From NCBI GenBank assembly GCA_965603825.1, contig CBFDEM010000040.1:682001-746000 (forward strand): a stretch of 64,000 bases of DNA, given 5' to 3'. Each line of letters begins with the position of its first letter. Positions within the stretch are counted from its first letter, which is position 1. This DNA is from Blepharisma stoltei ATCC 30299 (Eukaryota > Protista > Ciliophora). Of the stretch, positions 1 through 64,000 are shown one piece after another. The position numbers and the translations under genes were made by a program. The notes beneath the pieces are model-generated. The model saw only the letters and a program-made list of their open reading frames with translations. It was not told the origin of the DNA and searched no databases.

Positions 1-547
1 CTGGGTGTATAGAAATCCCTATTAAGGCGTTTTGTTCAAATTTAATAGCTTTTGCAAGCTCATTTGAAGCTTCAGAATCCTCGTCAGCAAAAAGTACAAA
101 AACAGTAGGATTTTCGCTTATAAATTGTTGGACGTCAGGGTAAGACCTCAAAAGTTTTACCTTTGGGGATAATCTTAGTTTCACCCATTGGGTAATATCA
201 CTTGCTGTCTGAGGGCCAGTGTATTCATAATGGACCTTCCCTGAAAAGTAGTGGAATGAAGGGCCAGCCTTGATATCATATGCAACACCTATATGCTTAT
301 TATGTCCCATATCATACTGGCCTAGCAAAATATCTGATTGATCTTTAAATGATGCCGCGACTTTTTTCATTTCTGGCAAAAGTCGCTTATAGTGCCCACA
401 CTTAGGCTCATAAAACATCACAAACATGTCTTTCGGCTCTTTTACAGCTTCCATCCAGTTCAGATCATCAAGAAAATACAGATTTTCGTCATGAATTAGC
501 TCTCCGTATGTTAAACTTAGCAAGGCAAAAAACACGTGTCCCCACAT
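1..547 (-). CDS. Protein disulfide isomerase / thioredoxin-like protein (3' end runs off the window), atypical CGHY site
   Basis: Manual translation from ATG 547: signal peptide MWGHVFFALLSLTYG, then VMFYEPKCGHYKRLLPE...YEYTGPQTASDITQWV, a PDI a-domain pattern. Not in the ORF track because it is truncated by the window edge. Confidence 0.8.
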   Translation of the reverse strand, partial: MWGHVFFALLSLTYGELIHDENLYFLDDLNWMEAVKEPKDMFVMFYEPKCGHYKRLLPEMKKVAASFKDQSDILLGQYDMGHNKHIGVAYDIKAGPSFHYFSGKVHYEYTGPQTASDITQWVKLRLSPKVKLLRSYPDVQQFISENPTVFVLFADEDSEASNELAKAIKFEQNALIGISIHP

Positions 548-560
548 TTTTATCTTAAAG

Positions 561-797
561 TTATGTAAAAATTTTATTTAAAAGCAGCTTATTAGAGTAA
601 ATCATTGTACCAATAATTTCGTCAGGGTCCCATAGGATTTGAGGTGATTTTTCAATTAAATATTGAGTTGTGTTGTGAGGCGCCTTAGGCGGAAATCGTC
701 GGTCATATCGAAAGGTACGGGTCTTCAGCTTGGAGCGAGGCTGGATTTTGTGAATTTTTTTGCTGCTGGTTTGGCTCGTTGGTAGATAGGTCTTCAT
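561..797 (-). CDS. 78-aa basic peptide with HEXIM-like AP(H)NTTQYL motif
   Basis: ATG..TAA ORF. A K/R-rich stretch is followed by PPKAPHNTTQYLIE, resembling the HEXIM APYNTTQFL motif. Confidence 0.5.
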   Translation of the reverse strand: MKTYLPTSQTSSKKIHKIQPRSKLKTRTFRYDRRFPPKAPHNTTQYLIEKSPQILWDPDEIIGTMIYSNKLLLNKIFT

Positions 798-1225
798 ATA
801 GTTTTTGGTGATAAGGATTTAAATGGTGAAATATGATAAAGATCAGAAATGAAGCCAATATGAAAAGAGATAAATTTTTAAATTTTCAGAGATAGTCCCC
901 TGATAAGGCAAATTAATGGGCTAAGAAAGTATGAAAAGGCGTCTTGGGATAAAATATTGAATATAAGATTATGTAATTGCTTTAGAAATATCATTAATCA
1001 ATGGAATTTTAATATTAATAATATTTTTGATTTTTAAATTATGCAGGGGATTATTTATTTTAAACTTTATGATGTAGGTGTAATAAATTTTGAATACATA
1101 AAGAAATAAGAATAGCTTTCTAAATATTTTTTACAATAAAAATTATATTTATTGGGTAATCATAAAGGAAATATTTTCAAAAAATCATTATTAAGGAAAA
1201 GTTTAATTTATGTATTATATGATAA

Positions 1226-2374
1226 CTAGCCCCATCGGTTAGCCCTTGTCATAAAGCTTGCTATATCACAGCCAGATTTAAACGAAACTCTAAACTGGCA
1301 AGGAGTAAGTGAAGTATACTGTATCGGCAAAGATTTAAGCTGCTGCAAAGAATTTTCTTGATGATAAAGTGAAACATTAGGTGTGAGATGTATAATAGAA
1401 TTACTATTTGATATTGAGCCACTCATAAGCGATCCTTTAGATTTGCTCATATTATGAAGCTCTTTAGCTTTCAAATTATGAAGATGATGAGGCACGCGAG
1501 AATAAATAACAGGCGAAAACGTGCATTCCTCAACTCCTTTTTCCTCTTTCGCTTTTATCATTTTATTAACTTTTTGATGTTTTTCTTTTGCTCAGCTGTT
1601 ACTTCTTTCCAAAACTGATAAATTAAGCAAACTTTTTGATTGAGATTTTTCTTTTCTTGAATGCACTGAAGCAGATCGGGTGGATGTTGAAGGCGTTTTT
1701 GGAATCTTTTTTATAGTTTTCTTAGGCTTAGGCTCAGGTGTTTTTGCAATCTGATGGCTTGTAAACTGTTTTTCAATTGATTCGTTAAAAGGGGTCGTTT
1801 TGAATGTTGGGCTACTCATGTTATTTGATTCAGGGCTTGCTTCTGTTGGGGAAATATAGATCGGAGAGCACTCTTGTGAAGATCTAAAAGGCGATCTCTG
1901 TTCAATTACCTCACTCTTTATATCTGATATAATAGACTTCGAAATATTTACAAATAAATCCCCAAATAATTTTTGTTCAGCTTTTTTGGCTAATTCTTGG
2001 GATTTTTTCGAAATTTTTGGTTTGTTCCTCATTTTGCCCATTTCTTCTTTTTCTCTTTTCGTTCTTAAATCTTCAATCCGTTTCTGTGCCAAAACTTGTT
2101 TCTGCATTAGCTTGTCTTCGATTCTCATAGCTGAGACTTTATTTGATCTTCTTGAATCGCCTAAATATACTGGAGATCCTTCTATTGACGGTTTTTGTGA
2201 TGAAAATTCCTCATTTGTTTTCTCGTCTCTTGGGCTTGAAATTGGAGGAGTGATGATTATTGATGACTGTGGGGTAAACTGTAATGGAAAATCATAATAA
2301 TAGTCGTCAATATGCTTTGGTATAGAATTTGTAGCAGGAGGATGAAATTCTAAAGAATCAGATAAGTTTAACAT
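1226..2374 (-). CDS. Hypothetical S/P/K-rich protein with ECTFSP motif
   Basis: ORFs 1592-2386 and 1226-1561 are in the same frame and join through TGA=Trp. First ATG is at 2374 and the stop is TAG. Confidence 0.7.
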
Positions 2375-2557
2375 TAAATTTTGCAAAAAAATTATTTATC
2401 AGGATTTAAAAAATATTTTTGGAAATTTTGCAAAACTAAAATCCCTTAAAGAAGTCGATTTATTTCAGTATCCTACATGATAAAATTTTAATTGTTGAAT
2501 ACACATATTTGTCTAATTGGTTCTGATATTTAAATATGAAAATATAATTTGTATAAT

Positions 2558-2893
2558 ATGAATTCTGATCTGAAGAAAAAGCTGAGAATCAAATCTGGAG
2601 TCGTGAAAAGGATGAACAGAGAGCACGAATCGTATCAAAGAGAAGTTGATAAAGACAGAGATAGAGTTCAGAAACTGAGAGACAATGGAGCAAGCGAGTC
2701 TGAAATCAAAAGACAAGAAGAAGTATTGCAAGAAACCATTGCTATGATACCATATACAAGAAGAAAACTGAATGAAGCCATTCAAGGACTCAGAGATTTT
2801 ATGAAGGAAAATGATACAAACAATGATCTTATTGGATCCCAGGAATGGACTGAAGCATCAAACTCGCTTTCCGCTGCTTCAGTGAGTGTATAA
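2558..2893 (+). CDS. TBCA: Tubulin-binding cofactor A
   Basis: LRIKSGVVKRMNREHESYQRE...EIKRQEEVLQETIAMIP matches the TBCA signature. ATG at 2558. Confidence 0.92.
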   Translation: MNSDLKKKLRIKSGVVKRMNREHESYQREVDKDRDRVQKLRDNGASESEIKRQEEVLQETIAMIPYTRRKLNEAIQGLRDFMKENDTNNDLIGSQEWTEASNSLSAASVSV

Positions 2894-3584
2894 TATTTTT
2901 TCATTAGAAATAATTGAAATTTTTCTTAAATTAGTGTTTTGCAAAAACGCAACAGATTAATAATTTAAAATGAAAACTGGAGAGGAATCTATCATATTTA
3001 TGAGTAATTCATTTTATTAATTTCTTTATAGAAATATAATATCATATAGATATTAGACGCTGCAAACCAGCAAAAAAATGTTAAAGATGAAATCCAAATA
3101 TTCTCCTTAAATAATATTCATAAAATATACATGAAAATGTCATAAAAATTCTAAAAAACTTTTTAAATCATATAAGCTTATTAATTCCTAATCAATTTTA
3201 TGATTTCATAGAATAGCCTTAAGTATTTTAATAATCAAATATTTAATAATTAACAGGGAGTTCTAAAAATTCTCAAATTTGTTGAATTTATATCAAAATT
3301 AAAACTTTGATTAAAAATTGGGGAAATGAATTATTTTTGAAAGAAATTATCAATGAAAGATTTTCGCTTACATTTATTTATACACAAGAATCGAGATAAA
3401 TATTTTCCCATCTATTTTATCCAAGCTCTAAAGCCTCCTAAATATCAATCTCTCTTATTAATATCGAAATGGCATCATTTTTATAATAAAAAATCCCGAA
3501 TCCCTGGATTACAACCTATTCTATTTTGGCCCATATTTTGGGCTAAACTGCTATAAATAGCGAGCTGAAAACGCGGATAATCTA

Positions 3585-4115
3585 ATGGATTGCACATTAC
3601 GTGATCAACGACGCACTTTATTGGAGACCACGAATCAAGAATTTGCCGTCGTGCCTTTTAGCATTGCGACGGAAAAGCCTTTCACAACCTCACCTTTTCC
3701 ACCTCTACATAGAGAAAAACAGTTCTATCAGCCTAATAGCCCTGTACCTAATGATTTCTCCACTATCAGCAGCCCCTCAGAGACCCATACATATCCGCTT
3801 AAAAAACGACAACGGAAAAACGGGAATCAATTGGATGTTTTAAAGAAAGAGTTCATACCTGGACGAATGTGGGATAAGAATAAAATCGAAGAAATAGCCT
3901 TAACTACTGGGCTGAATGAAGGACAAATCTACAAGTGGGGGTGGGATCAATTTCAAAAATCAAGAACTAGAAAGAAATATGAGGCAGAGCCTGACCTTGT
4001 ATGTCTGGAGAGCTTATCTCCTACTGCTCTAGAGGCTGATTTTTTGAAAGTTTTGAGGTCGTATAAGCTTTCTGTAGCAACAATGGCCGTCCAAAAAAGT
4101 TTGGTTGGAAAATAA
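3585..4115 (+). CDS. Divergent homeodomain protein
   Basis: KKRQRKNGNQLDVLKKEF...IEEIALTTGLNEGQIYKWGWDQ follows the homeodomain helix pattern. Confidence 0.75.
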   Translation: MDCTLRDQRRTLLETTNQEFAVVPFSIATEKPFTTSPFPPLHREKQFYQPNSPVPNDFSTISSPSETHTYPLKKRQRKNGNQLDVLKKEFIPGRMWDKNKIEEIALTTGLNEGQIYKWGWDQFQKSRTRKKYEAEPDLVCLESLSPTALEADFLKVLRSYKLSVATMAVQKSLVGK

Positions 4116-4599
4116 TTGAGCTAATAATTTATAAACTTTCTCCTGCTAATTTATTATTTTTTATGGAAGTTTTTCTGGAGAGATTCAGCGAGATATGACG
4201 GCTGAAATGACAAAAAATTAATGATTATATCAGCTAAGATTAATGAGTTCTGTAGAATTATGATTAAAGGTGTTTTTCAGAAATCACCATAACGGTGTAT
4301 TTTTTTGACATAAAATGGAGATGAAAATATTTTTAATCTTGCTGCTTTAATTGAAAATTGAGATAGCATGCATTCTTGAAGTTTAAAATCATAGCAATGA
4401 CTGGCAAATTTTTATTAATTTTTTTATTTAAGTTTATTATTGATTTTTAGCCTGTGTAAATTATATATATTATGAACTATAAACTCTGAATATTTAGCAT
4501 AATTTCTTAGCAGGATCATAAATCATGATATTTCCAATATAAACCAATGTTTATAAGATAATTTAAATAATTTAGCCTAATTTCCATTTAAAATACATT

Positions 4600-7500
4600 A
4601 TGGAGAGCGACTCATCCTTAGAAGACTCATATCTCAAAAAAGGCATCGATTTTTATCACCATCATCTTCTCAGTTCTGTGTTCAGCAGGTAACTAATATT
4701 CAGCTTCAAGATAGCTTGTGGCTTTTCTCAAAATAAAAAAAATCTCAAAAACATTGCAAATCAGTTTTATCAAACCGCGCTTAAAACATGAGGATTCAAA
4801 GCACTGAGGGACAATCGAAATAAATTAATTGGGTTTTATAAGCTTGGCTGGGTTCTTACTAAAAAAGTCAAAGAAAGCTTAGCTTGGGGACTAGAACACA
4901 TGAAGCCTTTACAGATAATTTTAGAAGAGAGCAAAGAATTTAGTTTTATGGGCGACGATGCTCAAAACGCAAAGCTAAACGACAATTTTGACGCTTTTCT
5001 CGACAAAGAGCCTGATTTTGGAAGAGATAGTGATATAAAAGAAGAAAAGCCTCGGAAAATTTCCAATTATATGCTTTCTGTATTAAAATCGGCTTTAAAA
5101 GATCCATATAGAAGAATCCTGCATTGGAGCTTTAACGGGCTTAAAAAAGTAGAAAAGCCTAAAGAAATTGACTCAGATCTCGAAAATTTGTCAACTCCAA
5201 GAAGCATTTACAGAACTATTGACAAACCACTTAAGTCTGAAACCCCACCAATGAAATATCATGCGATAGATGTGACAGTAAAATCTGAAGCTTTATCTCA
5301 AAGAATTAATTCACTAATGGAAAGAATCCAATCAAAAGATTTTTCTCCTGAAAATTATGCAAGCTTAGAAACTCCCACTAGTGTCAAATCATCTAAAGTA
5401 AACTTATATATCCCAAGTACAAGCTCTCCAGGATCCCCACTGTCAACTATGACTATGGGAGCTTTGGATACAGACCGAACTTCACAAATTTTATCAAAAA
5501 GAAGCGAAAAAATCCAAGAAGAGCTGGAGTCTATGGACAATTTTGAATATGCGTGAAAACTGTTTAAAGCGTGGAAAAATTATGTAATGAAGAAAAAAAT
5601 CAGGAAGCTGAAGCTGGATATTGCAGAAAGAAATATTTTTATTAGAAGGTGTAGGCTTGCATTTAAAGCGATATCTGAGATATCAAAAAAACAGATAAGA
5701 AAGAAAAATAAAAATAAGCTGGCGTTAGGGTGTTATGCGCAGACACTTTTGAAGACTGCTATAAGGAAATTAAAAGAAGGGACCAGAAAAACGGCTGAAA
5801 GATATTGCCATAGGCTGAAATCACAAAGAAATTTTATGAAAAAATGCCTGAGTTCTTGAAATTTTGTGGCGAAAAAAATGATTTTAAATAAAGAAAAAAT
5901 TGAAAAAATGAATAGAAAAATCAATAAAAGAATTAAAGTTAGATTTTTCCATTATTTGGCAATAGTGACCAAGCTGATCAATATGGAAAACCAGCAAAAT
6001 GATTTAGCGCTGATATTCTGGCATGATAGAATTTTAAATTGGACTTTTAAATGGCTTAGAGAAGCTGTAAAAATTTCTAAAAAAGAGATCATCAATGAAG
6101 AAATAGCCACAACTTTTTCAAACGCTCATTTAAAGAGAAAATATTTTTTCTCTCTTAAAGAAAATACAGAAGAAATTAAAAAAAATCGGAGCAGGATTCA
6201 GATTAATTTGTATTATAAATTGAAGAACACTGGAGAAGCAAGGATAAATAATGCTTTTGGGGCTTGGGTTAAGTTTATAGATCATTTGAAGACAATTGAT
6301 GCGAATTTATTAAAATTACAAAAAAATAAGCATAGGTGTGCTTTGGATATGGCTGATAATTTTTATAATCAAAAAGAAATGCATAAAGCGCTGCAGTGGC
6401 TGCAGATCAATGCAGCTAGCAGTAAAGAGCAAAAGAGAAAAAAGGAAGAAAGATTGAAAAATATTATAAAAGAACTGACAATTCCAAAATGCAAAAGGAT
6501 TTTGTATTCCTGGAAAAACAGCAAAAAATCTTCAGCAATCGCAATTTTTCACAACAAATCCCGCCTAAACAGAAAAATATTTAACATCTTAAAAACAAAT
6601 GTAGAAAACAACCACTCACGGAAATACCAAAAAGCATTAAAGCACTTAAAAGGAAGAATATGAGATGCATGAATCTCTTACATCCTCAAAAAGAAAGAGT
6701 CATTAAAAGAAGAAAAAAAACTCGAAAAAAAGGCTGATGCATTTTTAGAAGATCTTCAATTAATTAGAGGTATGAGAAGGCTTAAAAAATTTTTAGCTCA
6801 CAGAAAAATAGAAAAACTAGGAGCTGAAGCAAACAAGAAATTATTGATTAAAAAAGGACTCAGAAGGTGGAAAGGCTACTATGAAAGATATTTGAAACTG
6901 ATGAGAAAAGCAAGGACATTTAGACTGAAAAAAATAGAAGATGAAGAAAGATTGTGCTTGACTCGGCTGAATTATAACTGCAAAATAAAGTCTTGGAAAA
7001 TTAGAGCTGAAAATAGACTTTTCTTTTATTGGGATAGGAAAACAAGCAGGATGCTGAATTCTTGGAAAATGATTTCAATGAGAAATAAAGCACACCGGCT
7101 GATAGTATCAGAGCACAGGCATATATCGTTAATAAAAAAGTCATTGCAAGCTTGGCATTTAAATAAACAAATAAATATTTACAAAGCTCAAAAAAATCAA
7201 TTAGCAGATATGCATACTGATTTTATTTTGAAAACTAAAGGATTTGCAGGGATTCAAATTTTTACTAAAAATAAAAAAGAAAAGAAAGTGAATATAAAGA
7301 AAGCACTTGAGTTTTATTATTACAAAACTGTTTCTAAAGCGCTCCATAGTATAAAATTCGTTAAAAATGTTGTGAGGACGAAGAAAGAAAAACTTTATGG
7401 AATTTTCGACAAATATTTGAGGTATTATGGCCTTAGAAAATGCACAAATGTAGATCCGATATTTTCAGCATTTTTTGCTTGGAAAATAGCACCGCGTCAA

Positions 7501-7842
7501 AAACCTTTGCCAAAGCATCAAATTTGACAATATTCCAATACTCAGCAGCAGAAATTTAAAAAGACTCCTTCTTACTTAAGGTCTTTGTTTATAAAATGGC
7601 TCAGTATGAGTACTATAAATTCAATGTCTGCAAATTCAAAAGCTCTTGCATTATCAAAGAAATTGCTAAGCAAAAAATTTTTGGGAAAATGGAAATCTCT
7701 AGTTAAATACAGTAAAATCAGAAGGAAGACATTAAGAGTAGCTATGATGTTTAGAAGATTAAAATTAAAGCAAAAAGTATTTAATGGGCTTAGAAAAGGG
7801 AAAAAAGCCAAAAAAGTTAGGTGGAATAGCACTCTTATGTAG
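4600..7842 (+). CDS. Sfi1-like (centrin-binding) repeat protein, about 1075 aa, one 15-nt intron
   Basis: ATG 4600 and intron 4689-4703. ORFs at 4900, 5587, 5866, 6772 and 7585 share one frame and are linked by TGA=Trp, ending at TAG 7842. It has basic helical repeats of the A..F....L..K.F..W type. Confidence 0.7.
4689..4703 (+). other. 15-nt spliceosomal intron GTAACTAATATTCAG
   Basis: GT..AG, A at position 10. Removes an in-frame TAA and links ATG 4600 to the downstream ORF. Confidence 0.85.
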
Positions 7843-8087
7843 ACAATTATTAAACTTAAATAAATTTTTATAATTAGATTAGCTTTATAATTTATAATTA
7901 AAAATGCAACTGAAAACCCTTCTTTCAAAAATTAAAACTATATGCTTACTAATAATATACTTAATAGCTTAATTATATTAAATTTAATTATTATATGCAT
8001 TTCAAAATCTTAATTGTTATTCAGTAATCTGAATTCTTATCCATTTCCAAATTTTCGAATCTTTTAATCATTTCCAATAATTTTTTA

Positions 8088-8894
8088 ATGAACAGCCCTG
8101 TATTTAGCAAAAGGAATGGCTTTAGCTCTACGAGATCTAACTCGAAAAGAGCAAAGTCACTATCCAAAGCTTACTCGCCTTCATCAGAAATTTTTAAAAA
8201 AAGCCTACCTCCGATAAAATGCAATTCACATAGCCCTTCAGACCGCCAGAGATCTGCCAAACAAGTCTTATGGAATATGATAGAAAAAATCAAAAGACGA
8301 AAAATCTGTGATGAGCCTGCTATCAAAATTAACAACAAACCTCTAGAAACTCAAGATAAATCTCCTGAAAAAAATAATAGGTCTAAGTCAGCACACTCAA
8401 AGCGTAAAAGGAGGAACACTTTGAGAGAGGAATCTAAGTCTAATAATAAGCCGCATTCGTTTTTAGACCTCGAAAGACTTAAAAAGATACAAAGATCAAA
8501 AACTCCTAGCATGGAGACAAAACTGCTACATGTAGACACCTGTGGTGATATGAATATAATCCTCACTCCTCCAAATGAAGAGGTAGACGAACGGGATACG
8601 AGCCCATTTTCTGAATATGTAGATAAAGAACTGGACAGGTACATAAATTCCACAGAAAACACAGCTTCGCAAAAACGCTTGTCTTTTAAGAAAATCCCAG
8701 TACCAGATTTTACGAGCTCAGGTGAGGAATCAAATGGAGAGCATACCCCTACAAAGAGTAGAGGCTTTGTGAGAAAGTTTTTAAGCGTTGAAAAACCTGA
8801 TCCAAATGCCCAATCTAAAACTTGGAATTTGAGCGAAACGCGGCTTTCAAGAATTAAAAAATCGATAATTACTAATGACAAAAGTCAACAATAA
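8088..8894 (+). CDS. Hypothetical S/K/R-rich disordered protein
   Basis: 268-aa ATG..TAA ORF flanked by AT-rich intergenic DNA. No recognised domain. Confidence 0.7.
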   Translation: MNSPVFSKRNGFSSTRSNSKRAKSLSKAYSPSSEIFKKSLPPIKCNSHSPSDRQRSAKQVLWNMIEKIKRRKICDEPAIKINNKPLETQDKSPEKNNRSKSAHSKRKRRNTLREESKSNNKPHSFLDLERLKKIQRSKTPSMETKLLHVDTCGDMNIILTPPNEEVDERDTSPFSEYVDKELDRYINSTENTASQKRLSFKKIPVPDFTSSGEESNGEHTPTKSRGFVRKFLSVEKPDPNAQSKTWNLSETRLSRIKKSIITNDKSQQ

Positions 8895-8956
8895 CTGAGT
8901 CTATAATTAAATAGGGAAAATAATTTATATTTTTATAATAAGGAGAATTTAATATT

Positions 8957-9787
8957 ATGACTTGTTGAAGTTGAAGAAAAACTATAATTTCGTTCAGGAT
9001 CTTTGATGTACTGCTATTTATGTATTGTTCTACCGGTGCTACAGTTTTAGCCCTTAGAATAAAAAATCCGAGTGCAGAAATATTTATAGGCTTGATTGTT
9101 TTGTTTGCCAATTTGGGATGAATTATGATATCAACTCTAATGATAATTATAGGCAATCCTGGCTATATTCCTTCGGATTGCCAAAGATATATGATTCCAG
9201 CTGATAAGAAGTTTAAACCATCAAGATATATTGATAAAACAGACTTAGAAAAAGCTAGGATTCATAATTGCTTATATTGCCGAGTTATGCAACCCCCTAA
9301 AACTAGCCATTGCTCTGTATGCAATAAGTGCGTTCAATTTAGATATATCCACCTGAATATCATAAAAAAGTGTGTTGGTTTATACAATATCAAACTATAT
9401 TTTATATTCTTGGTAAACGGCTTAATTTGCTCAGGTATGTGTATAATTCTTAGTTATACGATTATGATGAACGTCATAACCCCTTTTATAAACCTCAACT
9501 TTGTTTTTATTTTTATGATTTCTGTTATCTATTTGGTCAGATTTATATATGAAGTTTGAAATTTAATGATTTTTATGGCAGATAGAAAAATACCTCCGAT
9601 TAACGATGCTTATAACATATTTAGGACAGATAGCTGATATAAAAGCTTTAAATTTGTTCTAGGCAAGGTCTATTTGTGGCTGATTCCTATTAAAATATCA
9701 AAAAAGATGGACTACACAGTTCCAGTTAGATTGAGGACATCCTTTGGCACTACTATAAAAGTTAAGAATAAATATGTAATAAATTAA
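8957..9787 (+). CDS. DHHC palmitoyltransferase-like membrane protein, with YIHL in place of DHHC
   Basis: Read with TGA=Trp from ATG 8957 to TAA 9787 (276 aa). Contains TM segments, NPGYIP, and CLYCRVMQPPKTSHCSVCNKCVQFRYIHLNIIKKCVGLYN, a DHHC cysteine-rich domain. Confidence 0.8.
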
Positions 9788-9820
9788 AGAAATTGTAGCC
9801 AAACAAATCCAATATACTAA

Positions 9821-11506
9821 TTAATTAATCGAAATCAAGCTCATTTTAAGGCTCCACTGAGGAATTAAATAGCCAAGCAAGCCATACTTCGGAAATGGGT
9901 CAATATAAGAATTTTGTAGCCTTGAATAGTATTCAAGAGAATACAACATAATTATCAGCCCATTCACAATAATTAGCATGGCCCACACAAGCACATTGTA
10001 TAGCCTTGACGTCTTGGCCTTCATTGAAATCATATACAGCCCAGGGCCACTTATCAAAATAAATAAAAATGGGGAAAAGAACCCTAGCGATAAGTCAATA
10101 ACAAGCTCACAACAGATTCCGCCTAACAAGTAAACTGTATAACGAGCTAGCTTTTGGCCTATAAATTCATTAGAAAATCTCATTAAATCAATAAATACAT
10201 AACAATGCATCCACTCGTAAAGAATTACGCTGACTTTTCTATAAAAAGTCCCAAAATCGCTTGAATTCCACCAGTCATCATAAAATTTTCTATCCGCAAA
10301 ATTTAGAATTTCAGCCCAAATTGAAAACCATGAGTGCATGACTGCAAAGAACAGCAAAAGGAACACAAAAGTGCCTGGTAGCATTGACACTATCCAGGAA
10401 ATTATCAATTTGCTTGGATCTTTGAGATTGTTGGCAGCTTCTTTGAAGGTTGGGACACAGAAGGCTTTGAAAATCAATGTGGTATATACAATACTTCCAA
10501 AGAAATCAAAGACATGAACGCCAAGATTTTTCCATCTAATTGATTTATCTATTTTAGGGTATGAGTCTCTATATATCAAAGTCGGCACAAATAAGAAAAA
10601 TGTGTATCGTTTTAGCTCTTTAGCGAAATCTTTTATGTTTATTTGTGGAATTACCAAGTCTTTTTCAGAGTATCCTATGCTTTCGGCATAAGAAGGCAAA
10701 TAGTGTGAATATTTGTTATAGCCATTTCCATGGAGTAATTTTTCTCTGAAGTAAGAATGCATTTTCATAATAAATCTTACCGTTTCGCTTAGGGCTACAA
10801 TAGAGCTTGCGATTGGTAACTGATACTCTTGTGTGAAGTGACAGCCATATAAAAATATAGAGATAACTGAAAGGGCATGCAGGAAAAATCCTAGATAAAT
10901 GGATAACCCTCCAGAAACGAGCTGCACAAGAGTGACTGGTATAAAGCTCCAGACAAACATGGCTATCCACATCATGATTACTTTTTCAATGTTACCAAAA
11001 TTTCCTGCAAGCAAGTTTAAGCCCAAAACATCAGTGCTATCCAAAAGGTCTTTGGCAAGCTCAGCAATACCAAAGTTCAGAAGAATAGCAATAAATATAT
11101 TGTAAATTGTTTGGAAATCTTTGCTATACAGAAGTTTTGAAATCGGTGCAGACTGTTTTACATGCACCTTTTCCACAAAAAGTTCTTTTTGGTTATCTTC
11201 ATTCTTTATATCTCCTCTTATTATGTGCTTGACTTCCTTAGCTCCCTTCCTGGATTTTTCCTCAAAATCATTCAAAATTCCCATTATTTTTCCATGAAAC
11301 TCTTCTTTTAGCTCGCTGAATTTTTCATCTAAAATCTGTCCACTCCTTTGTGACAATTCCACAAGTTTTTTCTCGACCATTTCTTCAGCTGCTATTTTCT
11401 GCTGATTTTCCAAGACATTAATAGTTTTCAGAACTTTGTTCAGCTCTGACTTAATGGTCGTGATCTTTTCAGAACTGAAGGAATCCGATATCTTTCTAGG
11501 ATCCAT
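9821..11506 (-). CDS. Sterol O-acyltransferase (ACAT/SOAT)-like MBOAT protein with divergent catalytic residues
   Basis: Motifs MKMHSYFRE, FLFVPTLIYRDSYP and AEILNFADRKFYDDWWNS, plus multiple TM helices. Confidence 0.88.
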   Translation of the reverse strand: MDPRKISDSFSSEKITTIKSELNKVLKTINVLENQQKIAAEEMVEKKLVELSQRSGQILDEKFSELKEEFHGKIMGILNDFEEKSRKGAKEVKHIIRGDIKNEDNQKELFVEKVHVKQSAPISKLLYSKDFQTIYNIFIAILLNFGIAELAKDLLDSTDVLGLNLLAGNFGNIEKVIMMWIAMFVWSFIPVTLVQLVSGGLSIYLGFFLHALSVISIFLYGCHFTQEYQLPIASSIVALSETVRFIMKMHSYFREKLLHGNGYNKYSHYLPSYAESIGYSEKDLVIPQINIKDFAKELKRYTFFLFVPTLIYRDSYPKIDKSIRWKNLGVHVFDFFGSIVYTTLIFKAFCVPTFKEAANNLKDPSKLIISWIVSMLPGTFVFLLLFFAVMHSWFSIWAEILNFADRKFYDDWWNSSDFGTFYRKVSVILYEWMHCYVFIDLMRFSNEFIGQKLARYTVYLLGGICCELVIDLSLGFFSPFLFILISGPGLYMISMKAKTSRLYNVLVWAMLIIVNGLIIMLYSLEYYSRLQNSYIDPFPKYGLLGYLIPQWSLKMSLISIN

Positions 11507-11513
11507 TTTTCTA

Positions 11514-14045
11514 TTATCTACTTAAATATTGAAGAGTATATGTGTTTTCTCGGCACATCCAGCTGAGTTCTTGATACTTCTTGGCAAGGCTTCTTAGGAG
11601 ACTTCTAATTTCATTAGCCGCTTTTAAGCTTTTTGAATGGAATTTGCAAATTTCTTTCACCCAGGTCAAAATTAACCCTAATTCCCGTGACCTCTCTGCT
11701 TCTTTTGCTAAAAGTTTTATCAGTCTAAGCAGCTCAGCTCCTGAAATCTGCTGTACAACAGCTGCCACATCTATATCTGGGACTCTTATTATCACATCTC
11801 TTTGTAAATAATCTTCTCCAAGCTGCAGAGCCAAAATCATCGCTTTTGTGTACTCTTCCTCTACAAGTGCTTTCACTGTATTCCCTCTAGTAACTTCTAT
11901 ACCCAAATTTAAAGGCAAAAACCGTTCTTCTGAGTCACATGAATAAACAAGCAGCCCTTCTGTTGTGACGATTCCGAATTGTTTTCCATTTTGTGCATAA
12001 ATGACTTTGTTGGCTCGGACTTCTTTATTAGCTTTTCTCATTATGTCGCCTGGACGATGTGGCTGTGGGATACCAAACTCGTCGACGTCGTCTTGGAGAT
12101 TATACTCGTCTATTTCAAATTCATTAATAGGGCCTGCTTCTGTCATATCTTTAGAGTTCAGCTTGTCTAAAACTCCTGAAAGAGACCGGTTTTCTGTATA
12201 AGAAAAACGGTGCAGCAAGACTTTGTGCCTTAAATCATAAATGCAGCCATATTTAGAATTTCCAGCTGCTAATAGTAAATTTCCGTCTGGGGAGTAAGAA
12301 ATTGAATTGAAATTTTTATTGTTCGCGTTATTTTTGGCAGTAAATCTATCAAATTTTCCACGGCCGCCTGCTATATCGTGTTTTCCTTCAATAAATCCAT
12401 GGTCTTCTGCTTCTGGGAGCTTCCAAAAATAAAGTTCTCCATTATTTCCTGCAATTCCTATTTCTTTTCCATCTCCTCTAATACAAAGTGCATGAACTTC
12501 GCTATGATGGTCAATTACTTCACATTCCCCTTTTCCTTCAAAAATGTCCCAAATCCTGACTGTTTTGTCCCATGACCCAGTAATTAGCAAATTTAAAGCA
12601 GAAAAAGCGACACAAGAGACAGGCGCGGTATGACCAGAAAGGACGTCACATAAAATACCAGTCTGCAAAGCCCAAATGTAAATTTGGTAGTCGACGGCTC
12701 CGGCACATACAAATTCGCCACTGTTATCAAGGGCCATACATGTAAATTCTACTGGAGTGTTAGTCGTCATTACTCTGAACTGCTTGTATCTTGCTATATC
12801 ATAAGCACGGACTGTTCCATCTTTGCTAGCTGATAGGACTGCATTGGTTTTTGAAAAGGCTAAATCTACGATGCCATTTGTGTGCTCGGAAAATGTGGCA
12901 AAACATAAGCCTTTTTCCCAAAGCTTGACTTTGCCGTCAATTCCACCTGTTGCTATAATGTTGCCGTCAGGGCTGAATGAGGCAGTAATTATTTGTGAAG
13001 AATGGCCCATTTGGCGCAAGACGTAGTTTTCACTTTTCCATTCCCATACCAGCAGCTGTCCTAGCGTTTTTGATGCAAATGCAAGCCACTCTCCAGAATT
13101 ATTAATGCTTATTGCATTAATTTCAAAATCTGACATGTTAAGTGTGTGTATTACAGTGACTTCTTTTTCGTTTACAGAATACAAAGCAAAATTTCCTGTT
13201 TTAAAGCCAACTACAAGCATATGGCCGATCATATCAACACAGGAAAGGGTGAAAACGCCTTCATGCTGTAGCTGGTGCTTTTGTACCAAAACCAGCTGCT
13301 CAGAATTGCTATGGACTTTTGGCTTTTTTTTGTTTCTCCTTATGTAATCGGCTTCTTGAATTTTTAAAAATTTTTCTGAGGCTTCTTGCCATGTCCACAC
13401 GAAAACTCTGGCGTCTGAGCTGACGGTGTATAAAATTTCTTCACATAGGAAAGCTCCTAAAACTGGTTTTCTGTGGCCAGTTAGTGTAATAGGGATATAC
13501 CCTTTGACTTTATTTAAGTTGCAAAATCGGACTGATTGATCAGAAGAGGATGTGATCAGGTAGTCTTTCCAAAATTGAAAATGGTTTATAGAGTCACTGT
13601 GCCATGAAGAAAAGCTTAAGTGAGGTAATAAAGTCCCTAAATATTTTTTGTTATAAAAGGCACACTCAAATATACGGAGTTTAGACCCTAGTGCTACAGC
13701 CAGATATTTGCCATCTGGGCTAAATTTTACTTGTGTTACGGGTGCGTGGAAATTAAGATATAAGAGAATTGTGTCATTTTTAAGCAGAACGATTTGAGCG
13801 TAGCCATCCACGTCTACTTGAAATAGAACTTGCTGGTCGGGGGAAAGAGCAATTAGTGATATATCGCTTCTTCCTTGAGCTCGAATGGTTCTTGAGGTTT
13901 GGTTTGCAAGATTATGGATACTTACTCTATTCCCAATGATAGTTAAAAGAGAATCGCCGTCTTGACTGAACTCAAGATTTCCTTGGTAATATATCTTCCC
14001 ACATTGGTGTCTGAGCTAAATAGACTTTACCTTAAAAGTATTCAT
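11514..14045 (-). CDS. PWP2: Periodic tryptophan protein 2 (UTP1), WD40 SSU processome factor, one intron
   Basis: ATG 14045 and intron 14016-14030. Contains GKIYYQGNLEFSQDGDSLLTIIGNRV, LGQLLVWEWKSENYVLRQMGH, DGTVRAYDIARYKQFR and LNSKDMTEAGP. Confidence 0.93.
14016..14030 (-). other. 15-nt intron GTAAAGTCTATTTAG
   Basis: Removes an in-frame TAG and restores the PWP2 N-terminus. Confidence 0.88.
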
Positions 14046-14161
14046 TTATCAGCCATTTTAGGCTTCTTATTTACTTAAGCTATTTTGACGTATATGATGG
14101 GTATTTACTCAATGAAAATGCTAAGGTGGTTTGCATTAGAAAATTCCGAAGAAAATTAAAA

Positions 14162-14770
14162 ATGGATCAAGACTTTTGCGATTTTACCCTAGAAGATCTA
14201 GATAATATCGTAAACTCTCAAAATCTGCCTGGAGAAGCAATTTGTCCATATTTCCTTCAAGGCCGATGCATGTATGGCAATAAATGCTGGTTTAGGCACC
14301 CCTCTAATGATCAAGAAATCCCAGGCGATGCAAATTGTGCAATATGTTTAGAAAAAGTTAAACAAAATAACAGACAATTTGGACTTCTATTGGGATGTGC
14401 ACATATATTTTGTTTAAACTGTATTAGATCATGGAGAGGGCAAATCAATGTCCCAAAAGAAGTATCAAGGTCATGCCCGATTTGCCGAGTTCCAAGCTTT
14501 TATATTTTACCTAGTACGGATTTAGTAATGAGATATGAAGACAAGCTACATCTTGCTGAAAGCTATAAGAAGAAACTATCGTCTATCCCTTGTCAGCATT
14601 TTAATTTTGGAGATGGAGAATGCCCTTTTGGAGGATCATGCTTTTATGATCATAGATATCGAAATGGACAAAAATGGACACCTGGCCCACCTCAGTTTGC
14701 GTGTGACGAATTCGGAGTATGGCAAGTATCAAAAAAGCCCAAATTAAGCGAATTTTTGCCTTTCAACTAA
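14162..14770 (+). CDS. Makorin-like RING E3 ligase (CCCH-RING-CCCH)
   Basis: CPYFLQGRCMYGNKCWFRH; CAICLE...FGLLLGCAHIFCLNCIRSWR...CPICR; CQHFNFGDGECPFGGSCFYDH. Confidence 0.9.
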   Translation: MDQDFCDFTLEDLDNIVNSQNLPGEAICPYFLQGRCMYGNKCWFRHPSNDQEIPGDANCAICLEKVKQNNRQFGLLLGCAHIFCLNCIRSWRGQINVPKEVSRSCPICRVPSFYILPSTDLVMRYEDKLHLAESYKKKLSSIPCQHFNFGDGECPFGGSCFYDHRYRNGQKWTPGPPQFACDEFGVWQVSKKPKLSEFLPFN

Positions 14771-14882
14771 CATAAATTTACAATAACAAATTAAAATATA
14801 TTGCCTATTTCCAAAAAAAGTGTCCATGGTCATATTTTTCATTTTTCCTTAAGTAATTAAGCTGGATTAACTGTTTACAAAT

Positions 14883-16403
14883 ATGGAGCCGCAACCTTCT
14901 GACAACAAATCATCATTTGAGTCCTCAAATTCACTATCAGATACCATGAATCCTTTTTCTCCAAGCATGAGTGGTGAGAATTTTTTACCAGAAATCAAAC
15001 CAAGTTCATCAATTACTTCCAACCCTGAGCCCTTTATGTGACCATCTGGTAATGTTACTTCTCCACTCCGTATGTGTGGCAAGCTATTCATATCTAAAGA
15101 ATCACTGACTGAAGACTTGAGAAAATATATTTCTCCTCCGCCAGGCTTTGGGAAGGATCCTTTCAGGGAAGAGTCAAAAGTCTCAAACATTGAGCTTATT
15201 TATGCGGAGGATGCAAGATTCGAGCTACTTAAAAAGGAAGCTGAATTTTATAAGCAGAAATGCACGAATTTGATAAAAGAAAACAAAAGTTTAAAAGACT
15301 GCAACTATGCATGGTTTCTGATGGAGAAATTAGAAAAAATAACCGAAAACAATTTGAAATTGTCTTCAGAACTAGCATTAAAAAAAGAATTTCAATCCCA
15401 ATGGAGCGATAAGGAAAGTGACCTTTCTGACGAACTTAGGAATAAAGAAGAAGAAATTGTTAAGCTACAAGAAACAATAGTCAAGATGGAAATGGAGCAT
15501 CAAAAACAACTATCATCAGTAGTATCAAAATATATGGACGACATCGCACAGCTTGAAGGGGAATTAAAACGTAATAAAGAATGCTTAGAGGAATCCTTAA
15601 AAAATGATCGCTCAAAAAAAATCAATTGAAGAGAATGCCCCAACTGTGCAGAAAAACAAAAAGAAATTGTGGAAAAATCTTGTAAAATTGAAGAACTGCA
15701 AAATGATATTAAAATAGCACTCAACTCAGAAGCATTAAAAGAAGAATACACCGCACTCAAAGAGAGAATTACCTGCAAGCTGGCAATGCTGGAAAAATCG
15801 CTTTCTGAGCCTAATAAAGTGATTAATTTAGAAAGCAAGTCTTTAAAAGCTCTTGTAGATGACCAAATGGTCTTAGAAAGATGGTGGGTAAAGGTCCCAG
15901 AAGCTGTCAAAGATTCAGACTGGTTTAAAGAAGGTCAGCTTGCAGTTCATCAAATAAGAAGTGATATAACCAAAGCTTTGACTGTAAAACCTCTTGTAAA
16001 AGGAAGACCAGGAAGGGAAATCAGGATGAGTGTCCATAAGAAGTTTATAGAAATCGAGCAAGATTTTAATTCCCTCCCATTCAGCACAGAGCCTTTAGAA
16101 GTAATCAAGAGAAAATTTTTAGAGCTTCCTTACATGCTAAGGCCTCTTTTTGATATCATGAAAGACTATGAGCAGCAAGGCATAGGGATCGAAAATTCTC
16201 AGAACCTCAAAATTGAAGCCGCCTTAACAGGAGTAAAAACTTTGCAAGAAGAAATCAAAGTCGAAAATTTCGTGTTTGACCAAGGCCGTGAACTATCTGC
16301 TCCTAAGATCAAGATTCTTGAAGCAGAAAAAGTTAATGAAGAAAATCCAAAAGCCAAGCGTATCGTCACTTTGAGAAGATTCAGGACTGACGTGGATTTC
16401 TAA
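14883..16403 (+). CDS. Hypothetical coiled-coil protein
   Basis: ATG 14883. ORFs 15072 and 15669 are in the same frame via TGA=Trp and end at TAA. Confidence 0.75.
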
Positions 16404-16508
16404 TTTAATTAAGTATTATGTAAGCTTATCGCTTATTTATGAATCTATATGAATCAAGGATCGCTAATAAAATAATTAAGCCAAATTCCAATAAATATTA
16501 AAAAAGCA

Positions 16509-17252
16509 TTACTTTGACCTTGGAGAAACTAATTCATTAATGGCTGTATGATACATGCTAAGTGCTTCATTGACTTGTCCTGAATCAAGTGCATGCTTCA
16601 TAAGAAGCAATTTTTTGCATGCCTCACTACACACGACTTTGTCCTTTTTTCGAATTCTTGAGTTATTGAAATAGCTAGCAATCCTAGGCTTGGGGAAGTT
16701 TACCGTGATGAAGTCACTTTTACTACCTTTTCTATTGCAAAATTGTTGGTTTGCACAGCAGATTGTAGAGAATTGGCAGATTTTCTGGTGCTGCTTTATA
16801 TTTTCAAGGGCGCAGATTTCGGGGCAGCCTTGGGATCTGTTTTTGCAGTAGATTTTTAAGCTGTTTATGTATTTAATTAGCAATAGGCTGGGCTCCCTTG
16901 GGGCTGCTTTGGATCTGCAAACAGGGCAGGTCAATCTTGGCTTCTCCATATATCTCGGCTGAGGCAGATACCGATTAGTGCTATGAGCCATCATATTAGC
17001 GCATTTTTTACAGATTAAAATCCCACACTGAATGCATTCAAGCGGCTCTCTGGCCACACCTAAACAAATTGGGCACAAAATATCTTTTCTTGGTGTTTCC
17101 ACAAATCTGCTCACTTCATATCCTTCTTTGAGGCTGAGGTCTTCAAATTTATAGCTTTCCAGTGACCTCATGGAGTCTTCTAAGTCTGGCTCCACAATCT
17201 CAACATACATTTGGGGGTTGTGATCATTCATTTTAAAAATTATTATACTCAT
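16509..17252 (-). CDS. RING plus TRAF/SINA-type zinc-finger protein (start 17252 or 17231)
   Basis: CPICLGVAREPLECIQCGILICKKC...CPVCR, followed by CKNRSQGCPEIC...HQKICQF. Confidence 0.8.
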   Translation of the reverse strand: MSIIIFKMNDHNPQMYVEIVEPDLEDSMRSLESYKFEDLSLKEGYEVSRFVETPRKDILCPICLGVAREPLECIQCGILICKKCANMMAHSTNRYLPQPRYMEKPRLTCPVCRSKAAPREPSLLLIKYINSLKIYCKNRSQGCPEICALENIKQHQKICQFSTICCANQQFCNRKGSKSDFITVNFPKPRIASYFNNSRIRKKDKVVCSEACKKLLLMKHALDSGQVNEALSMYHTAINELVSPRSK

Positions 17253-17280
17253 GTAACTAATAATTGTTATTTTAAATCAA

Positions 17281-18054
17281 TTATTCTTCTAATATGAAGG
17301 TGGGTTGAACATTTTCTTTTTTTGATTTTTGGATCATTTCTCTTAAGCCTCCAGCTCTTTTTGCTTTTTGCTGCAGCGCTTGCCTGACTTTTTCTTGTTC
17401 TGAAGCTGCCAGTGCTGAAACGGCTTGGCTGAAGTCCGGCCAATTTTCACTGAGGTGTTTTAAGCACTCTTTTGAGCCTGTCAGAGTTTTTTGTCTTTTT
17501 GAGTCCAATAGTCTAAGAGTGATATGTAGCACTGTATTAGGGTATAATCGGGGCAATATCGTAGCTAAATGCTGGTAGGCTATATCCGCTATTTGTCCGG
17601 ATTTATGAAAGCATCCTTCTAGCAGCTGGCGTGCTATTTCTTCACTTGTTACTGTGGCGCATATGTTGGTTAATGCAGTTACAGCTTCTCCACGAATAAA
17701 CGATTTTTCATTAACTGTTTTTGTCAGTAGCAAAGTAGCTACACACTGAGCAACCATTTCTGAGTTTTCTCGCGGTTCTGCAAAGCATTCGGAAAGAAGC
17801 AGTAAAGTGTTTTTTGAGAGTGAAGATCTTATTGAATCCATCAGCTCCATTACACGATCAGATACCCTTGGCCAGTAGTCTAAAAATTCGAGCCATCTAT
17901 ATTTATTGATAGCTCTTAATTGATCAATACCAATAAAATTTTCTTTCCAATTTTCAGAATGCAATAAGTAAAGGACAACTCCAATGTCTTGGTTAGATTC
18001 TTCAAGCGCTTCAAATGGTGTGTAGTCCAATCCAACTTCACCTTGCTGTTCCAT
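17281..18054 (-). CDS. TOG/CLASP-N-like HEAT-repeat protein
   Basis: NWKENFIGIDQLRAI...DSIRSSLSKNTL...NEKSFIRGEAVTAL follows the TOG domain pattern. First ATG is at 18054. Confidence 0.75.
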   Translation of the reverse strand: MEQQGEVGLDYTPFEALEESNQDIGVVLYLLHSENWKENFIGIDQLRAINKYRWLEFLDYWPRVSDRVMELMDSIRSSLSKNTLLLLSECFAEPRENSEMVAQCVATLLLTKTVNEKSFIRGEAVTALTNICATVTSEEIARQLLEGCFHKSGQIADIAYQHLATILPRLYPNTVLHITLRLLDSKRQKTLTGSKECLKHLSENWPDFSQAVSALAASEQEKVRQALQQKAKRAGGLREMIQKSKKENVQPTFILEE

Positions 18055-18155
18055 TTTAAATTTATCTGAATTGAGAGGGTCTGCATCATAGAATGAGATG
18101 TTCAAAATTTATAATTTTAAAATAAATTTTATTTAAAAAAATACTTTAGTGAGGA

Positions 18156-19013
18156 CTAAGACCTTAAATTTTTGAAAAATTCTTCTAGATCAGTCCCATC
18201 TGTCATTTCTATTGGCACTCGATTCGCTGAATAATCGTTTGGTTGGATCGATTCAGAGTCATAGGTCCTGAATTCTAAGCTACTCAATTGATTTAATTCT
18301 TCTCACGAAAAAAGCAATGAGCTAGTGTCCTCATCCCAGGAAGAAAACCCTAATAATCAGCATTTATACCTTGGAGGAATATCAACATATACATCAAAGC
18401 AAAAATCTTCAAAATTTATTACAGGATCAACCACATCATTATAGAAATCAGTTATTTTTTCCGTCAATATAATTTTCAATTCTGCAAGAAAAGGCGTATT
18501 TATTGACGTTTTTTGAGAAATTCCCACAATTTCGCTATTTTTCACAAAGCATCTAAAAGTCATGCCATCAGCTAAATTATGATATCTGACCAAATTCATA
18601 ACTAATGGTATCCCTAATTGTTCTGCCTCACTCATGTCATTTGAAATCAGCTCAGATGATTTAATTAGCAAAAGAACATCTCTGTATGTGCAGCATTTTA
18701 ACTCATGCATCCATAAGGCATCTCTATATAAACTTTACTGCGGGGCGCTTCAATTTAACTTTGGTACCACTCCTTTACCTCCTACATATTCTATTCCGAT
18801 ATTTATATCAGAGATTAATTTTCTCATACCTTCAGAACCTAGTAATAATTGAGCAGGATCTTCAGAATCATTTTCGTCTATCACAATGCTGTCACTATTC
18901 ATAAAATCATGGAAGGCTTGAGGAAGGGTAATTGAGTACGCTTTAAAAGAATTTTCTCCGAAATTAGCTCGCCATATGTGGTCTTGGCATCATAGCTTGA
19001 TATTTCCTTCCAT
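18156..19013 (-). CDS. CDC123: Cell division cycle protein 123 (D123 family), one intron
   Basis: With TGA=Trp and intron 18724-18738 it reads VPKLNWSAPQDALWM...DVLLLIKSS...FRCFVKNSEIVGISQ...FDVYV...LLFSWEEL. Stop is TAG at 18156. Confidence 0.9.
18724..18738 (-). other. 15-nt intron GTAAAGTTTATATAG
   Basis: Removes an in-frame TAA inside the conserved KLNWSAPxDA motif. Confidence 0.9.
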
Positions 19014-19708
19014 AAATTAAAAATTAAAGTGAGATACTCAAAAAAATGTCCAGCTATATTATATGGAATTCAGACGGCTATAGGTTGTTTGCTTGCAGTT
19101 TTAAATTAAATAGATACTTAGCAACAGTTTGCCGATTTTTTTATATTCAGACTCAAAATTTCAGACAAAAGAAAATCCCGACCAAAATTTAAAATAATTG
19201 CTTTGCTGTCAAAAAGGTAAGAAAAAAAATTCTGCACTGATTCAGACCGACTCATTATTCGGTTACAAAACTATAAGCGTGGGTTTTCATTTTCTATTTA
19301 ATACTTGAATAATATTTATTTTAAAACTATCAAAAAAGAAATAAAAATATTATATAGAATTCTATTGTTTTATCAATATATTTATACCTCAAACATATTC
19401 AGCCCTAAGTTTTCAGCTTCTTTTTTTGATTTTTTATATAATTTTCATAATAAACCAACTTATTAAATAAATTTCAAATAAAAACATGATGATTACAGCC
19501 ATCGAACCAATTCAAGCTCTTTAAATAAATTTGACGAGAGAGATTTCAAATGGATTAAATAACAAATTGATTACAGAAAGCATAGTATTGTGCCTCTTAC
19601 TTATGAAAATCCTCAAAAAAATTATATTTTATATAAAAATATTGGCCAAATACCTTGGCTTTAAAATTAAATTAATTTAGAAAAATAGAATATTTATCTC
19701 AAACATTA

Positions 19709-20404
19709 ATGGAATCAAAAATTCAAAATCAATCTGATGATTCCCAATCAATGGATGTGGAAACAGAGCCAGAGGAGCCAATAATGACTCCTTTTGAGTT
19801 TTTTATGAGTCTGCCTCGAAATGTGCCAGATCCAGGGCAGACCCATCTACCTCCAAAACGTCGAAGCACCCCAAAACGCACTTTAGTGCTAGATCTTGAT
19901 GAAACCTTAGTTCACAGCGATATAGCACCTACACAAACATATAAAGAAGTGGTCAGCTTTATGAGCCATGGAAGACTTTGCAATGTCTATGTGAGCTACA
20001 GGCCATTTTTGCTTGAATTTTTAAAAGCAGCTTCTCAAAAATTCGAAGTTGTTGCTTTTACAGCGTCACAGAAAGCATATGCTGACCAAGTGTTAAAAAA
20101 TATTGACCCACAGAGAAAATTGATAAAGCATAGGCTATATCGAGAGTCTTGCTATGAATATAAAGGAAATTATATTAAAGATTTGAGAGTTTTAGGCAGA
20201 GACTTAAAAGATGTTATCATTGTTGATAACTCAGTTTTATCGTTCGCGTTCCAGCTTGACAATGGAATACCAATTCTTTCATGGTTTAATGACCCTGAAG
20301 ACAGAGAGTTGTGTAATCTTGTTACATTACTGGATGAATTAAATAGTGCGCCTGATATTAGACCTGCGTTAAAAGCAAGTTATGATCTATCAAGGTTCGG
20401 TTAA
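19709..20404 (+). CDS. CTD small phosphatase-like protein (FCP1/SCP, NIF domain)
   Basis: TLVLDLDETLVHS, FTASQKAYAD, YIKDLRVLGRDL, IIVDNS, QLDNGIPI. Confidence 0.92.
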   Translation: MESKIQNQSDDSQSMDVETEPEEPIMTPFEFFMSLPRNVPDPGQTHLPPKRRSTPKRTLVLDLDETLVHSDIAPTQTYKEVVSFMSHGRLCNVYVSYRPFLLEFLKAASQKFEVVAFTASQKAYADQVLKNIDPQRKLIKHRLYRESCYEYKGNYIKDLRVLGRDLKDVIIVDNSVLSFAFQLDNGIPILSWFNDPEDRELCNLVTLLDELNSAPDIRPALKASYDLSRFG

Positions 20405-20630
20405 ATTTATGACAAAAATAAATGATATCTAATTAAAAATTTAAGTTGACTTAAAAAATAATTTTTTTTAAATTGGTATTGGATTAAAAATCAATATTAG
20501 GGTTAAATTTGGCAATTTTTTATTATTTTTAATTTTATTAAAAATTTAAATTGAAAATAGCAGATATGGTGTCTGCACTGCTATGATAGTAATAAATATT
20601 AATTTCTATATCTTAATTAAAAAAACACAG

Positions 20631-21356
20631 TTATTTAGATTTATGATGGGTTTTCCAATATTCTTCAGTTTTTTCACTTTCATGTGATGGTACAACAGTT
20701 GGTGCTCCAGGTGACCAAGACTCAGGACATACCTCTCCATGTTCATCTGTATATTGAAAAGCCTGCACAAGTCTCAAAACTTCCCTTACACTTCTTCCCA
20801 CTGGAAGGTCATTAATAGACACATGTCTTAATATCCCATTTTTATCAATAATAAAAGTTCCTCTCAAATGTACACCTTCATCCTCAGAATGATCCAAATA
20901 GACCCCATATCTTTTCCCAACAGCTTTACTGAGATCAGACAATAATGGAATTTGCAGCCTCCCCAGCCCTCCTTGTTCACGAGGTTTTAATGTGTATTCT
21001 CTATGGGTAAATACAGAATCCACTGAACAAGCAATTATTTCACAGTTATTTGACCGAAATTCAGGAGCCATATCATTAAAGTTGATAATTTCAGTTGGGC
21101 ATACAAAAGTGAAATCTAGAGGGTAAAAGAAAAGGACAACGTATTTGCCTTTGTATTCATCTAAAGTAAGCTGCCTCATTCTATTTCCATCCCATGCAGT
21201 GCCTGAAAAGGTGGGAGCTGGCTTGCGGATTCGAGCCATTGGAGCATAGGTTTTTGAGCAGACGATAGAGGTACAGGAACAATTTTCTCCGCAATCGCAA
21301 TTAGGCTGGCAGCAAAGTTTGTTTTCTGATGAGGCACAGTGTGGACAACTTGACAT
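20631..21356 (-). CDS. Typical 2-Cys peroxiredoxin with Cys-rich N-terminal extension
   Basis: FFYPLDFTFVCPTEI, GGLG, NDLPVGRS, HGEVCP. Confidence 0.95.
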   Translation of the reverse strand: MSSCPHCASSENKLCCQPNCDCGENCSCTSIVCSKTYAPMARIRKPAPTFSGTAWDGNRMRQLTLDEYKGKYVVLFFYPLDFTFVCPTEIINFNDMAPEFRSNNCEIIACSVDSVFTHREYTLKPREQGGLGRLQIPLLSDLSKAVGKRYGVYLDHSEDEGVHLRGTFIIDKNGILRHVSINDLPVGRSVREVLRLVQAFQYTDEHGEVCPESWSPGAPTVVPSHESEKTEEYWKTHHKSK

Positions 21357-21399
21357 ATTGTATTATATCAGATGTGGATATTTATAATAAATGGACATT

Positions 21400-21798
21400 A
21401 ATCTATTTTTGATCCCTGGGTATTTTGAGGTTAATATTTTAATTTTCTATGGTCTGTATACGGAACTTTTAAAGGTGAAGCTATTCCTTTGAACGTACAA
21501 AGGACTTTAGACAGCTGCTTAGAATACTCAATTATTTTAGGGTAAAACAGCCATTTAATAGTCTCTGCATGCGTATCTGTTAGTCTTGTCAGTGCTCTTT
21601 TGACAAGTCCCATTGCTGCTTCACACACTTCTAAGGTCTCCAAAGGAAGCTGCTTTTTCATTGGGCTTTGTTTTTAGGGGAGCTTGGTTTTTTTTCTTCA
21701 GAAGCGTCTGAAGAGATTTGAGATTTGAAGTCTTCTTCTGGCTCTCCTTCCTCTTCTGATTCATTCAGTTCACTGTCTTCTATTTCGATTTCCATCCC
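21400..21798 (-). pseudogene. Inverted, frameshifted 400-bp duplicate of part of the UBR4 gene (source about 39133-39546)
   Basis: Direct nucleotide match to UBR4 GMEIEIEDSELNE...PGIRNS, with a 12-nt deletion, two 1-nt deletions and about 20 substitutions. Confidence 0.9.
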
Positions 21799-21829
21799 TA
21801 AAAGCTAATTCTTATTATATAGCAATTAA

Positions 21830-23713
21830 ATGATCAAATCCAAATCAAATGCCGCAACTCCTTATTTAAAGAATTTTTCAAACCTCCAATCCTCATTATC
21901 AGGAAGCTCATCATCCTGCAGATTTTCTCTTACAAATCTAAATCAAAATTCCGTATATCTTGCCCAATCCTCAAATCATCAAGATAAAACTGATCCTACT
22001 CGCAATCCAACAAATCCAGAAGTGGCGCCTCAAAAGCCTTCTTCTAAAATTAGCCCTCAGCCAGGCACAATAATTCGTCAATCAATCCCTAAATCTGTTG
22101 CCTTATTCGATATTCCTCTATTCTTATGAATTGACTATAAAAACTTAATTCAAGATTATATAAATACTCCTGAAGATTACGAAACTACTGAAAGTCTTGT
22201 CGTTTTGGATCATCACTATCAAAAACACGAAGGGACTGCATCTGAATATTCAGCAAAAAATTATTTCAGCCCAGAAAATTTCAATAATTATCTCACACGA
22301 AATGTGTATATTGATAAAAAACCGTGGCTGAGAAGCATAAATATTTTATATAAAAAAGAAAATTTATCTTCATTACTGGAGCTTTATCAACAAATAAATG
22401 ATACGAAATACTCTTGGATTAGCTTTATAAAGCATCAAAGAAAAATGCTGATGAAACAGCAGAGATTAGAAGCTGCAGCAAGAGCAGAAAAAGATTTAGA
22501 AGACCAGAGAGAGCTATTACAAGAGCTGTCAAGAATAAATCGGCCATTTTTGGTGTCAGGAAAGACTGGGGTGAAAACTTCTAAACATATTGTATGTAAA
22601 ACTAAGAGAAAAAACCAAAATATTCAAAAAAAACTTAATAGCTTGGAAGAAAGATCTGAGTATGGAGAACAGAAACTTGAGCAAATGCATGAAGCATGAC
22701 AAAAAAATGTCAAGAAAACGACGCTGATTATCCTTTCTTTGAATATAAAAATCAGAAAATCAAGAGAAAAGTTCCTTGAAATAGGCTTGAAATCTGCTAA
22801 TAGACCTCTATTATTTTATATTTTTTCTGCAATGCTATTTTTCACAAGAATTTCTCACGAAAAAACACAGGTGGCCAAAATAAGTTCCCAATCCCTCAAA
22901 AACTGAAAAAAGAAACGGATCTTTCTTATACTAAAAGATTTTTCAACAAAAAAACAAAGAACCTTAATCTATATTGAAAAAATGAAAAATTACCTCAAAA
23001 TGCGAGAAAAATTAAGAATTCTTTATTATTGGAAACTTTTTTCTTACACATCTAAAGTCAAAAACTATTACAAAAGAATCGCTAATAAATTTTATCAAGA
23101 AAGACTAAAGACTAAAAAATTTTATGAATTAAAAACAGAAACTATAATAAATAAAGGCCAAAGAAAAAGAATTAAATTATTAGCAAATGGAGAAGAAGAT
23201 GGGTTTTCTAAAGATAATGTCATTATTGAACAAAAGCATTTTCTTTCTGTAGCGCTTATACAGATAGTAAAAGGATTATCGTCACACCAACAAAGAGCGT
23301 TTATTTTTCAGCAAAAATTAAAAACTCTTGAAGACTATATTTCTAATAAACATTATTTGTCATTGTACGCAAAAGAAGGAAATGTATGGATTTTAAGACA
23401 AAAAGGGTTAGGAGAGCATAGATCTTGTTTAGAATTAACAAGAAAGCCTTTGTTTCCTACAGTGCAGTTATCGGCAAGATCAAAAAACCATGGTATTCAT
23501 GCTAAATCTGTTGATGATGTACAGATTATAAAACATATACACGAAAACTATGCAACTCAGCAAAAGAGATATAATTCAATAACTCCATCTATAAGCTCAC
23601 GATATCAAGAAATAGAAAACTCAAGAGCAAAATTTTCAGAACTTCAAGAAACATCAGAGCTTTGAATATCCTCAGAAAAAAACATTGAGAATTTTCATGA
23701 GCAAAATGAATAA
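21830..23713 (+). CDS. Hypothetical basic helical protein with weak Sfi1-like repeats
   Basis: ORFs 21830, 22205 and 22982 share a frame via TGA=Trp. Stop is TAA 23711-23713. Confidence 0.7.
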
Positions 23714-23835
23714 ATAACTTAATTATTATCTAAAAAGACCAATTATATAAATTATGAGAAGAATCGTCTTGGAAATGATTTTATGTATAAAAAGCTAACT
23801 TCGCAATTAATATAACAAGATAATTTTATTTTAAT

Positions 23836-26800
23836 ATGGAAATTAAGCAATGCTTTGAAGCTAGCTGCAGAAGTGAAGTTGAGTATTCATGTGATTGCTC
23901 TTCTCCTGAAACTTATTCCTGCAAATTGCACTTAGCAGAGCATCTTGAGTCATCTAGCAATGCCCATCATTTTAAGCCTCTTTTTTGGAAGCCTTGTAAA
24001 GAAACAAAAGAGATGCTTCTTAGATTTCTTACAAAAGAAAAGTCTAAGCAAGATGAACTGAGGAAAAAATTCGTGGATTCTTTTGTTCAGAATCTTCAAA
24101 ATTTGAAAAATAATCTTGAAGAGCACTTAGATGAGCTGGACTCTAATTTGTTCGAAATTAATAGTTCCTTTGAAAAAGTTTTTCAAGCCCAGAAAATATC
24201 AAAATCCGAGCAGGATCCAATTTTAAAACTATTGACTCTGCATCCAGATGATGCTATTGAAAAAGCTAAAAAAATAATTCCAATAAGTTCAAATTTCTTA
24301 GAGACCGATCAAACAGCTTCTATAAAAAGCAAAAAAATAAAAAATGGAAGATTATGCAAGCACAAACTCACCCTCTTCTCTGTCTAATGGACAAGAAAAA
24401 CTTGTCATTGGTCTTGGAGAAGACAAAGTTATCTACAGCTTCTCTTCCTCAACTCATTTCCTACCAGAGCTTGAAGAAAACAAATTTTTAGAATTGTCAG
24501 TGAAATTTTATTTGTCTAAATTTCTCAAAGACTGCAACCAAAACAAGAAAAAAGAGCTCTTTTCAGCATTCTGCATCTCAGTTAACCAAAAATTTCCCCC
24601 AGAATCAATCCTAAGATGTCATAGATTACCTTCAGGAGATGCTATCCTGATCCCTAAAGAAAAATCAATACAACAAGATTTACTGAATCAAATCACATAT
24701 GAATTAAAATACAAAGGAAGAGACATCATGATACCAATCGGAATCTTATGACTAGGTGGTGAAATCAACTACAATAGGTATCGGATTAATTTTACATTAC
24801 CTCCTGGAATATCGATTGAGGAAACAATTAAATCATTAAAGCAAATCTGCGATATAAAAGAAATAATTATGAATAACACAATACAAAATGAAGGCAAGTT
24901 TCACAGTCTTAATTTTATACCAGAAGCAAAATACACAATATATGCTGAATTTAATTCACTAGAGCAAGCATTAGATCTCACAGATATATTGAAAATAGGA
25001 AATAACTCAGTATGATTAAATCACGCAGGAACAATGCAATGCAACACTTGTAACGAAATCGGACACCTTGAATCAAACCACGATAAAATTATTGAAATCA
25101 GAGAAAAAAGAAAAAGAATTAAGCAATCTAAGAAAGTCAAGAAAGGTTCAAGAAATTTAAATTTAATCGATCAAAAATACTTAGTCTCTGATAATAAATA
25201 TGAAAACAACTTAAAAACACGCAAGATCTCAACAATTAAGCCACCCAAAAAAAACATTCATCCTCCTGTTAAAACTCAGAATAATGAACCAGTTAATGCC
25301 TACAACTATGATATCAAGACATATATTCCTCTAAAGAAGAGCATCATAAAGCCGATAGAAATCATAGGAAGAACTATTCTAAAAGAAAATCACAAAAATA
25401 CAATCAAAAAAATTTTTATAATTAAAAAGACTCCAGCAATAAGGAAAAATGAACCAGAAAGAGAAGATGTAAATTGAAAGCTTATTAAGGAATCCTCGCA
25501 ATCCTATAATGAAACTGCTTCCAAATCTCCAAAACTTTCTCCATCATCAGAAATAAATTCATCCACTTTGATGACAGATTTTCCTGAAATAAACGTTTCT
25601 AAAATCGAAAACCCATTCTTACATAAAAAAGAAAAGAAAGAAAAACTGATAGTTGAACCCTTGATTTCAATTTATAACACCCAAAATAAGAAAAAGTTTG
25701 AAAATCCTTTCATCAATAAAGATGAAAAAGAAATTTACAAAAATAAAAAGATACAAATACTAGAGAGCAGAATGTTCCAAGATATGATTAGACCTCTATG
25801 CACAATTCTCTTTATTGAAGCATCTGATAATCTCACAGATCCAAAAAAATGATTGAAAATAACCCATTCTCCCTTAAGAAAAAATAATGTCCTACCTGTT
25901 CAAGTTGAAGAGGAAATTATAATTCCAAATCCAAGAAGATTGTGCGAAAAAATAATAAGAAAAAATTTTGGATTCATCAACATTTCAGGAATTGGAAAAG
26001 ACGATCTATCACGAAGACAATTAAGAAATGTTATGATCGAAAACGATATTACTATCTTAGGAATAGCAGAAACTTGATTAAAAGATAAAGTTTATATTGA
26101 TGGTTTTGTGTGAATAGGTAATAATGGACCTATAGTAGGCTACAGAGGATCAGGTGGAACTGGCTTATTAATTCATAATTCACTGGCAAATGAAATAACT
26201 TGAATTGAAACTAATAACCATAGAATAACTGCAGCAAAGATAGAAGATTTTTTGATAATATGCATATATGCACCAGTACTTGCAAACCACGAAAATGAAA
26301 AATCAATTAACGAATATAAATGAAACTTCTATATCAACTTTCAGAGGAAATAATAGACACACTATTATCGATTATATTATTTCAGAAACCCTATCAAAGA
26401 TTAAATACATAGAAGTCCCACAATTAAACACCAATCACGTATTATTACTATCTCATATAAAAAGTGTCCAGATAATACCAAAGCAAATATCCGTGATTCC
26501 ATGATATAAATTAGAAGGCAAGGAATTAGAAGCGTTCCAACACAGAATCTGAATCAATTTCCAGAATAAAGGAATCTACAAAACTCTTGATCCTTTAGCA
26601 ATATTTAATAACATCAAATCAACAATTGATGAAGAATCAAAATACCTACTAAAACATTTAAAACCAGACCATTTTAGAACCCCAGAAATGAAAATCTTAT
26701 TAAATAGAATAAATGACTCGAGGAAATGAATAAAATTTTGCTGAACGCAAAATAATAGAGAACTTGCTAACAAACTACAAAAGGTAAAAAAGGCATGAAT

Positions 26801-29800
26801 AAATAAACTAAAAAGACTATCTAACTATGAAAAAATCAGTGAAAGCAGATTGAAAGAATGTATGCAAGATCCATATGGAGCCTGAAACAAAATAAAACGT
26901 CAGATGAATAAAAATAGAATCGCATTATCATTAAACAAAGAAGAGATTAAAGCTTGAGCAACAGAATTTGAAAATCAATTTAAAAGTAAAATAGAATTCA
27001 TACCACAAAAGGGATGCTCAAAAGAAGAACTATGAGATTTCCAAGATATCCAGAAAATCATTAAAAAATTACCAAACAAAAAAGCTCCTGGACCAGACAA
27101 TATAAGAAATGAGATAATAAAGAAAGGTGGAGATATAATGGCAGAAGCAATTACACATTTCCTTAATAGTTGCAAATTAAATGGAATCCCAGACAAAGCC
27201 AATGAAGCAAAAACAATCCTTATATACAAAGGAAAAGGTAATCCGAAGGAACTTAATAGCTATAGACCCATAACCTTAATGAATAATTTTATGAAGATTC
27301 TTGACAAAGCAGAACTAAAAAGAATTGAAAATACGGTTAATATCTCAGAAAGACAACATGGATTCACAAAAGGAAAGTCATGCATGACTCAGATTTTTCT
27401 CTTAAAATCTACACTGGAATATCGTAAGTATTACAGGATTGGAAAAGGTAGAGACTCATATATATTATTTGTTGATTTCTCAAAAGCTTATGACTCAGTT
27501 AATAGAATTAGACTATTAGAGAAAATTAAAGCAAAAAATATAAAAAATGATAGCTGAAAAATAATCTCACAAATGCTAAAAGGTGAACAAACTACACTTG
27601 TCATAAATGGGATTGAAACAGAAAAAATAAACATAACAAGAGGTGTGAGACAAGGAAGTGCAATATCACCATTGTTATTTAATATATATATAGATGATAT
27701 AGAAAAGGAAAATAATGACATCAATATAGAACTCCTCCCCAACCACCAATTAAAATCAAAAATCAATTTTCAATATGCAGATGATACAGCTTTTGTAATA
27801 GAAGATTGAAAAGACATTGAAAACATTTTAAATAAACTTGATAAATGATCAAAAGATAATGATATGAACTTGAATATAGGACCGGAAAAAACAGCAATAA
27901 TGCCAATCATAACAAAAAATAGGAAAAATATTATAAGTAAACTACCTAAAATATCATACCAAAATCATGAAATACCAGTTGTTGAAAAATATAAATATTT
28001 AGGCAAAATAATGAATGGAAATATAAGAGGTACAGGATTCGACCAAGCGCATTATAAATACCTCAAAGATAAAAGCAAAATATCTACTTGCTCACTAATC
28101 CCTATGATTAGAAGAATGCTTAACATCCCAAGTAAAACTCTTATAAACTGCTTCAAAGCAATATTCTTACCAAGATGCACATATGGTCTTGAAATATGCT
28201 CAAGAATTAAATGCAAAACTGCAATTAAACAAATTCAAAGATCATTCAATAAGATTATAAGAGAATGTTGCCATGTTTATGACAAAACACCTATTGAACC
28301 CTTATTACTTGATTTAAATATTCCAACAATACAACAATATATTGACCAAAAATCATTGATATTTTTACAAAAAATTTTTGAATTAACACATATATCTGAG
28401 ATTGCAACCCATTTCCTAAGAAATTTCGATAATACAATTACACCGACAATGAAAATCTACCAAGAGTTGCTTCAAAAATATAATTTTACAAAACCATTCG
28501 ATTTTAATAACAACATGATTAGCTGAAATGACAAAAATTGAAAAGGAAATGTCAAAGATAAACTCAAAATCTATTGAAGAAACGAAAACATGAGCATAAT
28601 AAATAAAAAAGTAACATTAAAGATGTTTAAAGAATTAAGGAATCAAACTTTTACCACGAATAAACTCCCAAAATTCTGAATACTGAATAAAAACCTAATT
28701 ACTGAAACAAGAATAAAGGCTGCTTGAAGATATGGTGCTGGTCCATCTAAAGTATTAGTTCTATTGAGAAACAGAAATAATCAAGATAACATTCGAATTT
28801 ATGTGAATTATGTAAAGTCAAGGAAACAGATAAACATATTCTTAACGAATGCATAAAATATAAAAACGAAAGAATCAAATTTATACAAAGATTACAAGAT
28901 ATGATAGGCAGATATATTAACAATACAAGCATATACAATTGACTTATTTCAGATGTTACAGAATTAAAATTTTTAGAAGAATTAGGTGAAGAAAAATGAG
29001 AAAAGATTGACTTTTTAACAAAGATCACACTAAGAAGTATTGATGATAAATTGCGAACTAGCAGAGAAAACAGCAAACACAAGCATTTCTTTGAAATCCA
29101 AAATATTGAAGATGACCTCAAAAAAGAAAACATATCTATTCATGATTTAAATTTTTGAAGACTCGTTAAAAGTATAAGGCGTTTGAAATAGTACGCCAAT
29201 AATTAATTTAATCCTAATCCTAATCTATAAAAAGCCTAGATCTAGTTGTTGAAAAATTTATCGAGGAAAAGTTTGATAGCTTTTTAAACATATTATTTAA
29301 TATAGAACAAAAATTTGAGGAATACAATAAATCAATAGACATTACGGATGATTTTTCAAAAATAAAGCAGTCTATAAAAGAATTAATAAGTAAAATTGAG
29401 AGTAGCAGAATAGAGTTTAGTGATTTAAAGCAAAATCTTGGAAGGGGACAGCAAGAAAAAACTAAAAATGCTGTGGATGAGCAAAATTCTAAAATCCAAA
29501 TATTTACTCAAAAATTAATAGATCAAAAACATGAAGTACTAGGAAGAATAAACGACCCAGAATTTGAGCAAGATTTTCGAATTAATTGCTTATCATATGA
29601 TATCTACTTAAAAGAAATCAACACTTTTGATTCATCACTCAACCAAGCTTATCAAGAATACATCGGTGCTTACCATCAAATTGCATCTCTTTATCTTACC
29701 AGAGGAGGCACTGCTGGTAAGACTAATTTGATTGTTTATGATACCGAAAGCGAGCTTAAAGAGTCCAAAGTATTTAATACCCCAGATTCCTTAAATTATG

Positions 29801-30450
29801 GCACATGCATAGCCCAACTTCCAAATGGTGAATTATTCTGCTTTGGCAAAAATAATCCGATTTCTGGTATTGCAATAATAATTGGCAGAAATTCAGAATT
29901 TCAAGTTTTACCTTCTGGAACACCTTGCTCAGTTTCCTCAGCTATCTATTTTAATAGAAGCGTTTATTGCTTTGGAGGATATGATAACAAAACTGCTTTA
30001 ACTCTATCAGAGAGATTTGATTTAGATAGAAACCAATGAATTAAATTAAATCCTCTTCCACAAGACGACTGGCTTTGCCACAGCATAATATTTAAAATGA
30101 ATATTTTGATTTCTGGGAGCAAAAATAGAAATATTTTACGATATTCAATTGAAAACGACTCTTTCACAAAAATCCCTTTTCAGTTTGCACCTGGGAGAAG
30201 AAAAATCTTGCTAAATGCTGGGAGACTGTATTTAATAGAGTGCGATAATGGAATGGTTTATGAAAGCGAAGATGGGGATGAGACTGCTTGGAAACAAGTC
30301 GGAAGATCAATAATTCAGGAAGCATATCCTAGCCAAATTTATTGCGCATATAACAAAGAAGCAATATATATTGGAGTTAATTATATAAAAGTGCATGAAT
30401 ACTATAGATTTGATTTGGGTCCAAAATCTATGATTCCACTTTCGGTCTAG
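23836..30450 (+). CDS. B-box-like Zn finger / coiled-coil / Kelch protein interrupted by a retrotransposon (coding parts 23836-24330 and 29236-30450, 569 aa when joined)
   Basis: The join ...TASIKS|LDLVVEKF... is in frame with no TAA/TAG until TAG 30450. Kelch-like repeats: VYCFGGYDNKTALTLSERFDLDRNQW. Confidence 0.85.
24319..24330 (+). repeat. Target-site duplication, left copy (TCTATAAAAAGC)
   Basis: Exact match to 29224-29235. Confidence 0.92.
24331..29223 (+). mobile_element. Non-LTR (LINE) retrotransposon, APE-RT type
   Basis: 12-bp TSD TCTATAAAAAGC, APE and RT motifs, C-terminal CCHC finger, 3' hairpin and (TAATCC)n tail. Confidence 0.95.
24344..29191 (+). pseudogene. Retrotransposon polyprotein (Gag-like RRM plus Zn knuckle, APE endonuclease, RT, CCHC finger) with two frameshifts
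   Basis: CNTCNEIGHLESNH; NISG, GIAETW, GSGGTG, IYAP, IDYI; KAPGPDNI, YRPITL, QHGF, VDFSKAYDSV, GVRQGSAISPLLF, YADD, YKYLG; CELCKVKETDKHILNEC. Frameshifts at about 26315 and about 28790. Stop is TAG 29189-29191. Confidence 0.9.
29209..29225 (+). repeat. LINE 3' tandem-repeat tail TAATCC-TAATCC-TAATC
   Basis: Lies immediately before, and overlaps, the right TSD. Confidence 0.8.
29224..29235 (+). repeat. Target-site duplication, right copy (TCTATAAAAAGC)
   Basis: Exact match to 24319-24330. Confidence 0.92.
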
Positions 30451-30884
30451 TAAGCATTTTTATAAACTTTAACAAGCTATTTAATAATAAAGAATAAGCT
30501 ATTTTGATTAATGGGCTATGAATATCGTTCCAGCTCTAAACAGCCTCTTTCCTCAAACCTATACTTTCATATTGGCATGCTTATAAGATTAGTTATAGTC
30601 CATTATTTTGTTTACAAATAAGTTGTTATACCTCTTTAAAACATAATTTTTTCATAATTTAAAACTTTTATCTCAAATTTAATTTAAAATACCAAAAAAA
30701 CCTTAAATTGCTATATTTTTTTTTAAATTAACAAATCTAAGTTTAAAAATTGCACAGATCATTAATAAAATAATATAAAAACAGAGATAATAATATATAG
30801 GAATTTTTAACCCTCACTCAAAAATTGAAAAGGTAAGAAAGAAATAAAATTCATTCTGATCTGCAAACCCTAGAGTAAACTTTA

Positions 30885-33800
30885 ATGGACTCAGAATTAT
30901 TTTATTGAAATATGGTAACTTATAGTTAGCAGCGGGAACTCAATGAAAATGAAGGTCTTGACAGCCATTTTCTAAAACGACCAAGATCACCTGATAAAGT
31001 TGATGTTTTTCCATCAAAAACGTCGCCACCATCGCCAGATGAGCCTCCGCAAGAACCTGTGGAGTCAAATTCGCCTCGATTCCAAAGCTTTCTGACATCA
31101 TCAGGCATGTCCAAAGCAATTTGGTGCCTTCCAAACTTATCAAAGCTCATGTCCCGATTTTCAGCAGACGAGATGGTAATCGTAATTTAGGTCGAGACCG
31201 AGTGATTTAACTCTTCAAATGGGCAACTCTGGCGCTTGGTTCTCCACCCCAAAAACGAAGAAAAATTCATTGGCATTTATGTGGAAGCCTGCATCCAAGA
31301 GAATTTCTCCCCACAGACAGCAAACTTTACATTATCCTTATACGTCACCAAGAAGACAGGGAAAGTTATAAAAAAGACTTCAAAAACCTCACAAGACACT
31401 TTTACAATGGAGACCAAGCTAATTGGATACCCAAAGCTCATTTCTCACAAGAAAAATTCTTATTACTTAGACAAGCCTATGTACGTGGTGTGCTCACTTA
31501 GGCCAAGTATTAATTCTGAGACCTGCCGCCAAGCAACAGGATATGTAGGACTTGTAAATGAAGGGACAACCTGCTATATGAACTCGCTTTTACAAACTTT
31601 ATTTTTGATCACGTCATTTAGAAAGGCTTTATACTCAATAGTGCCGACTGATAGTGAATATGATAGGATCCCTCAGGCGTTAAGAAAACTGTTTGGAGCT
31701 TTGCAAGTCAGCCAAAATCCTCCATCGACACAAGAACTTTTAAAAAGTTTTGGATGGGGTCGTGACGAATGGCACATTCAACATGACGTCCAAGAATTTA
31801 ACTACACATTATCAGAAACTCTAGAAAGAAATATGAATGGAACTCTCGCCCAAGGCACCTATTCCAGCTTATTTAAAGGGAAAATTCTTCAAAAAATACA
31901 ATGTCTTAACGTAGACTACAGCTCAAAAAAATACGAAGAATTCATAGATTTGCAGCTTGACGTCAAAGGAAACAATAACATAATAGAAAGTCTCAAAAAG
32001 TATTTTTCACCTGTAGAATTAACAGGGGATATGCAATACGAAGCTGAAGGCTTTGGAAAACAAGACGCAAAAAAAATAATGATGATTGAAGAACTCCCAC
32101 CAGTCCTACAAGTCATGCTAAAAAGATTTGAATACAACCCAGCTAGAGGCTCTATGGTGAAATTAAACGAAAAATTCGAATTTTATGAAGAAATCGACCT
32201 GGATCCTTATATGCTGCCTGGAAAAAGAGGACTTAATAAATACAGATTGTTTTCTATATTGATTCATGCAGGAACACTCGCATCTGGACATTATTATGCA
32301 TTTATTTCGCCTGGGCTTGACGACAACTGATTTAAATTTAACGATGAAAACGTAGAAAGAGCGCTTCCGTCACAAGTAATCAGGGCAAATTGAGGAGGAG
32401 ATATGGAAGACCTCTTGTTATCAGACACAGGCGAAATCTCAATTGGCAATAAAAAAAGTGACACAAGCGCTTATATGCTATTTTATATCAAAAAATCAGA
32501 AAAAACCAAAGTTATTCCACCTATTAATGGCCAAGATATCCCTGTCTCTTTAGTATCAAATATCCCTGCCAGCGAAGTAAAAGTCAGAGAAAACAAAAGA
32601 GTCCGCAGAGTTCTACACTGCACAGTCGCTCTTGCAAGCAAAGAAACCATTATTGGCTGAAAAGGCCCAGGAATAGCCCCACCAGAGTCCCAAAGCCGCT
32701 TTTTTATTTATTCAACCCGCAAGAACTCAAAAGTCCAGTACATCATAGACACAAAACTTGCCCATTTAGGACCAATTAAGCTATGAACTTTTAGCCCAGG
32801 CCCAGTAAATTGAAAATTCAAAGAAATTGACCTAAACCAAATTTTGAATAATTATGCCTTTGAAAACAGCCTTATTACTCAAGCCATTTTTATAGAGTCC
32901 TCTAAAACTGTTTTTGATGGAAAAATCGACTCTTGAAGCTGAGATGACGGAAAAGATGAGTCCTCAGAAGAAAGTTCCCCAGAGCCAGTACAAGAAAATG
33001 GAAAAAATCCTGTAGTCAGCCCTTCTTCACATATATTTGTATTTGTGAAAACTTTTGTGAACGGGGAATTGGAGATTGTAGGGGTAGAATGAATTGAAGA
33101 TGCCGCTGCTGTTATGATAAAGCAGAAATTATTTGAAAAATATTTCCCTGGAGCAGCAGTTGGCTGGATTTGTATAGAAAGGTGTGGCAGTGAAGAAGTC
33201 AGGATTGAAGAATTAGTAGGTTTTGTGACAGGAAATAAAGAGAAAAAAGGGATGATAATAGAAAATGGGGACGCTTTAATTATAGGTAGCGATATCAGTC
33301 AAAATATCCCTCACAAGCTAAGAGAAGTGGCTAGTAACGTAGAAGTCCAAGTCCTTTATTATGACCTGCATCAATATTTCAATTTTATGTCCTTTTCTAA
33401 GCAGCTTCTTGAGAGAAACATGTTCCCACAAAAGCTTGACTTAAAGCTATCGCTTTCTTACACCCAGCATCAAGCAATGAAAATTATTGCAGACGCTCTC
33501 AAGCCTTATTGTCCAGAAATATCAGAAAACCAAATAAACCTACTTGGACCAAATATGGTGCCTTATACATATTCGCCTGAATTTTTCTTATCAAAAATCC
33601 TGCAAAATAAGAAAATTTATTATGATATTTCTCAATATGATTTATTAGCAATACGGGGGATGCTACATCTGCAGGTCGTGTTTTTTGATGAAGAATATTG
33701 CCCTTTACGGTCTATTCCTATAGTCATTCTTCAAGAAAGCACTGTAAAAGATGCATGTGATATGATGGCCAATGAGCTGGAAGGACTTCCTGAGCTGTTT

Positions 33801-34262
33801 TTGTATCAGCAGAACCAAAAAGCAATTTTAAATTTTTTGGAGCCTGAAAATAAGCTAAAAGATATTGCAGTATCTAAAGATATACTGATGGGGATTAAAA
33901 TTATGAATGATGAAGAGCTGAAAATGCTAAAAGATAAGAAGCTGAAGGTAAAATTTATGCAGAGAATTAAGGTTTTTCATGCTTATAACTCAGAAGAAGG
34001 GCTAGGAAGGCCATTTACTGTAATCATCAAGGTAAAGTTTATATAGAAAACTGATACAACTGCGAGTATAAAACAGAAAATTGTTGAAAAAGCGGGAATT
34101 ATAACTGGATTAAAATTAAAAGTAGCAGAAATTGATAAAGTTGGGCAGAAAGCGATGAAAATTACTGAAGACTTGGATGAAAATGAAGAAGAGTTCTGGG
34201 ATAGGTATAAAAATATGAGCATAGTGGTAGAGCACAAATTACAAGGGATGAGACTTAACTAA
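30885..34262 (+). CDS. USP7-like ubiquitin-specific protease (MATH plus USP domain), three 15-nt introns; start 30885 or 30912
   Basis: TGYVGLVNEGTTCYMNSLLQ, QHDVQE, LKRFEY, HAGTLASGHYYAF and (TGA)WFKFNDE. Introns 30915-30929, 31176-31190 and 34032-34046. Stop is TAA 34260-34262. Confidence 0.88.
30915..30929 (+). other. 15-nt intron GTAACTTATAGTTAG
   Basis: Follows an ATG and removes an in-frame TAG. Confidence 0.8.
31176..31190 (+). other. 15-nt intron GTAATCGTAATTTAG
   Basis: Removes an in-frame TAG within the MATH domain. Confidence 0.88.
34032..34046 (+). other. 15-nt intron GTAAAGTTTATATAG
   Basis: Removes an in-frame TAG, and the ORF continues for 71 codons. Confidence 0.85.
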
Positions 34263-34556
34263 ACTGTTAATATGTAAGCCTTTGAAAAGCTATATTAAAA
34301 ATACTTTTATCAACAATTAATGTATTAGCATCTTTATAAGATTTTTATTGAAAATTCCCTTAAGGACGGTGTTTATGTTTCTTAAAAAATTTTTGAAATT
34401 TGTTCGATAAACTACGCATATAAAAAAACGATTTAAATTCAAAAAAGAATTTATTATTTTATAATAATTTTTTATTTTGTGTTTCATAATTAATCATTAT
34501 CTGTTTCCAATATACAAAATATTAATACATTATTTAATGAAATTTCATATTTTATA

Positions 34557-35270
34557 ATGGGTATTTCTTCAAAAGAATTGACAATAGCAGGATGCGCTGT
34601 AGCTATATCCGCAGGCGTTTTTCTATACTTTTACACACGGAAAAAACAAAAAGGAAACATGCTTAGGGTCGAAATTCTTTCCAAAGAGTCCTTTATAGAA
34701 ATTTGTCAAAATATCAGAAGTCAATATTCCAACAATTATTGGCCAGCTGTAAAAGAATGCAGGATTGAGCGTCGAAGATATTCTCCGAAATCAGAAAATT
34801 ATGAGCAAGCAATAGTAAACTTTCAGAGACGAACAAAGGCCTTCCTAGATAGTGCTACAGAGCAGGTAACCAGAAAATATGGAATTTCCCACAAAATATT
34901 TGAAAACTCAGTAAATTATTATGACTCATTTCCAGAAATCGCTCAATATTCTGAAGAACTTGTAAAGCCTGCATATACTGAGGAGATAAAATCTGATCTT
35001 ACTGTAAACCAAGTCCGAGATGTTATGATTTATTATTCAAACCGCTTTAATGAATTAAATGCAGATTATTTAGGAGATTTTGAAGATTATTATATAGTAA
35101 CAAGCCAGATTGAAGACGAAATTTATAAAAAGTATAAGATAGAGGTAGAAGAACTTAATAATGAATACGAAAAATATAAAACAGAGCTTGAGGATATTGT
35201 GGAGCCGATGAAAACGCAAACTTCTTATATTTTAGCTTCAGCTGATGACTCTTTTGAAGGCTACAAATAA
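34557..35270 (+). CDS. Hypothetical protein with N-terminal membrane anchor
   Basis: 237-aa ORF. Hydrophobic LTIAGCAVAISAGVFLYFY is followed by RKKQK. Confidence 0.75.
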   Translation: MGISSKELTIAGCAVAISAGVFLYFYTRKKQKGNMLRVEILSKESFIEICQNIRSQYSNNYWPAVKECRIERRRYSPKSENYEQAIVNFQRRTKAFLDSATEQVTRKYGISHKIFENSVNYYDSFPEIAQYSEELVKPAYTEEIKSDLTVNQVRDVMIYYSNRFNELNADYLGDFEDYYIVTSQIEDEIYKKYKIEVEELNNEYEKYKTELEDIVEPMKTQTSYILASADDSFEGYK

Positions 35271-35610
35271 CAATTAACTTATTTAATCGTTTTTCTATAT
35301 TGAGAAAATTATTTGTATATCTTAACTTATCAAAAGAAATTACCCTTATTGCGAATTTTATATAGCTGTTATATAATTTTTGAAAGAATTAAGTAAAATC
35401 AACTGATTAGCAGGATAATTCTACTATTAAAATTTCACAATTATTTATTAATACAATTTGTGCAAATTTTTAAAAAATAATTATATCTTTAATTAACTTT
35501 CATATGCTTTTATTTGGATATTTTTAAACTAAATTTTAAGCTGAATAAAGCATCTTATTATTCTGCATATTTTAAAAAGATATGCCATCTTTACAGCAAG
35601 TGACGTTTAA

Positions 35611-36069
35611 TTAATTATTTAATTTCTCACTTTTTTTTGATTTTTTGCTACTTTTTCTGACGCTTCCTTTCCTTTTTTTAACTTTTTTATCGTTGGCATG
35701 GTTTGTGGTTCCTCCAGTGCTCTCCTCTTTAGTAATATATTTCATGCAAAGATCTGAAAAAGTTGGGTTTCCGAATGTTGGAGTTCTACGAAGAGAAAAT
35801 GTTTCTGCATCTTCTAGAAGACTTAAATTATTTACAGTGTTCTTTTTTTCATCAATAGGCTCAATGCTAATTTCATCGTCCTTTTGGCTACTAATAAATA
35901 AATTCGTTGAATTGTGTGACTCAAACTCTGTTATATCTTTCAATGAGTTTGCAGAGTTTACTTCTTTTTCTCTTCTTGAAGACCTTCGACGGGATGGTTT
36001 TTCTTCTTCTTTGTTCTCAACCTTGTCGCAGCAAAATAGAGTCAGCCATAAGAATATCTTATTTTTCAT
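35611..36069 (-). CDS. Hypothetical small charged protein
   Basis: 152-aa ATG..TAA ORF with coding-like composition. The overlapping plus-strand ORF looks like its antisense shadow. Confidence 0.6.
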   Translation of the reverse strand: MKNKIFLWLTLFCCDKVENKEEEKPSRRRSSRREKEVNSANSLKDITEFESHNSTNLFISSQKDDEISIEPIDEKKNTVNNLSLLEDAETFSLRRTPTFGNPTFSDLCMKYITKEESTGGTTNHANDKKVKKRKGSVRKSSKKSKKSEKLNN

Positions 36070-36272
36070 GTGTAAAATATTAATACTGCTGTATTAAAAC
36101 CTAAATCCTTATTAAAATTCTAATAATATACTGGCTGTTTCCTAATCAAAATTGGTCGATTATTTTGTTCTGGATTAAAAATTTATTTTTTCTCCTAATG
36201 AAAAATTAGCCAGCATTATTAATTAATTATCTCTAAAAGCAAAATGAAAAGCTTAGAGAACAAAATATAAAT

Positions 36273-37208
36273 ATGATTTTTTCGGACCTAATATGTCCAG
36301 AATTCCAGACAATTGATCTACAAGAATTAGGATTATTTTCAACACAATCACTTTATACACCTCCTTTGAAGCTTTTCGAGACTGCTTACTCTAAATTAAC
36401 TATAGATGCCCCAAGAAAGCGCAGAAAAACAGAAAACACATATCGCCAATTTGTTAAAGAGCTTTCAGGGACCAAAAGAATGACCCATTTCTTAAAATAT
36501 GCCTCTAATGAATGGACAAAACTTGTCCCAGAACGTAAAAACTATTATAAAGAAAAAGCTACTATCTCTAATTCATCCAGCATAAAAAGATGTGAAGAGA
36601 CCAGAAAAATAGGCGGGAAATTAAAGAAAATCAGACGAGCTTGTTCCTCAATTACTTTTTTTATATCTTGCAAACATAAAATCTCGAAAAAATCAAATTT
36701 TATTCAGCTTTCTAAGGAATGAAAAAATTTGTCAGCAGATGCAAAAGAACCATTTAAAAATTTAGAAATACTAGATAGGGAAAGATATGAGTTTGAGAAA
36801 ACTGCTGTAAGTAGGTTTGAGTTTATTTTAAGGCTGCTAAGAGCTTCAGAGCCAAAATTGCTACCAAAAACAAATAAAAGGGTTTACGATGTATTCAAAG
36901 AGCATTATATTGAAACTTTAAAAGAAAGTGGATGGGTAAATATCGCAAATACAGAAAATATAGCTAGATTTAATTACAAAAAACTATCTGAAGAAGACAG
37001 AAAACAATATAAACAGTTAAGAAAAACAAAGAAAAAGGAAGAAAATTTTGATTTATTTTTAAAAGTTTTATCAAAATCTTATGTGAATTTCAGAAATTTG
37101 CCTTTGGATAATGATAAGAAAGAAATTCAAATTGAGACGAATTTCTTTGGAGAAGAAGAAGATTATGAAGAAGACTTTGAAGATTTTTTCGCAAATATTG
37201 ACTATTAA
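36273..37208 (+). CDS. Multi-HMG-box protein with acidic tail
   Basis: YRQFVKE...ASNEWTKLVPERKNYY and ITFFIS...QLSKE(TGA=W)KNLSADAKEPFKNLEILDRERYEFEK. Acidic C-terminus. Confidence 0.8.
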
Positions 37209-37503
37209 TATGCTTGAGATATTTCTGAAACCTAATGACTAATATCAAAAATGATAAAATTTCTTAATTCGCTAGTCTTTTTTGTATTTACGGCTGTTTG
37301 GTAAAATAATTATAAATCAGAAAATAATTCCATTTTGAATAATCATTATAATTACCACAATATTTTAGTTAAATATCAAATTTTAAGCTCAATTTAACTT
37401 TAAAATTAATTTCTTAGTTTGAAATTATCTAATAAAATAAAGGATACCCCATTTACTTAATTATAGCGAATCTTTTGACTGTAAAATGATAAGTTAATAA
37501 AAA

Positions 37504-40500
37504 ATGGAATCGTTTAGTAAAGAACTAGCCCTTGCAATACGATTGACAAAGATTCTTTCAGTAATTACTATTCAGGGTAAAGAAGAAGTCACATGCAACC
37601 CAACCAAAGAATTCTTTGATGAAATAAAGGAGCATCTCGGCTCAGAACTTTCCCCTCAACTCCGAATCAAAGCTCTTTATTTTCTGGTCCGAATAACTCA
37701 AAAGCCTTACACTCAGTTGTTGGTGCAGGAGCAAGAATATGCTCTATGGCTAGCTTTGGCGCTTTTAGAAAAGCACAGCAGCTATCGGCCACTAATTTTT
37801 AAATCTCAATTATTAGCTTTAAAAGTGCTTGGAAATCTTGGCTTGTATCTCCAGCATCAAGAATTAGTGACTGAAGAAGAACAAAACTCCTGGCAGCGCT
37901 GTGAACCTTTATTGACTGCATTATTTCAATTTCTCCACAAAAATCAGCCTTTTACAGTCTCCCCATGCCCAACCTTTTTGGAATCGTCATTCCCCGCCTT
38001 CTTCATGCCTGCGGCCCTTCCTGATGATTTTACCTCAGTTAATTTAGAAAATTCAGTCCCACAAAATTTTTCTTTATTTGATGAAGCTTATGCAGCACAA
38101 AAAGTTTTTCTAAATTTTATTACTCAAGTGTTTAAGCACTACAACTCACCAATTCATATGATTTATATATTACTAGATCTAATAGCAACCAGCTGCAAAG
38201 TGACTGATTATGAAGCTTTTACCTCAGCTTTAGAAAGCTTCAAGGCTTGAAATGATATGCGAAACGACGTCGGGATGAGCTCACAGCTAATAGTCCTCTT
38301 CGGAAGAATCGAGCTAGGCGAAAATGTCCCTCAAAGTTTAAATGAACAAATTTTATTACAGCTTTGCAAACTTCTTATATACAACGAGCAGCATTTTTCA
38401 CAATATTACATTGATTTGCTTAATGAAAGCACATTGATTGACCTATGCACTGCAATTATTGAGAGGCTGCAGCCTATTTCTGCTGACAGTTCTTTGCATC
38501 TTCCTCCTTTAAAAATTTCTGGATATGGAAAAGAGCACTATGAAGAAGCTGACACGTCTCCTGAGGAGTTTTGTACTTACCACAGAACAGGGACAAATTA
38601 CGAAATGCAGCATTGGTATTACTGCTATACCTGCAAATTGGTAGCTAATAAAGGTACTTGTAATGTGTGCGCTAAAAAATGCCATGCCGGGCATCAAGTT
38701 GTGTATTCGAGAAAGGGGAATTTTTTTTGTGACTGTGGAGATAATCAAGGATCGCCAGCTTGTAAATGTATGCCGAAAGGGGCAAAGAGAAAATCTCACG
38801 CGTCCAAGATGTTTGAAAGAGAGCAAGATGAAATTGAAATTAGATATGAGGATTTGCATTCCAGCGAGCTGCGTGACCTTCTTGGAAGAGAAGTTCCTTA
38901 CTTTGGCAACCCTAGTGACCAAGGACGACTTCGCATCCACGAGCTTCAAATTCCTTCTCTCTACTCCTCGCCTCAGCGTTCTTTGGGCTCTGCCTTTGTC
39001 CAAATGGAAGAGCTGCCTCAATACCAGGAATTCAGTGGTATCAATATTTCTTCTCCTCCTTATGAAATCCACAGCGAAGACATCCACAGTGAATCTGACG
39101 AGGAAGAAAAAAAAGGCTTCGAAGAAGACTCAGGAATGGAAATTGAAATAGAAGATAGTGAACTGAATGAATCAGAAGAGGAAGAAGAAGAGGAAGAAGA
39201 GCCAGAAGAAGACTCCAAATCTCAAATCTCCTCAGACGCTTCTGAAGAAGAAAAACCAAGCTCCCCTAAAAAGCAAAGCCCAATGAAAAAACAGCTTCCT
39301 TTGGAGACCTTAGAAGTATGTGAAGCAGCAATGGGACTAGTTAAAAGAACACTGGCAAGACTAACAGACACGCATGCAGAGACTATTAAAGGGCTATTTT
39401 ACCCTAAAATAATTGAGTATTCTAAGCAGCTGTCTAAAGTCCTTTGTACGTTCAAAGGAATAGCTTCACCTTTAAAAGTTCCGTATACAGACCATAGAGA
39501 ACTAAAAGAATTAACCTCAAAATACCCAGGGATCAGAAATAGTTTAGCAATTTGTCATGATATAGGCGTTGTCCTATCCGCTGAAGGAAACAGACTGTTA
39601 TCTTTAGACTCTTCGCTATTTAACTGTACTGGAAATGAAGTAGAAAGGTCTAATATTACAGTTCTTGCCAAAAATGTATTTCCTTTCCACATCATGTCAA
39701 TCACAGTCAACCCAAATAACAGCCGACTAGTCGCAATTTGTGGAGTAAACCAATGCGCATTTATCCAGCTTACTAATAAACAGCATAAAGGGCATATTGA
39801 GAAGAAAATTTCTTTCAGCTTAATCAGTGGTGAGTCTAAGCTGATTATAGTAAAATCAAGATGACTGCCAGGCTCACAGACAGAATTAGCGATCTGTACA
39901 ACAGAAGATATCAGGATTTTTGACTTTTCAAGAGACATTATTTGTCCAGTGAAATGTTTTAGATCTCTGGCTATTGATTTAACAGATTTGGTTATATATA
40001 AAAACATTCTCATTGCAAGCAGTTCTTCAGGGATTTTATATAGACAGGAAATAATAGACACTAATGAGCCTTTGTATATGAGTGAGTCTATACAGCTGCC
40101 GAGCTATCTTAATAATCAGAAAATTATTTCAGTCAATTGGTCTGAAGCTCAAGAAGTTTTAATAGTGTCACTATTAGGTGGAAGATGCATGTTTGGGAAA
40201 TTAAATAGAGAGGCCACAGCTTTTACTAATGATTTATATTTAGATTTCCAAAATGAGCAGAGTTCGGCATTTTTGTCATGGACTTCTGCAGCACTTAACC
40301 AAATTTTGTCTGTGCCTACAGTAGATTCTCTAGTATGTGTAGGGCTGAATAGAAAAAGCAGCTCGATACCAGTTTTGGTGAAAATTACTGATGAAAAATG
40401 CACGCTAAACCCACTGAAAAAATCTACAGGGTATGTAGAAGGGATTTGTATTTATTCTCATAATGGGAAACATATACTGCTTAGTCAGTATGATGATGGC

Positions 40501-43500
40501 TCTTTGTTGACGAATTCTATATTATTAGATGAAGAAACCCAGGACTCCCATGTAGATTTAGAATCTCTCAATAAGTACCTTACTTTAGATCATTTGCCTC
40601 AAACCATCACAATGCCTATCACATTTTTCGAAAAAGCTATACCACTGAACACCATGCGTATGTTTGGTGCCCAAGGAATCAATAGAAATGATGTCATTAT
40701 ATCAGGAGACCCCGCAATTGCCTTTGGAAACAGTAAAATTGCCCTAGAAAAACTGTCATTTGACAGAAATGCTGATACTGCAGGACTTATATCAACAGCT
40801 CTGCCTGATCCTAGCACTATCACAATAACAATTTCTTTAGAAGGGACGTCTGCTAGTACCTTGGTTTTGTGTGGATTTAAGCTATTTGTAGAAACTGGGC
40901 CATGCTCACATATAGAAATAATGAATAGAAAAATCCAATTACAGTATCAGAAAAGATGGTATGACTTGCCTTTGTGTGATATAGAAATCGTGAAAGGGTA
41001 TCTGAATAAACAAATTACAGTCAAAATTGTGACGCAAAATGCAGGGAGACACCCCATAAGGCTTTTTCATTTTGAAATTTTCGGATTCAGCCAAGCGACC
41101 TTTGCGTTGGATTCAAAATTGGTAGAGCTTAGCAAGGCAGCTCTTGGGCTTGCAAATTCAGAAGACCAGATATACTCCTATAAACACTTAAATTGGAAGA
41201 AAAAATTTTCCACCCTCGACTCCCTCCCAGGCCAACAAAAAGAGCTGATAGTCTATCTAAATGCATTAGCCTCCACAATCCCTACAAACTGCTCAGTAGA
41301 CTCGATAATCTCATTGATAATAAATTTATCAATCCAGAATTTTTCGTCGCCAAACAGCCTCTATTCAATAGCTATCAAAGACTGCTTGAAAAATCTATTG
41401 TCCTCTATGGGTCTTGAAGAAAATTACACAGCTCTAAAAGGGCTCGTGCTTTGCTACTCTATGTCAGCTATTGAAAAACCGTCAGAAAAACTGGCTAAAG
41501 CTGTAGTAAAATCTCTAAGCCACCTCATAAGAGACCAGCTGCCTTTATTTTTCTTTTTGCTGAACTCCAACCCTAAAATCTGTTCTTTACTTGACGAAAC
41601 TTTAAATTCCACCACAAAACTGCAAATTTTAGACGATTTTTTAAAAGTTTTGCTATACGCAGCACAGTTTTTTACAAATAAAGCTATAAAAGATATCAAT
41701 GAACAAGACAAAATTGCGGCGATTTACCATATGAACCCGATTTTGACTGAAGAGCCGATATCAATTATTATTAATTTACTTAAATCGGCAAATAGTGGAT
41801 ATAAAGAAGAAATTATTACAAAAATAAACCAGCATGCTAAAAAACATGCAAAAATGTGGCTGAAACAAGTTAATGAAAAATCACCGTATTTGGTAACAAA
41901 TGCAATGCCACTGATATATGATGAATCGTTGATGGACATTTCTACACAAATTCAGGCCATTTTGAGCATAAGTGAAAAAATTGAGACGAATATTTATTGT
42001 GCAGATGTTTGCCATTTATTAATATATCATTTGTGTGCAGACTGAAAAGGGCCGCTATATCAAGTTGATGGGCTAATGTGCATGCTTGATAAACTGGTAA
42101 AGCTGATCGAGAAACTGTGGATAAAAGAAGAGTTCGAAGACTCAAGGTACTATACTTTGATCTCAAACTCCATTAAAAGAGAGCTAAACATGGTATCTCC
42201 AGCTCATGAAAACGAAGGCAGAGTTTACTTTTTGTTTTTTACGAATATTTTGACATCTTATTTCAGACCCAAAGATGATAAATACTCAAAAGCCCACAAA
42301 ATCCACAGATCAATCGTCACTTCCCTTATAAGGCATTTTAATGACGAAACTTTCAGCAAGCTCTTCCACCAGCTTCAAGTCAGCTATACCCGCTTTTCGA
42401 CCGGAAAAGGAAGCATAAAGGCAGTCTATAAAAATGATGTGCTTGAAGAAGTAGTCGAAGAAAGAAATCACCTTGAATTAATCAAGCCAGAAAATCCTAT
42501 GCTAATGAATGAATGGGAAGGCGCCTTTGGAAGCGAAATTTTCGCTACAGAACTTGACCAATTTTTAATCAGCAATTTAATTGATTTGTGCTATAATTTA
42601 GTCACTGGCTCTAATTCTGAGGTAATTGAGAAGCAAAAAGATATTTTAGAACTAATTGATGGAGGCATGCAGATTGAGATGACAAGTCAGAAGCCTTGCC
42701 AGCTGTCGAATGATTGGGTGAATTTGCTGATAAAAATTCTGCTAGAGCCTTCTCTACAGTTCTTGCAGCCTTCTGCAGATAAATTGCTGCAGTCTGCATT
42801 TTTGGATAGAAAAGAATATTTGTTGGCTTACCATATGCAAAAAATTGATGCAAATTTGGCGAGTATTACTAAAGTGATGACCAAGACTTCTGATTTCCGG
42901 GCTGCTTCTTATCATGATACTTTAGGCTTGCTGAAACAGCTAACCCAAATAAAAAGCACAATTTTGAACAGCCAAGAAATTTTGCCTGAAATTTTTAAAA
43001 AATTTATCACAGAATCCAACACACTAAGAATGCTAATTACAATGTCACTAACTCTTTTACCCCCAGTAAATCAAGAATGTTTAAGCATTCTCAACTCAAT
43101 CATCAAGACAGAAAATCTCCAAGAAGCCAAAATTTTCGTAGAACAAAACTCTTACATTTGGGAAGAGCTGCTAGATACCCACTTGCCTATAATGATTGAC
43201 AAACTTTCGTTATACGGTGACACACAGTTTGCTAATTATATAGCAGACTTGCTGCTAGGACTATCTAGGATTGCTAATTCTTCTCAAATAAAAAAACTGG
43301 CCGTGCTTATGCTTGACAATTTCCAAACTATGATAAACCTTGGGGTTAATTCGAAATATTTTTTAGCAAATATTATTGAAATGATGAATTCAATTTCCTT
43401 CAATAAAAACATCTACCAAGCCTTCTGCAATGGCATTGTAACGACCATAAATAAATCCTCAAATAAATTATCAGAAAATATTGACGCTGAGGTATATGAC

Positions 43501-46500
43501 ATTTTAATGACAATTTTCAGTACTACCGGCTTCCATTGGTTTATCCTGGACCCAGAGCCTTGTTTAAAATGTTTTGGTGCTGAAGAATACAAACTTGGGC
43601 TTATGAAGCTTGTTGACCTACAAAGCGAAATCAGATTTTCTGATTCTTGCTTTTTCACGAGATTTAAAGATCCTGTCAAGGTCAGCAAAGTTGAAATAAA
43701 ACTGACTGAGCTCAGAGGCCACAAAGCAATTACAGGATGTACATTATATTTTTGCAATAAAGATTCACAAGATTTAACCGAACTTAAAAACAACTGGAGC
43801 GTTTGGCATAAAATTAAGACGGTGAATATAAAGCCTGCATCGACAAGTATGATAGAAATTGATTTGCCTACAGAAATTACTATGCTGAACCTATTGATAG
43901 AGCTCCACACAGTAAATGTTATAAGAGTCTCACAAGATGAATCAGGACAAGGGATATATACAGGAAGATATTTAAGCGGAAGAAGCAGATATAGCTTTTT
44001 GAGCAGCAATAAAGCAGAAATCAAAGGCGATGTTGTAGGAGTTTCTGTAGGAAATGAGAGAGAAGTCATTCCTTGTCCTCGATGCAATAAAGTAGTAGAA
44101 GACAAATATGGGATTTGCAGCTGTGGAGAAAACGCTTTCCAATGCTTGCAATGTCGGAATATCAATTATGAAAATTTAGACGCATTTCTATGCACTGAGT
44201 GTGGAGAAAGCCGCTATTGCAAAATCGAAATTCTCCTACAATGCAGCATTGACGCAATCTACGAAAGCATCACCTCTAACAAAGAACTGTCTGACGCCGA
44301 AGCCAAAATTGACACTTATCTAGAAACTATCCAATCTTATTACGAGCATTTGCCAAAAAGCAGAGAAACCTTATGCAGCTTGGCTAATAAGCTGAAAGGG
44401 TACTCTTCAAAAAAAGAATTCAAAGACCAAGCCCAAAATAAAGAATTTTCGCCTATTATTTATAATTTAGGAGTAATTTTGAAAGAATTCCAAGACTCTT
44501 ATTATGATGTGATGATCTGCGTAAAGTCTGTTGTGCTATTGAGACATGCGATTATGAACTATAAAAGATCAGAAACAACTGTAGGAAGCTTAGCGATGGA
44601 AAATTCATTGACAAACTGCTTTGGGTGTAATTATCACTATTTAAAGCAACTGCTGAAAAGCTTGAAAATGCTTAGAAATAAGCAATTAAAAGAAATGCTG
44701 ATAAATGAATACAATATTATAGACATTTTAGTACAAAATACTATAAGAAGCTACAGTCAGCCTATAAGGAAAAAAGGCAGAAAAGTCTTAATAGAGCTTG
44801 CCTACGAAAGTGAAGCAGGCTGCAGGCAGCTTTTCAAGATGATAAGGTCTCATATCACCTCCATGCTAGGCTGGAAGCCTTTCTTAGTCACCAGTGTCCG
44901 CGAGGAAGTCCAGCTTCTCCTAGAATTTACCTCAAAATTCCTCCAGCCCTCGCCCACCGAATCCTCCACTATTTCTGAACTAACCCTTAAAGAATTCTGG
45001 CATATTTTCTTTATAATGCTAGAAAAAAGTTGGGAAGATTCCAGGGTTGGCGAACTCATTTCCAGCTTCCTTGACTCTATTTTAGACATGATTTTCAAGA
45101 CCCTTATCCTAATTCCTGATATTGACAATATCCCGACTGATCCTGGACTTGCTGAACTTTTTATTAGCAACCCAGCCTTTATAAAAACCAGGGAAAGCCT
45201 TACCAATACTAATGAAATTTTTATGAAGTCGATTTTAAATGGCTCCTGCTATGGACTTTATGATAAATGGCAAAATAGCCAACAAGGAACGCCAAATAGT
45301 CAGAAATTTTTACTGAAAAATAATTGGCTGGTGGACTGCTTGCTGTATGCAGGGTCAGCGAGGGTTCAGGACTTAAGTAGAATGATATTGTTGTGCTTGG
45401 CGTCGTCTGGGATATGGGAAGAAGTGCTTAAAATTATATTGGAGGTACTGCCACAAGCCCTAGAAGTGTCACATCAAGGGTCTGATTATTATTTTACGCT
45501 TCTCTATTCATTACTGATTGAAAAAAACTGCACAACTAGCAAGGTATTAGAGCAGCTATTAAAAGCGACTGAACTTTGCGTCCAACAAGTCCTCGCAGAA
45601 CAAGAAAAAGCCCAAGCTAAAGGTGCCTATATAGTCAACATCTCCCTTGGCCATGGACTTGTATGTCTCCTTGGCATGATTTCTAATCTGTCTTCTTTTC
45701 TATGGGGCAAAGAAATCATCAGAAATTCCAAAAATCTCGCAAATTATATCATGAATTCGTTCCTTAATGTCAGAAAAATCCATTTCGTGAAAAATAAAGT
45801 AATATCAGAAAGCCAAGGATATTTAGAAAAATTATTTGATTTATTACACCTGGATTGCTCTGAAGAACAGAGGCATAATTTCTTGCTAGAATGCATTGAG
45901 GCACTTTTACAAAGACAAGATGATCCTTTAGCACAAAGCTTCCTTATTCAGCAGATTACAAGGATTATTGCTCCGGCGAAGCCGGAGCCAGTTTATTGCT
46001 TGAAATTGGAAAAAGCGCCGACACAAGAAGAATTTATTCGAGGAAATATGGAGAAAAATCCTTATTCAAGCAAAGAAGTAGGGCCGCTGATGTCAAATGT
46101 AAGAGAGAGGATATGTAAAGAGTTAGAGTACAGTGATCCAGAAATTTTAGAATTATTGGTTGCAGAACAAATTGTTGCTCCTTCACTGTCAGTTAATGAC
46201 GTGTATGAGCATGTTTTATGGCCAACTCTAAAAAATCTCAACCCAAAATACCAAGGAAAAAACCCTTCAGAATTTTCCCCTGAAGAGCTTCCTCCAATGA
46301 TCATCACTTTTAGACTAGCTGGCTTAGACGGCGAAGCCACTGAAAACATTATAGAATCAATCCCAGGAACCGGCAACATAGAAGAAGACCCAGAAATAAA
46401 ATACGCAATTACCTCAGTTCTTGGCCAAGACATTAAAGGCTCTAGTATGATTGCATATTGTTTAGAATTACTCAGAAGCTCCTGGGTCCAGCACGTTTCT

Positions 46501-48402
46501 GACTCAGTGCTTAACCTTCTCTATTATTCTTGCCAAATCTCTATAAACAGACACAAGCTCTGTGAAACTGGAGGAGTCCCAGTCCTTTTTGATATTTTAC
46601 ATAGGATCCCTGAGACTGAATTTATAAACATCTTAAAAATCATCAGCTTGCTTATAGAAGACCCTAACACCCAGCCATATATAGCCAGAAGTGCAGAACC
46701 CATCAAAATTATGCTGAATTTACTTATGAAATACCCGATGTCTGAAAATTTGCAAATGTTCACCAAGATTACTCATTTTCTGCCTTACCTTTGCCATACA
46801 AATTATCAAGCTTGTAGAGTCCTTGTTAATTTTTTCAAAACCCAAATAAATATTTCGTCATTTAACCAGTCCTTGCCAGCCACCCAAGAAATTTTATCAT
46901 GCTTAGTCTTAATGCTGGACAACCTCCCAGCTGCCCATTCCACTTTACGTGATGAATTTCTTTCCTCAGGACTAACCCAGCAGTCTGTAACTGAGTTTAC
47001 CAATCTTGATCCTTACCAAATCAGCCCACAGAATGCAGTCTCCATCTTAAAAGTCCTCAAAGGCTTAATGAGAGCTCATCCTCCTTCCCAAAGTTTACTA
47101 AAACCAGCCCTTATCGAAAAAATTTTCAGCATGAAAAATGCGTCCCACGACATCGGCCCAGCTGCAGAAATGCTAATTGAGGCCATTTTAGACAACAAAA
47201 AGTCTAGCAACCCAGCAGTCAGTGATCTTTTAGAAATAATGATTTTAAATGAAGACGAGCAGCGCCGAGAAAAAGCCAACAAAAAACGAGAAGAGGTTCT
47301 GAAGCAGTTCCAAGTCCCTGATTTAAACAAATTTGGAGATATGCTAGATGAAGAAGCTGGCCTAGCCTGTGTGATTTGTAAAGAAGGGTATACACTAAGG
47401 CCTGACGATTTATTAGGATTTTATGTATTTGTAACACCTGTACAGATACATACAGGTATTGAGCATCCTGCTGGAGAAGGCGACGTTATTCCTATTATGA
47501 GCTTGGTAACCCATTTTAACCCAATCCACTTATCATGCCACAGAGAAGCAGCCAGGGCTGAAAAAAATATGAAAAAGCCAAAATCTGAGTGGGAGGGGGC
47601 GACTATAAGAAATCAGCATACAAAATGCAACAACTGGTACCCGATTTGGGGGCCAAAAATAACAAGACAGGACTACTCTATGGGTGTTCAACGGATGTTT
47701 TCTTCTTATAATCTGATGGAAAGCAGGGTGCATAACGAAATCCACAACTTGAGGCTGCAGCTGCAAAGGTTTGGATTAGAAGAAAGCTTTTCAAAAGAAT
47801 CCAAAGGAGGAGGCCCTGAGCATAATTTACAAGCAATCCCGTATATGCTACATATGATATGGTATTTGTTAGAAGAAGAGCCAAACCAGGTATCTTTTAT
47901 AAATGATTCAATTGACGCTTTTATGGGCAGCTTGGACAACTTAAAGCAAGACCAGCTTACATATTTTATGACACTTTGCCTTGTTATGATGAAGCCTTCG
48001 AAATGGAACGAAATAAGGCTAGCTTTGGTAGAAGCAGCAATGAAATCAGCGAAAAACAGCCCAAGATTTGAAACAAAATTGGCGTTTATTACTGTTGGGA
48101 ATGAAGCTTCAACAGGAGAAAAATGTGTTTTAGGGTCGCTGAGGGTGTTATTGATTGTAATGAGGCTAATTGATTTGATTTTTGGGATGCTGTTTCAAGG
48201 CTTACAAGAAAATCAGTGGAAAGAACAAACCCATCAGCTATTGCAATCAGGTGATCCTATAATCCAAGACAACAGCATGGTGATATTTGAAGAATACAAG
48301 AGATTTTTAAACCTCACAAGTTTAGAAGAAGTCTTAAACGTGATGAATTTACGTCACAAGATCCTCGAAAAATACCAATCATTGGCTAATTGGTTTAATT
48401 AA
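37504..48402 (+). CDS. UBR4: UBR4/BIG-like giant E3/E4 ubiquitin ligase, 3632 aa
   Basis: Four ORFs in one frame joined by four TGA=Trp codons. UBR box CTYHRTG...QHWYYCYTC...FFCDCG; (TGA)WLPGSQTELAI; CGENAFQCLQCRNINY; QEEFIRGNMEKNPYSS; CVICKEGY...THFNPIHLSCH...EWEGATIRNQHTKCNN. Confidence 0.93.
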
Positions 48403-48613
48403 TCTCTTAGATTTCTTATTAAATATGATTTCTTATCAGAATTCTTTAAAACCCTTTATCCTCAAATTATAAACAAATAATATGAGAATTATTAGAAATT
48501 TCATTAAAAATAAATGCAGATCAGTAAACAAGCTTTCTGTGCATAATCAAAGCAATTATTAGCAAAATATGATAATAAGATTAAATTAAAAAAGAAATTT
48601 ATGTCAATAAATT

Positions 48614-50347
48614 ATGAACTCTGCCAATATAAACAGAGCGTCCTCAAAGGTCGAAATAAGAGATCATGACAATGAGCCATCTCATAAAAATTTAAAAACT
48701 TCAGGTAAGTCAAATGTAAACTTAAATGCTGGCCTCTCAGGAATTAAAGAAATCGGCCCAAGGCCTACAACAGCTAATGGCGATTTCTCAAACTTATCAA
48801 ATTTAACAAATATCAATAGTTTTTTAAGGGTTCTTAAAGACAGAAGGCTTCAGGCTGGAAAAGAACCAGCCAAGGTAAAGCTAGATTACCGAAGGCTTCA
48901 GACTGAACAGAAAGAATTTCTTGATGCTTTTGAAAAAGATAAGTCTACAAGAAATGGCCTATTAGGGAGAAGAGGCAGCCAGCAATACCGGACTACAGCG
49001 CCTCAAATTATAAAGCAAAACGATACAAATGAAATGTTGAAAACCCAAGTTAAAGATGCAACAGTGACCCCGACATCAAGGAGATTCCCAAATTCCATTG
49101 TCCCAAATACAAGACCTAAAACTTATGAGCACTCCCCAAATCCGAAAGGCCTCCCTCCTAGACACTTATCTGGGATAAGGACACAGCCGCCAATAGAAAA
49201 ATTCCTCCCAGACAGCACCAATAACTCAACAGCTGACTCAAACAGTAACGCTAACCATTTTGACAACTACACTATTGGCAAACTTATAGGCCAAGGCGCC
49301 TACGCCACTGTAAAATTGGCTGTACACAAGGTAAATAACCGAAAATACGCCATAAAGACCTATGAAAAATACAGGCTCCTTGACCCACAAAGGAAAAAAA
49401 ACGTCAGCAGAGAAATAAAAATCCTTGAAAAACTCAGCCACAGCAGCATAGTCAAGCTTTTTGAGGTGATTGACGCTCCGAAGCACCTTCACCTTGTGTT
49501 AGAATACGTCCCAGGGTGTTCTTTGCATGGATATTTGAAAAAAAGACCTGACAGGAAGCTAGAAGAAGCCGAAACCAAAAGGATTTTCAGGCAGCTTCTG
49601 TCAGGAATTGAGTATTGCCACAATAATAATGTGACACATAGAGATTTAAAGCTGGAAAATATACTATTAGACGACAAAAATAACGTTAGAATCATTGATT
49701 TTGGGTTCGCCACGTGTTTTCCTCATGAAAAAAAGGTAAAAGTGTTCTGTGGGACACCGACTTATATGGCTCCAGAAATTGTTGCAAGAAAAGAGTACTC
49801 AGGCCCGCCAGCTGACGTGTGGGCGCTGGGTGTTTTGTTGTACGCAATGCTTTGTGGGACTTTTCCATTTAAAGCTTCAGCAGATAAGGAGCTTTATAGG
49901 AAAATCCAAAGAGGGCATTTTGTGATCCCTCAGCATGTGAGTGGGGGAGCGAGAAATGTTCTTAATAGAGTTTTGATATTGGAGCCAGCGAAACGTATGA
50001 CAGTCACTGAGATTTTAAGGGATGAATGATTAAACTCCTCAGGGATTTTTGCGAGCACCAAAGGGTTTGAGTTTTCCAGTTTTTCGCCTCAAAATAATAT
50101 AAATTCGTCTGAGACTATAGACTTGGATATTATGTCAAGCATGGTAAGTAATATTTAGAAAAAATTAGGATTTACTGAGGCAGAGTTGATGAAAGAGCTG
50201 CAAGACGACAGGAGTCATATTGCGATGCTTTATAAGAAACTTAAACAAGGAAAACAAGATCTTAGAGAATCAAGAAAATTGGGCTCTTTTGGTGGAGAAT
50301 CTATAGAGCAGCAGCATTATCTTAGCACAGGAATTAATCGATATTAA
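48614..50347 (+). CDS. MARK/AMPK-related (CAMKL) Ser/Thr kinase with UBA-like tail, one intron
   Basis: IGQGAYATVK, HRDLKLEN, DFG, CGTPTYMAPE, DVWALG. TGA=Trp at 50027-50029, intron 50144-50158, stop TAA 50345-50347. Confidence 0.92.
50144..50158 (+). other. 15-nt intron GTAAGTAATATTTAG
   Basis: Removes an in-frame TAG to give SSM|KKLGF (UBA-like). Confidence 0.88.
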
Positions 50348-50366
50348 AGCTTTTAATGTGATATGA

Positions 50367-53249
50367 TTAAACTATAGGAATTCCATATAAATTCGAATAA
50401 ACTTGCAAAATTTGTTGAGAGCTCTCATCCAGGTATGGGCTTATCATCATATAGAACTGTGGCACTCTTGTCACTGTCTGCAAGAAATACATCTTTTCAT
50501 TCGGAAAATCCCTAAACTTGTCTTGCAAAGGCTCCTCCGCACTATAAATCTTCTGGAACGAGTCTTTTCCCATTTGGAACGTATTTTCCTCTGGCAAGTC
50601 CACACTTCCATTACTATATATAGTCCCAGACGCGATATTAGTCGGAATTTCCATCATCTTTAAAAGATTGACACATGCAGCACCCCAGACATCAGGGTTT
50701 AATGCATTGGCTGCCAAAATATTGGTCATTCCTATAGCGACCCATCTTCTTTCTATAATAGTGTCTACTGCCCTTAAGTTTTGAATTACTTCGCCTTTAA
50801 TTAGCATCTCAAAAATCCCTTGTTGGACGGTGTTTAGTGAGGATACTACAACTTCAGGGCCATATCTGATCACTAATAGTGATATAAAAATTATTGCACC
50901 TTTGTGGAATTTCTGGCTGAGCCTGATGTTTTGTGCTTTAGAGCTGTGGAGCTTGGTAAAAATAATTACGTAGATTTCTCTAAGCAGGTGTAAAACAGAC
51001 TCAGCTGGGTAGGTTTCAATGAGGGTCGTAGCTAAGCTGAAGGCTTGGGCGTCTAAATTTATTATGAAAAGCTGCTTTATGATGGCGGCTAGATCAGGGA
51101 TGTTATTCAGCAATAGTTCTGGTTGGACTTTTAAGACATTTTCTAAGAAAATTACAAGGGTGGGGGCATAGTAGCGGCTTCCAGCTTCCCAGTTGTTCAT
51201 AGGGAGCACTGAGTTTAAAAGCTGCATATTAGTTTGAGAAAGCCTTCTCTTTAGTCTAATAAACAAGGCTTGGATTTGAAATGCATAAGGGAGCAGCTCT
51301 GCATTGGATTTCTGTATAATTAAAGCCATAAACACCTCTAGCTTACTTTCTATCTCATCCAGGGTAGGGCCTCTTGAATTCATCATTACCAAGGCAAAAC
51401 ATTCAAATACCAGCCAATTAAATTTTGGGTCTGAGTCAGTTGGGTTTGCCATTACCTGCTTCACATACTCAATAAAAATGTCACAAGCAGGGATTGCAAA
51501 TGCTGAAAAAGTGTCCTGAGCAAGCCAAATTACCCTGAAAAAGGCATTCATGATGTATAAGTTCCTTGGGTGCTTCATAGATGCATTTGCTAAACACTGT
51601 AGCAGCTGTTTAAGACAAGGCGCTAAATGGTCTTTTGTCATAAGCAGTTCTTGGCTTTGGTTTGGGTTTTGGTTTATGTGTTGGTTTTTTACCATTAGAA
51701 GCCTTTCTAGGGTGGCTGATGCATATGAAGAAACTAAGGCATTTTGATTATCAATTAGTCCTGAGACTTGATTAAGCAGCATTACAAACATTTCTTGAGG
51801 AAACTGATTTCTATACACATAAATGAATTTTAAACAGCTTGTTTTCAATATCGGAAAAGCATTAGGATTTGCTAATTGAGGCTGCACAAAATTTTCAAAT
51901 AACTGGACAATATGCTGTGGAGAGGTCGCTATAGAGCTAGCTCCATTTTTCGCTGTATACAACAGTGGAAATAGCCCTGAAAGTAGCAAAATTAAAGCGT
52001 CCATTTGTTTTCAGTTAGCTTGAGGGTTAGTTCTAAAAGCTTCCGAAATCTGAGTCTGAGTGTCAAAAACCAGTCTATTAATGTCGTCAGGGAACTGTTT
52101 TATTAAAGCTCGCATTAATTGTGTACAAGCTGACCTGCGGGTGTCTTCATTTGCATCTTCAAGGTACATTTTTATGAAATCTGTATTTGAGTTATTAGCA
52201 GCATCTGCCAAATCTTCGTCAGCTTCAGAAATAACCATATTTGGGAGGATTAATGACCCAAATAACAATCCCAGATTACTATGCATAAGGGTCGCTATTT
52301 GTGGCTTATAAGTGACCACCCTGAAAAAGTCCAAAGAAGCGCTTATGAATTTATCATACTCCTGCCTCCCTGAAGCTGCTGAAAGCAGCTCCCATACAGT
52401 TTTACAGAAATTCTCCACAAAAGGTTCAAAATCTTCGTCATATTTTTGGGCATAAAGCGTCAGACATTTGAGGATTTTACTTTTCATGTCAAAAAGAATG
52501 GTGTCGTCAGTCAAAGCTTGGCTATGATAAGTAAGCAAAAAATGGAAAAGAGTCATCCATTCCTTCAAAGTGTCGTCAAACTGCTGAGGCACGTCTTGGC
52601 CATTGAGGGAAATAAAGACTTTTAGGAGAGGCACAAAAGTCAATAAATTCTGGTTTATTTCGAGCTGGGTGGCTGATCCTTGTAAAGCAGAAAACAGGTT
52701 TTGGGCGACTGCGTAGTATACTGGGAATAGCCTGTCTACTACAAGTTTTATTTCAAGCCACAGTTCATCAGATCTAAATGAGAACCTATATCTCTTAAAA
52801 AGCTTGTGGCAAGTCTGCAGAGTCGCATGAATCGCTTCTCTTGAAGAACTCTCTGAATTCAGCCCCTGGTACAAGTAATCTAAGAGCTCTGGCCACTGTG
52901 CTGGGAAATCATGGCTTGCGATATGCGCAATTGACTCTCTCAGCTGACTAGAAACTGCTGGCTGGGTGGTCAGCATAGCGCCAAAGACCACTCTTCTGAT
53001 TTGGGCTTTTACCTCGTCTAAAATTGGTGCTCCTTCTTCAGGAGACCATTTTTTAATTATGAAATTCTTGAATGCGACTGCTGCAAATTGAGCTAATGGC
53101 GCTTGAAACTGAGGATTTGTGAAGTACTGATAGAGAATGATAGGGAAGTTTAGGTTTTCTTCGAAATTCTTCAATTCGTGCTCACCTTGAGATCGTATGT
53201 TGATTTGGTGCGACAAACATTTGTTAAACACTGAGGATAGTTCAGCCAT
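50367..53249 (-). CDS. CSE1: Exportin-2 / CSE1
   Basis: AAVAFKNFIIKKW, DFPAQWPEL, LFKRYRFSFRSDELWLEIK, DTRRSAC, AN(TGA=W)KQMDA, ELLPYAFQI. Confidence 0.93.
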
Positions 53250-53361
53250 TACCGCCTTTTTATTATAATTAAATAGGGATTTTGTTTAAAAAATAGCAAG
53301 GATTTTGAGAGATTTCCATGATAAATTAGATCTATATGAACATTAATCAAATTATGTTAGA

Positions 53362-54321
53362 TTACTGAAGTCCCCATCCGATCAAGAGCTTGAAAATAGT
53401 GCCAAATGCGTTTCCGCATGCTGTATAGTCAGTCTTGCAGGTCTCAATAACTTGGGTGCTTTGATAGACGGCAGCTCCATTAGCAACATAATTTTTGAGG
53501 ACCATTTGCCAGCCAGCTAAGGTATAGAGTTTGTCAAGCTGAACAAAGAGTGGGCTGAAGTCGCAGTTTTCTTGGTCTTTTTCGAGGTTCTTCATGACAA
53601 CATCGAAATCTTCGAAGATTTTCTTGATTCCGCTTGATTTTCCAGTAAAAACGTTAACTGCGTCTGAAAGGATGTTGAAGATTGAGCTTGTGGTGGAGAC
53701 CAAAACTGGGTAGCAAGTGCCTGGTTGAGCTGAGTTTACTTCAAGGCCAGTCAAAATTCCATCAATGAAGTTTTGTGCGCTTGGTGAAGAAAGAGCTGAG
53801 GCCAGCTTAAGAGGAGCTGGGATTAAGAAAATCTTGAGCATGGCTCCAAGATCAGTTCCAGCTTGTTGGTATTCGAGCTTAAGAAGGCTCTGGAAAACTC
53901 CTAAGAGATCATTGGTAAACATGGTGTGGTGATATACGACGTCATTGATCATCTTCCATTTTCCGTTTGTCTTGATGGTGTAGGTCCATGATTCTGGGAT
54001 TTCTTCAAGTCCACATGATGACCCTGCGTTTGTGGCCAAATCTTGAGCGAAGTCCACAAAGCTCTCGATGGCAGCTTTGGTCTGTCCTTTAGAAATTGCA
54101 AAGAAGGCAGCCACAATGTCGTGATCCAGCTGGTAAACGACTGTCTGGCTAAGGCAGGTGCTTGGCATGGTATACTGTGAGCCTTCGAAAGTTTGCATGA
54201 CGGCTTGGATGAAAGTCTGAAAACCTTGGTAGTCGACCGCAGAGAACGACTGTGGGACATAGAGTTCGCTTCCGCATGAGAATCCAAGGAGAAGTACAAC
54301 TATAAGTGTAAGCTTGCTCAT
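53362..54321 (-). CDS. Secreted helical protein with two internal repeats, probably highly expressed
   Basis: Signal peptide. Two units of F..G/A.....C...C......YxxxGxxLG..LK..L. C-ending codon bias. Confidence 0.8.
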   Translation of the reverse strand: MSKLTLIVVLLLGFSCGSELYVPQSFSAVDYQGFQTFIQAVMQTFEGSQYTMPSTCLSQTVVYQLDHDIVAAFFAISKGQTKAAIESFVDFAQDLATNAGSSCGLEEIPESWTYTIKTNGKWKMINDVVYHHTMFTNDLLGVFQSLLKLEYQQAGTDLGAMLKIFLIPAPLKLASALSSPSAQNFIDGILTGLEVNSAQPGTCYPVLVSTTSSIFNILSDAVNVFTGKSSGIKKIFEDFDVVMKNLEKDQENCDFSPLFVQLDKLYTLAGWQMVLKNYVANGAAVYQSTQVIETCKTDYTACGNAFGTIFKLLIGWGLQ

Positions 54322-54793
54322 ATTTTAATTATTCAACAGGTCAACCAAAAATGGTCTAATCAGTATGTGAATTCAAATTGTCGGGAAGAAATTAAAGAAT
54401 GCTGGATTTTTAATGGGAAAAATAAGGACTGGGAGGTTAGACAATATTATAGGAAAAAATCATGAAGGAAAAGAAAGAAGGGCAAGAGCGAAACAGATAT
54501 GGATGGGAAAACCGCTGGAAATGGATTATAAGGATGGGATTGGAATGGGAACTTATAAAAATGAATATTTTAAGCGAGGGTTTGGGATAAATAGATATCA
54601 GCAGATTTAGCTTAGCGACAGCTTATGATGTCTGCCAGAATATTTGCTGATGTCATATTTATAAAATGAATTTTAATAGAAAGATATAAAGGGAATATTC
54701 AATATTTCGAGCTATAAATCCTAGCAATTATCATTTTCTAATTAATATTTTTCTCACATTTTTTGTTGAAAACTTCGCTAACTGTCATTAATT

Positions 54794-57085
54794 ATGGATC
54801 TTAAGCAAATAGCACTCAGTATTCCAGAATACTCAATAGATAAATTTTCTGATTCAGAAGAATTAGCACTAATTATAAGCTGCGACCAAAATGTGCAGAA
54901 ATTTTCTCTGCCAGCCAAAGATATTCTGTTTAATTTAGACAATAATGAATGCCAAAACTCGATTACTTTTTCTTTAGTTAATGGGATCGAGCAAATTGGC
55001 CAAACAACCTTAAAAGTAAATACTCTAGAAAGTTCAAAAATTGATAAATGAATCAGTCTCCAAAAACCCGCAGAAAAGCCAAGGATTATTCCTATGAAAT
55101 CACAAACCGACAATAAATTTCACCTCATTGGACAAATAAAAACACCTAAAACCGCCTGCCTAAAATGCACACAAGAGGACAAATTTTACAACCTAATGCA
55201 GCAAGACATAAAAAATCTGCAAGACACCCACGAATTAGTCCTTAAAATAGCTAAAGAATGTGACCCAGAAAATATCAGCATTGATATCACCTCACAAGAG
55301 CTAGGACTTAGCTTGCCAGAGCTCAGACTTGGAGAAGGAGAGTTATCAAGCCACCAAGCTGAATATTTAAGGCTGCTTTTATTAGGGCTAAACGAAAAAT
55401 TAAAAGTTTTGCAGATTTTCAAGATAAGGCTGATTGATTATCATAATCAGCTGAAGCATGAATTAGCAGCCAATGAGCTGCTTTTTGAAAAAATAGAAAG
55501 GACAAAAATAAGCTTTGACAAGATTATTGAGGACCAAAATGCTGAATTTGAAAAAATTAAAGGGATTAATGTTTCGCTAGGAAATCAGCTTGGGAAAGTA
55601 AATGAAAAGCTAAAACTGGCAGAAATACAGATTAATGCGAATAATTATGAGATTGAACAGCTAAAAGCGCAGCTTCAAGTGAAAAGTGTTTTTGAAAAAA
55701 ATTGCTTTGATATGCAAAAAGAGATTGATGTTTTAAAAAAACAGTTAAAAGATGCAAATTATAAAAGAGATGAGCTAAGAGGTCTCTATTTAGTAAGCTT
55801 AAAAGAGCATGAAGAAGCACAAAAAGATATGGATAAAAAATTTGAAGAAATTATTAATAAAAACAAGGATCTTGAAAACAGCCTAATTTTAGCCGAACAA
55901 AAAATTTCTGACCAAAATTCAGAAATCAATTCCCTCAATACAAAATTCAGCCACATTGAGCAAGAAAACAACACAATGAAATTTGAAGCCATCAGATTCA
56001 AAAACATCGAAGCCAAAGCTTCTCAAATGGAAGAAATCGCTAAAAAGCACCAATCTTCTTGCCAAAATTTGCATATGAAGTTATTTGACATCACAAATCA
56101 ATTCCAAACTGAAACAAAATATGCTAAACAAGATAAAGAAAACCTTTTAGCAAGCAATAGGTCTTTACAAGAAGCCTATTCTGAGCTTGAACAAGAGCTG
56201 ATAAAGCATCAAGCAGAAATAGAAAAATTAAATAAAGAAAAAACTGACCTCCAAACACAGCAAGCAGCCTTGGAAGAGCACTTATGCACACAAGAAGACC
56301 AAAACCAAATAAAAGATGAGCTGGAACGCATGTATGAAATTCATGAAGACATAAACCAACAGATCTATAATGATATAGATTTCATTACAAATAAGCTAGT
56401 AGATGAGTCTTCTAATAGTCTCCAAAACCAGCGAATTTCTAATAGGCTAAAAACAATTCTTGAAGACAGGGATGGAGAAATTGAAGTTTTAAGAAATATG
56501 GTTTCTGATCTGCAGAGCAAGCCTGATGTTTATGTAGCTGTAAAAGATGATCCTATAGATGCAGCTATTGCGGACTATGTGAACACAAGAAAAATTGATG
56601 TACCATTTGTAAGGGAAGATCTTGGGATTTATCTTTTTGGCTCCAAAAGAGTATTTATTAAGTTGGAGAATGGGAAAATCATAAGTAAGACATAAATAGT
56701 CCGAGTAGGAGGCGGTTATATGAAAATTGATGAATTTGTGGAGCTATATACGCCTTTGGAACTTGAAAAATTTGAATCCAAAAATAAAGAAGACGCAAGC
56801 TCCCAAAGAAATTCTATATTATGCAAGCTTGCAAGCAATATAGGTAAACAATATATAGTGAACGACAAAACTGGAGGAAAATTCGAAATTTCTCCTCAAA
56901 AAGCTGCTCAAATATTAAAAGATGCCTTTTCGTCTGGAAACACAAAATATTCTACCTGTATAGCGCTGCCTAGAAAAATGTCGCCTCGGCATCAAACTTA
57001 CACCCAAGGAAAACCTAACCCGACTTCCCCAACAAGGAAATCTCAGATGTCTTTTGGAGATAATACAGATAGGGCTGAGTATTAA
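54794..57085 (+). CDS. Coiled-coil protein with C-terminal GAS2/GAR domain, one intron
   Basis: TGA=Trp at 55049. DDPID...GIYLFGSKRVFIKLENGKIII|RVGGGYMKIDEF is restored by intron 56685-56699. Confidence 0.88.
56685..56699 (+). other. 15-nt intron GTAAGACATAAATAG
   Basis: Removes an in-frame TAA and restores the GAS2 IRVGGG motif. Confidence 0.92.
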
Positions 57086-57216
57086 TTTATTTGTATTTGC
57101 TAAAGAAAATGGACATAAATTTCCAGTGTTTTTCAAGCTTAAATTTCTAGAGAATTTCTTTTTCCATTTCTAATCTTCATAGGATAATTTATAAGATAAA
57201 TTGATAATTTAAAATA

Positions 57217-60090
57217 ATGAATGTTTTGAATGACCTTTTCACAGGTGGAAAGCCTGAATTTCCAGAACAGCAGCAGTACCTGGAACTATGAAATACTTCC
57301 TTAGATAATTTTCGGAAAAATATAAAATACATCGGGTCATTTCTTTCTGATATTACAATAAATTTCGATCAATACGGAAAATCACTCTCGAGAAGTGGAA
57401 AAAACCTAATCAGCTACTTATTAAAAATAGAAACCAAAAGCAATACAAATATAGCAGAAAGCATGAAAAAATTCGGAAATTTCAGTGAAATGCTGGGAGA
57501 TGTCTATAGCAAAAGTTCATCGTCTTTAAATAGTATGATTAATCAGAGAATACAAAAACTCACCGAAGACACAAGCCAAACGAGGAAAAAGATGGTTGAA
57601 GAGACCCAGCAGGCTATGCAAGACTTGAGTAAGTCAAAGGCGAATTATACAAAAATTAAGGCAAAATACGATAAAGCTGTAAAAGATAGTGAAAATCTCC
57701 ATGCTGCCTTTACGAAAGCAAAAAATGATGCGAGCAGCAATTTCCAGGTGGGGGTTGAACAGAGGTTTAAAGAAAAATCAAATGCAAGCAAAAAAGAATG
57801 TGCGAGCTTGCAAGAGGAGCTGAAAGAGCAGATTGATCTTATTAACCACAAGCATGAAATTTTAGAGACAGTGCTAAAATTAGCGAATTATCAAAATATA
57901 GAATTAGAAAAAGAAAGCATGATTACCTTGCATGACCTAGCACATTCTGTTATTTGTATGGTAAGGAATGTTTTGGCTTTAAGAAAAGAACAGTCAGAAA
58001 TAAAGCATAACGAAATTGCTGAATTAGCAAATATTACGCTTGATATGATTGATAATAATAAAGATAATAAACAAAGAAACTCAATTGAATACCTTATGCA
58101 AAAATTAGAGCAAAGGCTAAATGCAAATGAAGACAGGTCAAAAGCTTTAAGGGGCTTTAAAACTTATTTATCAGAAATTATGAACGCTGACGAATCGCTT
58201 GGAAAAGGCCTTGAAAAAATTGGGGTTGCTCTTATGCTGCCTGATTATTACACCAGTAAAAAAGAATGTAAAGCAGAATGGCTTATTTTTAACAATATAT
58301 TTATTGAGATATCTAAAATCCACATTAAATTTTCTAAAGAAATTGCTAAAAAAGGAAGCGAGCCTTTACAAGCTCTCATAGATTTGAAAACAAATATCGC
58401 TAAAAAGTTGCAAACCAGCGTCCAGAAATCTATAAGGGATCATGCCATAATCCAAGAAGAAGGCTTAAAAGATTTTGAGAAAATAAAAAAAAATGAGGAA
58501 AAAAAAGCCTTAGAAATCAGAGATAGAATCCAAAATTCCTTTCAAAATGCTGAGCATCAGGTATATAGCAGTATGGCAGAAAACACAAATTTAGAAGCCT
58601 CCCATCTGCAAAATCTTAAAGGAGTTTTAGCAACTTTGCATATGCTTGAAGAAGAATATAACCATTTAATTGACTCTTTAATAGAAAAAGGCAAACAAGA
58701 AATAGAAAATATTAATGTAGAAGACGACTTTAAAGACCAAGTTTTATATGAAAAAAAGAGCTCTCTTGATCTTTCCTTAGAAATTTCAAACCAAAGGCAA
58801 TCACTAGAATTCGAAGAAAATAAAAATTATCAAAACCCAAGTGAAGAAAACTCAATTTTGCAAAAATTCAATCTTGAAGCAGGCTCAACACTTGTGGAGA
58901 GCTTTGCTTGTGCCTTATCTAAAAAAATTCTTCTCCATGGGCGAATGTATCTTACAACCACTCATATTTGCTTTCACTCATATTTTAACTCCCAAACTAT
59001 TTTTGGGAGAGAAACTCTATTAGCTATTCCATTTGCAGAAATAAAAAAAGTCGAAAAAAAGATCCATGGGCTGATTTTTGATAATGCTTTACGTATTACT
59101 ACTGATAACTCTGAATTTATTTTCGCTTCATTTTTATATAGAGAGCAAGCAAAAGCAACAGTCGAAAATTTGATCAGACTAAACAAACCTTCTCAGAATG
59201 CAGCACAAAAAACTGCTTGTGAATTTAAAATAGAAACAAGAGAAAAACGATTGCAGTTGGCAAAGCTCATGAAAACGCTAAAAGTTAAGACAGAGCCTGT
59301 CAGTAATAGGAAGCCAGAATCATTTTTTAAAGTGACTTTGCTGAAAGACCCTTTAAGTTTTGATGTGCCAGCACAAAAAATTTTTGAGCTTTTATTTGCT
59401 GATTCTGCTAAAGATTTTTTAGAAAAATTTATGGAGCTGAAAAATGAAACTGATATGAAATTAACACAATGGGAGCCATCTGCGCCTGATTTTTATCTTA
59501 ATCAGCCTGGAGAGTCATGAAATGAAAGCTCAGTTAGAAGTTTAGACTATATAAGACCTATGAAAGAAAGATTCCCTATGATGCCGAAAACTCATGGAGT
59601 CCATGAGCAGCAAACAATTTATTTTATATCAAAAAACGAATTTATTTTTGAAATTTTAATAAAAACAAGCGGGGTTCCTTTTTCTGACTGTTTTCAGGCT
59701 CATTTAAGATGGCACGTCAAAGAAGTGGATGGAAAAACTAGCCTTGTGGGGAGATATTGGATGGAATTCTTAAAAAGCACTATGTTCAGTGGAAAAATTG
59801 AGAGGACAAGTGTAGCGGAGACCATAAATGTGATTAATGAAATATGGGTCCCATTAGTGAAAAATAAGGTGAATGGATTTTTAGGCGAAAAAGTTGAAGA
59901 AATTGTGCCGAAAGTGAAAGAGCCTGTAAAAGAGGAAAATACCGATTTTAATTGGATGGGATGGGCATTTATTGGGATTTTGGTAATTATTCTTATCATT
60001 TTTTGGAATCGGATTTCTCGACTAGAAAACGATGTGAACCGGCTTTCAGTTCTCATTTCCAAAATGGATCATTATAAAATACCAAATTAA
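57217..60090 (+). CDS. LAM/GRAMD1-like lipid-transfer protein: BAR-like coiled coils, GRAM, VASt, TM
   Basis: ATG 57217 with TGA=Trp. GRAM: ESFACAL...LLHGRMYLTTTHICFHS. VASt: GVPFSDCFQAHLRW...MEFLKSTMFSGKIE. C-terminal TM helix. Confidence 0.85.
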
Positions 60091-60132
60091 TATGATTTTT
60101 TTATGATTTTTAATGTATTATTTAAGCTAAAT

Positions 60133-61959
60133 TTAAGTATTTAAGTCAATTTGGGTTATTCTGATATCTGCTAGAGGAATTTTATTTTTATCACAAGGCA
60201 CTCCTTCTATTGTTAAAACTACGTCCATCCCTTTATAGACTCTTCCAAATAGAGTATGTCTTCCATTCAGCCAAGAAGCAGGAACAGTTGTAATAAAAAA
60301 CTGCGAACCATTAGTATTTGGCCCTCTATTTGCCATAGACACAGTAAAAGGTCTGTCGTGTTTCAAATTTTCATTTATTTCGTCTTCAAATTCTTCTCCC
60401 CAAATAGACTCTCCTCCAGACCCGTCTCCTTTAGGATCACCAGTTTGTATCATAAATCCTTTAAGAACTCTATGAAAAGTCAATTGGTTGTAATAGCCAT
60501 TTTTAGAATGGACAGCAAAATTTTCAACTGTTTTTGGACACTCTTCAGGAAATAATTTAATATAAATATCCCCAACTGTAGTATGAATTACAGCAGAATG
60601 TGGCAGCTCGATGCTTGATTTCGGCAAAACCATTGCTTTTTTCTGCTCTTCTTCTATTTGTTCATTCACAATATCTCTTATTCTTCCGAGCTGATTTTTT
60701 TCAGTTTCTACATCAGTAGGCTCTCTTTTCGAAAATAAATAAAATCTGTTTGTTTTATAAGCGCTGCATATAACTAAAGGGTCAATTTCTTTTTCTCCTT
60801 GAGAAGTGGAGCCTCCTGCCCCTGCTTTTCCTGACATATTTCTTATAGGTTTTCCTTGATATAGCGCAATATTAGTAAACCTTTCTGATTCTTCTTTCCC
60901 AAGGACTTTTAACAAGCTACCATCAGAAATTAAAATAAATTTTATTCCAATATAGGTAGAATATAGCAAAACTTCATTACTTTCGTCAAAGGAAAGGCAG
61001 TTGGAAATTATAGAAGGGTCTTTATCTATATCTCTTTCTATTGCCATTCTTTTGTGGAATTCCAATCTTTCAAGCCTCAAAGGGGAATTTGGGGTCGCTT
61101 GGATTTCTTGGTATTTTTCGATTTTTTCATCAAAAGTAGCTATGAGATTTCCAGACAAAAAATCAAAAAGTCTAATCGCACGATCTTTGCACCAGATTGC
61201 GAATTGCTTGCCATTAGGAGAAATTGTGAGGGAAATCCCATAGGTTTGAAGCTTTGCAAGCTCAAATAGATCAGTCTGTGTTTTAAATTTAAATCCAAAA
61301 GCAATGTCCTCAGGAGTTTCCCCAGTTTCCACATCTCAATATTCAATAAAGCCTATATCGTCTATAGAAATTACAGTAGAATATGAATGATTGAATTTAA
61401 TAGCCTTGATATTCCCATTATGCATTGACATTGTTTTAATTGAATTTGATTCCTGACCAATTTTCGATATTTGTATTTTATCATTTCCTCCTAATGCTAT
61501 TAAAGGGCATGGGGAATTTGCTGTATTCACAAATTCAATAATTGTTGGACAAAAATCAAGGCGAATTATGTCTATCATATCAAATCCCATCACGTCAAAT
61601 ACCTTTATTGTGTTATCACCTTTTCCAGAACTTATCAGTCTTAATCCATCATGAGACATTGCTAAGCAGGAAATTTCAGATTTATGGGCTTGGATTTTTT
61701 TAACAAATTCTATACCTTGCCACTGTTTTTTTCAAAGATTTACAAAGCCATCAGCACTGCCTGTCGCTATGAATTCGGAAGAGGTAGAAATAGCAATTAG
61801 TGTTACGTAAGCTTTGTGCATGTAGCTTTTTTCGTATAAAGGAGACGATGGAAGAGTGCTTAAATAAACTGGGAGAAGTTTAGGCTTTTTTGCAGGTTTT
61901 GACTCGTCTTCTGAGGATAATTCAGCTCTTTTTGAGGGGATTTCTTCTGGTGGCTCCAT
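60133..61959 (-). CDS. PPWD1: WD40-repeat cyclophilin (peptidyl-prolyl isomerase)
   Basis: LPSSPLYEKSYMH, two TGA=Trp codons, CPKTVENF, FHRVLKGFMIQTGDP, SMANRGPNTNGSQFFIT. Confidence 0.93.
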
Positions 61960-62261
61960 TTAGATAACTTTAGCACCTTTTATAAATTCTTTAATATAAA
62001 ATCGATTTTTCTTATAAATGACAAAATTTTATATTTTAAAATAATTTTTATCAAAAGATGTGTAAAATATGAGAGATAATAAGACTATGATTATGAAATA
62101 GTTTTCCTAATTATAATGAAATTCAAAAATATTTAAACAAATTATTTAATAGCAGGAATTAATTGAATATTTTTCTTAAATTAATAAAATTAAATTTTAA
62201 AATTATCATGATAAATTTATTTATTAATTATCACATAATAGTCTAAGATAATCTGACATAA

Positions 62262-63515
62262 ATGAACAATTGCGAAGAAGCCGACTGTAATCTAATTGCC
62301 AAACAATCCTGCGATTGCAAAGGGGCCTCATTTAGACTGTGCGACACACATCTTTCTCTCCATTTAAGCGACAATCCTCTCACAGATCACAACCTTAAAA
62401 GTCTCCTTAAAATGAACATTCAATCAAGAAATCTCGTTATCCAAAAATTACTATACATAAAAGACCAAACCTGCAAACAAATATCAATGATAAATCAGCA
62501 ATCTTCAGCTTTAATTAATACTATACAAGCTGAAACAGCGCACATTTTAACCCATATGAATGAAATAATTGCATTATGTGAAGAAACCTATCAACGGCTC
62601 ATTACAATCGATGACATTCCTGATAAACAGTTTTACACTCCATTTAAAAATCTACTAAAATCTGATATTTACTATACCGGAAAATGCCTTGAAGAATGAA
62701 ATTACCCTACTTTTAAAGTAAAAATTCCTGAAGACTCCGTTTTTACTATAAATTATTCACCATTATCCCACTTAATTAATGGCTATAATGACTATTTTAT
62801 GTACTTAGACACAGACAGAAATATTGTCGTAAATAACGGGTATACAGAAAAAAAATTATTTAATTTCGACGATTTCACATTAAGGCTGCTACAAGTAAGC
62901 CCAAAAATAATATTAGTAACTGGAGGCGACACAGACAGAAAACGCGCAGTCCTTTTAGACATTGAACAATTTTCCGTGACTCCTCTAGAAAATATGATAA
63001 TGGAAAGACAGTGGCATGCTTGTACCTGAATTGATGGCTGGCCAGCAGTTATAGGAGGATTTGATGGAGAAAATGATTTAGACAGTGTAGAAATATTTGA
63101 AAAAGAAAAATGAAGACAAATTTCTAGCTTAAACCGGAAAAGAAGCACACCTTCAGCTGTAAATATGGGAGATGTTGTGTATGTATTTGGAGGGTTTGAG
63201 GTAGATACTATAGAAAAATATGAAAATCATTGGTGGACTTTACTTGAAATTAAATTGCCAACAGAAAATGCTGCGGTAGGGTTAATTAGTTTGACGAATT
63301 CAAGTGTGATTTGTTTTGGAGGTTGGCATAATGAAGAAGAATATTATAATTTTAAGGCCATGATTAATTTTAAAAATTCAGAATGGCTGGAGATGAGGGA
63401 GTTAGAAAATGAAGGGTGCTTTTTTTATCAGTCTTATATAGTCAAGGACAGAATTATTGTAGGGAAAATTGACAGAAATGAATTTACACGAGATTTTGCT
63501 CTAGAGTTTAAATAA
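62262..63515 (+). CDS. B-box-like Zn finger / coiled-coil / Kelch protein
   Basis: ORFs 62262, 62799 and 63165 share a frame via TGA=Trp. Kelch motifs ILVTGG, AVIGGFDG, VYVFGG, ICFGG. Confidence 0.85.
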
Positions 63516-63529
63516 GCTAATAATATAAT

Positions 63530-64000
63530 ATGGAAAGATTGGCAACAGTTGAATATATTTCTCCAATAAAACCTGAAGATACTCCTATTGAAGATCCTGT
63601 CATAACTGGCTGCCAATCTTCAGACGAAGTCAGCAATGATATTAACCCAGAAATTGACAATTTTTTAGAAAATAAACTGGCAGAGGGAAATGAAAATACT
63701 ATAAAAATTGATGACCAAAGCGTCTTATTGGACTCTCTACATAATGAAACTGTTTCCAAAATAATGAACCTTTACTATGACGATAAAATATATGACGCTT
63801 TATTAGAGCTTAACCATTTCAAATCATCCTGTGGAGGAAATATCAACCACTACCCTGACTTATTAGAAATAGAAAAAGATTACCAAGAAATCCAAGCAAT
63901 TTATGACCAATTTGAAGATAAAGAAGCCTGAACCCCAGTTCCTTCGAAAGACCCAATCAAGCTGAGTTTTAAAGCAGTCCCTGGCACTCCTACTATATCT
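63530..64000 (+). CDS. Partial gene, possibly a START-domain protein (continues past the window)
   Basis: The ORF continues through TGA: FEDKEAWTPVPSKDPIKLSFKAVPGTPTIS, resembling the start of a START domain. The domain call is tentative. Confidence 0.6.

Follow-up and report, generated by a model that had tools for sequence, protein, structure and literature searches.

An IES that very probably removes the endonuclease core of a LINE from the somatic genome of Blepharisma stoltei

The TA-bound IESs of Paramecium and Blepharisma are excised by domesticated PiggyBac transposases. The 173-nt IES considered here, which lies in a LINE of Blepharisma stoltei, is like them in having a TA at both ends, of which one is kept, and in being precisely removed and germline-limited. 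Typical IESs, however, interrupt host genes, the function of which is restored by their removal, whereas this one lies in a mobile element and its removal destroys coding capacity. In the Drosophila P element, retention of the third intron in the soma blocks the transposase. By analogy, both elements have their enzyme complete in the germline only, but P element control acts through RNA splicing whereas the B. stoltei LINE undergoes DNA excision, for which regulatory evolution is unsupported. The REP non-LTR retrotransposons of Tetrahymena thermophila (Fillingham et al. 2004) are likewise LINE-type elements under ciliate DNA elimination; they are micronucleus-limited and eliminated whole, whereas the B. 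stoltei LINE stays in the soma minus a 173-nt internal piece.

The closest description concerns the same species, since an IES that knocks out a LINE endonuclease in B. stoltei is already known from Seah et al. 2023 (PNAS 120:e2213985120, PMC9942856), whose main text mentions IESs within several coding sequences for retrotransposases. Their SI Results and Fig. S7C describe six copies of rnd-1_family-273 with such an IES (173-182 bp, >96% identical), each of which encodes almost half of Exo_endo_phos_2, with the consequence that excision knocks out the somatic endonuclease (PMC9942856). The copies of this family are >99% identical, a sister cluster stands at 60-70% identity, in some copies the IES joins APE and RT in a single frame, expression of the genes of these elements is negligible, and further copies are mentioned in low-quality 'cruft' contigs (PMC9942856). 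The authors conjecture, citing these IESs, that foreign DNA is marked by scnRNAs and yet only partly excised, where sites suit (PMC9942856). The element that we studied has seven copies spanning the corresponding site (97.5-99.8% identity), inserts of 173 and 175 nt and a sister family at 68-74%, and it is almost certainly one of the published rnd-1_family-273 copies, matched by these features rather than by the family label. The value of the present analysis is thus a base-resolution confirmation at a single locus plus a few details, namely the junction TA at 26317-18, the 173-nt length, the target-site duplications (TSDs) and tails of each copy, the frameshift at 28791 and the junction of the copy on contig C46.

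The window is the whole 64,000-nt stretch of B. stoltei somatic (MAC) DNA that was analysed, contig C40:682001-746000, and all translations were made with TGA read as Trp (code 4). In public records, the proteins of the LINE locus bear the name Blepharisma stoltei. Features of the LINE copy in the window are as follows, with coordinates, strand and description:

24320 to 24330, +, upstream TSD CTATAAAAAGC; the same 10-11 nt occur after the 3' tail
24331 to 29225, +, non-LTR retrotransposon in its somatic IES-minus form, 4,895 nt (copy alignment, TSD)
24344 to 26353, +, somatic upstream ORF in frame 0, with N-terminal region, CCHC knuckle and N-terminal endonuclease half (code-4 translation)
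25040, +, CCHC knuckle CNTCNEIGH within the somatic upstream ORF
25964 to 26318, +, N-terminal half of the APE endonuclease (NFGFINISG ... GIAETW ... IYAPV ... NEY), which aligns with the intact domain of the sister family
26268 to 28856, +, somatic downstream ORF in frame +1, 862 codons from the first ATG, with the reverse transcriptase (translation)
26317 to 26318, no strand, TA very probably remaining after removal of the 173-nt IES, that is the excision junction (germline-form record, run contigs, somatic copies)
26319 to 26450, +, C-terminal part of the APE domain in frame +1 (NETSISTFRG, IDYI, NTNH; code-4 translation, sister alignment)
27243 to 27803, +, reverse transcriptase domain (Pfam RVT_1, 48.9 and 38.3 bits on two TGA-free pieces)
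28791 to 28792, +, private 1-nt deletion of the window copy, ACA-TTCG against ACACTTCG in the other copies (alignment, run contigs)
29210 to 29225, +, 3' tail of short repeats (AATCC TAATCC TAATC), which differs between copies
29226 to 29235, +, downstream TSD TATAAAAAGC, which repeats the upstream copy together with the preceding C from 29225

The reverse transcriptase carries the YxDD signature of a LINE (YADD at 27774), and the break in the coding sequence lies upstream of it, within the endonuclease. Frame 0 reads ...ICIYAPVLANHENEKSINEY as far as 26317 and, past the junction, meets a TAA at 26351-26353, 11 codons further on, while frame +1 from 26319 reads NETSISTFRGNNRHTIIDYI... and stays open to ~28853; the two open frames overlap, frame 0 running from ~24344 to 26320 and frame +1 from 26301. 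The code-4 translation thus bears out an earlier note on this DNA, which had placed a +1 frame switch at the TATA of 26315-26318. That note had also found GDFN missing and the stretch between YAP and TF/IDY too short, and this too holds: YAP and STFRG are separated by ~20 residues in the somatic form and GDFN is absent between them in the somatic frames of the window. For the Pfam searches we used TGA-free pieces, the somatic pieces being searched separately and the germline form being taken unaltered from the public record, and no endonuclease domain was found on the somatic pieces of the window element.

Using an exact-sequence look-up of the ORF at 23836-24384, we traced the locus to its record in the published MAC+IES assembly (GCA_914767885.1 CAJZBQ010000040.1:928301-951643, hereafter L026). 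As this record consists of IES consensus sequences placed into the MAC assembly, its flanks and the window are not independent sequences. Along window 16821-31768 the two run colinear at 99-100% identity, broken by ~14 inserts, one of which falls at the frame break: window 26280-26318 ends at L026 16274, window 26317 onward resumes at L026 16446, and the 173 nt between (L026 16275-16447) are bounded by TA at 16273-74 and 16446-47. The TA repeated at both insert boundaries in L026 is exactly 2 nt, and a single TA stands in the soma. With the insert in place, L026 14300-18982 is one 1,561-codon ORF with a CCHC region, an endonuclease reading LLGDFNAH and the reverse transcriptase. A 157-residue TGA-free piece of this germline form (L026:16160-16630) scores 46.1 bits for Exo_endo_phos_2 (cut-off 27.4) and, in a PDB sequence search, gives a weak match (E = 0.04) to the TRAS1 endonuclease 1WDU across GDxNA. 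The AP-endonuclease domain that Pfam identifies upstream of the RT in the germline form thus has no hit on the somatic pieces. The earlier note had predicted a nested, TA-bounded IES and proposed a comparison of paralogues and the germline form across the junction; this comparison was run and yielded a TA-flanked insert that codes for GDFN and brings APE and RT back into one frame. The note was right that sequence had been lost, although its estimate of ~140-170 nt was too low (173 nt by both the germline-form record and the sister family), and the breakpoint, which it had left unfixed from one copy, is placed by L026 at the TA of 26317-26318. In public gene models the window locus is split into a 541-aa and a 722-aa protein (L026 14684-16482 and 16817-18985).

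A second germline record (L025, reached via protein P0002) covers the copy on contig C57, which carries a homologous insert. This insert is 175 nt long owing to an extra CA, the frame is not restored in L025, and the C40 and C57 inserts differ by three substitutions and the 2-nt indel. Protein P0002 itself switches frame just past YAP, reading ...YAPDLQITKMKNQLTNINETS. Two more IESs occur in the C57 germline copy only, an IES of ~645 nt (L025 2491-3135) at the window equivalent of 25120-25135, with which loose contig ends at 25120 in X4 and X7 fit, and a 358-nt BogoMITE-like insert (L025 6077-6434; TAACTCCCCCCCC...GGGGGGGGAGTAA) at the TAA of 27934-27936. Both are later germline insertions into the LINE, removed in the soma.

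The same segment is present in the soma of a sister family that is 68-74% identical to the window element (copies on C11, C25, C45, twice on C51, on C12, C38 and others). At the homologous position these elements retain 173 more bases, which encode ...VLLGDFNAH... (...QIVLLGDFNAHLKGYL...), and a 187-residue TGA-free piece from them scores 43.8 bits for Pfam Exo_endo_phos_2 (cut-off 27.4). Their homologous sites are TA at left and TC at right. A family that is without the right-hand TA and keeps the segment in its soma fits the conjecture of Seah et al. that excision occurs where sites are suitable.

We then considered how the window family, hereafter family A, came to be without the segment in its somatic copies. 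A 771-nt germline query was compared with the 64-contig, 41.46-Mb MAC assembly, in which no copy of the insert was found; each family-A somatic copy matches positions 1-300 and 472-771 only, as two adjoining pieces that overlap by 2 nt (TA), so that the flanks serve as an internal positive control, and the sister family gives a colinear match over 1-739 at 70% in the same search. The IES interior alone had no match in the MAC assembly, a query that lacks the flank control and is uninformative by itself, and among annotated B. stoltei proteins a word search using the sister-family piece gave just four hits, all without the insert. The seven somatic copies that run across the site (C40, C39, C37, C30, C59, C15 and C57) share one identical junction.

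This uniformity is what an ordinary evolutionary deletion would give, with 173 nt lost once from a master copy and its dead descendants then multiplied in trans or through duplication: a single ancestral event accounts for exactly the same junction in 7/7 copies at 98-100% identity, and an older LINE fragment described below has a 57-nt gap over GDFN in the MAC+IES record as well. Against it, the germline-form records of the window locus and of C57 both hold the segment, TA stands at both boundaries, and six such IESs are published (PMC9942856). Independent evidence comes from Logan contigs of four public runs, which were aligned to 23600-29500 and which inform at the level of contigs rather than of shares of molecules. 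An X4 contig continues for 134 nt behind 26318, starting TGAACTGCATCATG... (TGAACTGCATCATGAATG...), and a second X4 contig has 67 nt before 26317, ending ...GGTTTACATATAT (...GAGACAATGGTTTACATATAT); both strings agree letter for letter with the L026 insert ends. Beyond 26318, an X7 contig extends for 226 nt; X3 and X6 contigs cross the junction in the IES-minus form. The run contigs therefore hold both segment ends joined to family-A flanks, and together with the inserts of L026 and L025 they rule out a deletion common to germline and soma. Loss of the segment by ordinary deletion is, on this evidence, extremely improbable.

A mapping artefact would offer a different account, in which the IES-containing reads derive from intact paralogues, either somatic and unassembled or germline-limited, and the window copy has no IES. 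At least eight near-identical copies exist of this 5-kb repeat, and more lie in the published 'cruft' contigs (PMC9942856); the placement of the insert at the C40 copy rests on long-read mapping by the original authors within this repeat, and contigs cannot link the insert to unique flank. The segment has, however, no copy in the 64-contig MAC assembly, the differences between the C40 and C57 inserts suggest a locus-specific consensus and not one source, and an artefact sits badly with the exact TA-to-TA geometry and with six published loci whose inserts measure 173-182 bp. We regard this account as very improbable.

The reading that we retain, with a probability of roughly 95%, is that the window holds the somatic form of a recently amplified LINE, and that a 173-nt TA-bound IES with the endonuclease core is precisely excised from its germline form. 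Each germline copy examined carries a TA-bound IES of 173-175 nt in the middle of the AP-endonuclease domain, 173 nt at the window locus, and during development of the new macronucleus the insert would be precisely removed, with a single TA kept at 26317-26318. Excision would take out the strand with the Mg-binding GDFN core (~57 codons), and since 173 = 3x57+2 it would shift the frame as well. Judged from its sequence, the somatic DNA would then specify an N-terminal product cut short and, in another frame, an RT that lacks a functional endonuclease. Cutting would presumably be done by a PiggyBac-type excisase guided by scnRNAs, as for other Blepharisma IESs, and the segment may be removed either through usable TA sites that flank it by chance or through its absence from the parental MAC. 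Given the negligible published expression, this 'disarming' may lack functional consequence.

The copies themselves arose by retrotransposition. A search of the same genome gave seven further copies at 97.5-99.8% identity with different flanks, six of which (C39, C37, C59, C30, C15 and C57) span the same junction while that on C46 starts there. The germline form of the window element is 5,068 nt long. The 5' ends of the further copies correspond to window positions 24340, 24353, 24429, 24429, 24450, 25077 and 26308, which together with 24331 in the window copy makes seven distinct 5' ends for eight copies. The C40, C30, C39, C46 and C37 copies have TSDs of 8-16 nt (CCATGCTTACT(A/T)ACTT for C30, TCAAATGCTTT for C39, TATACATATAT for C46), and the tails across copies are (TAATCC)n or AATC-like. 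These TSDs, 5' truncations and tails characterise target-primed reverse transcription rather than segmental duplication.

Upstream and downstream of the junction, the open stretches vary from copy to copy, and each copy has private lesions. In the window copy a C is missing at 28791 that is present in 7/7 other copies, and contigs of all four runs insert a C behind 28791. As a result of the deletion, the C-terminal CX2C...HX4C zinc knuckle (frame 0, to ~29191) no longer shares the RT frame, so that even the germline form of this copy is not fully intact. The earlier claim of an intact germline copy and a disarmed somatic one is therefore sustained for the APE-RT frame, which the insert restores, and fails for the copy as a whole. 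Contigs of all four runs also show a 71-nt skip at 29112-29184, which is an internal deletion of the C15 copy.

As the IES occurs in independently inserted germline copies (two here, six published), the RNA template must have contained it, and we infer that this template was transcribed from germline-form DNA; new copies would accordingly have been reverse-transcribed from IES-containing, germline-form transcripts. The 5'-truncated copy at C46:371157-374074 (L008/L033, minus strand), the homology of which starts at the IES junction, has in addition the 9 nt with which the germline IES ends (TACATATAT), and these lie inside its 11-nt TSD, which abuts the element on both sides. A larger IES sharing the right boundary at C46 was considered and is disfavoured, the TSD and the 9-nt match fitting a 5' truncation joined by microhomology. 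From its sequence, this 5' junction looks like microhomology-mediated joining of an IES-containing cDNA.

Several other inserts and gene models of the locus deserve mention. The ~14 germline inserts lie within 15 kb (window 16821-31768 against L026), at positions near 18140, 20060, 20480-20492, 21400, 21710, 21799, 22610, 24046, 26317, 29609, 29715, 29939, 31343 and 31390. That at 21709-21711 (389 nt) has poly-C/poly-G ends (TGACTCCCCCCCC...GGGGGGGGAGTGA) and resembles the published BogoMITE. The insert at 24046-24047 (4,791 nt, L026 9213-14001) lies ~285 nt upstream of the LINE within a 183-aa gene at 23836-24387, its junction overlap is AA, not TA, and on checking neither LINE homology nor a long ORF was found in it. 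The 183-aa gene model is chimeric, its last codons, from 24331, belonging to the 5' end of the LINE.

An older, decayed LINE fragment adjoins a sister-family copy at ~5295 of L034 (GCA_914767885.1 CAJZBQ010000038.1, protein P0003) and has an in-frame 57-nt gap over the GDFN stretch with the junction GGAAT|TATAAAA. The idea that a third LINE lineage independently carries another IES over GDFN is unsupported, the MAC+IES record having the same gap; this would be a deletion of long standing or else a short IES that escaped annotation. In the latter case, a 57-nt gap at a TA would fit recurrent targeting.

It is also conceivable that the IES acts as a germline/soma switch, the element being autonomous only in its germline form and copied only from IES-containing micronuclear or early-anlage transcripts. 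Independent insertions that contain the IES require such transcripts, and the nine IES nucleotides of C46 are a hint of them; we nevertheless consider a switch unlikely. Were it true, either the transposon would have been selected to carry its catalytic core on an IES, being somatically harmless and so tolerated, or the host would be disarming it. The intact somatic endonuclease of the sister family means that the excision is no general defence, and it argues for coincidence.

Under the reading preferred here, ciliate genome editing would take coding sequence out of a mobile element rather than restore a host gene, leaving the element complete in the germline only. The use of an IES-containing template in retrotransposition would further imply transcription of germline-form DNA, and the locus is relevant to the debated question of whether IESs are excised as a form of genome defence or simply of accommodation.
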